The notes under the pieces are model-generated. The model saw only the letters and a program-made list of their open reading frames with translations, was not told where the DNA came from and did no database searches. 64,000 nucleotides of DNA from Burkholderiaceae bacterium (GTDB lineage Bacteria > Pseudomonadota > Gammaproteobacteria > Burkholderiales > Burkholderiaceae_C): contig JBDSDD010000049.1 in assembly GCA_039920745.1 (NCBI GenBank), positions 1,524-65,523 on the forward strand, read 5' to 3'. The translations under genes and the position numbers were made by a program. Below, piece by piece: positions 1-64,000 of this stretch. How positions within the stretch are numbered: the first letter of the stretch is position 1; each line of letters opens with the position of its first letter.

Positions 1-1
1 C

Positions 2-2356
2 TACAAGCCTCGATCCCTGGCGGTCGACGCCGCGCTCGGCCAGTTCATCGACAACGCGATGCGTGACGACCCGGTTGCCACTCGGATCCGCGTGCCACGC
101 GTGCTCGAGCGCCAAGACTACGGCTGGACCGCCTTCGTCGAACATCGACATGCAGCGGACGCGGCCGAACTCTCCTGTTTCTACCTGGGCATCGGCCACT
201 GGCTGGCCGTGATGCGCCTGGTCAGCGGCAGCGACCTGCACGCCGAAAACCTCATCGCCTGCGGTCCCACGCCGGTGGTGGTGGACTGCGAAACCCTGTT
301 CACGCCCCGACTGAAGGCCATTCCGACGGGCCTGGGCAATGCCGCCGATCGCGCGATGGAGACGATTGCCAGCACGGTTCTCAACTGTGGCCTGCTGCCC
401 GGACGCGGTGCGGGCCTGGGCTGGCGCGGGGTGGACAGCTCCGCACTGGGCTCGCTGCCCGGCCAGCAGCCCAAGCTGCGCCAATTGCAGATCCTGCACA
501 AGCGGTCTGACGAAGCCCGCATCGGCACGCACGAAGTGGACGCCGACCTGTCGCAGAACCACCCGAGCGCCAATCCCGTGCTCGCCGATCACTGGCCTTG
601 CGTGCTGCGCGGGTTCGACCAGCTCACCGCGCGCCTGCAGGCGATGGACGCGCGCGGCGAGATCGAGCCATTGCTGGCACCGTTCCGAGCCTGTCGCATT
701 CGCATCGTGCCGCGTGCCACCGAGGTCTACGCGGAACTCGGTCGCATGCTGTGGCACCCCGTGTCGCTGCACAAGCCGGAGGAGGCCGTGGCGCGTGCGC
801 ACGAGCTGCTGATGCGCATGGGGATGCGCGTGCGCGTCGCGCCGAGCGACCCGGCGGTCGTGGCCGGCGAGGTGGCCGACCTGCTCGACGGCAATGTGCC
901 GTTCTTCACCACCATCGCAGGCCACGGCGTGCTCGAGGCGCCGCGCGGCACCACGTGGATGCGTCCTTGCGATCTCGTCAGCGAAGCGCTTGTCAGCTGG
1001 CGCGCGGCCGACTTCGGTCTCGAGCGCCGCGTGATCCAGGCGGCCCTCGTGAGCGCCTACATCAACGACGGATGGATGCCGGAAGAGGTGTTGCTCAAGC
1101 CCGCGCGCATTCATGTCGACGGCCTCGACGCGCGGCGTCGCCGCCAGGCTGCCGGCATCATGTCGGAGCTGGTGGCAGCGGGCATCCATGGCGACGACGG
1201 CACGGTGACCTGGATCGCACCGATCCTCGGCCAGTCCGGATGGGCGGTGCAGCCGCTGGACCAGGATCTGTACAACGGCGCGTCCGGCACCGCCGTGCTG
1301 GTGGCCGCGTACCTGCGCGAGGTCGAGGCCGGACGGGCCGACCCGGTGCCCGGCGTCGATGTGCTGTTGCCGCAGTTGACCCGGATGCTTCACAACGCCG
1401 AGGCGCTGCGCGACCGCCAACGCAGCGAAGTCAAGAAGCCGCGGCCGGGTGCGCCCGGGGGCTTCATCGGCCTGGGCTCGCAGATCTGGGCCTGGTTGCT
1501 GCTGCGCCATTGGGACATCGAACCAGGTGCCGCGATCGAACGCGCCTGTGCGATCGCCGACTACATGCCCGATGCGGTCGCTGCCGACACCGTCAACGAC
1601 ATTCTCATCGGCAAGGCAGGCGCCGTCGTGCCGCTGCTCATGCTGGCGAAGGCCAGCGGTCAGCGCCGTTTCCTGGACATGGCGGTGGACATCGGGGACC
1701 GGCTCTGCGCGGCAGCGCTGGCCACCGGTGACAAGGTGCATTGGCCGCACTCGAGCGGGCCCGATGGCCTCGGCGGTTTCGCGCACGGCGTCAGCGGCAT
1801 CGGCTGGGCGCTGCAAAAGCTCGCCTCGGCCAGTGGGCACGAGCGCTTCGCGAACACCGCAGCCGCGGCGTTTCGCTTCGAAGATTCGCTCTATGACGAG
1901 CAGGAGCAGAACTGGCTGGACATGCGGCGCATCGACGGCGTGCGCACCGCGGCGGCCTGGTGCCATGGCGCGGTGGGCATCGGCCTCGCGCAGGCCGACC
2001 TTCATCCGGGATTGGTCGACGACGCGGCACGCACCAAGGTACGCCGCGCCGCGGCAGCGGCCTGGCGCCAGGGCATGGGCTGGAACCAGAGCCTGTGCCA
2101 CGGCGACTTCGGCTCCGTCGAACTGCTGCTGGTCGCCATCGACGCGGGCCTGGCGCCCGAGGGCATGACGCGCGAGTCGCTGCTGGCCCACGTCGTCGGT
2201 GCGATGGAAACACACGGGCCGGTCAGTGGCATCACGCGCGGCACGTTCTCGCCCGGGCTGTTGCCCGGCCTGGGAGGCGTCGCGTACCAGTTGCTGCGCA
2301 TGCATCCCGACAGTGACTTGCCGTCGCTGCTGACGCTGGCGGGAGGAGCGTTCTGA
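2..2356 (+). CDS. lanM: Class II lanthipeptide synthetase LanM (5'-truncated by window edge)
   Basis: Frame is open from base 2 (YKPRSL...). Dehydratase motifs DLHAEN, VDCETLF, RIVPRATEVY; LanC-like cyclase motifs GFAHG, WCHG, SLCHG. Confidence 0.92.
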   Translation, partial: YKPRSLAVDAALGQFIDNAMRDDPVATRIRVPRVLERQDYGWTAFVEHRHAADAAELSCFYLGIGHWLAVMRLVSGSDLHAENLIACGPTPVVVDCETLFTPRLKAIPTGLGNAADRAMETIASTVLNCGLLPGRGAGLGWRGVDSSALGSLPGQQPKLRQLQILHKRSDEARIGTHEVDADLSQNHPSANPVLADHWPCVLRGFDQLTARLQAMDARGEIEPLLAPFRACRIRIVPRATEVYAELGRMLWHPVSLHKPEEAVARAHELLMRMGMRVRVAPSDPAVVAGEVADLLDGNVPFFTTIAGHGVLEAPRGTTWMRPCDLVSEALVSWRAADFGLERRVIQAALVSAYINDGWMPEEVLLKPARIHVDGLDARRRRQAAGIMSELVAAGIHGDDGTVTWIAPILGQSGWAVQPLDQDLYNGASGTAVLVAAYLREVEAGRADPVPGVDVLLPQLTRMLHNAEALRDRQRSEVKKPRPGAPGGFIGLGSQIWAWLLLRHWDIEPGAAIERACAIADYMPDAVAADTVNDILIGKAGAVVPLLMLAKASGQRRFLDMAVDIGDRLCAAALATGDKVHWPHSSGPDGLGGFAHGVSGIGWALQKLASASGHERFANTAAAAFRFEDSLYDEQEQNWLDMRRIDGVRTAAAWCHGAVGIGLAQADLHPGLVDDAARTKVRRAAAAAWRQGMGWNQSLCHGDFGSVELLLVAIDAGLAPEGMTRESLLAHVVGAMETHGPVSGITRGTFSPGLLPGLGGVAYQLLRMHPDSDLPSLLTLAGGAF

Positions 2357-2400
2357 GCGCGGAAACGGCCCCCGTCGAACTCGAGACGCCCTACTGGCGC

Positions 2401-4248
2401 ATGGACGGCCCGACGGCCGGCTCCGCGGGCCGCTGGCTGGCCGTCGAGCGGCTCTGCATGGCCGTGCGCCCGGTCGTCGACGTGCTGGCCCGCGCCGCGC
2501 CTCGGCTGGCCGTGGCCGTCGTCGTGCTTCAACTGGCCTCGGGGCTGATCACCACCGGCGTGTTGCTGGCGAGCGCCGCGGCCATCAATGCGTTGCTGGC
2601 GCACGCGCTCAACGCCGAGCGCCTGCGCGCCGCGCTGCCGGCGATGATCTTCCTGGCGGTCGCCTTCACGATCAAGCTCGCGCTCGACGCCCTGACGACG
2701 CGCGTTCGCGCGGAGTTGTCGCCACGCGTGCACCGCATCGCGCAGGCCCAACTGCTGGAGGCCAGCCTGAAAGTGGAGCTCGCGGCATTCGACGACCCAA
2801 GCTTCTACGACCAGTTGCACCGCGCACGCGATCGGGGCGTGATGCACATGGAGACGGCGACCGACAGCCTGGTCGACGCGCTGGCCGCGCTGGTCGGCGT
2901 GGCAGGCGCCGCGTTGGCCTTGTTCTGGCTCGACCCTGTCCTGCTGCCGGTGCTGGCCGTGGCGCTGCTGCCGCAGGCCTGGGGCGCGTTCGCCGTGGCA
3001 CGGCTGCACATGGCCAGCATGCCGGAGACGGTATCGCTGAACCGCCAAGTGGACATGATGATCGAGCTCGCCACCGATCGCGACAACGCCCCAGAAATCC
3101 GCAGCTACCAGGCGCAGGACTATGTCAGCGCCGAATACGCGCGCAGCGCCGACGCGATGCAGGCCCACCTGGTGCAGCTGGGCGTGGCCGAGGCGCGGGT
3201 GCGCACGCTCGGCAGCGTGTTGTCGGCCCTGGGCGTGGCGTTCACTTTCGGGGTGCTGGGCTGGCTGCTGTGGACCGATCGTCTGCCGCTGGCCGCGGCC
3301 GGCGCCACGCTGTTTGCGGTGCGCACAGCCGGGCAGGCCCTGGAGCGGCTCATGCAAGTGGGCAGTTCGCTGTTCGAGAAAGGCTTGTACCTGGCCGACT
3401 ACCGCGCCTTCATCGAGCAGGCCGCGCAGCGCCAGCGCCCGCTTGCTGGCGCACAGGCCGCTGCGATACCGGCGTTGATCGAACTGGATCGCGTCGGATT
3501 CCACTATGCGGGGCGACGCGACGACCCGGCGCTGCGCGACATCTCGCTGAGCATCCGCGCGGGCGAGACGATCGCGTTCGTCGGCGAAAACGGCTCCGGC
3601 AAGACGACGCTCGCCAAGCTCATCGCGGGCCTCTACCAACCGGCCGAGGGCCACATCCGCTGGGACGGCACCGACATCCGCGACATCGATCCGCGCAGCC
3701 TCGCCGACCGCATCGCGATGGTGCTGCAGCGCCCCGTGCGCTGGCCGCGCAGCGCCAGCCACAACGTGCGCGTGGGACGCCATGCACGCGTCGATCCGGG
3801 CGACACTGCACTCAAGCAGGCGGCCAGCGATTCACGCGCGCAGGAGGTCATCGACCGCCTGCCTCAGGGTTGGGACACCTTGCTGTCACGCACGTTCCGC
3901 GGTGGCGTGGACCTGTCCGGCGGCCAGTGGCAGCGCCTGGCCGTGGCGCGCGGCCTTTTTCGCGACGCCCCGCTGGTGATCTGGGACGAGCCGACCGCCC
4001 CGCTGGACGCCCGCGCCGAGCACGCGGTGTTCGAGTCACTGCGCCAGCTCGCCCGCAATCGCACAGTCATCCTGATCACGCATCGCCTGGCCAGCGTGCG
4101 CAACGCCGACCGCATCTTCTTCCTGGAACGTGGCCGGCTGGTCGAGCAAGGCCGCCATGAAGACTTGCTGGCGGCCGACGGGCGCTATGCCGAGCTCTAC
4201 AAGCTGCAGACGCGCCTGCATGCGCTCGAGGCAGCGTCGACGGCCTGA
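2401..4248 (+). CDS. ABC exporter, fused permease/ATPase, no N-terminal C39 peptidase
   Basis: N-terminal TM helices; Walker A GENGSGKT, signature LSGGQ, Walker B IWDEP, H-loop ITH. Lies directly downstream of lanM. Confidence 0.9.
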   Translation: MDGPTAGSAGRWLAVERLCMAVRPVVDVLARAAPRLAVAVVVLQLASGLITTGVLLASAAAINALLAHALNAERLRAALPAMIFLAVAFTIKLALDALTTRVRAELSPRVHRIAQAQLLEASLKVELAAFDDPSFYDQLHRARDRGVMHMETATDSLVDALAALVGVAGAALALFWLDPVLLPVLAVALLPQAWGAFAVARLHMASMPETVSLNRQVDMMIELATDRDNAPEIRSYQAQDYVSAEYARSADAMQAHLVQLGVAEARVRTLGSVLSALGVAFTFGVLGWLLWTDRLPLAAAGATLFAVRTAGQALERLMQVGSSLFEKGLYLADYRAFIEQAAQRQRPLAGAQAAAIPALIELDRVGFHYAGRRDDPALRDISLSIRAGETIAFVGENGSGKTTLAKLIAGLYQPAEGHIRWDGTDIRDIDPRSLADRIAMVLQRPVRWPRSASHNVRVGRHARVDPGDTALKQAASDSRAQEVIDRLPQGWDTLLSRTFRGGVDLSGGQWQRLAVARGLFRDAPLVIWDEPTAPLDARAEHAVFESLRQLARNRTVILITHRLASVRNADRIFFLERGRLVEQGRHEDLLAADGRYAELYKLQTRLHALEAASTA

Positions 4249-4484
4249 CGCCTGCATTCGCGCCTCCTTCTCGCGCGCAGCGCCGAAGCCGCCGCTCGGG
4301 CATTGGGGCCAGGCCGGCCTTGGAGGCCAACCGCTGGTCAGCGGCAGAGTCAGCACAGGACGTCCGGGCAGCAAAGCGACGGCGCCAGAAGAAGGCACAT
4401 ACTCCCTGCCTGGGGGCGCCTGCATCTCGTCAAGTTGCTGCGCCCCGCCGCCACTGTTCTTGCGCTCAACGTCCACGATTGCCC

Positions 4485-5639
4485 ATGCGACTCTCAGAAT
4501 TCATTTTGACCCATCGTGAGGCCATCCTGGCTGACTGGGTGGAGTTCGCGCGCACGCGGTTGGCAGTGACCCATGGCATGAGCGAGCTGGCACTGCGCGA
4601 CGACGCCGAGGACATCCTGACGGAGGTCGCCCGGGACATGCTCAGTCCGCAGGGAAGCTCGCGTCAGCTCGCCAAATCCCAAGGCATGAACGCGGACGAA
4701 GTCAGTGAACTCGACGAACCGGCCAGAGCGCACGCGCTGCAGCGAGCCCGAAGCGGATTCGAGGTGAATCAGATGGTGGCCGAATATCGTGCGTTGCGGG
4801 CGACGGTGCTGCGCCTCTGGAGCCGCAGTCCGCGTCTGGTCTCCGTCGAAGACATCGACGATGTGACGCGATTCAACGAGGCCATCGACGAGGCATTGGC
4901 AACATCGCTGAGACACTTCGTCACGGAGGTGGACCGAGCTCGCAATCTGTTCCTGGGCGTCCTGGGTCACGACTTGCGCACACCGCTGAGCACCATCGTC
5001 AACTGCGCGAAGACATTGGAACTGCAGCATCCCGAGGGGCACAACGGGGCACAGGCGATTCTTCGCAGCGCCGGCAAGATGAAGTCACTCGTCGATGTCG
5101 TCCTGGCCTACACGCGCAAGAGCCTGGGCGTCACCCTGCCCATCAAACCCGAGGAGATGCTGCTGGAAGATGTCGTACGGGATGCCGTGCAGGAGCTCGA
5201 ACACGCGATCCCTGGGCGGCAGATCGACTACACCAGCGTTGGCGACTCGACGGGCCAATGGGACCGACTGCGCATGGGACAGATGGTGTCCAACGTGGTT
5301 GGAAACGCCTTGAAGTATGGAACCGCCGGGCAAGCTGTGACGGTCACGCTGGATGCGTCGGATCGCGACGAAATCGTCCTCCAGGTCCGCAATCTCGGCT
5401 CCCCGATTCCAGATGCGATGCTCAACGACATCTTCGAGCCGCTGGTGCGCGGAACCAACGTCGTCGGTCATCAGCACGCAGGCGGAGCCGACATGGGATT
5501 GGGCCTGTACATCGCACGCGAGGTGGTTTCAGCCCATCTGGGTTCGATACGGGCCACCTCGTCGGACGAAGCTGGAACTGTCTTCGAGATCCGGTTGCCC
5601 AAGGGAACGATCTGGACGGATGGCGGCTTCGAAAGCTGA
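4485..5639 (+). CDS. Sensor histidine kinase with RsbRD_N-like N-terminal domain
   Basis: MRLSEFI...ILADW...HA..R..SGF N-terminus; H-box GHDLRTPL, N-box NVVGNALKY, G-box GLGLYI. Start chosen at ATG 4485. Confidence 0.85.
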   Translation: MRLSEFILTHREAILADWVEFARTRLAVTHGMSELALRDDAEDILTEVARDMLSPQGSSRQLAKSQGMNADEVSELDEPARAHALQRARSGFEVNQMVAEYRALRATVLRLWSRSPRLVSVEDIDDVTRFNEAIDEALATSLRHFVTEVDRARNLFLGVLGHDLRTPLSTIVNCAKTLELQHPEGHNGAQAILRSAGKMKSLVDVVLAYTRKSLGVTLPIKPEEMLLEDVVRDAVQELEHAIPGRQIDYTSVGDSTGQWDRLRMGQMVSNVVGNALKYGTAGQAVTVTLDASDRDEIVLQVRNLGSPIPDAMLNDIFEPLVRGTNVVGHQHAGGADMGLGLYIAREVVSAHLGSIRATSSDEAGTVFEIRLPKGTIWTDGGFES

Positions 5640-5747
5640 ACGTCCCACGCCAAGGCTTCAAGGCGTCTCGATTGACGACGCCTGGCTCCGGCGCCCTCAA
5701 GCGGACGCTCGAGCGTGTGCGTCGGGGCCCGGGCCAGGCGTTGCCTC

Positions 5748-6920
5748 TCAACGATTCGCCGTCCCCGTCACCTCGACATCCACACGACGATCCGGCTGCA
5801 GGCAGGCGATCAGCTTGGCGCTTGGCTTGTTGCCACGGCAATCCTCCGTCTTCGTTACCGGTTGAGTCTCGCCCTTGCCGATCGTCACGATTTTTGCCGA
5901 ATCGATGCCGCCCGGCCCGGCCAGGTAGGCCTTGACCGCCTCCGCGCGTCGTTGCGACAGCTTCTCGTTGTAGGCGGAGGTGCCCAGTCGATCGGTGTGG
6001 CCCTCGACGGTGATTCGCTCGAACTGCATGCCACGCAGTTCCTGCGCGAAGGTGTTCAGGGCCTCGTCGCCCTTCGTCGTGATCGTGAAACGATCAAAGG
6101 CGAACAGCGTGTCGGCCGCAAAGCTGACGCGGCGCGGGGGCGCCGGCGGCATCGGAGGCGGGGGCGGCGGCGGGGGCGCCATCACGGCCACCGGCGGCGG
6201 GGGCGGCGGCGCAGCGGGCGGTGCCTCGTAGACCTGGGCGACCAGCGGGTGTTCGACCGGCGCGGCGCCGCGTCCGAACGCCCAGACCAGGCCGGCGGAG
6301 AACACGTTGACGTCGCCATGGTTGCCCACCGCATCGTTGACACGATAGCGCTCGGCCTCGCCGCGCAGCATCAAGTTGCGGGTCAGGGCGTACTGCAGGC
6401 CGGCGCCGACCTTGTAGTTGAGCGCGCTCTTGCTCGGATTCGGATCGAGCGCCACCACCGCCCCGGTGCCGCGGAACGTGTCGTGCGCGGTGGCGTACTG
6501 GCCACCGACGCGACCGATGACGGACAGGTTCTCGTAGATCGGCAGCGTGCCGACCAGGTCCAGGTTCAGTCCGTGCAGGCGGATGCGCCCGTCGAGCGTG
6601 CCCGCGGGCACGGTCGTGGAGGTGAAGCCGAATCGACCCAGGCTGAAGTAGCCGCCCTCGAGGCCGACGTAGCGATTGAACTGGTAGCCGGCGAAGGCCT
6701 TCCACGCCTTGTCCTTTTCATCGCGCGTCATCGACGACGTGACCAGCCCCTGGGACAGCAGTTCGGCATTGATGCGGGGCTCGTCGATCTTGGCCCGCGA
6801 TTGGCCGAACGAGCCACCGAGATAGAAATAGCCGGGCTCGTCCTGGGCCAAGGCAGGGGCTGCGAACAGGGAGGCCAGGCCGGCGAGGCCCGCCAGGCGA
6901 AATGCGACGAGGGACTTCAT
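5748..6920 (-). CDS. OmpA-family protein (N-terminal beta-barrel, Pro-rich linker, C-terminal peptidoglycan-binding domain)
   Basis: Signal peptide MKSLVAFRLAG...ALA; barrel strands (GYQFNRYVGLEGGY); poly-Pro linker; VEGHTDRLG...NEKLSQRRA...DRRVDVEV. Confidence 0.92.
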   Translation of the reverse strand: MKSLVAFRLAGLAGLASLFAAPALAQDEPGYFYLGGSFGQSRAKIDEPRINAELLSQGLVTSSMTRDEKDKAWKAFAGYQFNRYVGLEGGYFSLGRFGFTSTTVPAGTLDGRIRLHGLNLDLVGTLPIYENLSVIGRVGGQYATAHDTFRGTGAVVALDPNPSKSALNYKVGAGLQYALTRNLMLRGEAERYRVNDAVGNHGDVNVFSAGLVWAFGRGAAPVEHPLVAQVYEAPPAAPPPPPPVAVMAPPPPPPPPMPPAPPRRVSFAADTLFAFDRFTITTKGDEALNTFAQELRGMQFERITVEGHTDRLGTSAYNEKLSQRRAEAVKAYLAGPGGIDSAKIVTIGKGETQPVTKTEDCRGNKPSAKLIACLQPDRRVDVEVTGTANR

Positions 6921-6976
6921 GATGGGCTTTCTGACGATGGACAGGCGCGTGGGGCTGAGCGAGGCGTGGCGGCGCA

Positions 6977-8842
6977 TCACGGCGCCACGATCGTCGTGTT
7001 GACCAGCGTCACCGAGGCCGTGAGGCCGATTGCGCGGCCCACCAGCGTCGTCTGGATGGTCTGGCCAGCGGTCGAGATCGTCACGCCGGCCGGCGCGATG
7101 ATCGTGCCCACCATCAGGCTGCCGGTCTCGATGCGGGCGGCACTGCCGACTTGCCAGAAGACATTGGCGGCGCGCGCGCCGTTGATCAGCATCACGTGGC
7201 GCGGCGTGGCGGGCAGGCCCACCGTCAGTGCCGAGGCGCTCTGGAACACCCACGTCGCGTTGGCATCGCCCTGGGCGTCGAGCACCAGGTCACCGGTGGT
7301 GATGTCGAACGTTCCCAGGGCCGACGTGTAGGTGCCCGGCAGCAGTGTCTGGCCGCCAAGTTGGCCGGCACCCGGGTCGCTGCCAGGAGGCATCGCAGCC
7401 AGTGCGTTGTAGGCGGCCTGTGCATCGGCACGCGCCTGCGTGGCGATGGCCATCGTGGCCGGCGTGCCCGGTGCGGGCGGCGCGCAGTTGATCGCACCGT
7501 TGACTGCGCCGACGTTGAGCGGGGTTTGCGTGTAGACGTGCAGCGAGTCGTGGAAGCCGGTCACCAGCGTGCAGGCGGCCGTTGTTCCGAGGTCGCCCTG
7601 GACAACCGTGTTGATGCCCTGGTTGGTGACACCCGCGCCGCCACCGAAGGCGCCGAAGGTGGCCGCGCCACCGAGCGCCACCGCCGGCGTGCAGGCTTGC
7701 GTGCCGGTGCTGAAGCTCCAGACCTTGGCCATGGCCAGCGGGTTGCCGGCCAGGTCCGTCGCGCCGGTGGTGATCGTCGCCACGAACGTGGTGCTGGGCG
7801 CGAAGCCGGCCGCGTCAGTCGGCACGAAGGTGGCGAGCATGGCGACCGCGTCGTAGGACACGGTACCCGGTACCGCGACGCCGCCGGCCGTCACGCTGAA
7901 CGTGGCGGCGTTGATGGTGGTCGGGTCCATGGCTTCGCTGAACGAGGCGGTGAGGGTCTTCGTCAGGCAATTGCCGACACTGGTGTCCGCCGGGTTGACC
8001 GACAGGATGGTCGGCGCGGTGACGTCACCGATGGCCGAGGTGGTGAAGGTCCACACATGGTCGCTTGCCGCGGGCAGCATCGACGCGTCCCCGGCCAGGC
8101 CATTGCCGGCGAGATCGGTCGCCGCCGACGTGATCGTGGCGGTGAACAGCGTGTTGCTGGCCAGTGGCGACGTCGTCGGCGTGAAGGTGGCCGTGCGCGA
8201 CGCCACCGAGTAGTTGACCGTGCCGACGACGGCCGTGCCCAGCGTCGTGTTCGTGAGCTTGAAGGTGGTGGCGGACAGGCTGGCCGGTGCCATGTCTTCG
8301 CTGAAGGCCGCGGTGATGCGGGTGTTCGGGGGCGTGGCGGCGGCTGCGTTCACGGGCACCGTGACGATGACGCTGGGACGCGTGACGTCACCCGACGCCG
8401 CTGTCTGGAAGCTCCAGGTGAACGGCAGCGCCAGCGCGACGCCGGTGGTATCGGTGACGCTGGTGCTCAACGTCGCCGAGCACAGCGTGTTCGCGGGCAG
8501 TGCCGCGTTGGGCGTCAGGATCGCCGTGTTCGTGGCGGCGTCGTAGGTCACCGCGGCAGCGACGGCCGAGCCGGTCGGGCAGGCCAGCGTGAAGCTGGTC
8601 GCGGTCACCGTGGCCGCGGAAATCGGCTTGCTGAACGTGGCACGCACATCACTGGAGGTGGCGACGCCGCTGACCACCGGCGAAGTGGCGGCCGGTACCG
8701 TCGACGTCACGCTCGGGCGCACGCTGACGCCCGGTGCGCCCAGGATCGGATCCGTGCCGCCGGAACAGCCCGCGACGAGGACCGCGAGCAAGGCAGGCAG
8801 CCACGCTCCGGGGAAGGTATTGAAACGCAGAAGTCGGGTCAT
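6977..8842 (-). CDS. Lipoprotein with three Ig-like (Big_5/SbsA-type) repeats and a C-terminal DUF3494 ice-binding-like domain
   Basis: Lipobox LVAGC; three repeats of P.V..V.P...ATFS..M..(T/S)F.L; DUF3494 motifs TLLPGTY, DAQGDANATWVFQ, ANVFWQVGS, GTIIA. Confidence 0.88.
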   Translation of the reverse strand: MTRLLRFNTFPGAWLPALLAVLVAGCSGGTDPILGAPGVSVRPSVTSTVPAATSPVVSGVATSSDVRATFSKPISAATVTATSFTLACPTGSAVAAAVTYDAATNTAILTPNAALPANTLCSATLSTSVTDTTGVALALPFTWSFQTAASGDVTRPSVIVTVPVNAAAATPPNTRITAAFSEDMAPASLSATTFKLTNTTLGTAVVGTVNYSVASRTATFTPTTSPLASNTLFTATITSAATDLAGNGLAGDASMLPAASDHVWTFTTSAIGDVTAPTILSVNPADTSVGNCLTKTLTASFSEAMDPTTINAATFSVTAGGVAVPGTVSYDAVAMLATFVPTDAAGFAPSTTFVATITTGATDLAGNPLAMAKVWSFSTGTQACTPAVALGGAATFGAFGGGAGVTNQGINTVVQGDLGTTAACTLVTGFHDSLHVYTQTPLNVGAVNGAINCAPPAPGTPATMAIATQARADAQAAYNALAAMPPGSDPGAGQLGGQTLLPGTYTSALGTFDITTGDLVLDAQGDANATWVFQSASALTVGLPATPRHVMLINGARAANVFWQVGSAARIETGSLMVGTIIAPAGVTISTAGQTIQTTLVGRAIGLTASVTLVNTTIVAP

Positions 8843-9154
8843 AGCGGTCTCGCCTTGGTATCTTGATTCGATGCAGGACGCATCGAGCAGCCCCGAAAAG
8901 GGACTGTGCCTTGTCGTGCCGGAACAGATCTCCGGACACTTGAGCGAATGAACCGCGCACGACGCGCCTGAGCGTCCTCATCGACGTCCGAGGCGTCGAT
9001 GTTGCTGTCTTGTTCTCACGAAGGTCAGCAGGGCAGGCAGCGTGCCCGCCCGTGGAAAGGTCGTCGCTGCGCGGCCGCCGGCCTCCTGCGCGTGAGCCAG
9101 CGACCGCGAAGCACCGTGCTGCAGCGCAGCCGATGGCGACAGGGAGTTGCGGCC

Positions 9155-10678
9155 CTACTGCGGCGCAATCCCCTGCCCCGGCCGGAACACCCACGTCGGG
9201 TCATAGGCCGCCTTGACCTGCACCAGGCGCGCATGGTTGGCGCCGTAGTAGGCCGCCTGCCAGTTCGTCAACCCCGGATCGAGGTAGTTCTGGTAGGCCT
9301 CGCCGCTGCTCCACGGGCTCATCGCCGTGCGCGCGGCGCTGACCACCTGGCGGGCGGTGGCGACGTCGGAGGCCGAGACGACCACCGGGCCCGAGACGTA
9401 GTACTGCGCGCTGAACAAGGCGTTGCGGTGCACGAAAGCCGTCGCGTCGAGCGCGACGTCGGCGATGGCGCCGCCCATCAGATCCATGATGACCAGCAGC
9501 GGCGTGACGCCAACCGCCGCGCTGACCTGGCCCAGCAAGGCCTGGATGCCGGCCGCGGGCAGCGCGGTGTTGAAGAAGTCGGAGGTCGCGACGAAGCTGC
9601 CGCGTGACACCTGGCCGCCTGGGGTCTCGCTGGCCAGGTGGCACTGCGAGACCGTCTTGCCATTGCAGCTCGCCAGGATCGTGGTGTGGAACGCTTGCGT
9701 CTGCGCGCTCTGCGACGTCGGCGCGACGCCCGCGCCCGCGAGGAACTGGGCCCAATGCGGGCTGAAGTCAGCCGTCGTGCCGATGCACACGCCCGACACC
9801 TCGATCACCGGCGAGCCCGACTGCGTCGCGGCGAGCAACAGACCCGACCAGATCGTGTCGGGCAGCGTCTGCGGCCAGGCCTGCCACGCCGCGATCACGC
9901 GGGCGGCGTCGGCCCAGGCGAAGTCGGCGGAGAAGCTGGTGAGGTCGCTGGTGGCGAAGGTGTCGAAGGTCATCGACGTGACGACGCCGAAGTTGCCCCC
10001 GCCGCCGCCGCGCAAGGCCCAGAACAGGTCCGCGTGCGTGCTCGCGTCGCAGGTGACGATGCTGCCGTCGGCCAGCACCACTTGCGCCGCGACGAGGCGG
10101 TCGCAGGTCAGGCCGTAGGCGCGGTCCAGCACGCCGATGCCGCCGCCTTGAGTGATGCCCGCGATCCCGATCGTCGGGCAGGAGCCGGACGGGATGCACA
10201 CGCCCTGGGCCGACAGCTGGTCGTAGACATCCACCAGCTTGGCGCCGGCGCCGATCGTGGCGGTGCCAGCGCCGAGGGTGATGGTGTCGAGCAGGCCGAC
10301 GTCGATCACCATGCCCGTCGTCGTGGCGTCGCCGGTGTAGCCGTGACCACCCGAGCGCACCGTCAACGGCAGGCTGTTCGCGCGCGCGAACGCGAGCGCC
10401 AGCGTGACGTCGTTGGCGGAGGCCACGCGCACCAGCGCCTGCGGCACGGTGGCGTCATAGATCGCGTTGAACACGGGCGCGGCCAGCGTGAAGCCCGGGG
10501 CGCCCGGCAGCAGCACGCTGCCTTGCATCTGGCTGGCCAGTGACGACCAGATCGGACCCGAGGGCGGTGGCGGCGCCGGGGCCGCGGAAGAACCGCCCCC
10601 ACCGCCGCAACCGGTCAAGCCAAGGGCCGCGGCCGAGCCGGCGGTGGCCGCTGCTGCAATGAACTCTCTGCGATCCAA
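9155..10678 (-). CDS. FAD-linked oxidase with BBE domain, Tat-exported lipoprotein
   Basis: RREFI twin-arginine motif and LTGC lipobox; RSGGH covalent-FAD motif; C-terminal YQNY...YYG.N..RL..VK..YDP. TTG start is approximate. Confidence 0.85.
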   Translation of the reverse strand: MDRREFIAAAATAGSAAALGLTGCGGGGGSSAAPAPPPPSGPIWSSLASQMQGSVLLPGAPGFTLAAPVFNAIYDATVPQALVRVASANDVTLALAFARANSLPLTVRSGGHGYTGDATTTGMVIDVGLLDTITLGAGTATIGAGAKLVDVYDQLSAQGVCIPSGSCPTIGIAGITQGGGIGVLDRAYGLTCDRLVAAQVVLADGSIVTCDASTHADLFWALRGGGGGNFGVVTSMTFDTFATSDLTSFSADFAWADAARVIAAWQAWPQTLPDTIWSGLLLAATQSGSPVIEVSGVCIGTTADFSPHWAQFLAGAGVAPTSQSAQTQAFHTTILASCNGKTVSQCHLASETPGGQVSRGSFVATSDFFNTALPAAGIQALLGQVSAAVGVTPLLVIMDLMGGAIADVALDATAFVHRNALFSAQYYVSGPVVVSASDVATARQVVSAARTAMSPWSSGEAYQNYLDPGLTNWQAAYYGANHARLVQVKAAYDPTWVFRPGQGIAPQ

Positions 10679-10913
10679 TGTGCGCTCCGATGCTGCGTCA
10701 CCGGATGCGGTCGACCGGCCTGACGCTGTGGAGGTTCGTGACCGCAGCGACGATAGCGCGGGGTGCGCAGCGAGTGTCACCAAAGCCGATGCCCGACGAA
10801 CCAGGCGCCGAATGAACGGCGGCCGGGCGGGGTCGCCGACACCGTGGCCGTCAAGTCGCCGACCCTGCGCCTGCGACAGGGGAGCTCGCGCGGAACCCAG
10901 CCTGAGCGTCGCA

Positions 10914-11837
10914 CTATCGGCCGTCGACCAGTTTGGCGAAGCCACTGGCACGGAAGCGCTCCACGACGAAATCGACGAACGCGCGGGTCTTGGGGGGCAG
11001 CAGGCTGCGCGACGGGTAGTAGATCGACAGCGGCCCGGCGTCGCTGTACCAGCCCGGCAGCAGCCGCACCAGCTCGCCGCTGGCGATGGCCGCGAACGCG
11101 AACGGCATCGGCACCAGCGCGACACCCAGGCCCTGGCGCGCGGCCTGCGCGATCGCCTCGGGATCGCTGAAGATCAGGCGCGGCCGGCACGCCACCGGCT
11201 GGTCGACCGTGCGGCGCGTGCGCAGCGTCCAGGGCCGCACGCGGCCGGACGGCGTCGAGCGCCGCATGATGCCGTCCAACCCGGCGAAGTCGGCCGGCTG
11301 CTGCGGCAGCGCGCGCCCCGCGAGGTAGGCCGGCGACGCCACCGCGACGATGTGCACCGGTGCCAGCTCGCGCGCGACGACGCCCGGCGTCAGCGCGAAG
11401 CCGCCGCCCACCGCGGCGTCGAAGCCCTCGCCGACGAGGTCGATGCGGCGGTTGTCGAAGTGCCAGTCGGGCAGCACCGCTGGATGCCGTGCCAGGAACT
11501 CGCCGAGCAGCGGCACGAGGAAGTTGCGGCCCAGCGCCTGCCCCATGCTGACCTTGAGCGTGCCGGCGGGCTCGGCACCGTCGTCGCGCAGGCCCGAGAT
11601 CGCGGCGTCCAGCGCGGCCAGCGGGTCGCGAACCTGCGCGAGAAAGCGCTCGCCGGCCTCCGACAGTGCGAGGCGCCGCGTGCTGCGGTGGAACAGCCGC
11701 GCGCCGATGTGCGCCTCCAGCCGCGCCACGTTCTTGCTCACCGCCGCGGCCGACACGCCCAGGCTGCGCGCGGCCGCCGAGAAGCTGCCGTGTTCGGCGG
11801 AGCGGACGAAGGCGTTCAGGGAGGACAGGTCGGCCAT
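10914..11837 (-). CDS. LysR-family transcriptional regulator
   Basis: N-terminal HTH FVRSAEHGSFSAAARSLGVSAAAVSKNVARLE; divergent from the hydrolase gene. Confidence 0.93.
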   Translation of the reverse strand: MADLSSLNAFVRSAEHGSFSAAARSLGVSAAAVSKNVARLEAHIGARLFHRSTRRLALSEAGERFLAQVRDPLAALDAAISGLRDDGAEPAGTLKVSMGQALGRNFLVPLLGEFLARHPAVLPDWHFDNRRIDLVGEGFDAAVGGGFALTPGVVARELAPVHIVAVASPAYLAGRALPQQPADFAGLDGIMRRSTPSGRVRPWTLRTRRTVDQPVACRPRLIFSDPEAIAQAARQGLGVALVPMPFAFAAIASGELVRLLPGWYSDAGPLSIYYPSRSLLPPKTRAFVDFVVERFRASGFAKLVDGR

Positions 11838-11962
11838 GCGCGATTTTAAACCTTTGGTTGAAGCAGATTATCTCCAAAGATGACTTGTCGAGGTGCGCTT
11901 CCAACCGCACACTCAATAGGACAACCAACAATCCTTCCCTCGTTTCCGCAAAGGATCCACTC

Positions 11963-12883
11963 ATGCGCTCCCCGCTTGTCGCCCTGTTCACCGGCCTCGC
12001 CATCGCCGCGTCGGCCACCCCGTCCCACGCCGAGACCTTCGATTTTCCCGCCGGCTTCGTCGCCCGCGACGTCGCCACCAACGGCAGCACGATCCACGTG
12101 CGCTCGGCCGGCAGCGGCCCGGCAGTGGTGCTGCTGCACGGCTACGGCGAGACGGGCGACATGTGGATCCCGCTGGCTGCGGTACTGGCCAAGGATCACC
12201 TGGTCATCGTGCCCGACCTGCGCGGCCTGGGGCTGTCGGCCAAGCCCACGGGCGGGTTCGACAAGAAGACGCAGGCCGCCGACGTCGCCGGCGTGATGGA
12301 CGCGCTCGGCGCCTCCAGGGCCGACGTCGTCGCGCACGACATCGGCAACATGGTGGCCTTCCAGTTCGCCGCGCGCTATCCGCAGCGCGTGCGCCGCCTG
12401 GTGTTGATCGACGCGCCGGTGCCCGGCGTCGGCCCGTGGGACGACATCCTCAAGAGCCCGCTGCTGTGGCACTTCCGCTTCGGCGGCCCCGACATGGAAC
12501 GTCTCGTCGCCGGACGCGAGCGCATCTACCTCGACCGCTTCTGGAACGAGTTCTCGGCCTCGCCCGAGCACTTCAGCGAAGCCGCGCGGGTGCACTACGC
12601 GGCGCTGTACGCGATGCCCGGCGCGATGCACTCGGGCTTCGCGCAGTTCGCGGCGTTCGACCAGGACGTCATCGACAACCGCGCGTTCCTCGCGCACGGC
12701 CGACTGAAGATGCCTGTGCTGGCGGTCGGCGGCGCGAAATCATTCGGCCCGATGATGGCCGTCGTCATGCGTGCGGCCGCGGACGACGTGACCGAGGCCC
12801 AGGTGCCCGGCTCCGGCCACTGGACGATGGAAGAAAACCCGGTCTTCACCACGCAGCTGGTGACGGACTTCCTCGCGCGCTGA
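11963..12883 (+). CDS. Secreted alpha/beta hydrolase (epoxide hydrolase-like)
   Basis: Signal peptide; LLHGY, PDLRGLG, nucleophile loop AHDIG, C-terminal SGHW. Confidence 0.88.
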   Translation: MRSPLVALFTGLAIAASATPSHAETFDFPAGFVARDVATNGSTIHVRSAGSGPAVVLLHGYGETGDMWIPLAAVLAKDHLVIVPDLRGLGLSAKPTGGFDKKTQAADVAGVMDALGASRADVVAHDIGNMVAFQFAARYPQRVRRLVLIDAPVPGVGPWDDILKSPLLWHFRFGGPDMERLVAGRERIYLDRFWNEFSASPEHFSEAARVHYAALYAMPGAMHSGFAQFAAFDQDVIDNRAFLAHGRLKMPVLAVGGAKSFGPMMAVVMRAAADDVTEAQVPGSGHWTMEENPVFTTQLVTDFLAR

Positions 12884-12962
12884 ACCTCCGCCCTCCCCTG
12901 TTGCGCAACAGCACCAGGGATTTCGCGGACCGCCTGGATACGGCAGGGGGTTCATCACGGGA

Positions 12963-12989
12963 GTCATGACTTCGTCATGCGCGGCGCAT
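12963..12989 (+). promoter_or_regulatory. Putative PHO box (PhoB-binding direct repeats)
   Basis: GTCAT at 12963, GTCAT at 12974, CGCAT at 12985: exact 11-bp period, upstream of a nucleotidase gene. Confidence 0.6.
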
Positions 12990-13025
12990 AACGTCCGCGC
13001 TTTTGTCGAATCACGAGAGCTCCCG

Positions 13026-15079
<2,054 letters not shown>

Positions 15080-15083
<4 letters not shown>

Positions 15084-15829
15084 AGCGCACGATCGCCGGC
15101 GTGGCCCTGGGGGCCACCCTCGCGGTCGCGGTGGCCGCGACGCGGCCCTTCTGGGTTGCCCCGGACGCCGCGCAGGCGCAGTCCTGGCTTCACGACGCGG
15201 CCGATCGCCACGACGCGGGCGCCGAGGCCTCGCTCGCGCGCTGGTCCGCGCGCGCCAACGCGGATGCGCGTCACGCGTACGCAGCCCTGCTCGCGCATCG
15301 CGGCGACGGCCTGTCGCACCAGCAGCTCGAACAGGTGCTGGACGCCGGCGCCAGCGCTGGCGATGCCGTCGCGGCAACCCAGTTGGCCGAGCTCCTCGCG
15401 GGCGCGGGCGTTGGCGCAAGGGCGGGCGACAAGCACGACGACCCGCGCATCGCGCGCCTGCTTGCGCAAGGCGGCGCTGGCCACGTGCCGGCCGCGTCGC
15501 GCCTGCTGGCGCTGCGTGCGCTGGATGCGTCCAGGGGCCAACCCGATGTCGCGCTCGCGGCCACGCTGCTGGGCCAGGCCGCGGACGGCGGCGATGCCCC
15601 CGCGATGTTTCTCTACGCGAACATGCTGCGTGCGGGACAGGGCGTGGCGCGCGACGATGCGCGCGCCCTGGCGCTCTACACCCGCGCCAGCGACGCCGAC
15701 TACGCGCCGGCCCTCCAGGCGCTCGCCCTCGCGTGGCGTTACGGCGAGCTGGGACTGCAGGCCGACGCCTCGCAGTCGCGGCTGATGGATCACGAAGCGG
15801 CAGAGGCCGTGGCGCACGCTGCTCGCTGA
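15080..15829 (+). CDS. Sel1-like repeat protein
   Basis: AADGGDAPAMFLYANMLRAGQGVARDDARALALY and ALAWRYGELGL repeats; GTG start overlaps the cpdB stop. Confidence 0.75.
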
Positions 15830-16044
15830 GCGGCGTGTTCGCATCGGCGCCCAGGAGCGCCGATGCCTGCCGGGGTACCCCGGCTTCCCGCGCGCCCGGG
15901 CCTCCGATGCCACGGTCGAGCAGGAGATTCACGAGTTCCGTGTAATCCTGCAGCTTCGCGTCGCTTCGCGACCAAGCCTGTGCGGTGGCGCGTCCGATGC
16001 CGGCTACGCCCGGTTACAGTCGGCGCCGATCGTCCCTCGCTTCC

Positions 16045-17625
16045 ATGTCCGAATCGTCCTCCTTCCTGCCAACCACCGCCGCGTTGATGCCGCTGCCGGA
16101 GGCCAGCGACGCCTTGCCGGTGGGCACGCGCGTGGGAGAGTTCGAGATCCAGGAGGTGATCGGAGTCGGCGGTTTCGGGATCGTCTACCGGGCCTGGGAG
16201 CCAGCGCTCGAGCGCGAGGTCGCGCTCAAGGAATACATGCCCATGGGCATGGTCGGCCGCGGCCCCGATGGCCACGTCACGTTGCGCTCGCGCACCCACG
16301 AAGCGGACTTCAGCCTCGGCCTGCGCTCGTTCGTCAACGAGGCGCGTCTGCTCGCGCGTTTCGACCACCCGTCGCTCGTCAAGGTGCATCGTTTCTGGGA
16401 GGCGAACGGCACGGCCTACATGGCGATGCCTTTCTACAAGGCCCAGACGCTGCGCCAGCGCCGCCAGGACATGGGGTCGCAACCGCCGACACAGGCGTGG
16501 CTGATGTCGATGATCGAGCCCCTGATCGGTGCCTTGGCTGAAATGCACCGCGCCAACGTCTACCACCGCGACATCGCCCCCGACAACATCCTGTGGTGCG
16601 CCGACAATCACCCGGTGCTGCTGGACTTCGGCGCCGCCCGGCACGTGCTGGCCGATCGAACGCAGACGCTCACGGCCATCCTCAAGCCGCAGTTCGCCCC
16701 CATCGAGCAGTACGCCGACGCGCAGGCGATGCGCCAGGGGCCGTGGACGGATGTCTTCGCGCTCGCGAGCACCTGCTACTTCATGCTGACGGGCCGTCCG
16801 CCGCTGCCCGCCACCGCGCGCATCCTGGGCGACGACCTGACGCCCCTGGCGCAGCTGGCGCCGCCCGGCTTTGCCGCCCACGTGCTCGCCACGCTGGACT
16901 GGGCCATGGCGGTGCGCCCCCAGGATCGGCCACAGTCGGTCACGGCCCTCTGGGACGCCCTGCACGGCCACCTGAAGGTGCCGGCGCGCGTAGTCGACGT
17001 TTTCGCCTCGCCGGAGCCCCCGCCGGCCAGCGCGACCCAGTTCGAGAGGACGGTCCAGACCTATGCGGGTTCGGGCGTCGACTCGGCGCAAGGCGACCCC
17101 TCGGCGGACGCCTGGTTGCGTTCGTCCCGAAGTGGATCGACGGTGCCCGCCCAGCGCGCGGACGGCAGGCGGCTGCATGCGGTCGTCCGCAGGCTCCAAC
17201 CCCATCGAAGCCTGCTGCTGCTCCTCGCCGTGGCGCTGGTCACGGGAACGGCCTGGTTCGCACGCTCGCGCGACGCCCGCGAGACCCTCGACGCGGCCGC
17301 CAGCGAGGCGTCGTCGCCCGCGGCAGGCATCGTCCTCGCAGCGTCCGCGCCCTTGCCCGGCGTGCTGGAGCCCGCGCTCGGCAGCGCGGCGCGCGTGGCG
17401 TCCGCGGCCGGGTCGTCCGTTGCTGCGCAGGCCAGGCCGACGTCGTCGGCGAGCGCCTCGCGGGCAATGGGCCCGCGCGAGACCTGCGTGGCTGGCAAGT
17501 CCTCCAACGTGGATGAATGCGTTCGACGCGCCTGCAGGAGCGAGCCGCGCTTCAAGCGATTCGAGATGTGCCTGCGCCTCCAGCGCAAGGCCGATCCCTG
17601 GTGGCGGTTCTTCAAGACGGGGTGA
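16045..17625 (+). CDS. Hanks-type Ser/Thr protein kinase with TM helix and Cys-rich C-terminal domain
   Basis: IGVGGFGIVY, VALKEY, HRDIAPDN, DFG, FAPIEQY, TDVFAL; TM LLLLLAVALVTGTAWF; four Cys near the C-terminus. Confidence 0.92.
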   Translation: MSESSSFLPTTAALMPLPEASDALPVGTRVGEFEIQEVIGVGGFGIVYRAWEPALEREVALKEYMPMGMVGRGPDGHVTLRSRTHEADFSLGLRSFVNEARLLARFDHPSLVKVHRFWEANGTAYMAMPFYKAQTLRQRRQDMGSQPPTQAWLMSMIEPLIGALAEMHRANVYHRDIAPDNILWCADNHPVLLDFGAARHVLADRTQTLTAILKPQFAPIEQYADAQAMRQGPWTDVFALASTCYFMLTGRPPLPATARILGDDLTPLAQLAPPGFAAHVLATLDWAMAVRPQDRPQSVTALWDALHGHLKVPARVVDVFASPEPPPASATQFERTVQTYAGSGVDSAQGDPSADAWLRSSRSGSTVPAQRADGRRLHAVVRRLQPHRSLLLLLAVALVTGTAWFARSRDARETLDAAASEASSPAAGIVLAASAPLPGVLEPALGSAARVASAAGSSVAAQARPTSSASASRAMGPRETCVAGKSSNVDECVRRACRSEPRFKRFEMCLRLQRKADPWWRFFKTG

Positions 17626-17672
17626 CGCGGCCCGGCGTCGACGCGGTTTCGCGCCCAGGCCAGAATCGGCCC

Positions 17673-18326
17673 ATGTCTGCCGCCTCGAGCGCCCTGCCCG
17701 TCCTGTATTCGTTCCGTCGCTGCCCGTATGCCATCCGCGCGCGACTCGCCCTGAAGGCCGCGGGCGTCGCCGTCGTGCTGCGCGAGGTCGCGCTGCGCGA
17801 CAAGCCCGCCGCCCTGCTCGACCTATCGCCCAAGGCCACCGTGCCGGTGCTTCGATTGCCCGATGGCCGCGTGCTCGAACAGAGCCTGGACATCATGCGA
17901 TGGGCGTTGGCGCTCGGCGACCCGCAGGACTGGGTTCGCGCCGACGAGAACGACGACGTGCAGGCTTTGACGGCTCTCAACGACGGCCCGTTCAAGCAGG
18001 CGCTCGATCGCTACAAGTACGCGCCGTGCCATCCGGAGCGTCCGGCGAACGAGTGGCGCGACGAAGGCGTCGCACTGATGCTCGCGCCCCTCAACGCCCG
18101 CCTCGGGACGCATCGCTACCTGCTGCGCGATACGCCGTCGCTCGCAGACATGGCGCTCCTCCCTTTCGTGCGCCAGTTCGCCGCGGTCGACGCGGCGTGG
18201 TTCGACACCGCCCAGCTGGCGCCCTTGCGCGACTGGTTGCAGCGCCTGACCACGACGCCGCTGTTCGAATCGGTGATGGCCAGGCACCCGACCTGGCACC
18301 CCGACGACGACGGCGTTCTCTTCTGA
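17673..18326 (+). CDS. Glutathione S-transferase
   Basis: LYSFRRCPYAIRAR, SPKATVPVL, QSLDIMRWAL, ADMALLPFVRQF. Confidence 0.9.
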   Translation: MSAASSALPVLYSFRRCPYAIRARLALKAAGVAVVLREVALRDKPAALLDLSPKATVPVLRLPDGRVLEQSLDIMRWALALGDPQDWVRADENDDVQALTALNDGPFKQALDRYKYAPCHPERPANEWRDEGVALMLAPLNARLGTHRYLLRDTPSLADMALLPFVRQFAAVDAAWFDTAQLAPLRDWLQRLTTTPLFESVMARHPTWHPDDDGVLF

Positions 18327-18351
18327 ACGCGCCTGCGAGAATCGGGGCTCC

Positions 18352-19182
18352 ATGCCCGACTCCCCGCTCCTCCACAGCGCCTTCTACCGCTTCGCACCGT
18401 TGGCCGATCCCGTCGCGGCGGCCGATGTCGTGCGTGCGTTGGCGCACGGCCTGACGGGCGGCATCGTCGTCGCCAGCGAAGGCATCAACGGCACGGTGGC
18501 CGGTGCGGGCGACGCGGTCGCCGACTTCGAGGCGGCGCTGCAACGCGACGACGTGCTGGACGGGTGCCTGCGCGGCATGCCCTTCAAGCACAGCGCCTGC
18601 ACCACCGCGCCCTTCGGCCGGCTCAAGGTGAGCGTCAAGCCGGAGATCGTGGCGCTCGGTTTGCCGGGCGCGCCGGACGCGCCCGGCGCGCACGACGCCA
18701 GCCACCTGTCGCCCGCCGCGTGGCGCGCGCTGCTGGCGCGCGACGACGTCGTGTTGCTGGACAACCGCAACCACTTCGAGGTCCGCCTCGGCCGCTTCCG
18801 TGGCGCGGTCGACCCACAGGTACACAACTTCCGCGATTTCGTCGCGTACGTGCAGGCGCACGCGAACGCATGGCGCGAGGCGCGCCAGCCGGTGGCGATG
18901 TACTGCACCGGCGGCATCCGCTGCGACAAGACCGCGCCGTGGCTGCGCAGCCTCGGTCTGGAGGTCTGGCAGCTCGACGGCGGCGTGCTGAACTACCTCG
19001 CCCAGATGCCCGATGCCGGGCGCGACTGGCAAGGCGAATGCTTCGTGTTCGACAACCGCGTGGCACTCGACACCTCGCTGCGCGAGACGCCGACGACGCC
19101 TGAGCAGGTGTTCGACCCCGCCCATCCCGACGAGGCCTGGCGCCTGCAGCGGGCGCGTCGCCTCGATGAGTCGGGCGGCTGA
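18352..19182 (+). CDS. trhO: Rhodanese-domain protein, UPF0176/TrhO (tRNA uridine-34 hydroxylase) family
   Basis: SAFYRF, EGINGT, RLKVSVKPEIV, YCTGGIRCDK, LDGGVLNY, GECFVFDNR. Confidence 0.8.
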   Translation: MPDSPLLHSAFYRFAPLADPVAAADVVRALAHGLTGGIVVASEGINGTVAGAGDAVADFEAALQRDDVLDGCLRGMPFKHSACTTAPFGRLKVSVKPEIVALGLPGAPDAPGAHDASHLSPAAWRALLARDDVVLLDNRNHFEVRLGRFRGAVDPQVHNFRDFVAYVQAHANAWREARQPVAMYCTGGIRCDKTAPWLRSLGLEVWQLDGGVLNYLAQMPDAGRDWQGECFVFDNRVALDTSLRETPTTPEQVFDPAHPDEAWRLQRARRLDESGG

Positions 19183-20104
19183 GGTGTTCACGCCGACGCC
19201 GCGCGACGGGGTGAGCGCCAGCCGGGTGGGTGTCGGTGACGGCCGCTTTGCGAATGTGCTGGCCTTTCTCGAGGCCCGCTTCCCCGCGGTCGCCGACTGG
19301 CCCGAGCGCATCGCGCGCGGCGACGTGCTGGACGCCGAAGGCCGTCCGATGGCGCCCGATGCGCCCTGCCTGCTCGGCACGCTGCTCTGGTACTGGCGCG
19401 CGCCGCCACCGGAGCCGCGCGTGCCGTTCGAGATCGACGTCCTGCACCAGGACGAGCACCTCGTCGTCATCGACAAGCCGCATTTCCTGGCAGCGATTCC
19501 AGGCGGCCGGCACCTGCACGAGACGGCGCTGGTGCGGCTCAAGAACCAGCTCGGCATCGACACGCTGACGCCGATGCACCGCCTCGACCGCGAGACCGCC
19601 GGCGTGCTCGTATTCATCGTGCAACCGCCCACGCGTGGCGCCTACCAGGCGTTGCTGCGCGGGCGCGAGGTGCACAAGGTCTACGAGGCCGTCGCGCCGT
19701 GGCGCGACGAGCTCGCGCTGGCGCAGGTCGTGCGCCATCGCATCGAGAAGCCGTCGGACGCCGGTTTCATGCAGGTGCGCATCGTGCCGGGCGAGCCCAA
19801 CGCCGAGACGCACGTCGAACTGATCGCCCGCCTGCCCGACGGCCTCGCGCGCTACCGGCTGACGCCCAAGACGGGCCGCACGCACCAGTTGCGCGCGCAG
19901 ATGGACGCGCTCGGCGCGCCCCTGGTCGGCGACCGCATCTACCCGAGCCTGCTGCCTGAGTCGGCGTCCGGCGCTGCGCCGGACTGGTCACGGCCGCTGC
20001 AATTGCTGGCACGCGAATTCGCATTCACCGATCCGCTGACCGGCCAGCCGCGCCGCTTCGTCAGCCGCCGCGAGCTGGCGCTCACAGCAGGTCTTCCAGG
20101 ATGA
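19166..20104 (+). CDS. RluA-family pseudouridine synthase
   Basis: IDKPHFL, HRLDRETAG, TGRTHQLR, LVGDRIY, LQLLAR. Confidence 0.9.
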   Translation: MSRAAEVFTPTPRDGVSASRVGVGDGRFANVLAFLEARFPAVADWPERIARGDVLDAEGRPMAPDAPCLLGTLLWYWRAPPPEPRVPFEIDVLHQDEHLVVIDKPHFLAAIPGGRHLHETALVRLKNQLGIDTLTPMHRLDRETAGVLVFIVQPPTRGAYQALLRGREVHKVYEAVAPWRDELALAQVVRHRIEKPSDAGFMQVRIVPGEPNAETHVELIARLPDGLARYRLTPKTGRTHQLRAQMDALGAPLVGDRIYPSLLPESASGAAPDWSRPLQLLAREFAFTDPLTGQPRRFVSRRELALTAGLPG

Positions 20105-21665
20105 ACGGCGAGAACAACCACACCTCGATCAGCGTGGAGATGCCGATCTCCGGCTCGGCCTCGTAGACCTTCTCGCCGTCGGGCTGGTCGTCCACCCATT
20201 GCACGTCGCGGCCCGACGCGCCGCCCAGCCGCATGCGGTAGGTGCCCACCGAGCGCAGCTCGTCGACGAGCGACGTGACATCGGCGGCCAGCTCCGGCGA
20301 GTCGACGAACAGGCCCAGCTCGGTGTTGGCGCGCGACGAGCGGAAGTCGAGGTTCATCGAGCCGACGACCGTCGTCTGGTGGTCGATCACCATCATCTTG
20401 GCGTGCAGCCGGCCGGTGGACGTGCCCAGCATCGCGCCGAACGAGTCGTCGAACATCGAATCCATGCGCAGGATGCGCGGACTGACTTCGTAGATCTGCA
20501 CGCCCATCTGCAGCATCTGGCGCCGATGGCGCCCGTAGGCCGCGCTGACGAACGGCTCGTCGTTGGAGGCCATCGTGTTGGTGACGAGGGTCACCGGCAC
20601 GCCGCTCTTGCGCACCTTGTACAGGCCCTCCAGTGCCGTGCGGCCCGGCACGAAGTACGGCGACGCGAGCAGCACGTGGTCGTGCGCCTGCGAGATCGCG
20701 TCGGTCACGTGCGAGATCACCGTCGTCGGGTCCATCCCCGACGACGCCTCGCCCTTGACCTTCTCGGGGCTGTCGGCCACCACCTGGATGCGGCCGCGCA
20801 GCATCTTCAGCGGCGGGTGCGCCATGTCGCGGCTCAGCGGGCCGTAGTTCAGGAAGTCGCGCGCCCCGGCCATGATGGGCGCGAACAGCATGTCGGCCGA
20901 CGCCGTCGTGCGCTCGAACTCCTCGCGCCGCGCTTCGGCCTTGGGCGCGCCAGGCTCCAGCGCGTCCAGCGTGTAGACGTGGCGGCTGTTCCAGTAGCGG
21001 TCGAAGGAGGCCGCCAGCTCGGGCACGGCGTCGCCGGCCACGAGCAGGTCGAAGTCGATGAAGTTGCCGCGCGGGCTGCGGAAGAAGTACTCGTCTGCGA
21101 TGTTGCGGCCACCGGCGATCGCAAACACGCCGTCGGCGATGAACAGCTTGTTGTGCATGCGGTGGTTCAGGCGCGTGAGATCGGCCAGCGACAAGCCCCA
21201 GCGCGTGACCGTCAACGCGCGGCCGGCGGGGAACGGGTTGAACAGGCGCACCTGCACGTTCGCATACGCGGCGATGCCTTGCAGCAGCCGGTCGTTGCTG
21301 GCGGTGTAGAGGTCGTCGACGAGGATGCGCACGCGCACGCCGCGCACGGCCGCGTCACGCACCGCGCGCAGGAACGCGCGGCCGGTGAGGTCGTCGGCCA
21401 GCAGGTAGTACTGGATGTCCAGGCTCTCGCGCGCCTCGCGGATCAGCGTCAGGCGGGCGTCCATCGAGTACGAGCTGAAGGCCAGCGGACGGAACGCCGA
21501 GCCGCTTCCGGGGGTGAGGTCGGCGGGCAGCAGCGCGGCGAGCGGGCTGCCAGGCGCGGCGGGCAGCGCGCTGCTGGGCGTCTTCTGCAACTCGGCGAGC
21601 GCGGCACAACCCGGGAGCGCCAGCACCGCCGCCAACAGCGCCAGGCAACGCATCCATGCCCTCAT
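20082..21665 (-). CDS. Phospholipase D family lipoprotein (ClsC/YmdC-like)
   Basis: Lipobox LPGC; two HKD motifs RMHNKLFIAD and RLHAKMMVID; GGRNIADEYF, GSMNLDFRS. Confidence 0.9.
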   Translation of the reverse strand: MRAWMRCLALLAAVLALPGCAALAELQKTPSSALPAAPGSPLAALLPADLTPGSGSAFRPLAFSSYSMDARLTLIREARESLDIQYYLLADDLTGRAFLRAVRDAAVRGVRVRILVDDLYTASNDRLLQGIAAYANVQVRLFNPFPAGRALTVTRWGLSLADLTRLNHRMHNKLFIADGVFAIAGGRNIADEYFFRSPRGNFIDFDLLVAGDAVPELAASFDRYWNSRHVYTLDALEPGAPKAEARREEFERTTASADMLFAPIMAGARDFLNYGPLSRDMAHPPLKMLRGRIQVVADSPEKVKGEASSGMDPTTVISHVTDAISQAHDHVLLASPYFVPGRTALEGLYKVRKSGVPVTLVTNTMASNDEPFVSAAYGRHRRQMLQMGVQIYEVSPRILRMDSMFDDSFGAMLGTSTGRLHAKMMVIDHQTTVVGSMNLDFRSSRANTELGLFVDSPELAADVTSLVDELRSVGTYRMRLGGASGRDVQWVDDQPDGEKVYEAEPEIGISTLIEVWLFSPFILEDLL

Positions 21666-21893
21666 GCGACGCCTCGCGCGGGCAGCGGCCGATGTGTCGA
21701 GGCGATCATGCGGAGGACTCCAGGCTGGGGCGACAGCAACACACGGCTCACGTTGCCCGGCGATGATAGGCCCCCCCGAAGCGCTGCCTGCGTTTGCCCG
21801 GTCGGTGTCATTGCGATTCATCATCCGATCCGCACCGGCACGATCCCTTCGCACACACCGCACGCCTGACCGACCTCTCGCGGAGCCCTGGCT

Positions 21894-23027
21894 TTGAAAC
21901 TGAAGAACGCGGACACGCTTTTCCTGCGCATCTTCCTGCTGCTGCTGCTCGCCTTCTCGATCAGCTCGTGGCTGGCCTTCGAGGTGTTCCGCGCGACCGC
22001 CCCGCCGCCGTGGCGCGACACGCCACCGATGCGCCAGCCGATGCACCCGTTGTTCAGCGAGGCCCAGGGAGCCCGGCCGCCGCCGCCGGGCGCCAGCTGG
22101 CCCGCCGGCCAGCACCATCCTCCTTGGCTGTCGATCGGCCTGGACGCCGCCATCAAGGTGCTCGCCGTGGCGCTCGCCGCCTGGATCGCGGCGCGCGCGC
22201 TGTCGCTGCCGATGCGCCGCCTCAGCGACGCCGCGCGACTGCTGGGGCAGGCGCTGTCGCCGACCGCCGGCGTCGGCATTGCAGTCGCGCCGCCGCAACT
22301 CGACGAGGAGCGCGGCACGCGCGAGGTGCGCGAGACCGCGCGGGTGTTCAACGACCTGTCGCGCCAGCTCAAGACCGATTTCGATACCCAACGCCTGATG
22401 CTGGCCACCGTGTCGCACGACCTGCGCACGCCGCTGACCCGCCTGCGCATGCGCCTGTCGGAGCTGGAGGCCCACCCGGCCGCCCGCAGCGCGATCGACG
22501 ACGTGCGCCAGATGGACGAGCTGATCGAGAGCTTGCTGGCGCTGTTCCGCCCGCCCGCCGCCAGCATCGCCGGCGCGGCCGGCCTCGTCGACGTGTTCGC
22601 GCTGGTGCAGGCGATCATCGACGACCTGGCGCCGACCGGGCCGGAGGTGACGCTGAGCGGCACGTCGGCGTCAACGCGCTGCCAGCCCGCCGCGGTTCGG
22701 CGCATGGTGGAGAACCTGGTCGAGAACGCGATCCGCCACGGCGGCGCGCACGGCTCGGTGGACGTGGAAGTGACGGCCGGGCCCGCCACCGTCTGCGTGA
22801 GCGTGACGGATCGCGGTCCGGGCCTGAGCAGCGAACAGCTCGCCAGCGCAGGCACGCCGTTCCTGCGCTGGTCCGGCGCCGAGGCCGACAGCGGCCGCCG
22901 CGCCGGGCTCGGCCTGGGGCTCTACATCACGAGCGCGCTGGCGCAACGCGAAGGCGGGCGCCTGGAGCTGGCCGCACGGCCCGCTGGCGGGCTCTGCGCG
23001 ACGCTGCACCTGCCGCTGTCACGCTGA
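21894..23027 (+). CDS. Membrane sensor histidine kinase (HAMP, HisKA, HATPase)
   Basis: Two TM segments, SHDLRTPL, ENLVENAIRH, DRGPG, GLGLYI. No response regulator is adjacent. Confidence 0.9.
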   Translation: MKLKNADTLFLRIFLLLLLAFSISSWLAFEVFRATAPPPWRDTPPMRQPMHPLFSEAQGARPPPPGASWPAGQHHPPWLSIGLDAAIKVLAVALAAWIAARALSLPMRRLSDAARLLGQALSPTAGVGIAVAPPQLDEERGTREVRETARVFNDLSRQLKTDFDTQRLMLATVSHDLRTPLTRLRMRLSELEAHPAARSAIDDVRQMDELIESLLALFRPPAASIAGAAGLVDVFALVQAIIDDLAPTGPEVTLSGTSASTRCQPAAVRRMVENLVENAIRHGGAHGSVDVEVTAGPATVCVSVTDRGPGLSSEQLASAGTPFLRWSGAEADSGRRAGLGLGLYITSALAQREGGRLELAARPAGGLCATLHLPLSR

Positions 23028-23048
23028 CGCGACGGCACGCGCCTGAGC

Positions 23049-23303
23049 TCAGGGCGCGCCGACCAGCCCGTCGATCGCGCCCGCGCCCTGCGTCGAGGCG
23101 TCCTCGTGAACCTTCTTGGGGTCGCTGCCATCGTCGAGCAGCGATTCGTGCTGCGCCGACTCGCTGGCGGCGCCGTCGCCGCCAGCCGTCGGATCGAGCT
23201 CGACGCTGGACTGCACCTGTTCAGGCTCGCCACGCTGCGGCTCGCCGAGGCGGCCGCCCGAATTGAAGTTGGGGATCGAGTTGGGGTCTTGCTTGATGTC
23301 CAT
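23049..23303 (-). CDS. Small acidic, probably disordered hypothetical protein (84 aa)
   Basis: ATG with GAGAGG RBS; composition rich in D/E/G/S; fills the gap between genes. Confidence 0.6.
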   Translation of the reverse strand: MDIKQDPNSIPNFNSGGRLGEPQRGEPEQVQSSVELDPTAGGDGAASESAQHESLLDDGSDPKKVHEDASTQGAGAIDGLVGAP

Positions 23304-23549
23304 GGGGAACCTCTCGCGCAGGGCGCAACGCGGGCGAAGGGCCGCGACACCGGGGTGAGGCAACCGGCGTTCCCTGTCCGGCCGTGATGGCGGCGACGGT
23401 TCGTCGCGCCAGATTGCAGTTCGCGCCGAATCCGCTGCCGGTCGTCGCAAGGCGGTTTGTGGCTTGGTTGCAAGCTCCGATAGTCCATACATCGGAACAC
23501 GAAAAGCCTTCCGAACAGATCAACCCCCACCGACCCTCAGGAGCCCACC

Positions 23550-23735
23550 ATGACCAAGACCACCGCCCAGTTAGCCGCCCTCGCCCTCTCTGCCCTCATG
23601 ACCCTGGGCGTCGTCGCCGGCATGAACGGCCTGGCGACCACGCAATACGCTGCGGCGGACAGCCTGGCCATGGCGCAATACGGTCAACAGCACGTCGCCG
23701 TGCAGCACGTGACCGTCATCGGTCACCGCGCCTGA
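23550..23735 (+). CDS. Small secreted or membrane protein (61 aa)
   Basis: AGGAG RBS, hydrophobic N-terminus, ends HVTVIGHRA, followed by an intrinsic terminator. Confidence 0.8.
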   Translation: MTKTTAQLAALALSALMTLGVVAGMNGLATTQYAAADSLAMAQYGQQHVAVQHVTVIGHRA

Positions 23736-23771
23736 ACGACAGCGCGCCTCGAGCGCGCCCTCCGCTCCTTC

Positions 23772-23798
23772 AAGGCCTCGCGATGCGAGGCCTTTTTT
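23772..23798 (+). terminator. Rho-independent terminator
   Basis: AAGGCCTCGC-GAT-GCGAGGCCTT hairpin followed by a T run. Confidence 0.8.
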
Positions 23799-23805
23799 CA
23801 TCGCG

Positions 23806-24572
23806 TCAGTTCTTCAACCGATACCCGGTCTTGAAGATCCACGCCACCACCGCCATCGCGACCGCCAGGAACCCCAGGGTCATCGCGATGCTCAGACCCA
23901 CGCTGACGTCGCCCGCGCCGTAGAACGACCAGCGAAAGCCCGAGATCAGGTAGACGACCGGGTTGAACAGGGCGACGGTCTGCCAGAACGGCGGCAGCAT
24001 CGAGATCGAGTAGAAGCTGCCGCCAAGGAAAGTGAGCGGCGTGACGATCAGCAGCGGGATGACCTGCAGCTTCTCGAAACCGTCGGCCCAGATTCCGATG
24101 ATGAAGCCGACCAGGCTGAACGTGACCGCGGTCAGCACCAGGAACAGCAGCATCACGATCGGGTGGTCGATGTGCAGCGGCACGAACAGCGTGGCCGTGG
24201 CCAGGATGATCAGGCCCACCAGGATGGACTTCGACGCCGCCGCGCCCACGTAGGCGATGATGATCTCGACGAACGACACCGGCGCCGACAGCAACTCGTA
24301 GATCGTTCCGGAGAACTTGGGAAAGTAGATTCCGAACGACGCGTTGGAGATGCTTTGGGTCAGCAGCGACAGCATGATCAACCCCGGCACGATGAACGCG
24401 CCGTAGCTGATGCCGCCCATCGTCTGGATGCGCGAGCCGATGGCCGCGCCGAACACGATGAAGTACAACGACGTGGAGATCACCGGCGAGATGACGCTCT
24501 GCATCAGCGTGCGCCAGGTGCGTGCCATCTCGAAGGTGTAGATCGCACGCACGGCGTGCCAGTTGGCGCCGC

Positions 24573-24576
<4 letters not shown>
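23806..24576 (-). CDS. ABC-2 type permease (YadH-like)
   Basis: [28 protein letters not shown]; PGLIM; [11 protein letters not shown]. Confidence 0.9.
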
Positions 24577-25502
<926 letters not shown>

Positions 25503-25539
25503 GGCGCGCAGTATCCCGCGCCCGCGCAGATCGTGCTGG

Positions 25540-26604
25540 CTAGACCGAAATCGGCCATTCCAGCTCGCGCCGCTGCGCCGCGCTGGCGATGCCCAGCTCG
25601 ATCAACTCCATCACGGCCAGCGCCTCTTGCGGGGGCACCGGGTTCGGCCCCTCGTTGCGGATCGCCGCGGCGATGCCCGCAAAGTAGGCCATGTGCGCGC
25701 CGGCCAGCATCGCCACGGGCTCACTGAGGGTCGTGCCGTCGCTCGCTCGCGTGACGCGCACCGCGCGCCCGGGGTCGACGCCCCAGTCGGGCTGCGGCGG
25801 CCAGGTGGGGCGCACGCCGGCCTTCAGCGCGTCTTCCTGCACGTCCAGACCTTCCTTGACGAAGCTGCCCAGCGTGCCGTGCACCGCGAAGCGTGGCGCG
25901 CTCGCGGCCACCAGCATGCCGGCGTGCAGGTGCACGTGCAGCCGGTCGTAGCGCAGGCTGGCGTGGAACCAGTCGTCGGCCAGCGCGCCGTCGCGCGTCA
26001 GGTCTCGCGCCAGCGTGATCGCGTGCGGGCGGCCAAACAGCTGCATCGCCTGGTCGATCAGGTGCGGGCCGAGGTCGAACCACAGGCCGGCGCCCGGGCC
26101 GGCCATCTCGCGCCAGCGCGGGCGCACCTCGGGTCGGAAGCGGTCGTGGCGCGAGCTCATCTCGACGATGCGGCCCAGCGCACCGTCGGCCACCAGCTGG
26201 CGCAGCGTCAGGAAGTCGCCGTCCCAGCGCCTGTTGTGGAACACCGAGAGCACCAGACGACGCTTGCGCGCCAGCCCGACGAGCTCACGCGCGTCGTCCA
26301 GCGCGACGGTGAACGGCTTGTCGATGACGACGTTGCGGCCGGCCAGCAGCGCGGCGCGGGCCAGCGGGTGGTGGGTGTCGTTGGGCGTGGCGATGACGAC
26401 CAGGTCCAGGTCGTCGCGCACGATCAGCTCGACCGGCGTCGCATGGACGATGACGTCGGGCCAGTCGGCGTGCACCTTGGCCGGGTCGGAGCTGGCCACG
26501 GCCACGAGCTCGAGCGACGGCAGCGCCGAGATCAACGGCGCATGGAAGGTCTTGCCGGCATAGCCATAGCCGATCAGGCCGACCTTCAGGCGAGGCGTCT
26601 TCAT
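25540..26604 (-). CDS. Gfo/Idh/MocA oxidoreductase (YdgJ-like)
   Basis: [42 protein letters not shown]. Confidence 0.9.
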
Positions 26605-26793
26605 TGGATGCCTGCGGCAGCGACAACAACGAGAGCGGGCATCGAAGGCTTCTTTCGAACGGGTTGGCGGCGCCAGGATTATGCGCGGGCCGCCGCGCGC
26701 GCGTGGCACGCGGATGACGGCACGGTGACTTCCAGGGAATGCCCTGCCCCACGAAGACGCCCGCGCTCGTCCGCGATACCCGGATCGCGGTAG

Positions 26794-26820
26794 TTCACAT
26801 ACCGGTCACCGTATGGTCAC
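26794..26820 (+). promoter_or_regulatory. Putative PHO box, three direct repeats
   Basis: TTCAC 26794, GTCAC 26805, GTCAC 26816: exact 11-bp period, 63 bp before an extracellular nuclease gene. Confidence 0.7.
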
Positions 26821-26883
26821 GAACAGAAATGACACTGCGCCCGGTCATTCAATTCGAATTTCAGATTCCCACAAGGACACGTC

Positions 26884-29829
26884 ATGCTCCGGGCCATCCC
26901 CCATCGTCTTTCCGCGATCACCCGCGGCGCCACCGCGCTGCTGGCCGCCGTCGCCGCCCCTTCTTTCGCTTCCACGTCGGGGGTCGTCATCAGCCAGGTC
27001 TATGGCGGCAACGGCGGCACCTATGCCTCCGACTACGTCGAGCTGTTCAACGCCGGCGCCAGCGCCGTGACGGTCAACGGGTGGTCGATCCAGTACGCCA
27101 GTGCCACGGGCACCGGCAACTTCACCAACGGCAGCACCGCGATCACCGGCACGCTGCAGCCGGGCCAGTACTGGCTCGTCAAGCTCAGCACCACCACCGC
27201 CGGCGCCGCTCTGCCGCCCGCCGACTTCACCGGCACCACCGACATGTCCGGCACCGCCGGCAAGGTCGCGCTCGTCAACCAGACCGCCAGCCTCGCCTGC
27301 AACGGCTCGTCGACCGCCTGCAGCGCCGACCAGCTGTCGCACATCGTCGACCTCGTCGGCTTCGGCGCGGCCAACTTCTCCGAAGGCAGCCCGGCCCCGG
27401 CGCCCAGCAAGACGGCTGCCGACTTCCGCCTCAGCAACGGCTGCACCGACACCGACAACAACGTCAGCGACTTCGTCACCGGTGCCCCCGCCCCGCGCAA
27501 CTCGGCCTCGCCGTTCGCGGCCTGCAGCGGCGGCGGCACGCCCACCCCGCCGCCGCCCCCGCCAGCACCGGCTCCCCCGGCGGCGCCCGCCGCGATCTAC
27601 CAGATCCAGGGCAGCGGCTCGACCAGCCCTTACGTCGGCCAGGCCGTCACCACCTCGGGCGTGGTCACCAAGGTCAACAACAACGGCTTCTTCATGCAGG
27701 ACCTGAACGGCGACGGTGATCCGGCGACGTCGGACGGCATCTTCGTCTTCACCAGCACGCAGCCCACGGTCGCCGCGGGCCAGTTGGTGCAGGTCACCGC
27801 CAAGGTCTCCGAATTCAACGTCGGCGCCGTGACCAACGCGGACACCGCCGCCCACACGGTCACCGAACTGACGACCGTCAGCGGCATCACCCTGCAAGGC
27901 ACCGGCTACACGATCCAGCCGCTGCCGCTCACGTTGCCGCTCGCGTCGCAGGACGCCATGGCGCACTACGAAGGCATGCTCGTCACGCTGGGCGGCCCGC
28001 TCACCGTGCAGCAGAACTACTTCCTGGGACGCTTCGGCGAACTGACGCTGGCTTCCGGCGGCCGCCTGTGGACGCCCACCAACGCGCTGCGCCCCGGCGC
28101 CGGCGCCCAGGCGCTCAACACCGACAACCTGCGCCGCACCGTCCTGCTCGACGACGGCAGCAGCGTGCAGAACCCGAACCCGACGCCCTACATCTCCGCC
28201 GTCGACAACACGGTGCGCGCCGGCGACAGCGTCACGTCGATCACCGGCGTCATCGACTACGGCCTGACCACGTCGGCCAACACCGACCCGGGCGCCTACA
28301 AGATCCACCCGACGCAGTCCGTCGCCTTCGCGCGCACCAACCCGCGCACGACGATGGTCGACGACGTCGGCGGCAACCTGCGCGTGGGCGCGGCCAACGT
28401 GCAGAACTACTTCACCACATTCGACGACGGCACCAACAAGTGCCCCCCGTCGAACACGGCCAATGACTGCCGCGGCGTCAACAACGCGGTCGAGTTCTCG
28501 CGCCAGCGCACCAAGGTCGTCGAGGAACTGGTCGGCCTCAACGCCGACGTCGTCGCGCTGATGGAGCTGCAGAACAACGGCAGCGTCGCGCTCCAGAACC
28601 TGGTCGACACGCTCAACGCGCGCCTGGGTGCCAGCCTGTACGCCCGCGTGCCCGACGCGGCCACCGGTAGCGGCACGGACGCGATCAGGGTCGGCATGAT
28701 CTACAAGCCGTCTCGCCTGTCGCTGGTGGGTGCCGCGCTGAGCGACACCGCCGCGATCAACAACCGCGCGCCGATGGCCCAGACCTTCATGGCCCTCAAC
28801 GGCGAGAAGTTCAACCTGGTCGCCAACCACCTCAAGTCCAAGGGTTGCAGCGACTTCACCGCCGGCCCCGGCGATGCCGACTCGGGCGACCTGCAAGGCT
28901 GCTTCAACGCGCGTCGCGTCCAGCAGGCCGACCAGCTGCGCAGCTTCGTCGCCTCGGTGCAGTCGCAACGCGGCGTGCTCGACACGCTGCTGATGGGCGA
29001 CTTCAACGCCTACGCCCAGGAAGACCCGATCGCCGACCTGACCAGCAACGGCTTCGTCGACCAGATCGGCCGCACCTTGGACAAGCCGGGCTCCAACAGC
29101 TACGGCTACTCGTACGTGTTCAACGGCTCGTCGGGCCGCCTCGACCACGCGATCTCCAACAACACGCTGTCGGCCAAGGTGACGGGCGTGTCCGAGTGGC
29201 ACATCAACGCGGACGAGCCCCTGGTCATCGACTACAACCAGGAGTTCAAGCAGCCGGCCTGCCCGGCCTGCGGCCCGGACTACTACACCGGCACGCCGTA
29301 CCGCGCGTCCGACCATGACCCGATCGCCGTCGGCTTGAGCCTGGTGCACGTGATCAACGGCACGGCCAACCGCGACGCTGTCGTCGGCACCGCTGGCGAC
29401 GACGTCATCACGGGCGGTGGCGGCGCCGACACGCTGACCGGCAATGGCGGACGCGACGTGTTCGTCTACACGTCGATGCGCGACGCCGGCGACACGATCA
29501 CCGACTTCGCCCCCAACGACGATCGACTCGACCTGGGCGCGCTGCTGACCAGCATCGGCGCCAACCCGGCCACCGCGGTCTCCAGCGGCGTCGTGCAGTT
29601 CATCGCCTCGGGCAACAACACGATCGTCGAGATCGACACCGACGGCTTCGCCGGCCCGGCCGTCGCCCGCCCGCTCGTCACGCTGCTCAACGTCACGCCC
29701 GCCAGCCTCGATGCGCTGCGCGATGCCGGCTTGGGTTCGCCCGCCGCCGTCGCCGCCGCGGTCAAGGCTTCGGCCAGGACTGCCGCGCTGCGCACGCTGG
29801 CGCCGGCCCGAACCACCCCATCCAAGTGA
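26884..29829 (+). CDS. ExeM/NucH-family extracellular endonuclease (lamin-tail domain, OB fold, EEP domain, RTX-like C-terminus)
   Basis: VVISQVYGGNG...DYVELFN (lamin-tail); IYQIQGSG..SP, SDGIFVF (OB); NVQNYF, ANHLKSKG, GDFNAY, LDH, SDHDP (EEP); GGGGADTLTG...DTITDF...DRLDL C-terminus. Confidence 0.92.
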   Translation: MLRAIPHRLSAITRGATALLAAVAAPSFASTSGVVISQVYGGNGGTYASDYVELFNAGASAVTVNGWSIQYASATGTGNFTNGSTAITGTLQPGQYWLVKLSTTTAGAALPPADFTGTTDMSGTAGKVALVNQTASLACNGSSTACSADQLSHIVDLVGFGAANFSEGSPAPAPSKTAADFRLSNGCTDTDNNVSDFVTGAPAPRNSASPFAACSGGGTPTPPPPPPAPAPPAAPAAIYQIQGSGSTSPYVGQAVTTSGVVTKVNNNGFFMQDLNGDGDPATSDGIFVFTSTQPTVAAGQLVQVTAKVSEFNVGAVTNADTAAHTVTELTTVSGITLQGTGYTIQPLPLTLPLASQDAMAHYEGMLVTLGGPLTVQQNYFLGRFGELTLASGGRLWTPTNALRPGAGAQALNTDNLRRTVLLDDGSSVQNPNPTPYISAVDNTVRAGDSVTSITGVIDYGLTTSANTDPGAYKIHPTQSVAFARTNPRTTMVDDVGGNLRVGAANVQNYFTTFDDGTNKCPPSNTANDCRGVNNAVEFSRQRTKVVEELVGLNADVVALMELQNNGSVALQNLVDTLNARLGASLYARVPDAATGSGTDAIRVGMIYKPSRLSLVGAALSDTAAINNRAPMAQTFMALNGEKFNLVANHLKSKGCSDFTAGPGDADSGDLQGCFNARRVQQADQLRSFVASVQSQRGVLDTLLMGDFNAYAQEDPIADLTSNGFVDQIGRTLDKPGSNSYGYSYVFNGSSGRLDHAISNNTLSAKVTGVSEWHINADEPLVIDYNQEFKQPACPACGPDYYTGTPYRASDHDPIAVGLSLVHVINGTANRDAVVGTAGDDVITGGGGADTLTGNGGRDVFVYTSMRDAGDTITDFAPNDDRLDLGALLTSIGANPATAVSSGVVQFIASGNNTIVEIDTDGFAGPAVARPLVTLLNVTPASLDALRDAGLGSPAAVAAAVKASARTAALRTLAPARTTPSK

Positions 29830-29837
29830 GTCTTTCC

Positions 29838-30578
29838 ATGAAGCAATTCCACATCGCTCCGGCCGCCCTGACGGCCCTCGCCCTGGTGCTAGCCGCCGGC
29901 ACCGCCAACGCCCAGGTCGTCAACGGCCAGTTCAACAACGGCCTGGCCGGCTGGACGACCGGCGGCGACGCCGCGGTCGTCGGCAACCACCTGTCGCTGA
30001 CCAACGCCTTCGACGCCACGGACGACACCGACGGCGTCAACCGCAACCTGTCCGGCAACGCCCCGCTGGTCTCCGGCCAACCCGGCGGCCTCGAGGACAG
30101 CGCCGGCGTGGCGCAGCAGGCGCTCGACCCGAACCCGGGCCAGGCCATCACGGCCATCGAAGGCTCGATCGCGTCGCAGTCCTTCCTGGCCGCGGCCGGC
30201 AGCCAGCTGTCGTTCAAGTGGGACCTGAGCACGCAGGACCAGAGCGGCGACCCGACGCTGGCAGACATCGCCTTCGTCGTCATCGACGGCAAGCTGACCG
30301 TCCTGGGCAACGTCCTCGACGCCAGCACCGCGATCACCGGCGGCACGTACGCGGCGCACACGGGCTGGGCCGACTGGTCCACCACGTTCGCCAGCGGCGG
30401 CACCCACACGATCGCGTTCGGCGTGGCCGACATCGGCGACTACGTGACCTCGTCCGCGCTGGACGTGTCCGACGTCACGCTGACCGAGGTGAGCGCCGTG
30501 CCAGAGACGTCGACGCTGGCGCTGATGGCCGCGGGCCTGGGCCTGCTGGCGCTGCGGGCCCGTCGCCGCCAGGCCTGA
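29838..30578 (+). CDS. PEP-CTERM sorting-domain protein
   Basis: Signal peptide; C-terminal VPETSTLALMAAGLGLLALRARRRQA (PEP-like motif, TM helix, basic tail). Confidence 0.88.
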   Translation: MKQFHIAPAALTALALVLAAGTANAQVVNGQFNNGLAGWTTGGDAAVVGNHLSLTNAFDATDDTDGVNRNLSGNAPLVSGQPGGLEDSAGVAQQALDPNPGQAITAIEGSIASQSFLAAAGSQLSFKWDLSTQDQSGDPTLADIAFVVIDGKLTVLGNVLDASTAITGGTYAAHTGWADWSTTFASGGTHTIAFGVADIGDYVTSSALDVSDVTLTEVSAVPETSTLALMAAGLGLLALRARRRQA

Positions 30579-30713
30579 GACCGGCCCGGCGAGACCAAGA
30601 GCCGGCGCGGACCTCGGCTCTTCGTCCAGCGCAGAACGTGGAATGCGTTCCAGATTCGAGGGGGCGAGCGGCGGCGTCGCTGTCAACCCCTCGCTGGCCT
30701 CGTGCACCGACAT

Positions 30714-30750
30714 GTTTTCCACAGCCTCTGGGGACAAGCCTGTGGAAAAC
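30714..30750. promoter_or_regulatory. Cluster of DnaA-box-like motifs
   Basis: TTTTCCACA (30715-30723) and its inverse TGTGGAAAA (30741-30749) both fit TTWTNCACA; a degenerate TGGGGACAA lies between them. Confidence 0.5.
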
Positions 30751-30930
30751 AGTTTGTCACCGTCACGCAGCCCGCCAAAAGTCGTGCTTTTTGCTGGATT
30801 GCACGCGGACTAGGCAGTGTCACGAATTTGCCATGCTCGTCAGGTAGCGAAACCGTGGCTGCGGGCCCGGCGCCCCAAGCCAGTGCGAACCGACCCACGC
30901 CCGAATCATTCGCTTACAGATCGGCGCCGT

Positions 30931-31584
30931 TCAGGCCCTGACCTTGCGGAAGGTGATGTTGATGCGATGCTCGCCGGCGAACGGGTGGTCGCCGTCCTTG
31001 AGCGCCTGGACGCCGTGGAAGCGCAGCCTCGACGGCCCGCCCCACACCACGACGTCGCCATGCTGCAGCGCCACCTTGCGCGCCGGGGCACCGCGCTCGG
31101 CGCCGCCCCACAGGAACACGGCTGGCAGGCCCAGCGAGACCGACACGATGGGCGCGCGCAGGTCTTTCTCGTCGCGATCCTGGTGCATGGACAGGCGCGC
31201 ACCCGGCGCATAACGATTGACCAGGCAGGCGTCGGGCGCGAAGTTCGCATAACCGGCGCGTGCGGCGGCCTCGCGCGCGAGCGTGCGGAACGCGTCCGGC
31301 AGCGCAGGCCAGTGCGCTCCCGACGCCGGGTCGACCGGGTCATATCGATAGCCGCTGCGATCCGAGACCCAGCCGAGCGGGCCGCAATTGGTCATCGCCA
31401 CCGACATGCGAAAGCCGCCCGGCGTGATCAGGTGGCGGAACGGGGCCGCGGCGCTGACGCACGCGACGTCCTCCTTCAAGCGGGCAGCGAACGCAAGCGC
31501 GAAGCCGCGCAGCACGACGGCGCCGGGGTCGAGCGTCTCGTCGTCCAGGTCGGACGATTCGGCGGCGAACAGGTCCAGCGTCAT
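30931..31584 (-). CDS. alkB: DNA oxidative demethylase AlkB
   Basis: MSVAMTNCG..GW, PDACLVNRY, HQDRDE, HGV, RINITFR. Confidence 0.93.
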   Translation of the reverse strand: MTLDLFAAESSDLDDETLDPGAVVLRGFALAFAARLKEDVACVSAAAPFRHLITPGGFRMSVAMTNCGPLGWVSDRSGYRYDPVDPASGAHWPALPDAFRTLAREAAARAGYANFAPDACLVNRYAPGARLSMHQDRDEKDLRAPIVSVSLGLPAVFLWGGAERGAPARKVALQHGDVVVWGGPSRLRFHGVQALKDGDHPFAGEHRINITFRKVRA

Positions 31585-31589
31585 GGCAC

Positions 31590-32273
31590 TCAAGCGGACG
31601 CAGCGGCCTCGGCGCGCAGCGCGGCCAGCATGCCGGTGGCCACCAGCACGCAGGTGCGCACGACATCGCGGCGCGGCAGCTTGTAGCCGCCGGTCATCCA
31701 CATCTTGGCCACCTGCAGGCCGGCGCCGACCAGCGCCCGGCCCAGCAGTTCGCTGCGCACCTTCGACAACTTGAGCGCGGGCTTGACGGCCGCGAGCGGC
31801 GCGATCGTGAGCTCGGCCATCACGCGCACCGATTCCTCGTAGAGCTGGTCGATCGCCTGGCTGACGCCCAGCACCTCCACCAGCACGATGCGCGCGAAGC
31901 GCGGCTCGCGCACGGTGTCGAACCAGAGTTCGTACGCGGCGGTGGTCTGGCGCTCGATGGCGGCGGCGTCGCCGCGCCATGCCTCGGAACGGATCGACTC
32001 CTCGGTCAGGCGCGCGGCAAAACCCTGCGTCAACGTGCCGTAGACCTCGGCCAGCAACGCTTCCAGCGACGCGAACGACTCGTAGAAGTAGCGGTCGGTG
32101 AGCCCGGCCGCCGCGCAGATGCCGCGCACCGTCGCGCCGCGAAAGCCCTGCGTTCCGAACAGCTCGATGCCAGCCTCGATGAAGCGCGTGCGGCGGGCCG
32201 CGACGCGCTCCTCCATGGCCAGGCCGCCGTAGGAACGGGCGGGCGCGGGGGTCGTCTTCGCAGAGGCGGGCAT
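31590..32273 (-). CDS. TetR-family transcriptional regulator
   Basis: RRTRFIEAGIELFGTQGFRGATVRGICAAAGLTDRYFYESF HTH; preceded by the SYGG motif. Confidence 0.9.
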   Translation of the reverse strand: MPASAKTTPAPARSYGGLAMEERVAARRTRFIEAGIELFGTQGFRGATVRGICAAAGLTDRYFYESFASLEALLAEVYGTLTQGFAARLTEESIRSEAWRGDAAAIERQTTAAYELWFDTVREPRFARIVLVEVLGVSQAIDQLYEESVRVMAELTIAPLAAVKPALKLSKVRSELLGRALVGAGLQVAKMWMTGGYKLPRRDVVRTCVLVATGMLAALRAEAAASA

Positions 32274-32281
32274 CCCCCTAT

Positions 32282-32310
32282 TTGACACGAAAGGGGCTGC
32301 CGCCTACGAT
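32282..32310 (+). promoter_or_regulatory. Sigma70 promoter of the SDR/BVMO operon
   Basis: TTGACA (32282-87), 17-bp spacer, TACGAT (32305-10). Confidence 0.7.
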
Positions 32311-32323
32311 CCCGATCAATATC

Positions 32324-32341
32324 TGACGACACGTGTCGTCA
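32324..32341. promoter_or_regulatory. Perfect 18-bp palindrome, probable TetR operator
   Basis: TGACGACACGTGTCGTCA between the divergent tetR and SDR genes, just downstream of the predicted -10. Confidence 0.8.
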
Positions 32342-32377
32342 CTTTTGCGACACCCCCGAACAACGAATGGAGACGGC

Positions 32378-33232
32378 ATGGCCGGCTTGAAACCCTGGAC
32401 GCTGCACGGCGGCGTCGCCGTGATCACCGGCGCCGCCAGCGGCATCGGCGCGGCGCTGGCCGTCAACCTGGCGCGGCGCGGCATGCACCTCGCGCTGGTC
32501 GACCTGAACGCGGCCGGCCTCGAGGCGACCGCGCGCCAGGTCAAGCAAGCGGGCGTCAACGTCAGCACGCACGTGATGGACGTCGCCGACCACGCGGCCG
32601 TCGCGGCGCTGCCCGCGGCCGTGCTGGCCGCGCACGGGCGCGTCAGCGTGCTGGTCAACAACGCGGGCGTCGCGCTCGGCGGACTGTTCGAGCACGTGGA
32701 CGCCGAGGACTTCGACTGGCTGATGAACATCAACTTCGGCGCCACCGTGCGCCTGACGCGCGCGTTCCTGCCGGTGCTGGCACGCGAAAGCGCGGCGCAA
32801 CTGGTCAATGTGTCCAGCATCTTCGGCATCATCGCGCCGCCCGGGCAGACGGCGTACGCCGCGTCCAAGTTCGCGGTGCGCGGCTTCTCGGAGTCGCTGC
32901 GTCACGAGTTCGAAATGACCGGCTCGCCCATCGGCGTCACCATCGTCCATCCGGGCGGCGTGCGCACGGCGATCTCCGAGAACGCGCGACTCGCCAAGGG
33001 ACTCGACAGCGCCGAGGTGGAACGCGAGCGCGCCAACTGGCGCAGCCTGCTGGCGCTGGATCCAGCCCGAGCGGCCGAGATCATCGCCGCGGCCATCGCC
33101 AGGCGCGCGCCGCGCGTACTGGTGGGCAGCGACGCGAAGGGCGCGGCCATCGTGCAGTGGCTGTTCCCGGTGACCTACTGGAAGCACGTCGCGCGCGACA
33201 TCGCGCGCCGGGTCAAGCGCCAGCCGGCCTGA
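32378..33232 (+). CDS. Short-chain dehydrogenase/reductase
   Basis: VITGAASGIG, NNAG, YAASK. Confidence 0.92.
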   Translation: MAGLKPWTLHGGVAVITGAASGIGAALAVNLARRGMHLALVDLNAAGLEATARQVKQAGVNVSTHVMDVADHAAVAALPAAVLAAHGRVSVLVNNAGVALGGLFEHVDAEDFDWLMNINFGATVRLTRAFLPVLARESAAQLVNVSSIFGIIAPPGQTAYAASKFAVRGFSESLRHEFEMTGSPIGVTIVHPGGVRTAISENARLAKGLDSAEVERERANWRSLLALDPARAAEIIAAAIARRAPRVLVGSDAKGAAIVQWLFPVTYWKHVARDIARRVKRQPA

Positions 33233-33245
33233 ACAGGAACACGAC

Positions 33246-35660
<2,415 letters not shown>

Positions 35661-36788
35661 CCTCGGGATGGACCTGGCGGCCCGTGCGGCGATCGAACAG
35701 GCCCATGCTGTGGTTCTCGCTTGGCGCGCCGGCGTCCCAGTAGATCGGCACCACGCCGTGCGTCCAGGCCGAATGCGCGACGTAGCGGTCCCAGTCCAGC
35801 ACGAAGGCCTCCGAGCCGGGATGCTCGGCCCGGCGCATCGCGCCGAACTCGCCCAGGATGACGGGCACGCCCCGGTCGACGAAGCGCGACTTGAGCTTGG
35901 CGAACTGCGCGTCGACATGCGCCTCATCGGCCCAGGTTTCGGTCGCCGCCTTGTCGGTGGCCGACGCGCCCCACTGCCAGGCCTTGCCGTCGCCGTTGAT
36001 CGTGAAATCGTACGGGTCGTAGTAGTGCACCTCCAGCATCAGCCGGTTCACGGCGGAGTCCGTCGGCAGCGTCGCGAAGTTCACCGCGTGGTCGATGTTG
36101 GTGTTGAAGGCCTGGACGACCAGGTGGCGCGTCGCGTTGCAGCCACCGGTCGCGCGCACCGCATCGACGAAGACCTGGTTGAAGCCGCTCTGCACCGCGA
36201 TGTTCTCGGGCTTGGGCATGCCGTAGTCGCCCTCTACCATGACCTCGTTGGTGCCCGCGAACAACAACATGTCGTCATGATCGCGGAAATGCGTCGCGAT
36301 CTGCGTCCAGAACCTTGCCAGCCGTGCATCGGCCACGCGCTCGCGGGACTTGACCGGCTGCAGCCATCCGCCGTCCCAGTGGACGTTCAACACGACAACC
36401 AAGCCGGCGCGACGCGCGTCGTCCACCACCTGGGTCACGCGCGACAACCACTGCGGGTCGATGTCGTCGCGGGCGTTGGCGTACTGCTTCCAGGACACCG
36501 GAATGCGCACGGTCCTGAAGCCTGCGGACCTGATGGCATCCATCAGCACCTGGCTCGCCCGCGGATTGCCCCATGCGGTCTCGCCGCCGGTCGCCTCGAG
36601 CGAGTTGCCGAGATTCCAGCCGGCGCCCATCAGCCGCGACAGTTGCAGGCTCGTGAGCTCGCGCATGCCGGGCACGCAGGCGTGCACATCGGCCGCCACG
36701 CGCCCAGGGGCCAGCACAGGCGCTGGCACCTCGGCGCAGGACGCCAGGGCCAGCGCCATGCAGAACCGGGTGGCGTGACGCTTCATCA

Positions 36789-38399
36789 TCAGGCGATGTT
36801 TTGCAGGCTCAGGAGCACCACGTCGTGGCTGCGCAGCGCGATCGACAGCGTGACGCTGCCGGACCCGCCGACGCGAATCTCGCGCTGCATTTCCGGCGTG
36901 TCCGTCGTCAAGGCCTGCAGCTCGGACAGTTGGCGTGCGTCCAGATCCTTGGGGGAGTTCATGCGCAAGTAAGCGCTGTGCGCATCGTTGGCCTGGTAAC
37001 CCGTGCGGTGCTGGCTCAGCCGATAGCGACCAGGCGCCAGGTGGCGCAGCTGCACCTGCACCGAGCCGACGTCGTGCGCAGGTTGCGGCTTGCCGAAGAA
37101 GGACCGGTTGCTGGCCTTCTGGTCCGGATTGCGCCAGTCCCAGACCAGCGCCTGCACCTGCCGGCCGTCAGTCGCGGCCCATGAGAACGGATCGGTGCAA
37201 GGTACTTCGCGGCCGCGCACCGACGCCAGCGCCGCCAGGTACTTGTAGGCGAACCACACGGGCTTGCGCAGGCCTTCTCGCGTCATCATCCCGAACCCGC
37301 CTTCGAACGGCGCGGTGGGCGGGCCCGGCTCCTCGAACAGGTCACTGTAGGTCCAGTAGCTCATCGACTGCGCGAGCCCCTGGCTCTGGCGCAGCTTGGT
37401 GAGCACGTAGGCGGCGCTCATGTAGCTGTCGTGCACCTTGTCGCGCGGGTTGTAGCTGGTGCTCCACTCGGTGAAGAACAGCGGCAGGCCCGGCAGGTGC
37501 GAGCGCTCGATCTGCTCGCGCACCCGCCGCACGTCGCCGACGATGGCGTCGGGTGACGGAGACAGTTGCCGGTCCTCGACGCCGAACTCGTCGAGGAACC
37601 CGCCATCCACGCCGTACGCGTGCGTGGTGACGAAGTCGACTGGCGTGTCGGTGGCCTTGGCATGCGCGAGGAACTCCGGCACCCAGGCCGCGCCCGCCGT
37701 CGACGGGCCGCCGATGCGCAATTGCGGGTCGATCGCCTTCATTGCCCTGGCGGTGCGCGTGTAGAGATCGAAGTAGGCCGCCTGGTCGGCCTTCTCCCAG
37801 AAGCCGTCGAGATTGGGTTCGTTCCAGACCTCGAAGTACCACTGCCGCACCTCTGCCGCGCCGTAGCGCTCCAGCAGGTGGCGCGTGAAAGCGTCGATCA
37901 GCGCGACCCAGCCGGCGGGCTCGGGGTGCGAGGTGTTGCCTTCCCAGTAGAAGATCTTGAGTGGCGAGGTGGCCAGCGCCAGCGGCGTGAAGCCGAGCTC
38001 CACCAGCGGCCGGATGCGGCGGGCAAGCAGCGCGTCGTAGAGCGCGTCGATGCCGCTGAAGTCGAACACCAGCTGGCCGTCCACGCGGCGAACGGTCTTG
38101 AGCACGTCGTGGAAGATGGCGTGGAAGCGCAGGTAGCGGAAGCCCAGTTCGTCGACGGCGGTCTTCAACTGGGCCAGGCTGTCGTCGCGGCGAAGGGTGC
38201 CGGGGTAGTCGGAGCCCACGCAATGGTCGAAGAAGCGATCGAACGGCTGGCGGGCCTGCGACAGGTCGAGCACGATGCGGCGCGTGGTCTGGTCATCCAT
38301 GGTCTTGGGGTGCGGGGCGCCCCACGTGGTGCAGGTGAGCGGCAGTGCCGCGGAGGCCGCCAGGATCTGGCGACGGCGAAGCTGTCGGGAAGGGATCAC
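36789..38399 (-). CDS. GH39 beta-xylosidase, Tat signal
   Basis: LRRRQIL signal; YLRFHAIFHD, FEVWNEPN, FVTTHAY, FTEW, SYW. GTG start overlaps the upstream stop. Confidence 0.88.
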   Translation of the reverse strand: MIPSRQLRRRQILAASAALPLTCTTWGAPHPKTMDDQTTRRIVLDLSQARQPFDRFFDHCVGSDYPGTLRRDDSLAQLKTAVDELGFRYLRFHAIFHDVLKTVRRVDGQLVFDFSGIDALYDALLARRIRPLVELGFTPLALATSPLKIFYWEGNTSHPEPAGWVALIDAFTRHLLERYGAAEVRQWYFEVWNEPNLDGFWEKADQAAYFDLYTRTARAMKAIDPQLRIGGPSTAGAAWVPEFLAHAKATDTPVDFVTTHAYGVDGGFLDEFGVEDRQLSPSPDAIVGDVRRVREQIERSHLPGLPLFFTEWSTSYNPRDKVHDSYMSAAYVLTKLRQSQGLAQSMSYWTYSDLFEEPGPPTAPFEGGFGMMTREGLRKPVWFAYKYLAALASVRGREVPCTDPFSWAATDGRQVQALVWDWRNPDQKASNRSFFGKPQPAHDVGSVQVQLRHLAPGRYRLSQHRTGYQANDAHSAYLRMNSPKDLDARQLSELQALTTDTPEMQREIRVGGSGSVTLSIALRSHDVVLLSLQNIA

Positions 38400-39988
38400 G
38401 CGAGTCCTCTGTAAGTGAAGTTGCGCGCGCGGATCTCGCCGGCTCCGGCGCTGAACAAGGCGATCCTCAGGCTCGTGAAGCCGCCGAACACGTTGTGGTG
38501 CAGGCCCGAAACCTCCATCTGCCACGGGTGCTGCGTCCAGGTGCGGCCGTCGTGCGAATGACTGAACGTCAGCACGTTCTCGCGATTGACGAGGCGGATG
38601 TGCACGCACCGCGTCTGCATGGCCTGGCGCATCCAGACGTGCTCCTGGCCGTAGCCGTAGGTGAGCATCTGGGTGCTGCTGAAGCCGATGCCCGCATGGC
38701 CGCGCTCGTCGTAGAACAGCGCGAGGCCGCCGTGGCCGTCGCCGCGGATCTCCAGTTCGACCGCGGCCTCGTAGCTGCGGTCGCCCACCACGCAGGTCAG
38801 CGGCGAGCAATCGGCCAGCGCCTGGCCTTTGCCGCGCAACACGAGGCTGGCATCCTCGAAGCGCATGCGCGCGGCGTCGTCAGGGCCGGGCGCGTGCAGG
38901 CTCCATTGCAGGCCCATCGGCCCGTGCGCGAAGTCGTCGGACAGCGCCTGGCCCGACGGGCGCGGTGCGCCACCGCGTGGCTTGGGCAGCGGACGATCCA
39001 GCGTGCCGCCGCGGGCGCGCAGCCAGCCGTCATCGGTCCACGCCACGGGCTCGAGCAGCGCCTGGCGGCCCAGCGTGCGCATGCCGTTCTCGTAGCCGTG
39101 ATAGACCATCCACCAGTCGCCGGCCGGGCCTTCGACGAGGCTCGCGTGGCCGCGCGACCACCAGGGCTCCTCGACGCTGCGGGTGCGCACGATGGGGTTG
39201 TGCGGGCAGTGCGTCCACGGCCCGTGCACCGAGCGCGACCGCGCCAGCGTGACCATGTGGCTGGTGGGCGGGCCGGCGGTGCCGCCCACCGCCGACAGGA
39301 GGTAGAACCAGTCGCCGCGGCGCAGCAGCTTGGGGCCTTCCGGCGCGAACATCTCGACCACCCAGTCAGCCGGGTACTGCCAGGGCGTCCAGGCGTTGTT
39401 CTCCACCGGCCCATCCGTGGCGAGGCCGTCGTCGGTGAGGCGCACGCGTCGCCCGCCGTTGACGAACAGGTAGCGCCGGCCGTCCTCGCCCAGCACGTGG
39501 CCGGGGTCGATGCAGCCGGGAACGCGCAGGTTCACGGGCTCGCTCCAAGGCCCCCGGATGGCGTCGGCATGAACGACGTGGATGCCCGTTCCGCCATCGC
39601 CCAGCACGGGGATGTAGAGGAAGAAGCGGCCGCCGTGCTTGACCAGGTCCATGGCCCAGACCGTGCCGATCGGGCGGGTCAGCGCGGCGCAGATCGGGGC
39701 CCAGTTGACGAGGTCCTGCGAATGCCAGATGACCGCGCCCGGACAGGCCTGGAACGACGAGAACGTCATGTAGTAGTCGGCACCGTCCTTCAGGATGGTG
39801 GGATCGGCGTGGTCACCCGCAACGATCGGGTTGAGGTAGCGGCCGTCGCCGAGGTCGGCGCGACGCTGGCCCTCGGGCCCGGGCGCGCGGACGCGCGACG
39901 CGGGCGCGACAGCCTCCGCGCGCGCAGTCGCAAAGCCGTTGGCAACGGCCCCTGCCAGGGCCACCTTGAATGCCCGACGTGTCCACAT
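38396..39988 (-). CDS. GH43 beta-xylosidase/arabinofuranosidase with C-terminal beta-sandwich, Tat signal
   Basis: TRRAF signal; GDHADPTI, WHSQDLVNW, IDP, PEGP, GHASLV. Confidence 0.9.
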   Translation of the reverse strand: MWTRRAFKVALAGAVANGFATARAEAVAPASRVRAPGPEGQRRADLGDGRYLNPIVAGDHADPTILKDGADYYMTFSSFQACPGAVIWHSQDLVNWAPICAALTRPIGTVWAMDLVKHGGRFFLYIPVLGDGGTGIHVVHADAIRGPWSEPVNLRVPGCIDPGHVLGEDGRRYLFVNGGRRVRLTDDGLATDGPVENNAWTPWQYPADWVVEMFAPEGPKLLRRGDWFYLLSAVGGTAGPPTSHMVTLARSRSVHGPWTHCPHNPIVRTRSVEEPWWSRGHASLVEGPAGDWWMVYHGYENGMRTLGRQALLEPVAWTDDGWLRARGGTLDRPLPKPRGGAPRPSGQALSDDFAHGPMGLQWSLHAPGPDDAARMRFEDASLVLRGKGQALADCSPLTCVVGDRSYEAAVELEIRGDGHGGLALFYDERGHAGIGFSSTQMLTYGYGQEHVWMRQAMQTRCVHIRLVNRENVLTFSHSHDGRTWTQHPWQMEVSGLHHNVFGGFTSLRIALFSAGAGEIRARNFTYRGLA

Positions 39989-40048
39989 CGTTGTCTCCGA
40001 AGTCGTTCTGGTGCCGGAACGCGTGACGGAGTCGCCCGCACCGCCACC

Positions 40049-40075
40049 TAGTTAGTTTGATCGCTGCACTAATTA
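40049..40075. promoter_or_regulatory. AT-rich imperfect inverted repeat, candidate sugar-repressor operator
   Basis: TAGTTAGT-N11-ACTAATTA (7/8 symmetric) upstream of the GH43-GH39-GH5 operon. Confidence 0.45.
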
Positions 40076-40139
40076 TTGAACAGCGTGCAACTACCAATTG
40101 CCGGGGCGGGCGGAGAACGCGGGAGACAAGACGGAAGCC

Positions 40140-40664
40140 TCAGTCGGAGCCGTGCATCTCCACGTGCACCAGTTCGAACTTGGACCCGCTTGGCGTGGGC
40201 GTCACCTTGAACACGCGTTGGGCCCGGTTGATGCCCACCTTGAACAGGCGGCCGCCGGCCTCGACGCTGTCGTCGTCGCAGGTGACGGGCTTGTCCTGGT
40301 TGTTCTTGTCGTCGTGATGGCGATCGGACCTGGCGCGCACGCCAGTGCAATCGAGCACTGGCCCGTACGGGCGCATCGCGTCGCGGTAGAAGGCAGCGAC
40401 GGCGTCGACACTGTCGGCGCTGCGATAGCTGGCGACGGCCAGCTTGAAGCCGAAGGCCTGGCCCCAGATGCCGAACGAGAAGCCCGCCGAGTCGCGGCCC
40501 GAGTCGGAGTTCTTGATCGCGCCGGGGTAGATCGGCAGGCCGACGTCCTTGGCGTCGGCGTCGGCGTGGATGTCGAGTCCGCCGGCCTGGCTGGCGCTGG
40601 CGGCCAGGGCGACGGCGAACGCGGCGAGCACATGGCGCGGTCTCGGGAAACACAAGGCGGTCAT
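40140..40664 (-). CDS. Secreted hypothetical protein
   Basis: Signal peptide ending ASQA; GLPIYPGA motif; two Cys; codon pattern typical of this genome. Confidence 0.75.
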   Translation of the reverse strand: MTALCFPRPRHVLAAFAVALAASASQAGGLDIHADADAKDVGLPIYPGAIKNSDSGRDSAGFSFGIWGQAFGFKLAVASYRSADSVDAVAAFYRDAMRPYGPVLDCTGVRARSDRHHDDKNNQDKPVTCDDDSVEAGGRLFKVGINRAQRVFKVTPTPSGSKFELVHVEMHGSD

Positions 40665-40855
40665 CGGAATCTCCAGTTGCAGCGCGCAGCATAGGAAACG
40701 GCCGGGCGCATGGCGATGCAACTGCGACGAACCGGCGCGCCCCACCGACGATCTGCAGCCGCGCTCGACGAACGGCGCGCACCTTTGACCCCGGCCGAGC
40801 ACGGCCTCTGCGCTTGCGTTGCAATGGCCGGACGTCGACCCCCGCCGGAGTGCCC

Positions 40856-41971
40856 ATGCCCGCCCTGTTCCAGCCCCTGAAGATCGGCTCTCTCGAGCTC
40901 GAGAACCGCATCGTCATCGCACCGATGTGCCAGTACTCGGCGGTCGATGGCAGCGCCACCGACTGGCACGCGATCCACCTGGGCCACCTGGCGTTGTCGG
41001 GCGCAGCGCTGCTGATCATCGAGGCCACGGCCGTGACAGCGCGGGGCCGCATCACGCCCACGGATCTGGGCCTGTACTCGGACGCCAACGAAGCCGCGCT
41101 GGCCCGCGTGCTGGCCGTGGTGCGCGGGCAGTCGGCCATGCCCATCGGCATTCAACTCGCGCACGCCGGGCGCAAGGCGTCCAGCCGCGCGCCGTGGGAC
41201 GGCGGCCAGCAGATCCCCTCGCCCGACGCGGACGGCTGGGTCGCCGAGGCGCCGTCGGCGCTGCCGCATTCGCCCGGCGAGGAGCCGCCACGCGCGCTCG
41301 ACGCGGCCGGGCTCGCGCGCGTGCGTGACGCATTCGCGCTCGCGGCCTTGCGCGCGGCACGCCTGGGCATCGACGCGATCGAGCTCCACGCGGCGCACGG
41401 CTACCTGCTGCACGAGTTCCTGTCGCCGCTCGCCAACCAGCGCGACGACGCGTACGGCGGCAGCCTCGAGAACCGCATGCGCTTTCCGCTGGAGGTGTTC
41501 GACGCCGTGCGGGCCGCGTTCCCGGCCGATCGGCCGGTGTGGGTGCGGCTGTCGGCCACCGACTGGGTCGACGGCGGCTGGGACCTGGCCAGCAGCGTCG
41601 CGTTCGCCCAGGCGCTCGCAGCGCGCGGCTGCGCGGCGATCCACGTCAGCACGGGCGGGGTGTCGCCGCAGCAGAAGATCCCGCTGGGCGCCGGCTACCA
41701 GGTGCCGTTCGCCGCGCGCATCAAGGCCGAGACAGGCCTGCCGACAATCGCCGTCGGCCTGATCACCGAACCCGAGCAGGCCGAGACCATCGTCGCCAGC
41801 GGCGAGTCCGATGCCGTCGCCCTGGCCCGCGCGATGCTCTACGACCCGCGCTGGCCCTGGCACGCGGCCGCCAGGCTGGGCGCGCAGGTGCGCGCGCCCA
41901 AGCAGTACTGGCGCTCGCAGCCGCGCGAGTTCAAGGATCTGTTCGAAGGCGCCGCCATCGGGCAGCGATAG
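40856..41971 (+). CDS. NADH:flavin oxidoreductase (Old Yellow Enzyme, YqjM-like)
   Basis: NRIVIAPMCQYS, IQLAHAGRK, HAAHGYLLHEFLSP, YGGSLENR. Confidence 0.92.
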   Translation: MPALFQPLKIGSLELENRIVIAPMCQYSAVDGSATDWHAIHLGHLALSGAALLIIEATAVTARGRITPTDLGLYSDANEAALARVLAVVRGQSAMPIGIQLAHAGRKASSRAPWDGGQQIPSPDADGWVAEAPSALPHSPGEEPPRALDAAGLARVRDAFALAALRAARLGIDAIELHAAHGYLLHEFLSPLANQRDDAYGGSLENRMRFPLEVFDAVRAAFPADRPVWVRLSATDWVDGGWDLASSVAFAQALAARGCAAIHVSTGGVSPQQKIPLGAGYQVPFAARIKAETGLPTIAVGLITEPEQAETIVASGESDAVALARAMLYDPRWPWHAAARLGAQVRAPKQYWRSQPREFKDLFEGAAIGQR

Positions 41972-41974
41972 GCG

Positions 41975-43672
41975 CTATTCGGCCTTCTCGGGCTCGCGAA
42001 ACTCCATCGGCCAGACCTCACCCGGCTGGCGCGCGTTCTCGCGCTGGCGCAGTTCGACGCGGCGGATCTTGCCCGAGAGTGTCTTGGGCAGTTCGCCGAA
42101 CTCGACGATGCGGATCCGCTTGTACGAGGCCAGGCGCGAACGCGCGAACGCGAGGATGGACTGCGCCAGTTCGGGGCTGGGCGAGAAACCGGCGCGCAGG
42201 ATCAGGATCGCCTTGGGCACAGCCAGGCGGATCGGGTCGGGTGACGGGATGACCGCGGCCTCCGCGACGGCTTCGTGCTCGATCAGCACACTCTCGAGCT
42301 CGAACGGGCTGATGCGGTAGTCGGAAGCCTTGAACACGTCATCGGCGCGGCCGATGTAGGTGATGTAGCCGTCCGCGTCGCGCGCGGCGACGTCGCCGGT
42401 GTGATAGTGGCCGTCGCGCATCGCGTCGGACGTGCGCTCATCGTCGTCCTGGTAGCCCAGCATCAGGCCGAGCGGGCGCGGCGCCAGGGTCAACGCGATC
42501 TCGCCTTCCTGCGCGGGCTGGCCGTCGATGTCGAGCAGCGCGACGTCGTAGCCGGGCAGTGGGCGGCCCATCGAGCCGGGCTTGGACTTCTGGCCCGGCG
42601 GATTGCCCACCTGCGCCGTCGTTTCGGTCTGCCCGAAGCCGTCGCGGATCGTGATGCCCCAGGCGCGCTGGACGATGTCGATCACCTCGGGATTGAGCGG
42701 CTCGCCGGCGCCCACCAGCTCGCGCAGCGACGTCTTGTACTTGCCCAGATCCTGCTGCATCAGCATGCGCCACACGGTGGGCGGCGCACACAGCGACGTG
42801 ACCTTGTTCTTCACCAGCACGTCCAGCGCGCTCGGCGCGTTGAAGCGTGCGTAGTTGTAGATGAAGATGGTCGCGCCCGCGTTCCACGGTGCGAACAAGC
42901 AACTCCATGCGTGCTTGGCCCAGCCCGGCGAGCTGATGTTCCAGTGCACGTCGCCGGGCTTCAGGCCGATCCAGTACATGGTCGACAGGTGGCCCACCGG
43001 GTAGCTCTGGTGGCTGTGCAACACCAGCTTGGGCTTGGACGTGGTGCCCGACGTGAAGTACAGGAACAACGGGTCGGTGGCCTGCGTCGCTGCGTCGGGC
43101 GTGAAGACGGACGACTGCTGCGCCGACGCCGCGTAGTCGTGCCAACCGGCCGCCTCGCCGCCCACGACGATGCGCGTGTAGACGCCGGGGAACACGTCGA
43201 ACTTGGCCGTGGCCGAGGCCGTGCAGATGACGTGCTTGACGGCGCCGCGGTCGAAGCGGTCGGTGAGGTCGTCGGTGCTCACCAGCGTGGTGGTGGGCAC
43301 GATCACCGCGCCCAGCTTCATGCAGGCCAGCATGGCCTCCCACAGCGCCACCTCGTTGGGCATCAGCAGCAGCACGCGGTCGCCGCGCGCCACGCCCAGC
43401 GAGCGCAGCCAGTTGGCGACCTGCGCCGAGCGCTCGGCCATGCGCGCGAAGCTGACCTTGTCCTCGCCGCCGTCCTCGTCGACGATCCACAGCGCGGGCG
43501 CGTCGTTGCCGCGGGCCATCGCGTCGAAATGGTCCAGCGCCCAGTTGAACTCGGTCAGTTGCGGCCAACGGAAGTCGCGGTAGGCGGTGGCGTAGTCCTC
43601 GCGATGCTGGAGCAGGAAGTCCCGAGCGCCCAGGAAGGCGGCGACGCCGGTGGTGGTGGAGGATGCGGTCAT
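41975..43672 (-). CDS. AMP-forming acyl-CoA synthetase
   Basis: YFTSGTTSKPK, GFGQTET, YHTGD, GRADDVFK, PKTLSGKIRR. Confidence 0.92.
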   Translation of the reverse strand: MTASSTTTGVAAFLGARDFLLQHREDYATAYRDFRWPQLTEFNWALDHFDAMARGNDAPALWIVDEDGGEDKVSFARMAERSAQVANWLRSLGVARGDRVLLLMPNEVALWEAMLACMKLGAVIVPTTTLVSTDDLTDRFDRGAVKHVICTASATAKFDVFPGVYTRIVVGGEAAGWHDYAASAQQSSVFTPDAATQATDPLFLYFTSGTTSKPKLVLHSHQSYPVGHLSTMYWIGLKPGDVHWNISSPGWAKHAWSCLFAPWNAGATIFIYNYARFNAPSALDVLVKNKVTSLCAPPTVWRMLMQQDLGKYKTSLRELVGAGEPLNPEVIDIVQRAWGITIRDGFGQTETTAQVGNPPGQKSKPGSMGRPLPGYDVALLDIDGQPAQEGEIALTLAPRPLGLMLGYQDDDERTSDAMRDGHYHTGDVAARDADGYITYIGRADDVFKASDYRISPFELESVLIEHEAVAEAAVIPSPDPIRLAVPKAILILRAGFSPSPELAQSILAFARSRLASYKRIRIVEFGELPKTLSGKIRRVELRQRENARQPGEVWPMEFREPEKAE

Positions 43673-43918
43673 GCGAAGTGTCTCCATGCGCCGTCCACCC
43701 GGGTGGCGATGGCGGCGGTTGTCGTGGTCGAAGCGCCGTCACGCGACGCTCGCACAGGAGAGCATAAGGGAGGCGGCCAACGGGCACCTGACGGCGCTCG
43801 CCAGGGAGATTTGCTGGCGCTCGGGAACGAACCCGCGCGGGTGCCGGTGTCCGCGCAGATGTCGCGGCAGTGGAGGGATGCGCGGCCCCGACGTGTCTCG
43901 CGCAGCGCCCTGGGCGCG

Positions 43919-44170
43919 TCAGGCGGCCAGTTGGGCCGGCGCGGCGGGGACGATCGGGATCACGCGGGCGGCGTTGGCGACGCGCCCCTCGGCGAGCGTC
44001 GAGCGGCAGGCGCGGGCCACGTCGAAGGTGTCGTGCGCGCACTCCAGACAGCTGCCGCAGGCGGTGCCCACGCGCAATTCGTCCTGCAGTTCGTCGAACG
44101 AGGCGCAGCCGTGGCGCACTGCGCGCTCGATGTCACGGTCGGACACCCGGTGGCACACGCAGACGATCAC
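43919..44170 (-). CDS. bfd: Bacterioferritin-associated ferredoxin
   Basis: IVCVCHRVSD...VGTACGSC [2Fe-2S] motif; GTG start. Confidence 0.88.
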   Translation of the reverse strand: MIVCVCHRVSDRDIERAVRHGCASFDELQDELRVGTACGSCLECAHDTFDVARACRSTLAEGRVANAARVIPIVPAAPAQLAA

Positions 44171-44252
44171 AGGGCTTGCTCCTGCGCGGCGGCGATCCTG
44201 CTGACGGCGATGGACGACATGCGAGGCGATTCCGTTGGTTGACCCTGACGTA

Positions 44253-44281
44253 ACTATAACGCGAATCGTTCGCATTTGCAA
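44253..44281 (-). promoter_or_regulatory. Sigma70 promoter of bfd overlapped by a Fur box
   Basis: Minus strand TTGCAA-N17-TATAGT; the 19-mer AATGCGAACGATTCGCGTT (44258-44276) resembles the Fur consensus. Confidence 0.72.
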
Positions 44282-44358
44282 AACAGAAAGGCCTGCTTTC
44301 GTGGCGCAGTTCTGGGCCTGGCGCCGCAGATCCCTCTCCTGCTTCCCGCCCCGCAATG

Positions 44359-44384
44359 AAAAAAGCGCAGCCAGGCTGCGCTTT
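44359..44384 (-). terminator. Rho-independent terminator after bfr
   Basis: AAAGCGCAGC-3nt-GCTGCGCTTT hairpin with a T run on the minus strand. Confidence 0.8.
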
Positions 44385-44407
44385 CGGGGTCGCGGAAGGC
44401 GAGGTAC

Positions 44408-44884
44408 CTACTCGATCTCGCCCATCATCGACTGATGGTAGTTCTGCTCGCCAACCTTGGCGGCGACGTCCAACTGCGTCTCGAGGAAGTCGATGTGCTC
44501 CTCGGTGTCGTCGAGGATCTTCTGCAGCAGGTCACGCGAGACATAGTCGCGCACGCTCTCGCAGTGGGCGATGCCGTCCTTGATCGTGGCCTGCGCGCCG
44601 GTCTCGAGCTTGAGGTCGCAGTTCATGCACTCCAGGAGGTTCTCGCCGATCATCAGCTTGCCCAGATCCTGCAGGTTGGGCAGGCCATCGAGCAAGAAGA
44701 TGCGGTCCATGAGCTTGTCGGCGTGCTTCATCTCGCCGATCGACTCCTCGTATTCCTTCTTCGCGATCTTGTCGAGACCCCAGTGCTTGTACATCCGGTA
44801 GTGGACGAAGTACTGGTTGATAGCCGTCAGTTCGTTCTTCAGCTGGGCCTGAAGGTGCGCGATGACCTGGGGGTCGCCTTTCAT
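44408..44884 (-). CDS. bfr: Bacterioferritin
   Basis: MKGDPQVI..L...LKNELTAINQYF.H, EEMKHAD-like GEMKHAD, EEHIDFLETQL. Confidence 0.95.
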   Translation of the reverse strand: MKGDPQVIAHLQAQLKNELTAINQYFVHYRMYKHWGLDKIAKKEYEESIGEMKHADKLMDRIFLLDGLPNLQDLGKLMIGENLLECMNCDLKLETGAQATIKDGIAHCESVRDYVSRDLLQKILDDTEEHIDFLETQLDVAAKVGEQNYHQSMMGEIE

Positions 44885-44959
44885 GCGGAAACTCCTCGCA
44901 ACGCGTGTTCGTCGCAAACGCGCTCATCCTAGCGCGAATGCAACGCCGAACCGCGCCTT

Positions 44960-45508
44960 TCAGTGGCCGCCCGAATCCGCGTTGCGGCTCGATTCGAACA
45001 GGAACCAGGCGCGCCGTTCGGTCTCGTCGATCCAGTTCTCGATGAGGCTGGCGGAGGCGATGTCCTTGTGGTCGTCGCACACGTCGTGCGCGGCGCGCAG
45101 GCTGGCGGCGAGTTGCTGGTTGTCCTGGTGCAACTCGGCCAGCATGTCCAGCGGCGTCACGAACTCGGCGTCGTTGTCGGACACGCGCTGCAGCCTGGCG
45201 ATGTGCCCGATGGACCGCAGCGTCACGCCGCCGAGCTTGCGCACGCGCTCGGCGAGCGGATCGGTCATCGCGTAGAGCTGGTCGCCCTGGTCGTCAAGCA
45301 GCAGGTGATAGTCGCGGAAATGCGGCCCGCTCATGTGCCAGTGGAAGTTCTTGGTCTTCAGGTAGATCGCGAACACGTCGGCCAGGATCGCGTTGAGCGC
45401 GCCGCTGATGTCCTTGGTCGCCTTGGCGCCCAGGTCGGTGGGCGTGGCGATGGCCGCGCCACGACGGCTCTTGGCGGCTGCGGCCTTCTTCGGGGACAGC
45501 GTCTTCAT
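44960..45508 (-). CDS. dps: Dps-family DNA protection protein
   Basis: KTKNFHWHMSGPHFRDYHLLLDDQ, D.LAER, E.ERRAWFL. Confidence 0.9.
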   Translation of the reverse strand: MKTLSPKKAAAAKSRRGAAIATPTDLGAKATKDISGALNAILADVFAIYLKTKNFHWHMSGPHFRDYHLLLDDQGDQLYAMTDPLAERVRKLGGVTLRSIGHIARLQRVSDNDAEFVTPLDMLAELHQDNQQLAASLRAAHDVCDDHKDIASASLIENWIDETERRAWFLFESSRNADSGGH

Positions 45509-45759
45509 GCGGTGGACCTCCTGATGAGTTGGTAATCGCCGTCGCTGCGCGAAGGCGGCCGACCAAGGTTACTCGCGCAACTATCTCCCCATCGTAGGAC
45601 AGGCACTCGACCGCAGGGAAATGGGTGCCCCGGCCACTGTTTATCCGGAGTTTGCCGAACTGTGTCCAGGTTGATATAGCGGGGGGTTTCCGGCGCTCAT
45701 CGGGGATTCCACGGAGCCTCCTGCGCCTAGTATTCGATCATCGAAACCGGAGTCTCACC

Positions 45760-46401
45760 ATGACGCAAGTCCACTCTTCCGGTGGCGCCAGGGGCCCCTT
45801 CGCCACTCCCGTGTCGAAAGGAAAGGCCAAGGCGGCCGCCCAACCCGACAAGAAGATCGCCGTTCCCAAGGCGATCGAGGCCAAGCCGTCGGCGCATGCG
45901 GTCAAGAACGGGACACAGGTCTCCTTCGGCAAGCAGGCGCTGCACGCCCTCGAGAGCACCAGCGAATTCATCGGCAAGGCGCTGCTGACCGGCGTCGAGG
46001 ACGTGGGCGAGGCCGCCTACTACACCGTCAAGGCGGTGGGCACCGGCGTGGTCGACGTGGCCAAGGGCCTGGAGGCAGCAGCCGTCGACGGCGCCAAGGG
46101 CCTGGGCGTGGGCCTGGCCGACACGGCCACCGCGATCGGCCATGGTGTCGTCCATGTCGAGAACGCGCTGGGCGACGTCTGGGGCATGGCCACGCAAGGC
46201 ATGTCGTCGGCCACGACGCTGGCCACGACGCTGGGCGCAGACGCCCAGGTGCTGGTCACCAACGTGGGCGCCGCCGCCACCGACGTGGGCGTGGGCGCCA
46301 AGGCCGTGCTGTCGGGCGTGGGCAGCGTCGCCAGCACCGCGGCCCGCTACGGCACCTACGTCGTCAAGCAGGCCGGCAAGGCCATCAACGAGCTCACCTG
46401 A
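45760..46401 (+). CDS. Hypothetical protein with tandem 11-residue amphipathic repeats
   Basis: GGAG RBS; K/A/P-rich N-terminus, TQVSFGKQAL motif, then seven consecutive 11-mers (aa 72-148). Confidence 0.8.
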   Translation: MTQVHSSGGARGPFATPVSKGKAKAAAQPDKKIAVPKAIEAKPSAHAVKNGTQVSFGKQALHALESTSEFIGKALLTGVEDVGEAAYYTVKAVGTGVVDVAKGLEAAAVDGAKGLGVGLADTATAIGHGVVHVENALGDVWGMATQGMSSATTLATTLGADAQVLVTNVGAAATDVGVGAKAVLSGVGSVASTAARYGTYVVKQAGKAINELT

Positions 46402-46438
46402 GCGTTGGCGCGGGCGCGGGCGTCACGCACGCACACGC

Positions 46439-47138
46439 GAGTTCCACCAGGCCCGGCTGTCGATCGTCGACCCCATCGTTTCCCGCGCCTGTGCGGGCAC
46501 ATTGCTGGCAATGAGCCACGCTTTGCAGAAGCGCGTTGTGGCCATGAATCCAGGCGGCGGCTTCCACCATGCCTTCCGCGATCATGGCGAAGGCTTCTGC
46601 ATCTACGCAGACGTCGCTGCGGCACTTGCTGCGGTTCGAGCGCAAGGACTGCTCTCCGCGGACGATCCGGTGGCGATCATCGACCTGGATGCCCACCGGG
46701 GAAACGGCGTTTGGGGTCTGTGCGGCAGCGACCCGTCCGTGCACGTGATGGATCTAAAGCGCCCCGGTCCATCCCGGGTTCTTTCCTGGGTCAGTTGAGG
46801 AATTCCCCTTTCAGCTCCCGATCAAGGCACAAACCACGGACGAGGCTTGCCTTGCGACGCTACGTGAAGAGCTTCCGCTCTTTCTTGCGTCAATGCCGCG
46901 CAAACCTGCGCTTGCGATCCACAACGCCGGCACGGACGTGCTTGCCGGTGACCCTGTGGGTCGGCTCGCCGTGTCCGAAGCCGGCGTCGTAGAACGCGAC
47001 GCCATGGTGCTGGACGCGCTGAGCGGACAAGGCATTCCAACTGTTGTCGTGACGAGCGGGGGCTATTCGCCCAAGTCGCATGAACTGATTGCGCAACTCG
47101 CATGGTGTGTGATGCAACTACACCACGTGCCGGCCTGA
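46439..47138 (+). pseudogene. Fragmented Zn-dependent histone-deacetylase-family gene (class IV-like)
   Basis: Frame 1: GGGFHHA..HGEGFCIYAD, IIDLDAHRGNG. Frameshift/TAA near 46755. Frame 2: ...NAGTDVLAGDPVG...SGGY. No intact 5' end. Confidence 0.8.
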
Positions 47139-47220
47139 GTGTTGCGATCCGGCATCGGCGTAGCTCGAAACGTCGAGTTCCACTGTCCTGAGCTCGATAT
47201 GGCGGCGCGAAACCCGCGTG

Positions 47221-47268
47221 CCCGAAAGCGGCCTTCCCCAACCGACAGGTCATGGCCGACTGCGGACA
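47221..47268 (+). repeat. Degenerate composite repeat, copy A
   Basis: CCCGAAAGCGGCC...TGGCCGACTGCGGACA; 33/48 ungapped identity to copy B at 47692. Confidence 0.6.
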
Positions 47269-47370
47269 GATCCAGAATATAGACAGGACGGTACGTTCAC
47301 CGCTTGCCCTTGCCTGATGGGCTGAGTCATGGCGCCAGCCGACCTGAATGCGCACGTTGGCGAACAGCGC

Positions 47371-47384
47371 TGGCCGACTGCGGA
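47371..47384 (+). repeat. Exact second copy of the repeat core TGGCCGACTGCGGA
   Basis: Identical 14-mer at 47253-47266 and 47371-47384. Confidence 0.7.
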
Positions 47385-47400
47385 GATCGGTGTCGTCCGG

Positions 47401-47637
47401 TTACCCACCGTCGCCACGGCGCCGTTGCCTCTCCTCTTCAAGTCGCTCGGCCTCCCGAGACATGTTGGCCCGGATTTTCGCGATCCGCGCAGACTCTTCC
47501 TCGAGTCGCGCGAGCTCCTTTCCGGAGAACATCAAGTTGGCCGGCAGCAGCGCCTTGCACGACTCGCAAGCTGCAACTCGCCGGTTGAAGACAGTGAAGC
47601 CACAGGCCGGGCATTTGAATTTGGATGAGTCGGTCAT
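47401..47637 (-). CDS. Small zinc-ribbon plus coiled-coil protein (78 aa)
   Basis: CPAC-x12-CESC followed by a charged helical tail (LEEESARIAKIRANMSREAERLEEERQRRR). Confidence 0.7.
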   Translation of the reverse strand: MTDSSKFKCPACGFTVFNRRVAACESCKALLPANLMFSGKELARLEEESARIAKIRANMSREAERLEEERQRRRGDGG

Positions 47638-47691
47638 CGAGTTAGGGCTGCCCGCGGCGACATGGAACAAGTTGCACTGAACCGTACGCTA

Positions 47692-47739
47692 CCCGATACC
47701 GGACGGTCCCGCCCGGTTGCTCCTGGCCGGCTGCGGGCA
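47692..47739 (+). repeat. Degenerate composite repeat, copy B
   Basis: CCCGATACCGGAC...TGGCCGGCTGCGGGCA, with the same 32-bp spacing of subunits as copy A. Confidence 0.55.
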
Positions 47740-48045
47740 TCCCTCAACGACAACCGGACGGCAGCTTCGCGCTGGAGAGGCGCCGCTTCGCGTTTTCAGC
47801 GCCGATGCCCGGACGCTCTGCGCGACTCAATGCTTGCCGGGGGCAAGCGATGGCTGAACCCCCAGCTCAGCAATGCCGCGGCAAGCAGAGCAAAGAGAGC
47901 GATGGTGCCGTTGGAGGCCATGTGGCCGCTCAAGTTGTGCATTGAAAGTTCCGAAAACTCCCGCAAGAGCGCGAAAGTTCCGACGCAGGCCTGGCATTCG
48001 CCATCCAAGTCGACATTCCGTCGCCCGAGAGAGAAGGCAACAACA

Positions 48046-49164
48046 ATGGACCCGAGACAAGCCAACCTGCAGCGACACCGCCTGCGGATGACGTTGCTTT
48101 CTGTCGTCAATTCGTTGCTCCAGTCCATCGTGATCGGCCTCTATGCCGCCTCCGAAGCCACAACCTGGTCGATCGCCGCTGCCTTCGCGGCGGCCAGCCT
48201 GGGCAGCACCGGGCTGTTTGCGATCGGGGTCAGCGCGGGTTGGCTGGTGAAGCTGGGGGACGCGCGATTGCTGATTGCGCAACTGGCCGCAAACTTCGCC
48301 ATCCAGATCGCCTTCCTGATCGCGGCGCCGCCACTGTGGATGATCTTCCTCGCCTCGACGCTCATCACCTGCACCTACGCCATGGTGGCGTTCACGCCGC
48401 GCCAGTTCACCTGGCTCTGGCTCGGCTACGGGGCCATCACGGCACTGGCGCTGTTTGCCGGACGTGACCGATTCGAGACGCCGGCACCAACGCCTTTCAA
48501 CGTCGCGATACTGTGGCTCTTCTTCTTCATGGGCGTGCGTCGCCTCGCGTTGACCGGCGCGCAGTTCAGCCGCCTGCGCGAACAACTGTCCGAGAAGAAC
48601 AAGCAGTTGACGATCCTTCTCGAGCGCAACAAGGAGTTGGCCAATCACGACGACCTGACCGGCACGTTCAATCGACGCCAGCTCATGCAATTCCTGGTCG
48701 AGGAACGCGACCGAGCCGGCCGCGCGCGCTCTTCGTTCTCGATCGCCATGCTGGACCTCGACCACTTCAAGACGATCAATGACCGATTCGGACACGCGGG
48801 AGGCGACGCGGCACTCAAGCGATTCTGTGCGCTCACGTTTGCCTCGATGCGCGCCACCGATCGCTTCGCGCGCTATGGCGGTGAGGAGTTCGTCCTGCTG
48901 ATGCCCATGACGACGTCGATCGACACCGCCTGCCAGGCTGCGGAACGGATCCGCCACGTGATCGCCAGCGACGATTGGCGCGTCACCTTCGGCGTCGACT
49001 GCACGCCGGTCACCGTGTCGGCTGGGGTGGCCACGTGGCGGCAGGACGAGACAGTCGAAGATCTGCTGGCGCGCGCCGATGCAGCGCTCTACGAGGCCAA
49101 GCGCCGGGGCAGGAACCTGTGTGTCGCCGCTGCCCCGCTGCCGATCGTCGTGCCAGCGCCCTGA
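48046..49164 (+). CDS. Membrane-bound diguanylate cyclase
   Basis: About 6 TM helices; DDLTGTFNRR, DLDHFKTIND.FGH..GD, I-site RATD, active site GGEEF. Confidence 0.92.
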   Translation: MDPRQANLQRHRLRMTLLSVVNSLLQSIVIGLYAASEATTWSIAAAFAAASLGSTGLFAIGVSAGWLVKLGDARLLIAQLAANFAIQIAFLIAAPPLWMIFLASTLITCTYAMVAFTPRQFTWLWLGYGAITALALFAGRDRFETPAPTPFNVAILWLFFFMGVRRLALTGAQFSRLREQLSEKNKQLTILLERNKELANHDDLTGTFNRRQLMQFLVEERDRAGRARSSFSIAMLDLDHFKTINDRFGHAGGDAALKRFCALTFASMRATDRFARYGGEEFVLLMPMTTSIDTACQAAERIRHVIASDDWRVTFGVDCTPVTVSAGVATWRQDETVEDLLARADAALYEAKRRGRNLCVAAAPLPIVVPAP

Positions 49165-49341
49165 AATCAGGGGTCGAAGCCAGTCGCGACCTTGGCAGCG
49201 GGCCACGCGAGGCTCGCGCGCGCGACGCGGCAATCGCCTCCGAAGCGACCTCGCAGTCAAGCTTCATCGACATCGAGCCGAGACCGAAATCCGTTTCGAA
49301 TTTCGCGCGAATCCACACAGCGTGTCGAAGCGCCATCCCGC

Positions 49342-49779
49342 CTAATATCGGTGCCGCGCGACCTTGCGCCAGCGGCTGCCCCACACGATCAGCCACAGCA
49401 GCACCCCCTGCAGCGGCAGGCGCAGCCAGAGCAGCCACACCGGCACGTCGAACTGCTCGTGGATGTGCAACATGTAGATGTTGGCCGGCGTCAGCGCCAG
49501 CGTCAGCGCGAACAGGCACCAGCCCGCGAGGCGGCGCGTCCACGGCAGCACGAGACCGAACGCGCCCGCGAGCTCCAACAGGCCGGTGAGCAGCACGACG
49601 TCGCGCGCATCGGGGATCTGCGGGGGCACGATGCGCACCTCGAGATCGGTAAGCACGAAGTGTGCGATGCCGCCGAAGAAGAACCAGCAGAAAACGAACA
49701 CCAGCGCCACGCGTTGCCAGCGTGTGCCGCGCCGCTCGGGCTGTGACGATTCAGCGGAGACGAAGGGCAGGTAGTTCAC
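49342..49779 (-). CDS. DoxX-family membrane protein
   Basis: GGIAHF...TGLLELAGAFGL...GWCLFAL....TPANIYM. Start could instead be ATG 49803. Confidence 0.8.
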   Translation of the reverse strand: MNYLPFVSAESSQPERRGTRWQRVALVFVFCWFFFGGIAHFVLTDLEVRIVPPQIPDARDVVLLTGLLELAGAFGLVLPWTRRLAGWCLFALTLALTPANIYMLHIHEQFDVPVWLLWLRLPLQGVLLWLIVWGSRWRKVARHRY

Positions 49780-49976
49780 GCGCGGCACCCTCCCCTTGGG
49801 CATGGGTGGGATCGGTACAGGCAGTGCAGCGGGAATCTCGTCACGGGTCTCTCGGCCGCGTTCACGGGGCGCGGCATGGAATCAGGGTCGGGCGGACATG
49901 ATCGCCCACGCTTTGCCCGACCTGGGCTTTCGTGACGAAAAAAACGTAAACGTTTGCGCCCGCGGTCGAGCTGTGC

Positions 49977-51020
49977 TCATCGGCCCGAGTCGGCGAGCTG
50001 CTTGCGCCGGAGTTCGCCCTGGCGCTCGAACATCCAGCCCGGATACTCGGCCGGCAGCGCGCTGGCGTCGCCCAGCGCAGTCAACTCGGCGGCGGTGAGG
50101 GTGACGTTCGTGGCAGCGATGTTGTCGGCCAGCTGGTCGGACCGCTTCGCGCCGACGATCACGCTGGTGACCTGCGGCTGGTGCAGCAGCCAGGCGAGCG
50201 CGATCTGCGCCACCGAGACGCCACGGGCCTCGGCGAGGGGCCGCATCGCATCGATGACGAGGTCGGCGCGCGCGCGATCGACCGGCGGGAAGTCGAAGCT
50301 CTGGCGGCGGCTGCCGGCTTCGCTCGTCGCACCGGCCTTGTACTTGCCGCTCAGCAGGCCGCCGGCCAGCGGGCTCCACACCATCAGGCCCAGGCCCTCG
50401 CTCCGCAGCATCGGCACGATCTCGCGCTCGAGGTCGCGCCCGGCCACCGTGTAGTAGGCCTGCAGCGACTCGAAGCGCGACAGCCCCAGCCGCGCGGACA
50501 CGCCCAGCGCCTTGACGATCTGCCAGGCGGCCCAGTTGGACACGCCCACGTAGCGCACGTCGCCCTGGCGCACCAGCTGGTCGAGCGCGCGCACCGTCTC
50601 CTCGATCGGCGTCGCCGGATCGAAGCCGTGGATCTGGTACAGGTCGATGTGCGCCAGTTGCAGCCGCTTGAGGCTGGCCTGGAGGCCGTCCATGATGTGG
50701 CCGCGCGAGGCGCCGCGGCCATTGGAGCCGGGGCTGGTCTCGCCGAATACCTTGGTCGCGACGACGACGCTCTCGCGCGCGATCTTCAGGTTCTTCAACG
50801 ACTGGCCGGTGAGCTGCTCCGAGGCGCCGCCGGAGTAGACGTCCGCCGTGTCGATGAAGTTGATGCCGGCATCGACCGCCTGGCCCACCAGGCGGTCGAC
50901 CTCGTCCTGGCCCAGGTTGCCGATCTTGCCCCAGATGCCCTCGCCGCCACCGAAGGTCATGGTGCCCAGGCACAGCTCCGAGACGAACAGGCCGGTACGA
51001 CCGAGAGGATGGTTGCGCAT
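49977..51020 (-). CDS. Aldo/keto reductase
   Basis: LGRTGLFVSELCLGTMTFG, FIDTADVY, ATKV, DLYQIH, YVGVSN, WSPLAGGLL. Confidence 0.93.
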   Translation of the reverse strand: MRNHPLGRTGLFVSELCLGTMTFGGGEGIWGKIGNLGQDEVDRLVGQAVDAGINFIDTADVYSGGASEQLTGQSLKNLKIARESVVVATKVFGETSPGSNGRGASRGHIMDGLQASLKRLQLAHIDLYQIHGFDPATPIEETVRALDQLVRQGDVRYVGVSNWAAWQIVKALGVSARLGLSRFESLQAYYTVAGRDLEREIVPMLRSEGLGLMVWSPLAGGLLSGKYKAGATSEAGSRRQSFDFPPVDRARADLVIDAMRPLAEARGVSVAQIALAWLLHQPQVTSVIVGAKRSDQLADNIAATNVTLTAAELTALGDASALPAEYPGWMFERQGELRRKQLADSGR

Positions 51021-51161
51021 GGAAGGGGCTCCGTCAGGGGAATGGACACGACGCCCCAGGATAGAGGCCTGCCGAAAGACACGCGACCCATCGGGGTCAT
51101 GGGGGTGCTCTCGCGTTTTCCCTGATACGCCGCCCTGTCCCGACGGGCAGAATCGCGCCAC

Positions 51162-51175
51162 TGGAACCGGTTCCA
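51162..51175. promoter_or_regulatory. LacI-family operator
   Basis: Perfect palindrome TGGAACCGGTTCCA 60 bp upstream of the GH1/ABC/LacI operon. Confidence 0.78.
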
Positions 51176-51235
51176 TCCATTCCCCTCGGCATACCCCTAC
51201 CCGCCCAGGCGGCATCGCCACGTCGGAGGTCTCCT

Positions 51236-52597
<1,362 letters not shown>

Positions 52598-52666
52598 GAA
52601 CCACCGTTGCGACCGGCGATGACGTCGCGTAAAAGACAGACAAACGAGCAAACAAGGAGACAAGAC

Positions 52667-53920
52667 ATGACCCACAAGACCACCCGCCTGAGCCTCGCGC
52701 TGGCGCTCGCGTTCGGCGCGATCATGAGCGTTCATCAAGCGGCGCACGCGCAGGCCAACAAGGCCGAGGTGCTGCACTGGTGGACGTCCGGCGGCGAATC
52801 CGCGGCCGTCAAGGAACTGGCCACCGCCTACACGCAGGCCGGCGGCACCTGGGTCGACGCGGCGATCGCCGGCGGCGAGCAGGCGCGCGCGGCGGCCATC
52901 AACCGCATGATCGGCGGGACGCCGCCCACCGCGGCGCAGTTCAACACCTCCAAGCAGTTCCTCGACCTGATCGACCAGGGCATGCTGAACAACGTCGACG
53001 TGGTCGCGGCCAGGAACAGCTGGGACAAGATGCTGCCCGCGCCGATCCTGAACTCGATCAAGATCAAGGGCCACTTCTACGCGGTGCCGGTCGACATCCA
53101 CATGCCCGCCTGGTTCTGGTACTCCAAGTCGGCGTTCGCCAAGGCCGGCATCACGGCCGAGCCGAAGACCCCTGACGAGTTCTTTGCCGACCTCGACAAG
53201 CTCAAGGCCACCGGCGTGGTGCCGCTGGCCTTCGGCGGCCAGCCGTGGCAGGAAAAGATCACGTTCTACGCATGGGTCGCGCACGTGGGCGGCCCCGACA
53301 TGTACCTCAAGCTGTACCGCGACAAGGACGCGGCGATGGTCCTGACGCCGCAGTTCAAGGCGCTGCTCGCCTCGTTCAAGCGCCTGCACAACTACGTGGA
53401 CGCCGGCTCGCCCAACCGCAACTGGAACGACGCCACCGCGATGGTGATCTCCGGCAAGGCCGGCGTGCAGATCATGGGCGACTGGGCCAAGGGCGAATTC
53501 GCCACGGCCCACCAGACCGCCGGCAAGGAGTTCGGCTGCTTCCCCGGCTTCGGCCCGAAGTCGCCCTACCTGGTCGCGGGCGACGTGTTCGTGTTCCCCA
53601 AGACGTCGGACGCCGCGCAGGTCAAGTCGCAGCAATTGCTCGCCACGGTGTTCACCGCGCCGGCGACGCAGGTCGCGTTCAGCAACAAGAAGGGCTCGAT
53701 CCCGATCCGCACCGACGTCGACGTCAAGGGCCTGGACGCCTGCGCGCAGATGGGTGTGACGATCATGAAGGACGTCTCGCGCCAGTTGCCGACGCCCGAG
53801 ATGCTGATCACGCCGGACCTCGAAGGCTCGCTGCAGGACGTGGTCACCAAGTTCTGGAACACCAACCAGTCGGTCGACGATGCGGCCAAGTCTTTCGCCT
53901 CCGCCCTGAAGAGCAACTGA
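52667..53920 (+). CDS. Sugar ABC transporter substrate-binding protein
   Basis: Signal peptide; EVLHWWTSGGE..A, GDWAKGE, FSNKKGSIP.R. Confidence 0.92.
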   Translation: MTHKTTRLSLALALAFGAIMSVHQAAHAQANKAEVLHWWTSGGESAAVKELATAYTQAGGTWVDAAIAGGEQARAAAINRMIGGTPPTAAQFNTSKQFLDLIDQGMLNNVDVVAARNSWDKMLPAPILNSIKIKGHFYAVPVDIHMPAWFWYSKSAFAKAGITAEPKTPDEFFADLDKLKATGVVPLAFGGQPWQEKITFYAWVAHVGGPDMYLKLYRDKDAAMVLTPQFKALLASFKRLHNYVDAGSPNRNWNDATAMVISGKAGVQIMGDWAKGEFATAHQTAGKEFGCFPGFGPKSPYLVAGDVFVFPKTSDAAQVKSQQLLATVFTAPATQVAFSNKKGSIPIRTDVDVKGLDACAQMGVTIMKDVSRQLPTPEMLITPDLEGSLQDVVTKFWNTNQSVDDAAKSFASALKSN

Positions 53921-53930
53921 CAATAGACGC

Positions 53931-54866
53931 ATGAGCCGACGCCGCCCCCTCCTGCGCCACGCCGTCGCCTGGCTGGCCCTGGTTCCGATGGCGGCGACCG
54001 TGCTGTGGGTCTACATCGGCAGCGTGCTGTGGTCGGTGCGGATCTCGGTGAGCAGCTCGCGCACGCTGCCGATCCCCGACTTCGTCGGCGCGCGGCAGTA
54101 CATCCGCCTGTTCGACACCGAACGCTGGACGCTCTCGCTGCAGAACATGGCCTTGTTCGGCGTGCTGTTCATCGTCGCTTGCCTGGCGATCGGCTTCCTG
54201 CTGGCGGTTTTCATCGACCAACGCGTCAAGGGCGAGGGCCTGCTGCGCACGGTGTTCCTCTACCCGTACGCGATGTCCTTCGTCGCCACCGGCCTGGTCT
54301 GGCAGTGGATGCTCAATCCCGAGCTGGGGCTGCAGTCCACCGTGCGCGGCTGGGGCTTCGCGGGCTTCACGTTCGACTGGATCGTGCGCCAGGACGCGGT
54401 GATGTACGCGATCACCATCGCTGCCGTCTGGCAGGCCTGCGGCCTCGTGATGGCGCTGATGCTGGCCGGCCTGCGCGGCATCGACGAGAGCCTGTGGATG
54501 GCCGCGCGCATCGACGGCATCCCGCCGTGGCGGGTCTACGCGAGCATCGTGCTGCCGATGATGGGGCCGTCGTTCGGTACCGCGTTCGTGCTGCTGTCGG
54601 TGAGCGTGGTCAAGGTGTTCGACGTGGTCGTCGCGATGACGCAAGGCGGCCCGGGGCTGGCCAGCGAGGTGCCGGCCAAGTTCATCATCGACAACCTCCT
54701 GGTGCGCGCCAACATCGGGCTCGCGTCGGCAGCGTCGACGGTGCTGCTGTTGACGGTGCTGGCCTTGCTGGCGCCGTGGTTCTACGCCCGTGCCCACGCG
54801 TCACGCCGCGCCGAGCGCGTCGCGCGTGCGATGCGCGCGAGCGAACCGACGGGAGCGATCGCATGA
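53931..54866 (+). CDS. Sugar ABC permease
   Basis: TM helices; AGLRGID..L..AARIDG EAA loop. Confidence 0.92.
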   Translation: MSRRRPLLRHAVAWLALVPMAATVLWVYIGSVLWSVRISVSSSRTLPIPDFVGARQYIRLFDTERWTLSLQNMALFGVLFIVACLAIGFLLAVFIDQRVKGEGLLRTVFLYPYAMSFVATGLVWQWMLNPELGLQSTVRGWGFAGFTFDWIVRQDAVMYAITIAAVWQACGLVMALMLAGLRGIDESLWMAARIDGIPPWRVYASIVLPMMGPSFGTAFVLLSVSVVKVFDVVVAMTQGGPGLASEVPAKFIIDNLLVRANIGLASAASTVLLLTVLALLAPWFYARAHASRRAERVARAMRASEPTGAIA

Positions 54867-55801
54867 GCGCTTCAACCGTTGCGAGCCAGGGCCTCGGCGT
54901 GGAAACTGTCGCCGAACGCCGCGCCGCCCCGCATCGCCGCCCCGGCCACCAGATGCCCAAGCCGGCGCGCATCGGCCTCTACGTGTTCCTCGTCACCGCC
55001 GCGCTGCTGTTCCTGCTGCCGCTGTACGTGATGGTGGCCACGTCGATCAAGCCGATGGAGGAGATCCGGCTGGGCAACCTGTTCGCGCTGCCCGTCAAGA
55101 TCACGCTGGCGCCCTGGGCACAGGCATGGATGTCGGCCTGCACCGGGCTCGAATGCGGCGGCATCCGCACCGGCTTCATGAACTCGGTGGCCATCGTCGT
55201 GCCCAGCACCGTGCTGTCGATCCTGCTGGGCGCGTTGAACGGCTATGCGCTGTCGTTCTGGCGGCCGCGCGGGGCGCAAGCTCTTTTTATCGTGCTGTTG
55301 ACGGGCGCCTTCATCCCCTACCAGGTGATGCTGTTCCCGCTGATCCGTTCGCTCGCCACGCTGGGCCTGTTCGGCACGCTGCCCGGCGTCGTTCTGATCC
55401 ACACGGTGTTCGGCATGCCGGTGATGACGCTGCTGTTCCGCAACTACTACGCCGGCGTGCCGCACGAGCTGTTCATGGCGGCGCGCATCGACGGCGGCGG
55501 GTTCTGGCGCATCTTCGTGCAGCTGATGCTGCCGATGTCGCTGCCCATCATCGTCGTCGCGACGATCATGCAGGTCACCGCGATCTGGAACGACTTCCTG
55601 ATCGGCCTCGTGTTTGCGGGCCACGAGTGGCTGCCGATGACCGTGCAGCTCAACAACATCATCAACACCACCACCGGCGAGCGGCTCTACAACGTCAACA
55701 TGGCGGCCACCCTGCTGACGTCGCTTGTACCCCTGACCGTATATCTCGTTTCGGGACGCTGGTTCGTGCGCGGCATCGCTGCCGGCGCTGTAAAGGGCTG
55801 A
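54863..55801 (+). CDS. Sugar ABC permease
   Basis: FRNYY.GVP.EL..AARIDG; WNDFL. Confidence 0.92.
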   Translation: MSASTVASQGLGVETVAERRAAPHRRPGHQMPKPARIGLYVFLVTAALLFLLPLYVMVATSIKPMEEIRLGNLFALPVKITLAPWAQAWMSACTGLECGGIRTGFMNSVAIVVPSTVLSILLGALNGYALSFWRPRGAQALFIVLLTGAFIPYQVMLFPLIRSLATLGLFGTLPGVVLIHTVFGMPVMTLLFRNYYAGVPHELFMAARIDGGGFWRIFVQLMLPMSLPIIVVATIMQVTAIWNDFLIGLVFAGHEWLPMTVQLNNIINTTTGERLYNVNMAATLLTSLVPLTVYLVSGRWFVRGIAAGAVKG

Positions 55802-55802
55802 A

Positions 55803-56849
<1,047 letters not shown>

Positions 56850-56853
56850 TGAA

Positions 56854-56920
56854 ACCCCCACGCTCCCTCCAGTCGCTGCCCCCCGAGGGGGTGCGTCATC
56901 GCCTTCGGGCGGCCGGGCGC
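56854..56920 (+). repeat. REP-like dispersed intergenic element
   Basis: ACCCCCACGCTCC...GTCGCTGCCCCCCGAGGGGG...GGGCGGCCGGGCG; recognised from memory as a common Burkholderiales intergenic repeat; only one full copy in this window. Confidence 0.5.
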
Positions 56921-56927
56921 CTCTGAC

Positions 56928-57935
56928 ATGGCAACCATCAAAGACGTCGCAAAGCTGGCCGGCGTGGGCGTGGGAACCGCCTCGCGCGTGATCAGCGGCA
57001 AGGGCTCGTTTTCGCAGTCGGCGGCGACGCGCGTGGAAGCGGCCGCGCGTCAGCTCGGGTTCCGCCCGAGCGCGATCGCACGTGCCCTTTCACTTCAGTC
57101 GACCGGCACCATCGGCGTCTTCGTGCCTGATTTCAAGGGCCCGTTCTACGGCCCGCTGCTCGATGCGATCGATGCCGAGCTGCGCCTGCATGACCGCCAC
57201 ATGGTCGCTGCCAACGGCTGCGGCAACGAGGACACCCGCCAGCAGTCCCTGGACGGCGTGCGCTTCCTGATCGAGCGCGAGTGCGACGGCATCATCCTGT
57301 GCAGCACCGCACTGCGCGACGCCGACTTCGCCGCCCTGCGTGACGACTTCGCCAACCTGGCGATCGTCAACCGCGACGTCAAGGGCATGAAGACGCACTG
57401 CTTCACCGTGGACCACCGCGCCGCCGGCCGCGCCGCAGCCGACGCGCTGATCGCGCACGGCCACAAGCGCATCGCGGTCATCGCCGGGCCCGCAGGCGTC
57501 GGTGACAACAAGCAGCGCCTGCAAGGCCTGTTCGACCGCCTCGCCGAGGCCGGCATCGCGATGGAGTCGGTGCTGGTGGAGGAAGGCGACTTCAGCGCGC
57601 CCTCGGGCTGGGCCGCGTGCGAGCGCCTGGTCGCACGCAAGCCGAAGATCACCGCGCTGTTCTGTGCCAACGACCAGATGGCGATGGGCGCGATCAGCTA
57701 CCTCGGCCACCACGGCATCCGCGTGCCGCAGCAGTGGTCGGTGATGGGCTACGACGACTCCGACGTCGCCGCGTTCCTGTCGCCGCGGCTGACCAGCGTG
57801 CGCATCCCGATCGCCGAAATGGCGCTCAACGCCTGCCGCCAGTTGCTCAACACGCGCTTCGGCTCCGAGCTCGCCGTATCGCGCAAGTTCGTGCCGACGG
57901 TGGTGATGCGAGACTCGCTGGCGAAGGCGCCCTGA
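56928..57935 (+). CDS. LacI-family transcriptional regulator
   Basis: ATIKDVAKLAGVGVGTASRVI HTH; FCANDQMA.G; SVMGYDD. Confidence 0.95.
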   Translation: MATIKDVAKLAGVGVGTASRVISGKGSFSQSAATRVEAAARQLGFRPSAIARALSLQSTGTIGVFVPDFKGPFYGPLLDAIDAELRLHDRHMVAANGCGNEDTRQQSLDGVRFLIERECDGIILCSTALRDADFAALRDDFANLAIVNRDVKGMKTHCFTVDHRAAGRAAADALIAHGHKRIAVIAGPAGVGDNKQRLQGLFDRLAEAGIAMESVLVEEGDFSAPSGWAACERLVARKPKITALFCANDQMAMGAISYLGHHGIRVPQQWSVMGYDDSDVAAFLSPRLTSVRIPIAEMALNACRQLLNTRFGSELAVSRKFVPTVVMRDSLAKAP

Positions 57936-57968
57936 GCGGCCCTTCAGCCGGCCCAGGGTGCGCAGCGA

Positions 57969-58586
57969 TCAGCGGTCGATCGCGTCGCCGACGTTGAGCG
58001 TCAGCTCCGCGCGCTGCGCCGGCGTCTTCTTCTTCCAGTCCGCCAGGCCGTCGGCTTGCGCGTTGGCGAAGCTGATGCTGGACTTCCTGTCGTATTCGTC
58101 GGCAGCGGCCGTCTTCTCGACAAAACGCGTGATCGACACCCACTCCGGGAAGTCCTTGTTGGCCACCGAGAAGTCGGACGGGCCCGTCGGGCGAATCGGG
58201 CGCAGCTGCATGCCTTGCGCATAGATGAAGCGCAGCAGCACGTAGTAGCGCTTGCCCGCGACCACGTCGGCTTCCAGGATGTGTGCGCTGCCACCACCCG
58301 GGTTGCTCGCGAAGACATGGTGGCCTGGCGTGACGAGCTGCACCGACTTGGTGTGCGACGCCAACTCGGCCAGCAGCGTGCGCTCCGAGCCGTTGACCTC
58401 GTACAGGCCGACCGGGAAAGCACCCTGGATCGCGTTGATCGGATCGAGAAAGACGATCTGCGCCTTGTCGGCCGGCGCTGGCGTCAGCGGTGCGCTGGAG
58501 TCGGTGAACAGCGGCGCGGGCGGCGGTCCCGAGGCACAGCCGGCGAGCACGATGGCGGTCAAGGTCAGCAGGGAGCGAAGCTTCAT
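57969..58586 (-). CDS. Hypothetical lipoprotein
   Basis: MKLRSLLTLTAIVLAGC lipobox; ADVVAGKRYYV resembles DUF2846-type lipoproteins. Confidence 0.8.
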   Translation of the reverse strand: MKLRSLLTLTAIVLAGCASGPPPAPLFTDSSAPLTPAPADKAQIVFLDPINAIQGAFPVGLYEVNGSERTLLAELASHTKSVQLVTPGHHVFASNPGGGSAHILEADVVAGKRYYVLLRFIYAQGMQLRPIRPTGPSDFSVANKDFPEWVSITRFVEKTAAADEYDRKSSISFANAQADGLADWKKKTPAQRAELTLNVGDAIDR

Positions 58587-58832
58587 GAGCGGGATTTTCC
58601 GTACGTGAGAGTACCCATCGGCATCGATGAGGCTCCGGATTTTAGGCCGTGCAACCCCGGCCGACACGCCTGCCCGTCAGAATGAAACTCGGTATTGCCA
58701 GCTGCCCAGGGCAGCCCCAGTGAGTTGATCCTGCCGAACCGCGTCAAGCCGCCCCCCGCGAATGACGAAGGCCTCGTCGGCCCACGCGCGCGGTAACGGC
58801 GCTACGATCGCCGGACCTTCAAGGAGCCCCGC

Positions 58833-59888
58833 ATGACCCGCTACGCCAACATCCTCGAAACCATCGGCCGCACGCCCGTCGTGCGCATCAACAAGCTGGC
58901 GCCCGAAGGCATCGAGCTGTGGGTCAAGGTCGAGTCCTTCAACCCGCTCGGCTCGGTCAAGGACCGGCTCGCGCTGGGCGTGATCGAGGCCGCGGAAAAG
59001 AGCGGCGAGCTCAAGCCCGGCCAGACCGTCGTCGAGGCCACCAGCGGCAACACGGGCATCGGCCTGGCGATGGTCTGCGCACAGAAGGGCTACCCGCTGG
59101 TGGTGACGATGGCCGAGAGCTTCAGCGTCGAGCGCCGCCGCCTGATGCGCTTCCTGGGCGCCAAGGTCATCCTCACGCCGGCCGCCGAACGCGGCACGGG
59201 CATGGTGAAGAAGGCCGCGGAACTGGCTGCCGCGAATGGCTGGTTCCTGACGCGCCAGTTCGAGAACGAGGCCAACGCCGACATGCACTCGCGCACCACC
59301 GCGCGCGAGATCGTCGACGACTTCGCGGGCAAGCGGCTCGACTACTGGGTCACGGGCTTCGGCACCGGCGGCACGCTGCGCGGCGTCTCGCGCGTGCTCG
59401 CGCAGGAGCGCCCCGACACGAAGATCGTCGTCTGCGAGCCCTCGGACGCGCCGATGCTCACCAGCGGCCTGCCGCAGGTTCTCGAGCCGGATGGCAGCGC
59501 CACGACCAGCCACCCCTCATGGAAGCCGCACCCGCTGCAGGGCTGGAGCCCCGACTTCATCGGCAAGCTCACGCGCGACGCCGTCGCCTCCGACCTGATC
59601 GAGCGCGTCGTCACCGTCAGCGGCGCGGACGCGATGCACTGGAGCCGGCAACTCGCCCAGAAGGAAGGGCTGTTCGTCGGGACGTCCAGCGGCGCGACCT
59701 TCGCTGGCGCACTGGAGGTCTGCAAGGCCGCGGCTGCGGGCTCGGTGGTGCTGTGCATGCTGCCCGACACCGGCGAACGCTATCTCAGCACGCCGCTGTT
59801 CGCCGACGTGGCAGTGGACATGAACGAGGACGAGCTCGCGATCATGCGCTCGACACCGGGCAGCCAGCTCGCACCAAAGGCGGCGTGA
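58833..59888 (+). CDS. cysK: Cysteine synthase A
   Basis: IGRTPVVR, KVESFNPLGSVKDR, ATSGNTG, GTGGT, DTGERYLST. Confidence 0.93.
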   Translation: MTRYANILETIGRTPVVRINKLAPEGIELWVKVESFNPLGSVKDRLALGVIEAAEKSGELKPGQTVVEATSGNTGIGLAMVCAQKGYPLVVTMAESFSVERRRLMRFLGAKVILTPAAERGTGMVKKAAELAAANGWFLTRQFENEANADMHSRTTAREIVDDFAGKRLDYWVTGFGTGGTLRGVSRVLAQERPDTKIVVCEPSDAPMLTSGLPQVLEPDGSATTSHPSWKPHPLQGWSPDFIGKLTRDAVASDLIERVVTVSGADAMHWSRQLAQKEGLFVGTSSGATFAGALEVCKAAAAGSVVLCMLPDTGERYLSTPLFADVAVDMNEDELAIMRSTPGSQLAPKAA

Positions 59889-59925
59889 TCGAGTACGGGC
59901 CGAGGCGCAGCGGGCGAAGCGGCCT

Positions 59926-61416
59926 TCAGTGCCGCTGCACGGTCTTGTAGATGCCGCAGCCCAGCACGAGGTTGTCGCTCACCGGCACCACGAAGGATGT
60001 CTTCGGCGCGACCAGGTTGGTAGCCGGATTGAGGAAGTCGTAGTCGACCCAGCCGCCGCCCTTGCCGGCCGCGGCCCACACGTCGTGCGTCAGCTGCGAC
60101 ACGTCGGTGCCCAGGATCTGCGCGGCCGTCTTGCGCAGGTTGTGCGGCTTGCCGGCGAACGCGTGATAGACCAGGGCGCGATCCCAGGCGAACACGTACA
60201 TGTCGCGATCGGCGAAACCGTTGGCGACGTCGGTGATCTCGCTCAGGCACGCGCCGCCGCGCCGCTTGTAAAGTGCAACGGCCTTGGTCACCAGCGCATG
60301 CGCCTCGTCGGCCGTACCCTGGCGCAGGCGGAACGTGCTCACGGTGAGCGCGAGCTTGTTGGCGCGCAGGCCCAGGCCAGAGGACGCCGACGAGGTCTGC
60401 TCGACCATCGTCGCGTTCTCCTGCGTGATGTCGTCAAGGCCGCGGATGGCCTCCGACATCTGGCTCAGGCTGTTGCTCTGCATCTCGGCTACCGACGTGA
60501 TCGCGCGCACGTTGCCCGCCACCTCGCCGATGCCCGCGACCACGCTGGCCAACAGCTCGCCGACCTCATCGATGCGCGACGCGCCCGAGGCCACCTGCTC
60601 GCTGGACGTCGCGATCAGCGACTTGATCTCACGCGCCGCGCCACTGCTGCGCAGGGCCAGCGAGCGCACCTCGGCGGCGACCACGGCGAAGCCGCGGCCC
60701 TGCTCGCCCGCGCGCGCGGCCTCCACCGCGGCGTTGAGCGCGAGGATGTTGGTCTGGAAAGCGATGCCGTCGATCACGCCGATGATGTCGTGCACGCGCT
60801 GCGAGCTCGTGCGGATCGCGTGCATGGTCTCGACGGCCTCGCGCATGCGACCACCGCCCGATTCGGCCATCTGGTGCACGCGGCTCGCGAGCTGCTCCAC
60901 GGCGCGCGCGTCGAGGGCGTTCTGCTTGACCGAGCCGCTGAGATCCTGCACGCTGGCCGAAGTCTGCTCCAGGCTCGCGGCTTGGCGCTCGGTGCGTTGC
61001 GCGAGCTCGGAGGTGCCGGCGGCCAGCGACTCGCTGGCCTGCGACACGAAGGTCGCCTCGCTGCGGATGTCGGCCACCAGCGCCGACATGTTGGCGTTCA
61101 TGTCGTCCAGCGACGCGGCGATGGCGCCGAACTCGTCGCGGCTCTTCATGTCGATGCGGCGCGACAGGTCCCCGTTCTTCATGGCGCTCACGCTGGCCTG
61201 CAGCGGCTGCAGCGAGCGCGCCAAGTAGCGTTGGAGCGACAGGCTCAGCGCCGCTGCTGTCGCGCCCAGCACGACGCAGGCGATCGCAACGACCGAGAAG
61301 CCTTCGAGCTGCACCAGGCGCACACCGGCGCACAGCGCCAGCGCGAGGCAGACGGCGCCCAGCAGCGCGATCCGGTGACGCACGGAGGCACTTGCAGCGA
61401 TATTGACCTGATCCAT
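59926..61416 (-). CDS. Methyl-accepting chemotaxis protein with a C-terminal Cache-like domain
   Basis: Two closely spaced TMs, HAMP, IAFQTNILALNAAVEAARAGEQGRGFAVVA; C-terminal F.DRDMYVF...GGWVDYDF.NP...PK..FV...GCG.Y. Confidence 0.9.
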   Translation of the reverse strand: MDQVNIAASASVRHRIALLGAVCLALALCAGVRLVQLEGFSVVAIACVVLGATAAALSLSLQRYLARSLQPLQASVSAMKNGDLSRRIDMKSRDEFGAIAASLDDMNANMSALVADIRSEATFVSQASESLAAGTSELAQRTERQAASLEQTSASVQDLSGSVKQNALDARAVEQLASRVHQMAESGGGRMREAVETMHAIRTSSQRVHDIIGVIDGIAFQTNILALNAAVEAARAGEQGRGFAVVAAEVRSLALRSSGAAREIKSLIATSSEQVASGASRIDEVGELLASVVAGIGEVAGNVRAITSVAEMQSNSLSQMSEAIRGLDDITQENATMVEQTSSASSGLGLRANKLALTVSTFRLRQGTADEAHALVTKAVALYKRRGGACLSEITDVANGFADRDMYVFAWDRALVYHAFAGKPHNLRKTAAQILGTDVSQLTHDVWAAAGKGGGWVDYDFLNPATNLVAPKTSFVVPVSDNLVLGCGIYKTVQRH

Positions 61417-61554
61417 CCCTGTTTTCCTTGCGCGGTCGCACGGGCCGCTCCACTGCTCGGGATGTTAGCCAGCGCCGCCGACGATCAAGCGATCAACAAC
61501 GCCCCCAACAACCCGCTTTTCTTGCCCATCCGCAGGGCCGGATACAGTGCCGCC

Positions 61555-62184
61555 ATGCGCACGCTTGCCCTGTCTCGCCTCGGCCTGCGCTGGCCCGACG
61601 GCACCGCCCTGTTCGACGATCTCCACCTGGACGTCGGCGCCGGCCTGACGCTGCTCCAGGGCGACAGCGGCAGTGGCAAGTCGACGCTGCTGCGCGTGAT
61701 CGCCGGCGAACTCCCCGCCAGCGGGCGCGTCACGCTGGGCGGGCGCACGCGAGAGGAGGACCCCGCGGCCTGGGCGCGCGACGTGGCTTTCGTCGACGCC
61801 GATGACGAGCGACTGGACGCGCTCACGCCCGACAGCGTCCTGGCGCGGTTGAGCAGACGCCACGGCGCGATTGCCGACACCGACTGGCAGCGCCACGTCG
61901 ACGCCTTCGGCCTGCGCCCGCATCTTGCCAAGGCGATGTGCCAGCTGTCCGCAGGCTCGCGTCGCAAGGTCGTGCTGGCGGCGCTGCTCGCCGTGCGCCC
62001 CGCGCTGACCCTGCTCGACGAGCCGGGTGCCGGGCTGGATGCCGCGTCGCTGCGCCACCTGCGCCTGGCGCTGGCCGAGGCCAACGGCGACCCGACGCGA
62101 GCATGGCTGCTCGTCGCCAGCTTCGGCCTGGACGCACTGGCCTGCAACGCGACCGTGGTTCTGCCGTCGCGGATCAGCGCCTGA
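61555..62184 (+). CDS. Stand-alone ABC ATPase, degenerate motifs
   Basis: Walker A GDSGSGKS, signature LSAGS, Walker B LLDEP; usual H-loop His replaced (VASF). Confidence 0.7.
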   Translation: MRTLALSRLGLRWPDGTALFDDLHLDVGAGLTLLQGDSGSGKSTLLRVIAGELPASGRVTLGGRTREEDPAAWARDVAFVDADDERLDALTPDSVLARLSRRHGAIADTDWQRHVDAFGLRPHLAKAMCQLSAGSRRKVVLAALLAVRPALTLLDEPGAGLDAASLRHLRLALAEANGDPTRAWLLVASFGLDALACNATVVLPSRISA

Positions 62185-62201
62185 ATCCAGGCGCTGATCC
62201 G
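62170..62201. repeat. Perfect 14-bp-stem hairpin over the ATPase stop codon
   Basis: CGGATCAGCGCCTG-AATC-CAGGCGCTGATCCG; no T tail. Confidence 0.6.
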
Positions 62202-62267
62202 GCGCTCGCACGCCGCGTCGGCTCCTAGACTCGGCGTGCGCGAAGGTCTTGCGCCTAAGGATCCAGC

Positions 62268-62738
62268 ATGCCCACGATCAGCCCCACGCTCACCCTGCCC
62301 CAGCCCACCCTGTCGCCTGCCGCGTCGACGAAGGCCGCCGCCCCGGCGCCCGCCGGCGCGCCGACGACGCCCGTCGCGGTGACCAAGGCCCCTGAGCCCA
62401 GCACGACGGTGACGCTGAGCCCGCAGGCGATGAGCGCGATGGCCGCTGCGGCAAATCCGTCGCCTTCGCCTGCGTCGTCGAACACAGCCAGCGGTGCGGC
62501 GCCAATGCCCGCCCCCGCCGCGCACGACAGCTCCGTCTACGAATCGCTCAAGAACGGCATCTCCACAGCGGTCACCGATGTCGGCGACGCGATCGTGGAC
62601 GGCGCGCATGCGGTCGTCGACGGCGTCGAGACCACGCTGTCCACCGCCAACAAGGTGGCCAAGGGCATCGTCGAGTTCCCTTTCGCGGCCATGTCCAAGG
62701 CCAGCGACGCCGTTGGCGCGCTCATCGACAAGCTCTGA
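62268..62738 (+). CDS. Hypothetical protein, Pro/Ala/Thr-rich N-terminus, amphipathic C-terminus
   Basis: AAGGA RBS; STTVTLSPQAM motif; C-terminal 11-period segments GISTAVTDVGD/AIVDGAHAVVD/GVETTLSTANK. Confidence 0.8.
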   Translation: MPTISPTLTLPQPTLSPAASTKAAAPAPAGAPTTPVAVTKAPEPSTTVTLSPQAMSAMAAAANPSPSPASSNTASGAAPMPAPAAHDSSVYESLKNGISTAVTDVGDAIVDGAHAVVDGVETTLSTANKVAKGIVEFPFAAMSKASDAVGALIDKL

Positions 62739-62877
62739 TCCAACTGGTGCGCCCCCCTTGGGCACGTCCCCGCGAGGCACGCGCTGAGTGCAGTTCAACG
62801 GCGACGATGTACTCGCACCCGTCACCGCCGGCATCGTCCTCGACACCCCGCTGAGCCAGCATGCCAGTAGCCGGTTG

Positions 62878-63252
62878 CTACACCCGACGCGGCACGCGTT
62901 GCGCCGGGTCGTAGAAGAACGTCTCCTCGGCAATGCGTTCGCCCTCCCAGCGCTGCCACGCGAGCTCCTCCATGTGCGTGACGCTGCCGTCGCGCCACTC
63001 GAAGTGGAAGATCCAGCGGATGACCACATGGTCGCCGTTGACCAGCACTGGCCGCACGCAGGTCGACGTGATCGTCTCGGCGCGCGCCATCACGTTGCGC
63101 TCGTTGTCGACGTGCGCGGCGCGTCCGATGCGGGGCTTGCCCTGGTTCTCCTGCATCGTCGAGTTCTCGCTGTAGAACTGGTCGCAGGCGACGTCGTGCG
63201 CGTTGGTCTCGACGAGCGCGATGAAGCGCTCCAGCGTATCGGAAGTGGGCAT
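62878..63252 (-). CDS. SnoaL/NTF2-like protein
   Basis: LERFIALVE...FY.ENSTMQEN...R.G...GDHVVIRW.F.F...EELAWQRWEGERI.EE.FFYDP. Confidence 0.85.
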   Translation of the reverse strand: MPTSDTLERFIALVETNAHDVACDQFYSENSTMQENQGKPRIGRAAHVDNERNVMARAETITSTCVRPVLVNGDHVVIRWIFHFEWRDGSVTHMEELAWQRWEGERIAEETFFYDPAQRVPRRV

Positions 63253-63322
63253 GGGAGTGATCTCTCGCAGAATGACTCGCGCGATGGTGTCACAGCCCGC
63301 CAAGCCCCACTGTCGCGGTGGA

Positions 63323-63730
63323 TCACATCCCGATCGGCTTCAACAGGGTCGCGATCACCGCGTGCTGGTACGACGTGATCTCCCACGGATTGCCGTCCGG
63401 GTCATCGAAGTACAGCGACCATGACAACTGGTGATCCTCGGCCTCCACCGGCCGCTTGAGCTTGTCGACCAGGTGCTGGCGCCAGGCGATGAATTCCTCG
63501 GCGCCGACCGACAGTGCGATGACGCTGCGGCACGCCTGCAGCGGCGCCTCGAACAGCGCGATGTGCACGGTGCCCGACGAGTTGGTCAGCGTCAGCGGGC
63601 CTTCTTCAGCCCACGACTCCAACTCGCGCACGCGAGAGAAGCCCATCACGTCGGCGTACCACTGCTCCGACTTGTTGCGGTTGGTGGCGTAGAGGTGGAT
63701 GTGGTCGATGCGGTCGAAGGCGGGAATCAT
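63323..63730 (-). CDS. VOC/glyoxalase-family protein
   Basis: IDHIHLY...WYADVMGF...HIALFE...SLYFDDPDGNPWEIT. Confidence 0.88.
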   Translation of the reverse strand: MIPAFDRIDHIHLYATNRNKSEQWYADVMGFSRVRELESWAEEGPLTLTNSSGTVHIALFEAPLQACRSVIALSVGAEEFIAWRQHLVDKLKRPVEAEDHQLSWSLYFDDPDGNPWEITSYQHAVIATLLKPIGM

Positions 63731-63862
63731 GGTGTCTTGTCGAATTGGCGGCGCCGATCAGCGGCAGCAGCAAATGCCGAGCCTGCAAGCGGTGGGTAAG
63801 CACGGCCCCAAGGCCCTCTCCGACCGATGGTGGTGCCCTTGCTTGGGCAACGGCTTGCTGCC

Positions 63863-64000
63863 GGCGGACATTCGGTTCGTCCGCCAATACCGAAAGCCGC
63901 GATAACCGACCGGGCATCTCAAATCGATAACCAGAAGCTGTCGTTGGAGGTGCAATGCCCGTCCGCATACCCAAGCGCTCTGCCTTTAGTCCGCTGTGGA
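63863..64000 (+). repeat. Cluster of GTCCGC/GCGGAC repeat units running off the window end
   Basis: Hairpin GGCGGAC-9nt-GTCCGCC (63863-63885); GTCCGC at 63879, 63961 and 63989; CCGAAAGC shared with copy A at 47222. Confidence 0.55.

What the first reader, a model, noticed from the sequence alone, without database searches (positions are those of the whole stretch)
45760..46401. Unknown protein with seven exact-period 11-residue amphipathic repeats and an FlgM-like motif
Seen: GKALLTGVEDV/GEAAYYTVKAV/GTGVVDVAKGL/EAAAVDGAKGL/GVGLADTATAI/GHGVVHVENAL/GDVWGMATQGM, preceded by a disordered N-terminus with TQVSFGKQAL; no Sec signal. Established: 11-mer repeats form lipid-binding 11/3 helices in alpha-synuclein, apolipoproteins and perilipins, and Salmonella FlgM contains SVTLSDAQ. 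Inference: a type III or flagellar-exported, or lipid/PHA-granule-binding, protein of an undescribed family.
Basis: partly seen in the sequence, partly recalled or inferred. Interest (0 to 1): 0.65.

Follow-up and report, generated by a model that had tools for sequence, protein, structure and literature searches.

The report
Orphan 11-residue-repeat protein beside dps
This is a real, conserved gene for an uncharacterised soil-bacterial protein built from about fourteen 11-residue amphipathic-helix units; its function is unknown, and a sister copy is always co-transcribed with a flagellar-ring-like outer-membrane protein.

Summary
The ORF at 45760-46401 is a real gene: it has a GGAG ribosome-binding site, a conserved promoter region and dN/dS of 0.32-0.56. 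Its 11-residue period (lag-11 z=5.8) runs from residue 52 to the C-terminus, about 14.6 units rather than seven. In 97 orthologues this domain changes length only by 11 or 33 residues. No Pfam, NCBIfam, PHROG or PDB family matches, and AlphaFold gives no confident fold (pLDDT 33-40).

The family is nearly confined to one Sphaerotilaceae genus, probably Scleromatobacter, with 3-5 paralogues per genome. This copy always lies back-to-back with dps. Another copy is the first gene of a conserved module: repeat protein, lipoprotein, divergent FlgH-like protein.

The "FlgM-like motif" is a marginal 16-column resemblance (E 0.013), not FlgM membership. The helix chemistry falls between alpha-synuclein and perilipin 4.

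My best reading, at about 35%, is a stress-linked protein that folds onto an apolar surface. The rivals are flagellar or envelope export (about 20%) and a tape-measure-like coiled coil (about 20%). Function is unproven, and I rate interest as moderate.

The parts
45760..46401 (+). Gene for the 213-aa hendecad-repeat protein (P0001), stop codon included.
   Evidence: Translation. Coding GC pattern. About 100 orthologues. dN/dS 0.32-0.56.
45760..45870 (+). Conserved N-terminal segment, residues 1-37: MTQVHSSGGAxAPFATPVSKGKAKAASQPDKKIAVP. It has a Ser/Thr-rich start followed by a Lys-rich tail. Residues 1-51 carry net charge +7 and have pI 10.5.
   Evidence: Near-invariant columns M1, V4, A10, P13, F14, K24, Q28 and P36. 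The M[ST]x[VI]x[ST][ST]...SP[FY]AT start is shared with paralogues that are only about 30% identical. Charge values.
45871..45912 (+). Variable Ala/Pro/Gly linker, residues 38-51. Its length floats between orthologues.
   Evidence: The motif start position ranges from 42 to 61 among orthologues.
45913..45957 (+). Family signature motif, residues 52-66 (TQVSFGKQALHALES).
   Evidence: G57, A60 and L61 are invariant in 99 sequences. All paralogue types carry it. It aligns to FlgM residues 35-50 with E 0.013.
45913..46398 (+). Proline-free amphipathic hendecad array, residues 52-213, about 14.6 units.
   Evidence: Lag-11 z=5.75. Spectral peak at 99.5 degrees. Hydrophobic moment 0.27-0.30. Measured from the residue before the V of the motif, the domain is 161 aa in 91 of 97 orthologues, 150 aa in 5 and 128 aa in 1.
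45973..46203 (+). This includes the best-conserved block, GHGVVHVENAxxDVWG.
   Evidence: Register printed. G127, G129, E134 and W141 are invariant. The block is recognisable in the out-of-genus homologue in L045.
46306..46398 (+). Conserved C-terminal module, residues 183-213 (VLSGVGSVASTAAxYGTYVVKQxGKxxNELT).
   Evidence: A191, A195, Y197 and G198 are invariant. The module is retained in all paralogue types and in the out-of-genus members.
45509..45759 (.). Divergent dps/target intergenic region. Conserved blocks: TTATCCGGAGTTTGC (45641-45655), TGTGTC (45661-45666), GTTGATATAGCGGGGGG (45670-45686), a -10-like TAGTAT (45728-45733) and the GGAG ribosome-binding site (45749-45752).
   Evidence: Alignment of 10 genomes. 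The long blocks are unique in the genome. A nhmmer model built only from paralogue upstream regions hits this region with E 0.015. No consensus sigma-70 site and no Rfam match.
44960..45508 (-). Dps-like ferritin (182 aa), the constant divergent neighbour.
   Evidence: PF00210, E 7.5e-27. It is adjacent and divergent in every orthologue locus that has enough flank.
62268..62738 (+). Short 156-aa paralogue of the same family, in the same window. It has a Pro/Ala-rich N-terminus, the motif TTVTLSPQAMSAM, and 3-4 hendecads.
   Evidence: Profile hit with E 1.5e-4. ORF. Aligned with the family. More than 80 clusters of this size class were found in metagenomes.

Best explanation
**What it is (shown).** The gene encodes a cytoplasmically made, 213-aa protein of an undescribed family. 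It has three parts:
- a conserved Ser/Thr-rich N-terminus that runs into a Lys-rich tail;
- a family motif, xTxV[ST][FL][GS]xxALxALE;
- a proline-free array of 11-residue units that ends in a conserved 30-residue C-terminal module.

**How it most likely works (inferred).** Alone, the array is largely unfolded. On contact with an apolar interface it folds into one long 11/3 amphipathic helix, or a few of them. About seven of the eleven wheel positions carry small apolar residues (Ala, Val, Gly, Thr), and these would lie on the surface. The narrow Asp/Glu/Lys/His stripe would face water. The interface could be the inner face of the cytoplasmic membrane, a PHB granule or a lipid body. The requirement to keep one continuous face would explain why evolution adds or removes only whole 11-residue units.

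**When it acts (inferred).** It is transcribed from its own tightly conserved promoter, back-to-back with dps in the bfd-bfr-dps iron-storage island. Its sister copy lies among zur, a ZIP transporter, thioredoxin-2 and a catalase-like gene. I therefore take it to be a stress-period surface-coating or membrane-stabilising protein for oxidative, metal or stationary-phase stress.

**The basic tail (speculative).** The tail contains one degenerate PxKKxA element. It may tether the protein to DNA or to anionic lipid, as the PAKKA tail of Rhodococcus MLDS does.
For: - **Period and amphipathicity:**
- **Phase constraint:** all 6 length variants among 97 orthologues differ by 11 or 33 residues, while the N-terminal linker varies freely.
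- **No stable fold predicted:** two AlphaFold runs, with 23 and 99 sequences, give pLDDT 33.5 and 40.5 and pTM about 0.2, with only local helices.
- **Composition:** hydrophobic 0.49, aromatic 0.043, charged 0.14, moment 0.27-0.30, length 162. This lies within or close to the range of alpha-synuclein (0.47/0.02/0.24/0.30) and Plin4 (0.35/0.002/0.15/0.257) in PMC5889406 Table 1. The same paper shows that such weak, long Thr/Gly/Val-rich helices are unfolded in solution and coat lipid droplets.
- **Related repeats elsewhere:** remote proteins with look-alike 11-mers score on Phasin_2 and Perilipin_2.
- **No export signal:** no signal peptide or TM segment.
- **Possible targets:** the genome has PhaC and a phasin, so granules probably exist.
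- **Stress context:** dps, bfr and bfd for this copy. For the paralogue: zur, ZIP, thioredoxin-2 and a faint, sub-threshold Pfam Catalase hit on a neighbouring gene.
- **Precedent for the architecture:** MLDS combines a surface-binding domain with a Lys-rich DNA tail (PMC5504291).
- **Weak lead:** the paralogue gives a sub-threshold hit to the sll1863 general-stress family, E 6e-4.
Against: - No expression, localisation or binding data exist.
- There is no homology to phasins. hhalign against the genome's own phasin gives probability 0.1%.
- There is no Pfam hit to perilipin, synuclein, apolipoprotein or LEA families.
- The gene is not near pha genes.
- The dps adjacency is confined to one genus. 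Dps orthologues in five other genera lack such a neighbour, so the linkage may be historical rather than functional.
- Outside the genus, the only gene partners recurrently found beside family members (two cases) are an outer-membrane lipoprotein and a FlgH-like protein. That points to the envelope, not the cytoplasm.
- Low pLDDT can also reflect a shallow, low-diversity alignment.
Confidence: 0.35

Rival explanations
1. **Exported envelope protein.** The family would be made of Sec-independent substrates that leave the cytoplasm through the flagellar type III apparatus, or another non-classical route, using the conserved Ser/Thr-rich N-terminus. They would act in the periplasm or at the outer membrane together with the divergent FlgH-like ring protein and its partner lipoprotein. 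The dps-adjacent gene would be a stress-regulated duplicate of that substrate.
For: - The paralogue is the first gene of a tight module: repeat protein, 29-nt gap, lipoprotein, FlgH (PF02107, E 6e-40). The module is conserved across the genus.
- The module recurs in two other genera, one of them in another family.
- This FlgH is the only one in the genome, and the flagellar cluster runs flgG to flgI without it.
- The one genus member that lacks the family (G006) keeps a canonical flgH inside its flagellar cluster.
- The first ~60 residues are built like FlgM: a Ser/Thr-rich start, a disordered linker, then the motif.
- The N-termini resemble those of FlgD and FlgJ in this genome.
- The genome has one FlhA.
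- The upstream ~100 nt of target and paralogue align collinearly, which suggests shared control.
Against: - The FlgM resemblance is marginal: 16 columns, probability 3%.
- No sigma-28 promoter lies upstream of either gene.
- Neither gene lies in the flagellar cluster.
- The promoter homology is weak in one direction: E 0.015 one way and E 5 the other.
- G164 carries the module as well as a canonical flgH, so the module's FlgH may not be flagellar.
- The phyletic pattern within the genus amounts to a single evolutionary event.
- Type III signals cannot be recognised reliably from sequence.
Confidence: 0.2
2. **Elongated hendecad coiled coil.** The array would form a stable, extended, parallel or antiparallel helical oligomer, like the 11-residue repeat section of phage tail tape-measure proteins. 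It would act as a spacer, ruler or scaffold whose length is set by the number of units.
For: - Indels come only in multiples of 11, as in tape-measure proteins (PMC3271669).
- The C80 paralogue matches tape-measure PHROGs: phrog_1535 at E 3e-7, plus phrog_305 and phrog_1272. JGI labels it 'phage-related protein'.
- The remote hits P0111 and P0112, which carry look-alike repeats, match tape-measure families at E 1e-32.
- The weak PDB hits are to coiled-coil or helical-bundle entries.
- About seven of eleven positions are small and apolar, which suits tight helix packing.
- Unit number varies from about 3 to about 17 among paralogues.
Against: - The target itself has no PHROG hit at E<=0.01.
- It lacks the W/F marker every 11 residues: it has one Trp.
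- AlphaFold predicts no bundle. However, only the monomer was modelled.
- A Gly at unit position 1 in most units is unusual for a rigid coiled coil.
- No phage genes are nearby.
Confidence: 0.2
3. **LEA-like shield or Dps partner.** The protein would be a soluble, disordered protectant that shields Dps-DNA or other proteins during drying or oxidative stress. Alternatively it would bind Dps directly through its conserved N-terminal peptide.
For: - Group 3 LEA proteins have 11-mer units (general knowledge).
- The divergent pairing with dps is constant within the genus.
- The N-terminal peptide is conserved.
- Both Dps and the target carry Lys/Ala tails. The Dps N-terminus reads SPKKAAAAK.
Against: - The repeat domain is not hydrophilic: GRAVY is +0.44 and only 14% of residues are charged.
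- There is no LEA_4 hit.
- Dps in other genera has no such neighbour.
- The paralogues have no Dps next to them.
Confidence: 0.08
4. **Metal-handling accessory protein.** The acidic and histidine-bearing stripe would bind iron or zinc, which would link this copy to ferritins and the sister copy to Zur and ZIP.
For: - Both copies lie in metal-homeostasis neighbourhoods.
- E134 is invariant and H132 nearly so in 99 sequences.
- The paralogue is rich in His, Glu and Asp.
Against: - There is no recognisable metal-binding motif, no Cys, and only 5 His in the target.
- H132 is not conserved in the paralogues.
- In several genomes a 2.4-2.7 kb gene separates ZIP from the paralogue.
Confidence: 0.05

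Closest known systems
11-mer amphipathic helices of perilipin 4, alpha-synuclein and exchangeable apolipoproteins
   Same: - Exact 11-residue period and a long proline-free array of 162 aa.
- Weak hydrophobic moment (0.27-0.30).
- Enrichment in Ala, Val, Gly and Thr, with few aromatics (4%) and few charges (14%).
- One Gly per unit.
- No predicted fold for the free protein.

Sources. Comparison values from PMC5889406.
   Different: - No sequence-family membership: Pfam Perilipin, Synuclein and Apolipoprotein models are all silent.
- It is bacterial.
- The repeat domain has net negative charge (-5), whereas Plin4 needs net positive charge.
- It has an extra conserved N-terminal peptide and C-terminal module.
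- Lipid binding has not been tested.
Phasins and granule-to-nucleoid tethers (Phasin_2 PF09361; PhaM; Rhodococcus MLDS)
   Same: - A small, amphipathic helical protein without a signal peptide, in a PHA-capable genome.
- A surface-binding domain combined with a Lys-rich tail, as in MLDS (PMC5504291) and PhaM (PMC3556143).
- Remote repeat look-alikes touch Phasin_2.
   Different: - No profile match. hhalign against the genome's own phasin gives probability 0.1%.
- The gene is not near pha genes.
- The tail is N-terminal and has only one degenerate PxKKxA element, against four PAKKA motifs in MLDS.
FlgM anti-sigma-28 factor (PF04316)
   Same: - A disordered, Ser/Thr-rich N-terminus followed by an [ST]xV[ST]L[SG]xxA motif about 50 residues in.
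- The genome's own FlgM reads STQVELSPEATML.
- A profile-profile alignment places the two motifs on each other.
   Different: - Only 16 columns align, with E 0.013 and probability 3%.
- The sigma-28-binding C-terminal helices are absent.
- PF04316 does not hit.
- The gene is outside the flagellar cluster.
- The genome already has a bona fide flgM next to flgN and flgA.
11-residue repeat section of phage tail tape-measure proteins
   Same: - An 11-aa unit whose copy number changes by whole units (PMC3271669).
- The sister paralogue hits tape-measure PHROGs at E 3e-7.
   Different: - The target itself gives no PHROG hit.
- There is no W/F marker once per unit.
- There is no phage context.
- It is ten times shorter than a tape measure.
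Group 3 LEA proteins (LEA_4) and bacterial general-stress disordered proteins (e.g. Sll1863)
   Same: - 11-mer amphipathic units and a stress-gene neighbourhood.
- The paralogue gives a sub-threshold sll1863_fam hit (E 6e-4).
- Sll1863 is a top general-stress protein of unknown function (PMC8670252).
   Different: - The repeat domain is apolar (GRAVY +0.44), not a hydrophilin.
- There is no LEA_4 hit.
- The sll1863 score (19.9 bits) is far below the cut-off of 35.

Membership tests
FlgM (PF04316) | Profile match to the FlgM domain, i.e. the sigma-28-binding C-terminal helices. | tested here: not met
   No PF04316 hit even at E<=10. hhalign of the family against the genome's own FlgM gives probability 0.3%. 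Profile against profile, only a 16-column N-side motif aligns, with E 0.013 and probability 3%.
FlgM (PF04316) | Location in the flagellar regulon, next to flgN and flgA or under a sigma-28 promoter. | tested here: not met
   The true flgM is at C19:91345-91659, beside flgN and flgA. No TAAA/TCAAG-N15-GCCGATAA-type site lies upstream of the target.
Flagellar type III secretion substrate (functional class) | FlhA-dependent export directed by a disordered N-terminus. | not testable with these tools
   Only indirect hints are available: the conserved Ser/Thr-rich N-terminus, one FlhA in the genome, and a paralogue in an operon with FlgH.
Phasin (PF09361 Phasin_2 / PF05597) | Profile match to a phasin family. 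| tested here: not met
   None of the 25 family members hits any phasin model at E<=1. hhalign against the genome's own phasin gives probability 0.1%.
Phasin (PF09361 Phasin_2 / PF05597) | Binding to PHA granules, or genomic linkage to phaC, phaR or phaP. | not testable with these tools
   phaC (C44) and the phasin (C26) are on other contigs. Binding cannot be assessed computationally.
Perilipin / synuclein / apolipoprotein 11-mer amphipathic helices | Uninterrupted 11-residue period with a coherent hydrophobic face over more than 60 residues. | tested here: met
   Lag-11 z=5.75. A single spectral peak at 99.5 degrees over 164 residues. Moment 0.27-0.30 against 0.12-0.17 in shuffles, and no Pro.
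Perilipin / synuclein / apolipoprotein 11-mer amphipathic helices | Sequence-family membership (Pfam Perilipin, Synuclein, Apolipoprotein). | tested here: not met
   No hits.
Perilipin / synuclein / apolipoprotein 11-mer amphipathic helices | Disordered when free; helix induced by a lipid surface. | tested here: inconclusive
   AlphaFold pLDDT of 33.5 and 40.5 with local helices only is compatible with this but is not proof. CD with lipid is needed.
Group 3 LEA (LEA_4, PF02987) / hydrophilins | Highly hydrophilic 11-mer units and a profile match. | tested here: not met
   GRAVY of the repeat domain is +0.44 with 14% charged residues. No LEA_4 hit.
Phage tape-measure 11-aa repeats | Match to tape-measure families, with a W/F marker at an 11-residue period. 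| tested here: not met
   The target has no PHROG hit at E<=0.01 and a single Trp. The sister paralogue does hit phrog_1535 at E 3e-7.
New family (this work): hendecad-repeat proteins of Scleromatobacter-like Sphaerotilaceae | M[ST]x[VI] Ser/Thr-rich start, the xTxV[ST][FL][GS]xxALxAL motif, a variable hendecad array, and a C-terminal ...A.Y[GA]......GK..[NS]E[LA]x module. | tested here: met
   Alignments A1, A4, A6 and A7. Found in 13 of 14 genomes of the genus and 0 of 47 other genera by profile. Two remote members were found by gene context.

The most novel reading that the evidence does not exclude
The family, a partner lipoprotein and a divergent FlgH-like ring protein would together form a previously unrecognised envelope device. 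It would be derived from, or in this clade would replace, the flagellar L-ring. The hendecad protein would be its Sec-independent exported component: a length-quantised filament, ruler or plug. The dps-adjacent gene would be a stress-controlled second substrate of the same device.
Probability: 0.12. Interest if true: 0.8.

Novelty: new variant of a known kind. Interest (0 to 1): 0.45.

Why it matters
- **A bacterial counterpart of eukaryotic surface-coating helices.** If the best reading holds, this would be a bacterial, non-homologous equivalent of perilipin- or synuclein-type helices. The length quantisation in steps of 11 residues is a clean natural experiment on why the phase of an 11/3 helix must be kept.
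- **A possible new envelope system.** If the envelope reading holds, it would expose an unknown partner system of a FlgH-like outer-membrane ring. It would also document a clade that lost the canonical flgH from its flagellar cluster.
- **It is testable.** The family appears to be present in a cultured type strain, probably Scleromatobacter humisilvae.
- **If neither reading holds,** it remains one more lineage-restricted hypothetical protein.

Tried and rejected
- **Family libraries.** Pfam, NCBIfam, PHROGs and PDB sequence searches on the target and on 25 family members gave nothing significant.
- **Exhaustive protein search.** phmmer over 1.84 billion cluster representatives found 8 hits at E<=1e-10, several of them fragments of the same family, plus a few low-scoring repeat look-alikes.
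- **Structure prediction.** Two AlphaFold runs gave no usable model, so no fold search was run.
- **RNA and promoters.** The Rfam search and the sigma-70/terminator scan of the locus were empty.
- **Regulon search.** The conserved upstream blocks occur nowhere else in the genome. nhmmer found only the target and one paralogue.
- **Sigma-28 promoter.** None lies at the target or the paralogue. The local fliC promoter was used as the yardstick.
- **Dps as a conserved partner.** Rejected beyond the genus.
- **Sbal_3080-family lipoproteins as a marker of the module.** Canonical members in other Gammaproteobacteria have no FlgH or repeat-protein neighbour.
- **Recent DNA tandem duplication.** Rejected.
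- **Spurious ORF, or the overlapping minus-strand ORF 45727-46197 being the real gene.** Rejected on codon-position GC, conservation and dN/dS.
- **One failed scan.** The genome-contig scan with the broad alignment failed. It was repeated with the narrow alignment.
Full report
**1. The observation**

The seven listed 11-mers sit at residues 72-148 and TQVSFGKQAL at residues 52-61.

The period is not a chance effect:
- Identical residues at lag 11 number 36, against 15.6 expected (z=5.75). Lags 22 and 33 are also raised.
- The hydrophobicity spectrum of residues 50-213 has a single sharp peak at 99.5 degrees, with power 169. The maximum in 500 shuffles averages 45, and the highest seen was 109.
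- The period runs on to the C-terminus, giving about 14.6 units rather than seven.
- No 33-nt tandem array is detectable in the DNA. The repeat is therefore ancient and is maintained at the protein level.

There is no signal peptide or transmembrane segment. The highest 19-residue Kyte-Doolittle mean is 1.23.

**2. It is a real gene**

- GC by codon position is 0.67/0.51/0.86, as in the neighbouring genes.
- A GGAG lies 7 nt before the ATG.
- About 100 full-length homologues of 202-221 aa exist at 57-85% identity. All come from metagenomes or MAGs labelled Burkholderiaceae, Vitreoscilla or Betaproteobacteria, and all are annotated "hypothetical".
- Pairwise dN/dS is 0.32-0.56. This is purifying selection, but looser than on the adjacent dps (0.12-0.22).

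**3. Anatomy**

Alignments of 23 and 99 orthologues show four parts:
- **(a) Residues 1-37:** a strikingly conserved N-terminal stretch, MTQVHSSGGAxAPFATPVSKGKAKAASQPDKKIAVP.
- **(b) Residues 38-51:** a variable linker.
- **(c) The motif:** GTQVSFGxxALHALE.
- **(d) The array:** its best-conserved block is GHG(V/I)VHVENAxxDVWG, and it ends in a conserved C-terminal module, ...STAAxYGTYVVKQxGKxxNELT.

Residues 1-51 carry net charge +7 (pI 10.5). The repeat domain carries -5 (pI 5.0), has no proline, and has GRAVY +0.44.

In the 11-position profile only positions 1, 2 and 9 have a negative mean hydropathy. They fall in a four-position arc of the 11/3 wheel (positions 1, 5, 9, 2). The remaining seven positions hold Ala, Val, Gly, Thr or Leu.

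The most telling result concerns length. I measured the domain from the motif to the C-terminus, starting one residue before the V of the motif. It is 161 residues in 91 of 97 complete orthologues, 150 in five and 128 in one. Every indel is therefore 11 or 33 residues. Meanwhile the N-terminal linker varies freely, with the motif starting anywhere from position 42 to 61. Selection thus preserves the phase of the helix.

**4. No known family, no predicted fold**

- Pfam, NCBIfam, PHROGs and PDB sequence profiles give nothing significant for the target or for 25 family members.
- phmmer against 1.84 billion cluster representatives finds 8 hits at E<=1e-10, several of them fragments of the same family, plus weak repeat look-alikes.
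- AlphaFold2 with 23 and with 99 sequences gives mean pLDDT 33.5 and 40.5 and pTM about 0.2, with only local helices in the C-terminal half.

**5. Distribution and paralogues**

A family profile finds matches in 13 of 14 genomes of the window's genus and in none of 47 other genera of the family and order.

The genus is probably Scleromatobacter (Sphaerotilaceae). Two observations support this:
- A short family member is annotated in S. humisilvae on a contig of 579,168 bp, the length of contig C3 of G013.
- The FlgM of that species is 87% identical to the FlgM of this genome.

Each genome has 3-5 paralogues. The types are:
- the dps-adjacent type, found in 11 of 14 genomes;
- a more acidic 237-244-aa type (G000:C80, locus L025 6494-7228, minus strand);
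- a roughly 156-aa type, one copy of which is in this window at 62268-62738;
- in some genomes a 173-aa type.

All types share the same architecture, and the number of units ranges from about 3 to about 17:
- the M[ST]x[VI]x[ST][ST]...SP[FY]AT start;
- the xTV[ST][FL][SG]xxA[LM] motif;
- hendecads;
- the C-terminal module.

**6. Context of this copy**

In every orthologue locus with enough flank, the gene is divergent from a Dps-like ferritin, with 250-290 bp between them. Bfr and Bfd usually follow.

The intergenic DNA nearest the target contains blocks that are invariant across the genus:
- TTATCCGGAGTTTGC;
- TGTGTC-N3-GTTGATATAGCGGGGGG;
- a -10-like TAG(T/G)AT;
- CATCGAAACCGGAGTC.

The long blocks are unique in the genome. 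They match no Rfam family and no consensus sigma-70 promoter.

However, Dps orthologues in five other genera have no such neighbour. The pairing is therefore a feature of this genus, and part of its constancy simply reflects synteny.

**7. Context of the sister copy**

The acidic paralogue is the first gene of a tight module:
- the repeat protein;
- a 29-nt gap, then a 179-aa lipoprotein, which is a sub-threshold Sbal_3080-family member (E 2e-12);
- a FlgH-family protein (PF02107, E 6e-40).

An OmpR-type regulator, thioredoxin-2 and a gene with a faint Catalase Pfam hit follow the module. zur and a ZIP transporter lie upstream. The module is conserved across the genus.

The FlgH evidence is as follows:
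- This FlgH is the only one in the genome.
- The flagellar cluster on C19 runs flgB-C-D-E-F-G and then directly flgI-J-K-L.
- G006 is the one genome of the genus that lacks the whole family. It keeps a canonical flgH between flgG and flgI, only 29% identical to the module's FlgH.
- Among 401 Burkholderiales genomes, the two closest FlgH relatives (48-49% identity) lie in another genus and in another family.
- Both are again preceded by the lipoprotein and by a small protein with the same motif, hendecads and C-terminal module. In L045 this protein is 196 aa as called, with the recognisable IGHAVEEVGNAL...W block. In L046 it is 116 aa and ends ...AVLDELV.
- G164, the source of L045, also has a canonical flgH elsewhere.

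So in every case examined outside the genus (two loci), a family member has the same gene partners: a lipoprotein and a FlgH-like outer-membrane protein. Canonical Sbal_3080 lipoproteins elsewhere have no such neighbours.

The roughly 100 nt upstream of the target and of the module paralogue align collinearly. A model built only from paralogue upstream regions finds the target's upstream region as its best non-self hit in the genome (E 0.015). The reverse search is weak (E 5). The duplication therefore probably carried the promoter with it. Shared regulation is suggested but not shown.

**8. The FlgM idea**

The genome's real FlgM reads ...DDSSTQVELSPEATML.... A profile of family N-termini aligns its motif exactly onto that stretch. 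The alignment spans only 16 columns, with E 0.013 and probability 3%. With a single FlgM sequence nothing aligns.

PF04316 does not hit, and the sigma-28-binding half of FlgM is absent. No sigma-28-type promoter lies upstream of the target or the paralogue. For comparison, fliC in this genome has TCAAG-N15-TCCGAAAA. This is a resemblance in N-terminal architecture, not membership.

**9. The lipid or granule idea**

The repeat domain has hydrophobic fraction 0.49, aromatic fraction 0.043, charged fraction 0.14 and a mean 3-11 moment of 0.27-0.30 over 162 residues.

The corresponding values in PMC5889406, Table 1, are:

| Protein | Hydrophobic | Aromatic | Charged | Moment |
|---|---|---|---|---|
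| alpha-synuclein | 0.47 | 0.02 | 0.24 | 0.30 |
| Plin3 | 0.37 | 0.01 | 0.23 | 0.35 |
| Plin4 | 0.35 | 0.002 | 0.15 | 0.257 |

That paper shows that a long, weak, Thr/Gly/Val-rich 11-mer helix is unfolded in solution. It coats neutral-lipid surfaces through many weak contacts and needs more than 66 residues to do so.

Further points bear on this reading:
- Remote proteins with look-alike repeats score on Phasin_2 and Perilipin_2.
- The genome has PhaC and a canonical phasin.
- The family profile does not resemble that phasin.
- The architecture of a basic tail plus a surface-binding domain recalls MLDS, whose PAKKA tail binds DNA (PMC5504291), and PhaM (PMC3556143).

**10. The tape-measure likeness**

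The module paralogue hits tape-measure PHROGs (E 3e-7), and JGI calls it "phage-related". Two 1200-aa polymorphic-toxin-like proteins with AWDTAKxLGxK repeats hit tape-measure families at E 1e-32.

Tape-measure proteins are known to vary by whole 11-aa units (PMC3271669). The target itself has no such hit and no W/F marker.

**11. Verdict**

| Reading | Probability |
|---|---|
| Best: stress-period protein that folds conditionally and lays a long 11/3 helix onto a membrane or storage-granule surface, with the basic tail as a second anchor | about 0.35 |
| Rival: exported through the flagellar apparatus or otherwise, to work with the FlgH-like ring and lipoprotein | about 0.2 |
| Rival: stable hendecad coiled coil acting as a spacer or ruler | about 0.2 |
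| Minor: LEA-like shield or Dps partner | 0.08 |
| Minor: metal handling | 0.05 |

**Shown:**
- the gene is real;
- the hendecad architecture, and indels that keep the helical phase;
- the restricted distribution, and the absence of any known family or confident fold;
- the two conserved contexts.

**Inferred:**
- folding on contact with a surface;
- stress regulation;
- any localisation.

Noticed in passing
G000 contig C80:18193-20227 (locus L025 5191-7228, minus strand); flagellar cluster C19:90876-102847: The genome's only flgH is not in the flagellar cluster, which runs flgG directly to flgI. It lies in a module of repeat protein, lipoprotein and divergent FlgH. G006 is the one genus member without the repeat family, and it keeps a canonical flgH (29% identical) between flgG and flgI. 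The same three-gene module occurs in two other Burkholderiales genera (L045, L046).
   Followed up: partly
window 62268-62738 (+): A second, short (156-aa) member of the same family lies in this window. It has a Pro/Ala-rich N-terminus and the motif TTVTLSPQAMSAM. More than 80 related clusters of 145-158 aa exist in metagenomes, and one is annotated in Scleromatobacter humisilvae.
   Followed up: partly
window 46402-49341: This segment holds a broken deacetylase gene, a small zinc-ribbon ORF and a GGDEF cyclase. It is absent in relatives, where a MauE/DoxX-like gene (window 49342-49803) directly follows the target. It is therefore an insertion specific to this genome.
   Followed up: partly
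window 43688-43918 versus loci L001-L006: Relatives carry a four-gene ECF-sigma cluster between the acyl-CoA synthetase gene and bfd (or dps where bfr and bfd are absent): Lipoprotein_15, a small ORF, the sigma factor and a 287-aa putative anti-sigma. The window genome lacks this cluster.
   Followed up: no
window 44960-45508 (-): The Dps-like protein has an N-terminal histone-H1-like tail, MKTLSPKKAAAAKSRR. The exact SPKKA element suggests DNA binding through the tail.
   Followed up: no
proteins P0111, P0112 (metagenomic, 1181-1228 aa): These are polymorphic-toxin-like proteins (PT-TG or Ntox1 C-terminal regions). Their long central part is made of AWDTAKxLGxK 11-mers that match phage tape-measure families at E 1e-32.
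   Followed up: no
G000 C89:70623-70667: The 45 nt upstream of a pterin-4a-carbinolamine dehydratase gene resemble the -10/5'UTR region of the paralogue (TCATCCGAATC...GGA...CCATG; nhmmer E 0.05). This could be chance or a shared leader element.
   Followed up: no
G000 C37:148323-148718: A second, full-scoring Sbal_3080-family lipoprotein (114.6 bits) lies elsewhere in the genome. It has no FlgH-like or repeat-protein neighbour within 1.5 kb.
   Followed up: partly

What the first reader, a model, noticed from the sequence alone, without database searches (positions are those of the whole stretch)
47214..47790. Repeat-bracketed orphan gene: candidate non-integron cassette system
Seen: a 48-bp composite repeat at 47221 and 47692 (33/48 identical, no gaps), built of two subunits 32 bp apart ending CCGANNNCGG; an exact 14-mer copy at 47371. 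The copies at 47371 and 47692 bracket a 78-aa zinc-ribbon gene. A pseudogene lies to the left and a diguanylate cyclase to the right, followed by another odd spacer at 49165-49340. No recombinase is in the window and the repeats do not fit attC or CRISPR rules. Inference: these are degenerate recombination or insertion sites of a gene-cassette capture system acting in trans. I recall similar GTCCGC-N-GCGGAC hairpin repeats beside small variable genes in other proteobacteria but cannot name a described system.
Basis: partly seen in the sequence, partly recalled or inferred. Interest (0 to 1): 0.72.

Follow-up and report, generated by a model that had tools for sequence, protein, structure and literature searches.

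The report
Relic of a non-integron gene-cassette array
The two repeats around a small zinc-ribbon gene are real copies of a ~45-base site that, in related soil bacteria, separates swappable small genes in integron-like arrays, but the site fails tests for a canonical integron attC site, so it may mark a second kind of gene-cassette system.

Summary
In detail: 33/48 match (47221 vs 47692) and the exact 14-mer (47253, 47371). Inside this window alone it is not above background, since 10 comparable 48-nt pairs exist. Relatives show the repeat is real. A profile built only from 24 copies in other loci finds exactly these two places in 64 kb (E 5e-8, 6e-6).

In related Burkholderiales contigs the element (AGYCGGCCAG, weak palindrome, GGCTTTCGGG) sits in each spacer of arrays of small same-strand genes. 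It travels with the gene downstream of it. Two independent comparisons (98% and 100% identical blocks) break exactly at its 8-10-nt core.

The zinc-ribbon gene is not an orphan: it has 40 homolog clusters. More distant homologs lie in canonical integron cassettes. The element itself lacks AAC/GTT boxes. An attC covariance model that recovers all held-out canonical attCs misses it. Its polarity is the reverse of attC.

No IntI is present in about 300 kb. One array abuts a ~200-aa non-IntI tyrosine recombinase.

Verdict: the window holds a decayed mini-array of one gene cassette, one ORF-less unit and a third site, inside a 2.9-kb strain-specific island. It most likely belongs to an integron-like but non-canonical cassette system. 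The mechanism is inferred, not shown.

The parts
47682..47739 (-). Site A. An element copy upstream of the zinc-ribbon gene. Its core CCGCAG|CCGGCCAG lies at 47724-47736, followed by the body and ...CCGGTATCGGGTAGCGTACGG.
   Evidence: A profile built without window sequences gives E 6e-6. The same distinctive variant stands upstream of the gene in L004, L007 and L009.
47638..47681 (-). Leader between site A and the start codon. It is conserved together with the gene in relatives.
   Evidence: Alignments.
47401..47637 (-). 78-aa zinc-ribbon gene: CPACG...CESC, a helical region, and a C-terminal RRRGDGG. This is the cassette cargo. Its function is unknown.
   Evidence: The ORF is. Pfam gives weak zinc-ribbon hits. 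There are 40 homolog clusters with 19 invariant columns. NCBIfam and PADLOC give no hit.
47371..47400 (-). Cassette tail (…CCGATCTCCGCAG) plus the core TCGGCCA that begins 17 nt after the stop codon. Homology to relatives ends here.
   Evidence: BLAST boundaries fall at 47371/47372 against L001, L004, L009 and L007. A contig in run X7 stops at 47371.
47267..47370 (-). ORF-less unit. It has a decayed element body (47336-47383 overlaps the core) and a tail GGATCTGTCCGCAG.
   Evidence: The profile gives only E 0.4-5.6. Beyond the tail and core it has no significant similarity to the zinc-ribbon cassette.
47216..47266 (-). Site C. A well-preserved element copy with core at 47254-47265 and GCTTTCGGG at 47221-47229. 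It is followed by the 3' end of the deacetylase pseudogene on the other strand.
   Evidence: A profile built without window sequences gives E 4.6e-8.
47737..47766 (-). Tail of the unit upstream of site A. In a contig of the same metagenome, this tail plus the core is joined to a different element body.
   Evidence: Run X1 records 5 and 6, and their loose end.
46478..47138 (+). Histone-deacetylase-family pseudogene. It is 5'-truncated and frameshifted, and forms the left neighbour.
   Evidence: Pfam PF00850 positions 81-172 and 228-295 lie in different frames.
48046..49164 (+). GGDEF diguanylate cyclase, the right neighbour. It is not part of the array. Its own conserved block is 47923-49147.
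   Evidence: Pfam gives 4e-40.
46402..49340 (.). A ~2.9-kb low-GC (62% against 69%) strain-specific island that contains all of the above.
   Evidence: Composition is. Contigs of a ~91%-identical relative join 46401-46403 to 49339-49367.

Best explanation
The two 48-bp repeats are the window's only good copies of a ~45-50-nt site. Read on the gene strand, the site is A-G-Y-CGGCCA-G, then a weakly palindromic middle around GGTCGTTCGCGACC, then GGCTTTCGGG, often followed by TAGGC.

Shown:
- In related Burkholderiales from soil and sediment, this site fills the spacers of arrays of small, same-strand, mostly unannotatable genes.
- Each site travels with the gene downstream of it.
- Whole modules (site, leader, gene, tail) are found in different neighbourhoods. 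The homology break falls at the 8-10-nt core at the 5' end of the site.
- The sites are not canonical integron attC sites.

Inferred:
- The core is the crossover point of a site-specific recombinase, most likely a tyrosine recombinase, that works in trans.
- The system therefore works like an integron, capturing, stacking and excising gene cassettes, but with its own site, the opposite site-to-gene polarity and probably its own enzyme.
- A candidate enzyme is a ~207-aa non-IntI tyrosine recombinase. It lies divergently next to one array, and next to single sites on two Burkholderiales plasmids.

In this window the system is a relic:
- The order on the gene strand is: tail of an upstream unit, site A, zinc-ribbon gene, tail plus core with a decayed body, a 118-nt ORF-less unit, then site C.
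- The relic lies inside a 2.9-kb island that a related strain lacks.
- No recombinase lies within 64 kb.
For: 1. Membership. A profile from 24 non-window copies hits only 47216-47263 and 47682-47734 in the window.
2. Family. There are 21 copies at E<1e-3 in 192 kb, and more in L034-L036. All are on the ORF strand and in the spacers of L001, L002, L004, L007/L034/L035, L008 and L009. None lies elsewhere in those loci or in the other 61 kb of the window.
3. Module exchange.
- L004 and L009 share only a 363-bp block with 7 mismatches. It runs from the upstream core to the downstream core, and the flanks are at 31-39% identity.
- L034 and L035 are 100% identical over 3192 bp starting exactly at AAGTCGGCC, and are unrelated upstream.
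- In run X1 the tail plus core 47724-47766 is joined to another element body. In run X7 a homologous gene has homology ending at 47371.
- The shared core (about 10 nt) is far shorter than the assemblers' k of 141, so misjoined assemblies are unlikely.
4. Polarity. WIN, L004, L007 and L009 share the same distinctive upstream site variant. The seven downstream sites all differ after GTCGGCCA.
5. Not attC.
- No RYYYAAC/GTTRRRY pair is present.
- Covariance model R1, built from 9 class-1 attCs, finds 8 held-out canonical attCs (E 1e-9 to 0.09). It finds none of the 27 elements at E<=10, even with filters off.
- tblastn with a validated IntI1 finds nothing in about 300 kb.
6. Cassette pedigree. More distant homologs of the same gene are canonical integron cassettes.
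7. Candidate enzyme.
- A PF00589 gene lies divergently 120 nt from the first site of the L035 array.
- A 75%-identical homolog on plasmid pH6NP1 has a site 117-155 nt upstream on the opposite strand. It scores 15.4 bits against a maximum of 8.9 in 298 control segments.
- A P. megapolitana plasmid has three half-sites in spacers within 3.5 kb of a homolog.
Against: - No direct sign of recombination exists. No circular junction was seen, and no contig in eight metagenomes lacks precisely this cassette. Contigs hide rare variants.
- Within the window alone the repeats are at background level.
- The proposed hairpin has no covariation support: 64.7% paired against 66% in shuffles. Single-copy folds are inconsistent.
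- Synteny is poor at this evolutionary distance in general. The neighbouring cyclase also sits in different contexts. 'Different neighbourhood' therefore counts only for the 98-100% identical blocks.
- The polarity rule rests on one cassette family plus one array pair.
- The recombinase link is thin. Strong sites lie near the gene in 3 of 14 contexts. The L035 copy is truncated by an IS, and arrays L001, L002, L004 and L009 have no recombinase within 4-6 kb.
- The attC test used a proxy model, not IntegronFinder.
Confidence: 0.55

Rival explanations
1. The sites are highly divergent integron attC sites, so the window holds an ordinary CALIN-type remnant. It would be served by a normal integron integrase encoded elsewhere.
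For: - The architecture matches: arrays of small co-oriented genes, ORF-less units, and clusters without an integrase are common for integrons (Cury 2016).
- The same gene family occurs in canonical cassettes.
- There is local resemblance to aadB/aadA-type attCs (TTCGCG...CGGCTT; GGTAGGC against GTTAGGC).
Against: - The only universally conserved attC feature, the AAC/GTT triplets (Nivina 2016), is absent from both ends.
- The proxy attC model scores none of the 27 sites at E<=10, while it finds all held-out canonical sites.
- The site travels with the downstream gene and breaks at its 5' end. This is the reverse of attC, and such a cut in R'' is reported as never seen in nature.
- No IntI is present in about 300 kb.
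- The one adjacent recombinase is 207 aa and resembles IntI1 only in the generic catalytic region.
Confidence: 0.15
2. The element is a REP/MITE-like or terminator-like intergenic repeat that spread within accessory regions. It has no role in moving the genes, and the apparent modules arise from ordinary rearrangement.
For: - The element lies 7-60 nt after stop codons and can form a stem in most copies.
- No recombinase lies next to most arrays.
Against: - There are no inverted pairs. All copies lie on one strand relative to the genes.
- No copy lies outside the arrays in about 300 kb, including 61 kb of this window.
- There is no GTAG-then-palindrome layout, and no RAYT/Y1 transposase among the called genes.
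- Two recent exchanges break exactly at the 10-nt core. The copies are about 65% alike over 45 nt, which is too short and too divergent for RecA-driven exchange.
- The terminator and promoter scans are negative here.
Confidence: 0.15
3. The sites are binding sites or promoter-leader elements of a regulon of small genes, so they are regulatory rather than recombinational.
For: The element is always upstream of an ORF and travels with it.
Against: - The distance to the start codon varies from 7 to more than 100 nt.
- ORF-less units exist.
- There is no sigma-70-like match.
- Homology breaks coincide with the core, which a regulatory role does not explain.
Confidence: 0.07
4. The similarity is chance in GC-rich DNA.
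For: The window holds 10 comparable 48-nt pairs and 8 comparable exact 14-mers.
Against: A profile built without window sequences picks out exactly these two places in 64 kb. The same sites flank the orthologous gene in four other loci.
Confidence: 0.02

Closest known systems
Integron cassette arrays and CALINs (attC sites recombined by IntI)
   Same: - Arrays of small, co-oriented, mostly unknown genes are separated by one ~50-nt partly palindromic site each.
- ORF-less units occur.
- Clusters occur without a neighbouring integrase.
- A divergently oriented tyrosine recombinase gene lies at the head of one array.
- The cargo gene family also occurs in canonical cassettes.
   Different: - There are no AAC/GTT triplets or RYYYAAC/GTTRRRY boxes.
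- An attC covariance model does not detect the sites.
- The site belongs to the gene downstream of it, and the break is at the site's 5' end. attC belongs to the gene upstream of it, with the break at its 3' end.
- The adjacent recombinase is about 207 aa, without the IntI-specific extra domain.
- No IntI was found.
Xer-dependent pdif modules of Acinetobacter plasmids
   Same: Short sites bound gene modules that are reshuffled by a recombinase encoded elsewhere. This is a non-integron cassette-like system that works in trans.
   Different: From my own knowledge, pdif sites are 28-bp XerC/XerD sites (11-6-11) in alternating orientation. Here the sites are 45 nt, all in direct orientation, and bear no resemblance to dif.
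REP/BIME elements with RAYT transposases
   Same: Short GC-rich partly palindromic extragenic repeats in proteobacteria. The enzyme is encoded elsewhere.
   Different: From my own knowledge, REPs are dispersed genome-wide, often as inverted pairs, with a 5' GTAG. These sites lie only in arrays, on one strand, and have a conserved non-palindromic 5' core. No RAYT was seen.
Small tyrosine recombinases without an arm-binding domain (FimB/FimE-type, Xer-type)
   Same: The candidate enzyme is about 200 aa, essentially a catalytic domain with the R..H-x-x-R..Y region.
   Different: No close sequence relative has a solved structure. No inversion switch or dif site is present here.

Membership tests
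Integron attC site | Conserved 5'-AAC-3' / 5'-GTT-3' triplets within the complementary R''(RYYYAAC) and R'(GTTRRRY) boxes | tested here: not met
   A scan for complementary R''/R' pairs finds canonical sites only in L005, L015 and L016. It finds none at the window sites or in the arrays of L001, L002, L004 and L007-L009. The element ends are GYCGGCC and, in 8 of 26 copies, GGTAGGC. The rule comes from Nivina 2016.
Integron attC site | Match to a sequence-and-structure covariance model of attC (the IntegronFinder criterion) | tested here: not met
   Proxy model R1 was built from 9 class-1 attCs. It finds 8 held-out canonical attCs at E 1e-9 to 0.09. It finds 0 of 27 elements at E<=10, with filters off. 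IntegronFinder's own model was not run.
Integron gene cassette | The cassette is a gene plus its own attC downstream, with the crossover at the 3' end of attC | tested here: not met
   The conserved module is site plus downstream gene. The breaks fall at the 5' core.
Integron (complete) | IntI integrase with the IntI-specific domain next to the array | tested here: not met
   tblastn with IntI1, validated at 100% on plasmids, gives no hit at E<=10 in the window or in L001-L024 and L034-L036. The L035 recombinase is a 174-aa fragment and its homologs are 207 aa. They match IntI1 only over 64 aa of the catalytic region.
CALIN (cluster of attC sites lacking integrase) | At least two attC sites within 4 kb and no intI nearby (Cury 2016) | tested here: inconclusive
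   Three clustered sites and no integrase are met. Whether the sites count as attC fails by my proxy tests. IntegronFinder itself was not run.
Integron-like array architecture | Small co-oriented ORFs, each separated by one copy of the site, all sites on the ORF strand | tested here: met
   This holds for L007/L034/L035, L001, L002 and L004. In the window only one gene cassette, one ORF-less unit and a third site remain.
REP/REPIN-RAYT | Genome-wide dispersal, inverted pairs, a GTAG-headed palindrome and a RAYT gene | tested here: not met
   All copies are direct and confined to arrays. No Y1 transposase is among the called genes. Whole genomes were not available.
CRISPR array | Identical 24-48-nt repeats at regular spacing of about 60-80 nt | tested here: not met
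   The copies are about 65% alike. Spacing is 118-1200 nt and the intervals contain ORFs.
Ends of a known IS or MITE | Terminal inverted repeats, a target duplication, and a match to a catalogued IS | not testable with these tools
   No inverted partner copies were seen. ISfinder and ISEScan were not available.
Known RNA family | An Rfam match | tested here: not met
   No match at E<=1 in 44000-51000.

The most novel reading that the evidence does not exclude
Burkholderiales carry a second gene-cassette capture system that is independent of integrons. In this reading:
- ~45-nt sites with an AGYCGGCCAG crossover core stand upstream of each cassette gene.
- The sites are recombined by a ~207-aa tyrosine recombinase that is widespread on proteobacterial plasmids.
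- The system draws on the same pool of small genes as integrons do.
Probability: 0.3. Interest if true: 0.85.

Novelty: new variant of a known kind. Interest (0 to 1): 0.68.

Why it matters
Integrons are the only well-described system that stacks promoterless genes one by one at a dedicated site. Their detection tools are tuned to attC and IntI.

If these arrays are recombined at a different site, with reversed site-gene polarity and by a different small recombinase, three things follow:
- Part of the environmental 'cassette metagenome' is invisible to current integron finders.
- It becomes testable how cassette systems arise, and whether genes pass between the two systems, because the same zinc-ribbon gene occurs in both.
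- A compact recombinase plus a 45-nt site could be a useful tool.

For this window itself the feature is a decayed remnant with no obvious present function.

Tried and rejected
- In-window statistics could not separate the repeat from background. Only comparison with relatives could.
- Rfam found nothing.
- The promoter and terminator scan found nothing.
- Single-sequence DNA folds were inconsistent, RNAalifold gave no consensus, and there was no covariation. I dropped the hairpin as evidence.
- No relatives of the gene or pattern matches for the site were found in viral contigs. No relatives of the gene were found in plasmids. A phage or plasmid cargo explanation has no support.
- A search for a syntenic 'empty site' through cyclase orthologues failed. 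Their contexts differ too.
- Eight metagenome contig sets showed no cassette-precise deletion. They showed only a whole-island absence.
- The ORF-less unit is not a recognisable deletion derivative of the zinc-ribbon cassette.
- My first alignment of the site's 3' end with the attC L'-R' boxes weakened once the full set showed that TAGGC is present in only 8 of 26 copies.
- Function prediction for the cargo proteins through NCBIfam and PADLOC gave nothing.
- Supplementary attC alignments of Cury 2016 are not held. I therefore harvested attCs from class-1 integrons instead.
- A literature search for a described non-integron cassette system of this kind returned only integron papers.

Full report
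**1. Is the observation there?**

Yes. 47221-47268 and 47692-47739 agree at 33 of 48 positions without gaps. TGGCCGACTGCGGA is exact at 47253 and 47371, and 12/14 at 47724. Between 47371 and 47692, on the minus strand, lies a 78-aa ORF (47401-47637) with a CPACG...CESC zinc ribbon.

The left neighbour is a histone-deacetylase-family gene. It lacks its first ~80 profile positions and is split over two frames. The right neighbour is a GGDEF cyclase.

Taken alone, the repeats are not more than this genome gives by chance:
- The window contains 10 pairs of at least 33/48 within 600 bp.
- It contains 8 exact repeats of at least 14 nt within 600 bp.
- The 14-mer with up to 2 mismatches occurs 3 times against 1.6 expected.

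**2. Relatives show the repeats are real.**

The small gene is not an orphan. Forty clusters of homologs at 54-91% identity exist, with 19 invariant columns. Named sources are Rhodoferax, Ideonella, a Polaromonas isolate and a 'Vitreoscilla' MAG.

I fetched 16 loci around homologs. In the closest ones (L001, L002, L004, L007, L008, L009) a motif CCGCAG-TCGGCC begins 11-17 nt after the stop codon. In L004, L007 and L009 the same ~50-nt sequence as window 47684-47739 stands about 96-99 nt before the start codon.

L007 showed the general pattern. Small same-strand ORFs are each separated by one copy of an element. Its consensus is AGYCGGCCA-G.AGCGGTCGTTCGCGA.CG.CCGCTTT-CGGGTA(GGC).

An nhmmer profile, iterated, finds 21 copies at E<1e-3 in 192 kb. 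All are on the ORF strand and all lie in spacers of such arrays. Eleven or more were not in the seed.

A profile built from the 24 non-window copies hits the window only at 47216-47263 (E 4.6e-8) and 47682-47734 (E 6e-6). The copy at 47371 keeps only the tail and core.

**3. Anatomy and behaviour of the modules.**

L004 and L009 come from unrelated neighbourhoods. They share one 363-bp block with 7 mismatches. It begins at the core of the upstream site and ends with ...CCGCAGTCGGCCA. The flanks are at 31-39% identity.

L034 and L035 are 100% identical over 3192 bp from AAGTCGGCC onwards and unrelated before it.

In the metagenome that holds the window's organism:
- A contig joins window 47724-47766 (tail plus core) to a different element body.
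- Another contig carries the gene with homology ending at 47371.

These contigs were assembled with k=141, so a 10-nt shared core cannot explain the joins as misassembly.

WIN, L004, L007 and L009 share the same distinctive upstream site variant. The seven downstream sites all differ right after the core. The unit is therefore [core | site body - leader - gene - tail | core], and the site belongs to the gene downstream of it.

**4. What the window holds.**

Read on the minus strand, the order is:
- tail of an upstream unit (47766-47737)
- site A
- leader
- zinc-ribbon gene
- tail plus core with a decayed body
- a 118-nt ORF-less unit
- site C
- the 3' end of the deacetylase pseudogene on the other strand

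All of this lies in 46402-49340, which has 62% GC against about 69%. Contigs of a ~91%-identical relative skip this stretch, joining 46401-46403 to 49339-49367.

No recombinase was found in the window. I checked Pfam on 17 ORFs, read the other translations by eye, and ran tblastn with two recombinases.

**5. Is it an integron?**

The gene family has an integron pedigree. In L005 (Polaromonas sp. CT11-55), L010, L015 and L016, more distant homologs are flanked by textbook attC sites. These read GCCTAAC...GTTAGGC and are 78 or 129 nt long.

The element of the window's clade fails the defining tests:
- According to Nivina et al. 2016, the only stretch conserved in all attC sites is the AAC triplet in the R box, where the strand is cut. 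A cut in R'' on the top strand would invert the cassette and has never been observed in nature. The element has neither AAC nor GTT at its ends.
- I built a proxy for IntegronFinder's criterion. My recalled IntI1 sequence was validated at 100% identity on thousands of plasmids. Nine attCs were harvested from class-1 arrays, then aligned and turned into covariance model R1.
- R1 recovers all eight held-out canonical attCs (E 1e-9 to 0.09). It recovers none of the 27 elements at E<=10, even with filters off.
- The polarity is the reverse of an integron cassette.
- IntI1 finds nothing by tblastn in about 300 kb.

Some local resemblance to aadB/aadA-type attCs remains (TTCGCG...CGGCTT). A distant evolutionary link cannot be excluded.

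**6. A candidate enzyme.**

One array (L035) starts 120 nt from a divergently oriented PF00589 tyrosine recombinase gene. An element-only unit lies in between. The gene's 3' end is cut by an IS.

Full-length homologs are 207 aa and occur on 451 plasmid records across Proteobacteria. They match IntI1 only over 64 residues of the catalytic region. They have no close solved relative.

I examined 13 plasmid contexts:
- pH6NP1 of Polaromonas has a good site 117-155 nt upstream on the opposite strand. It scores 15.4 bits against a maximum of 8.9 in 298 control segments.
- A P. megapolitana plasmid has three half-sites in spacers within 3.5 kb.
- Two other contexts are marginal and the rest are negative.

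This is a lead, not a demonstration. Arrays L001, L002, L004 and L009 show no recombinase within 4-6 kb.

**7. Mechanism and confidence.**

Shown:
- a conserved site family
- array architecture
- one-strand polarity
- module exchange with breaks at the core
- failure of the attC tests

Inferred:
- site-specific recombination at the core by an enzyme acting in trans
- the identity of that enzyme
- the reason for the reversed polarity

I put 0.55 on an integron-like but non-canonical cassette system. The rivals are:
- divergent attC/CALIN, 0.15
- REP/MITE/terminator-like repeat, 0.15
- regulatory sites, 0.07
- chance, 0.02

Weak points:
- There is no direct evidence of excision.
- The hairpin has no covariation support.
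- Only metagenomic contigs were available.
- The polarity rule rests on one cassette family plus one array pair.
- Synteny is poor at this distance in general.

**8. Novelty.**

Literature searches returned only integron work. I found no described system with these sites. I rate it a new variant of a known kind. In this window it is a decayed remnant. The interest lies in the family it points to.

Noticed in passing
L005 4381-4509 and 5016-5075; L015 584-712; L016 154-231, 675-752, 1224-1301; L010 1107-1160: More distant homologs (50-67% identity) of the window's zinc-ribbon protein are cargo of canonical integron cassettes with GCCTAAC...GTTAGGC attC sites. No IntI lies in the fetched flanks, so these are CALIN-like clusters.
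   Followed up: yes
L010 1-333 (minus strand) and the matching part of L005: An IS110-family transposase N-terminus lies divergently upstream of the first canonical cassette. It may be an attC-targeting IS1111-type element. I judged this by eye only.
   Followed up: no
window 46402-49340: A ~2.9-kb island with 62% GC against 69% lies between convergent genes 45625-46401 and 49342-49803. Contigs of a ~91%-identical relative in two sediment metagenomes join the flanks with 37-40 other bases between them.
   Followed up: partly
window 46470 and 46751: Contigs of relatives carry +C after 46470 and +AT after 46751, inside the deacetylase-family gene. These indels may mark the frameshifts that make the window's copy a pseudogene.
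   Followed up: no
L035 1-109 (plus strand) and 123-647 (minus strand): The tyrosine recombinase gene next to the array loses its last ~35 codons to an inserted IS. What remains of the IS is an rve-type transposase C-terminus (...FNTVHPHSSLKMRSPREF).
   Followed up: partly
L038 4822-4860 (minus strand) and 5724-5743 (plus strand): On Polaromonas plasmid pH6NP1 the small recombinase gene is flanked by a good site upstream and a weak partial site downstream, in inverted orientation. This could be a small self-contained unit.
   Followed up: no
L047 2113-2137, 6293-6315, 7014-7037: A Paraburkholderia megapolitana plasmid carries a sister family of sites. They share the same core and first arm (GYCGGCCA.rAsCGGyCG) but have a different 3' half (GTCGACAATC). 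They sit in spacers near a homolog of the recombinase.
   Followed up: partly
window 47923-48045: About 120 nt upstream of the diguanylate cyclase start is conserved at ~82% with orthologues that sit in unrelated neighbourhoods. This suggests a conserved leader or regulatory region.
   Followed up: no
window 47254-47274, 47372-47390, 47725-47743: Three consecutive units in the window end with GATnnCCGCAG just before the core. Cassettes of other gene families do not. This may reflect local duplication or an extended site.
   Followed up: partly
window 59-4248: By eye, the translations look like the LanC-like C-terminal part of a class II lanthipeptide synthetase followed by an ABC transporter/ATPase. 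I did not check this with Pfam.
   Followed up: no
window 43919-45508: A cluster of iron-storage genes on the minus strand. By eye it reads as a bacterioferritin-associated ferredoxin-like gene and a bacterioferritin-like gene, then a Dps/ferritin-like gene. Only the last (44960-45508) was confirmed by Pfam.
   Followed up: partly
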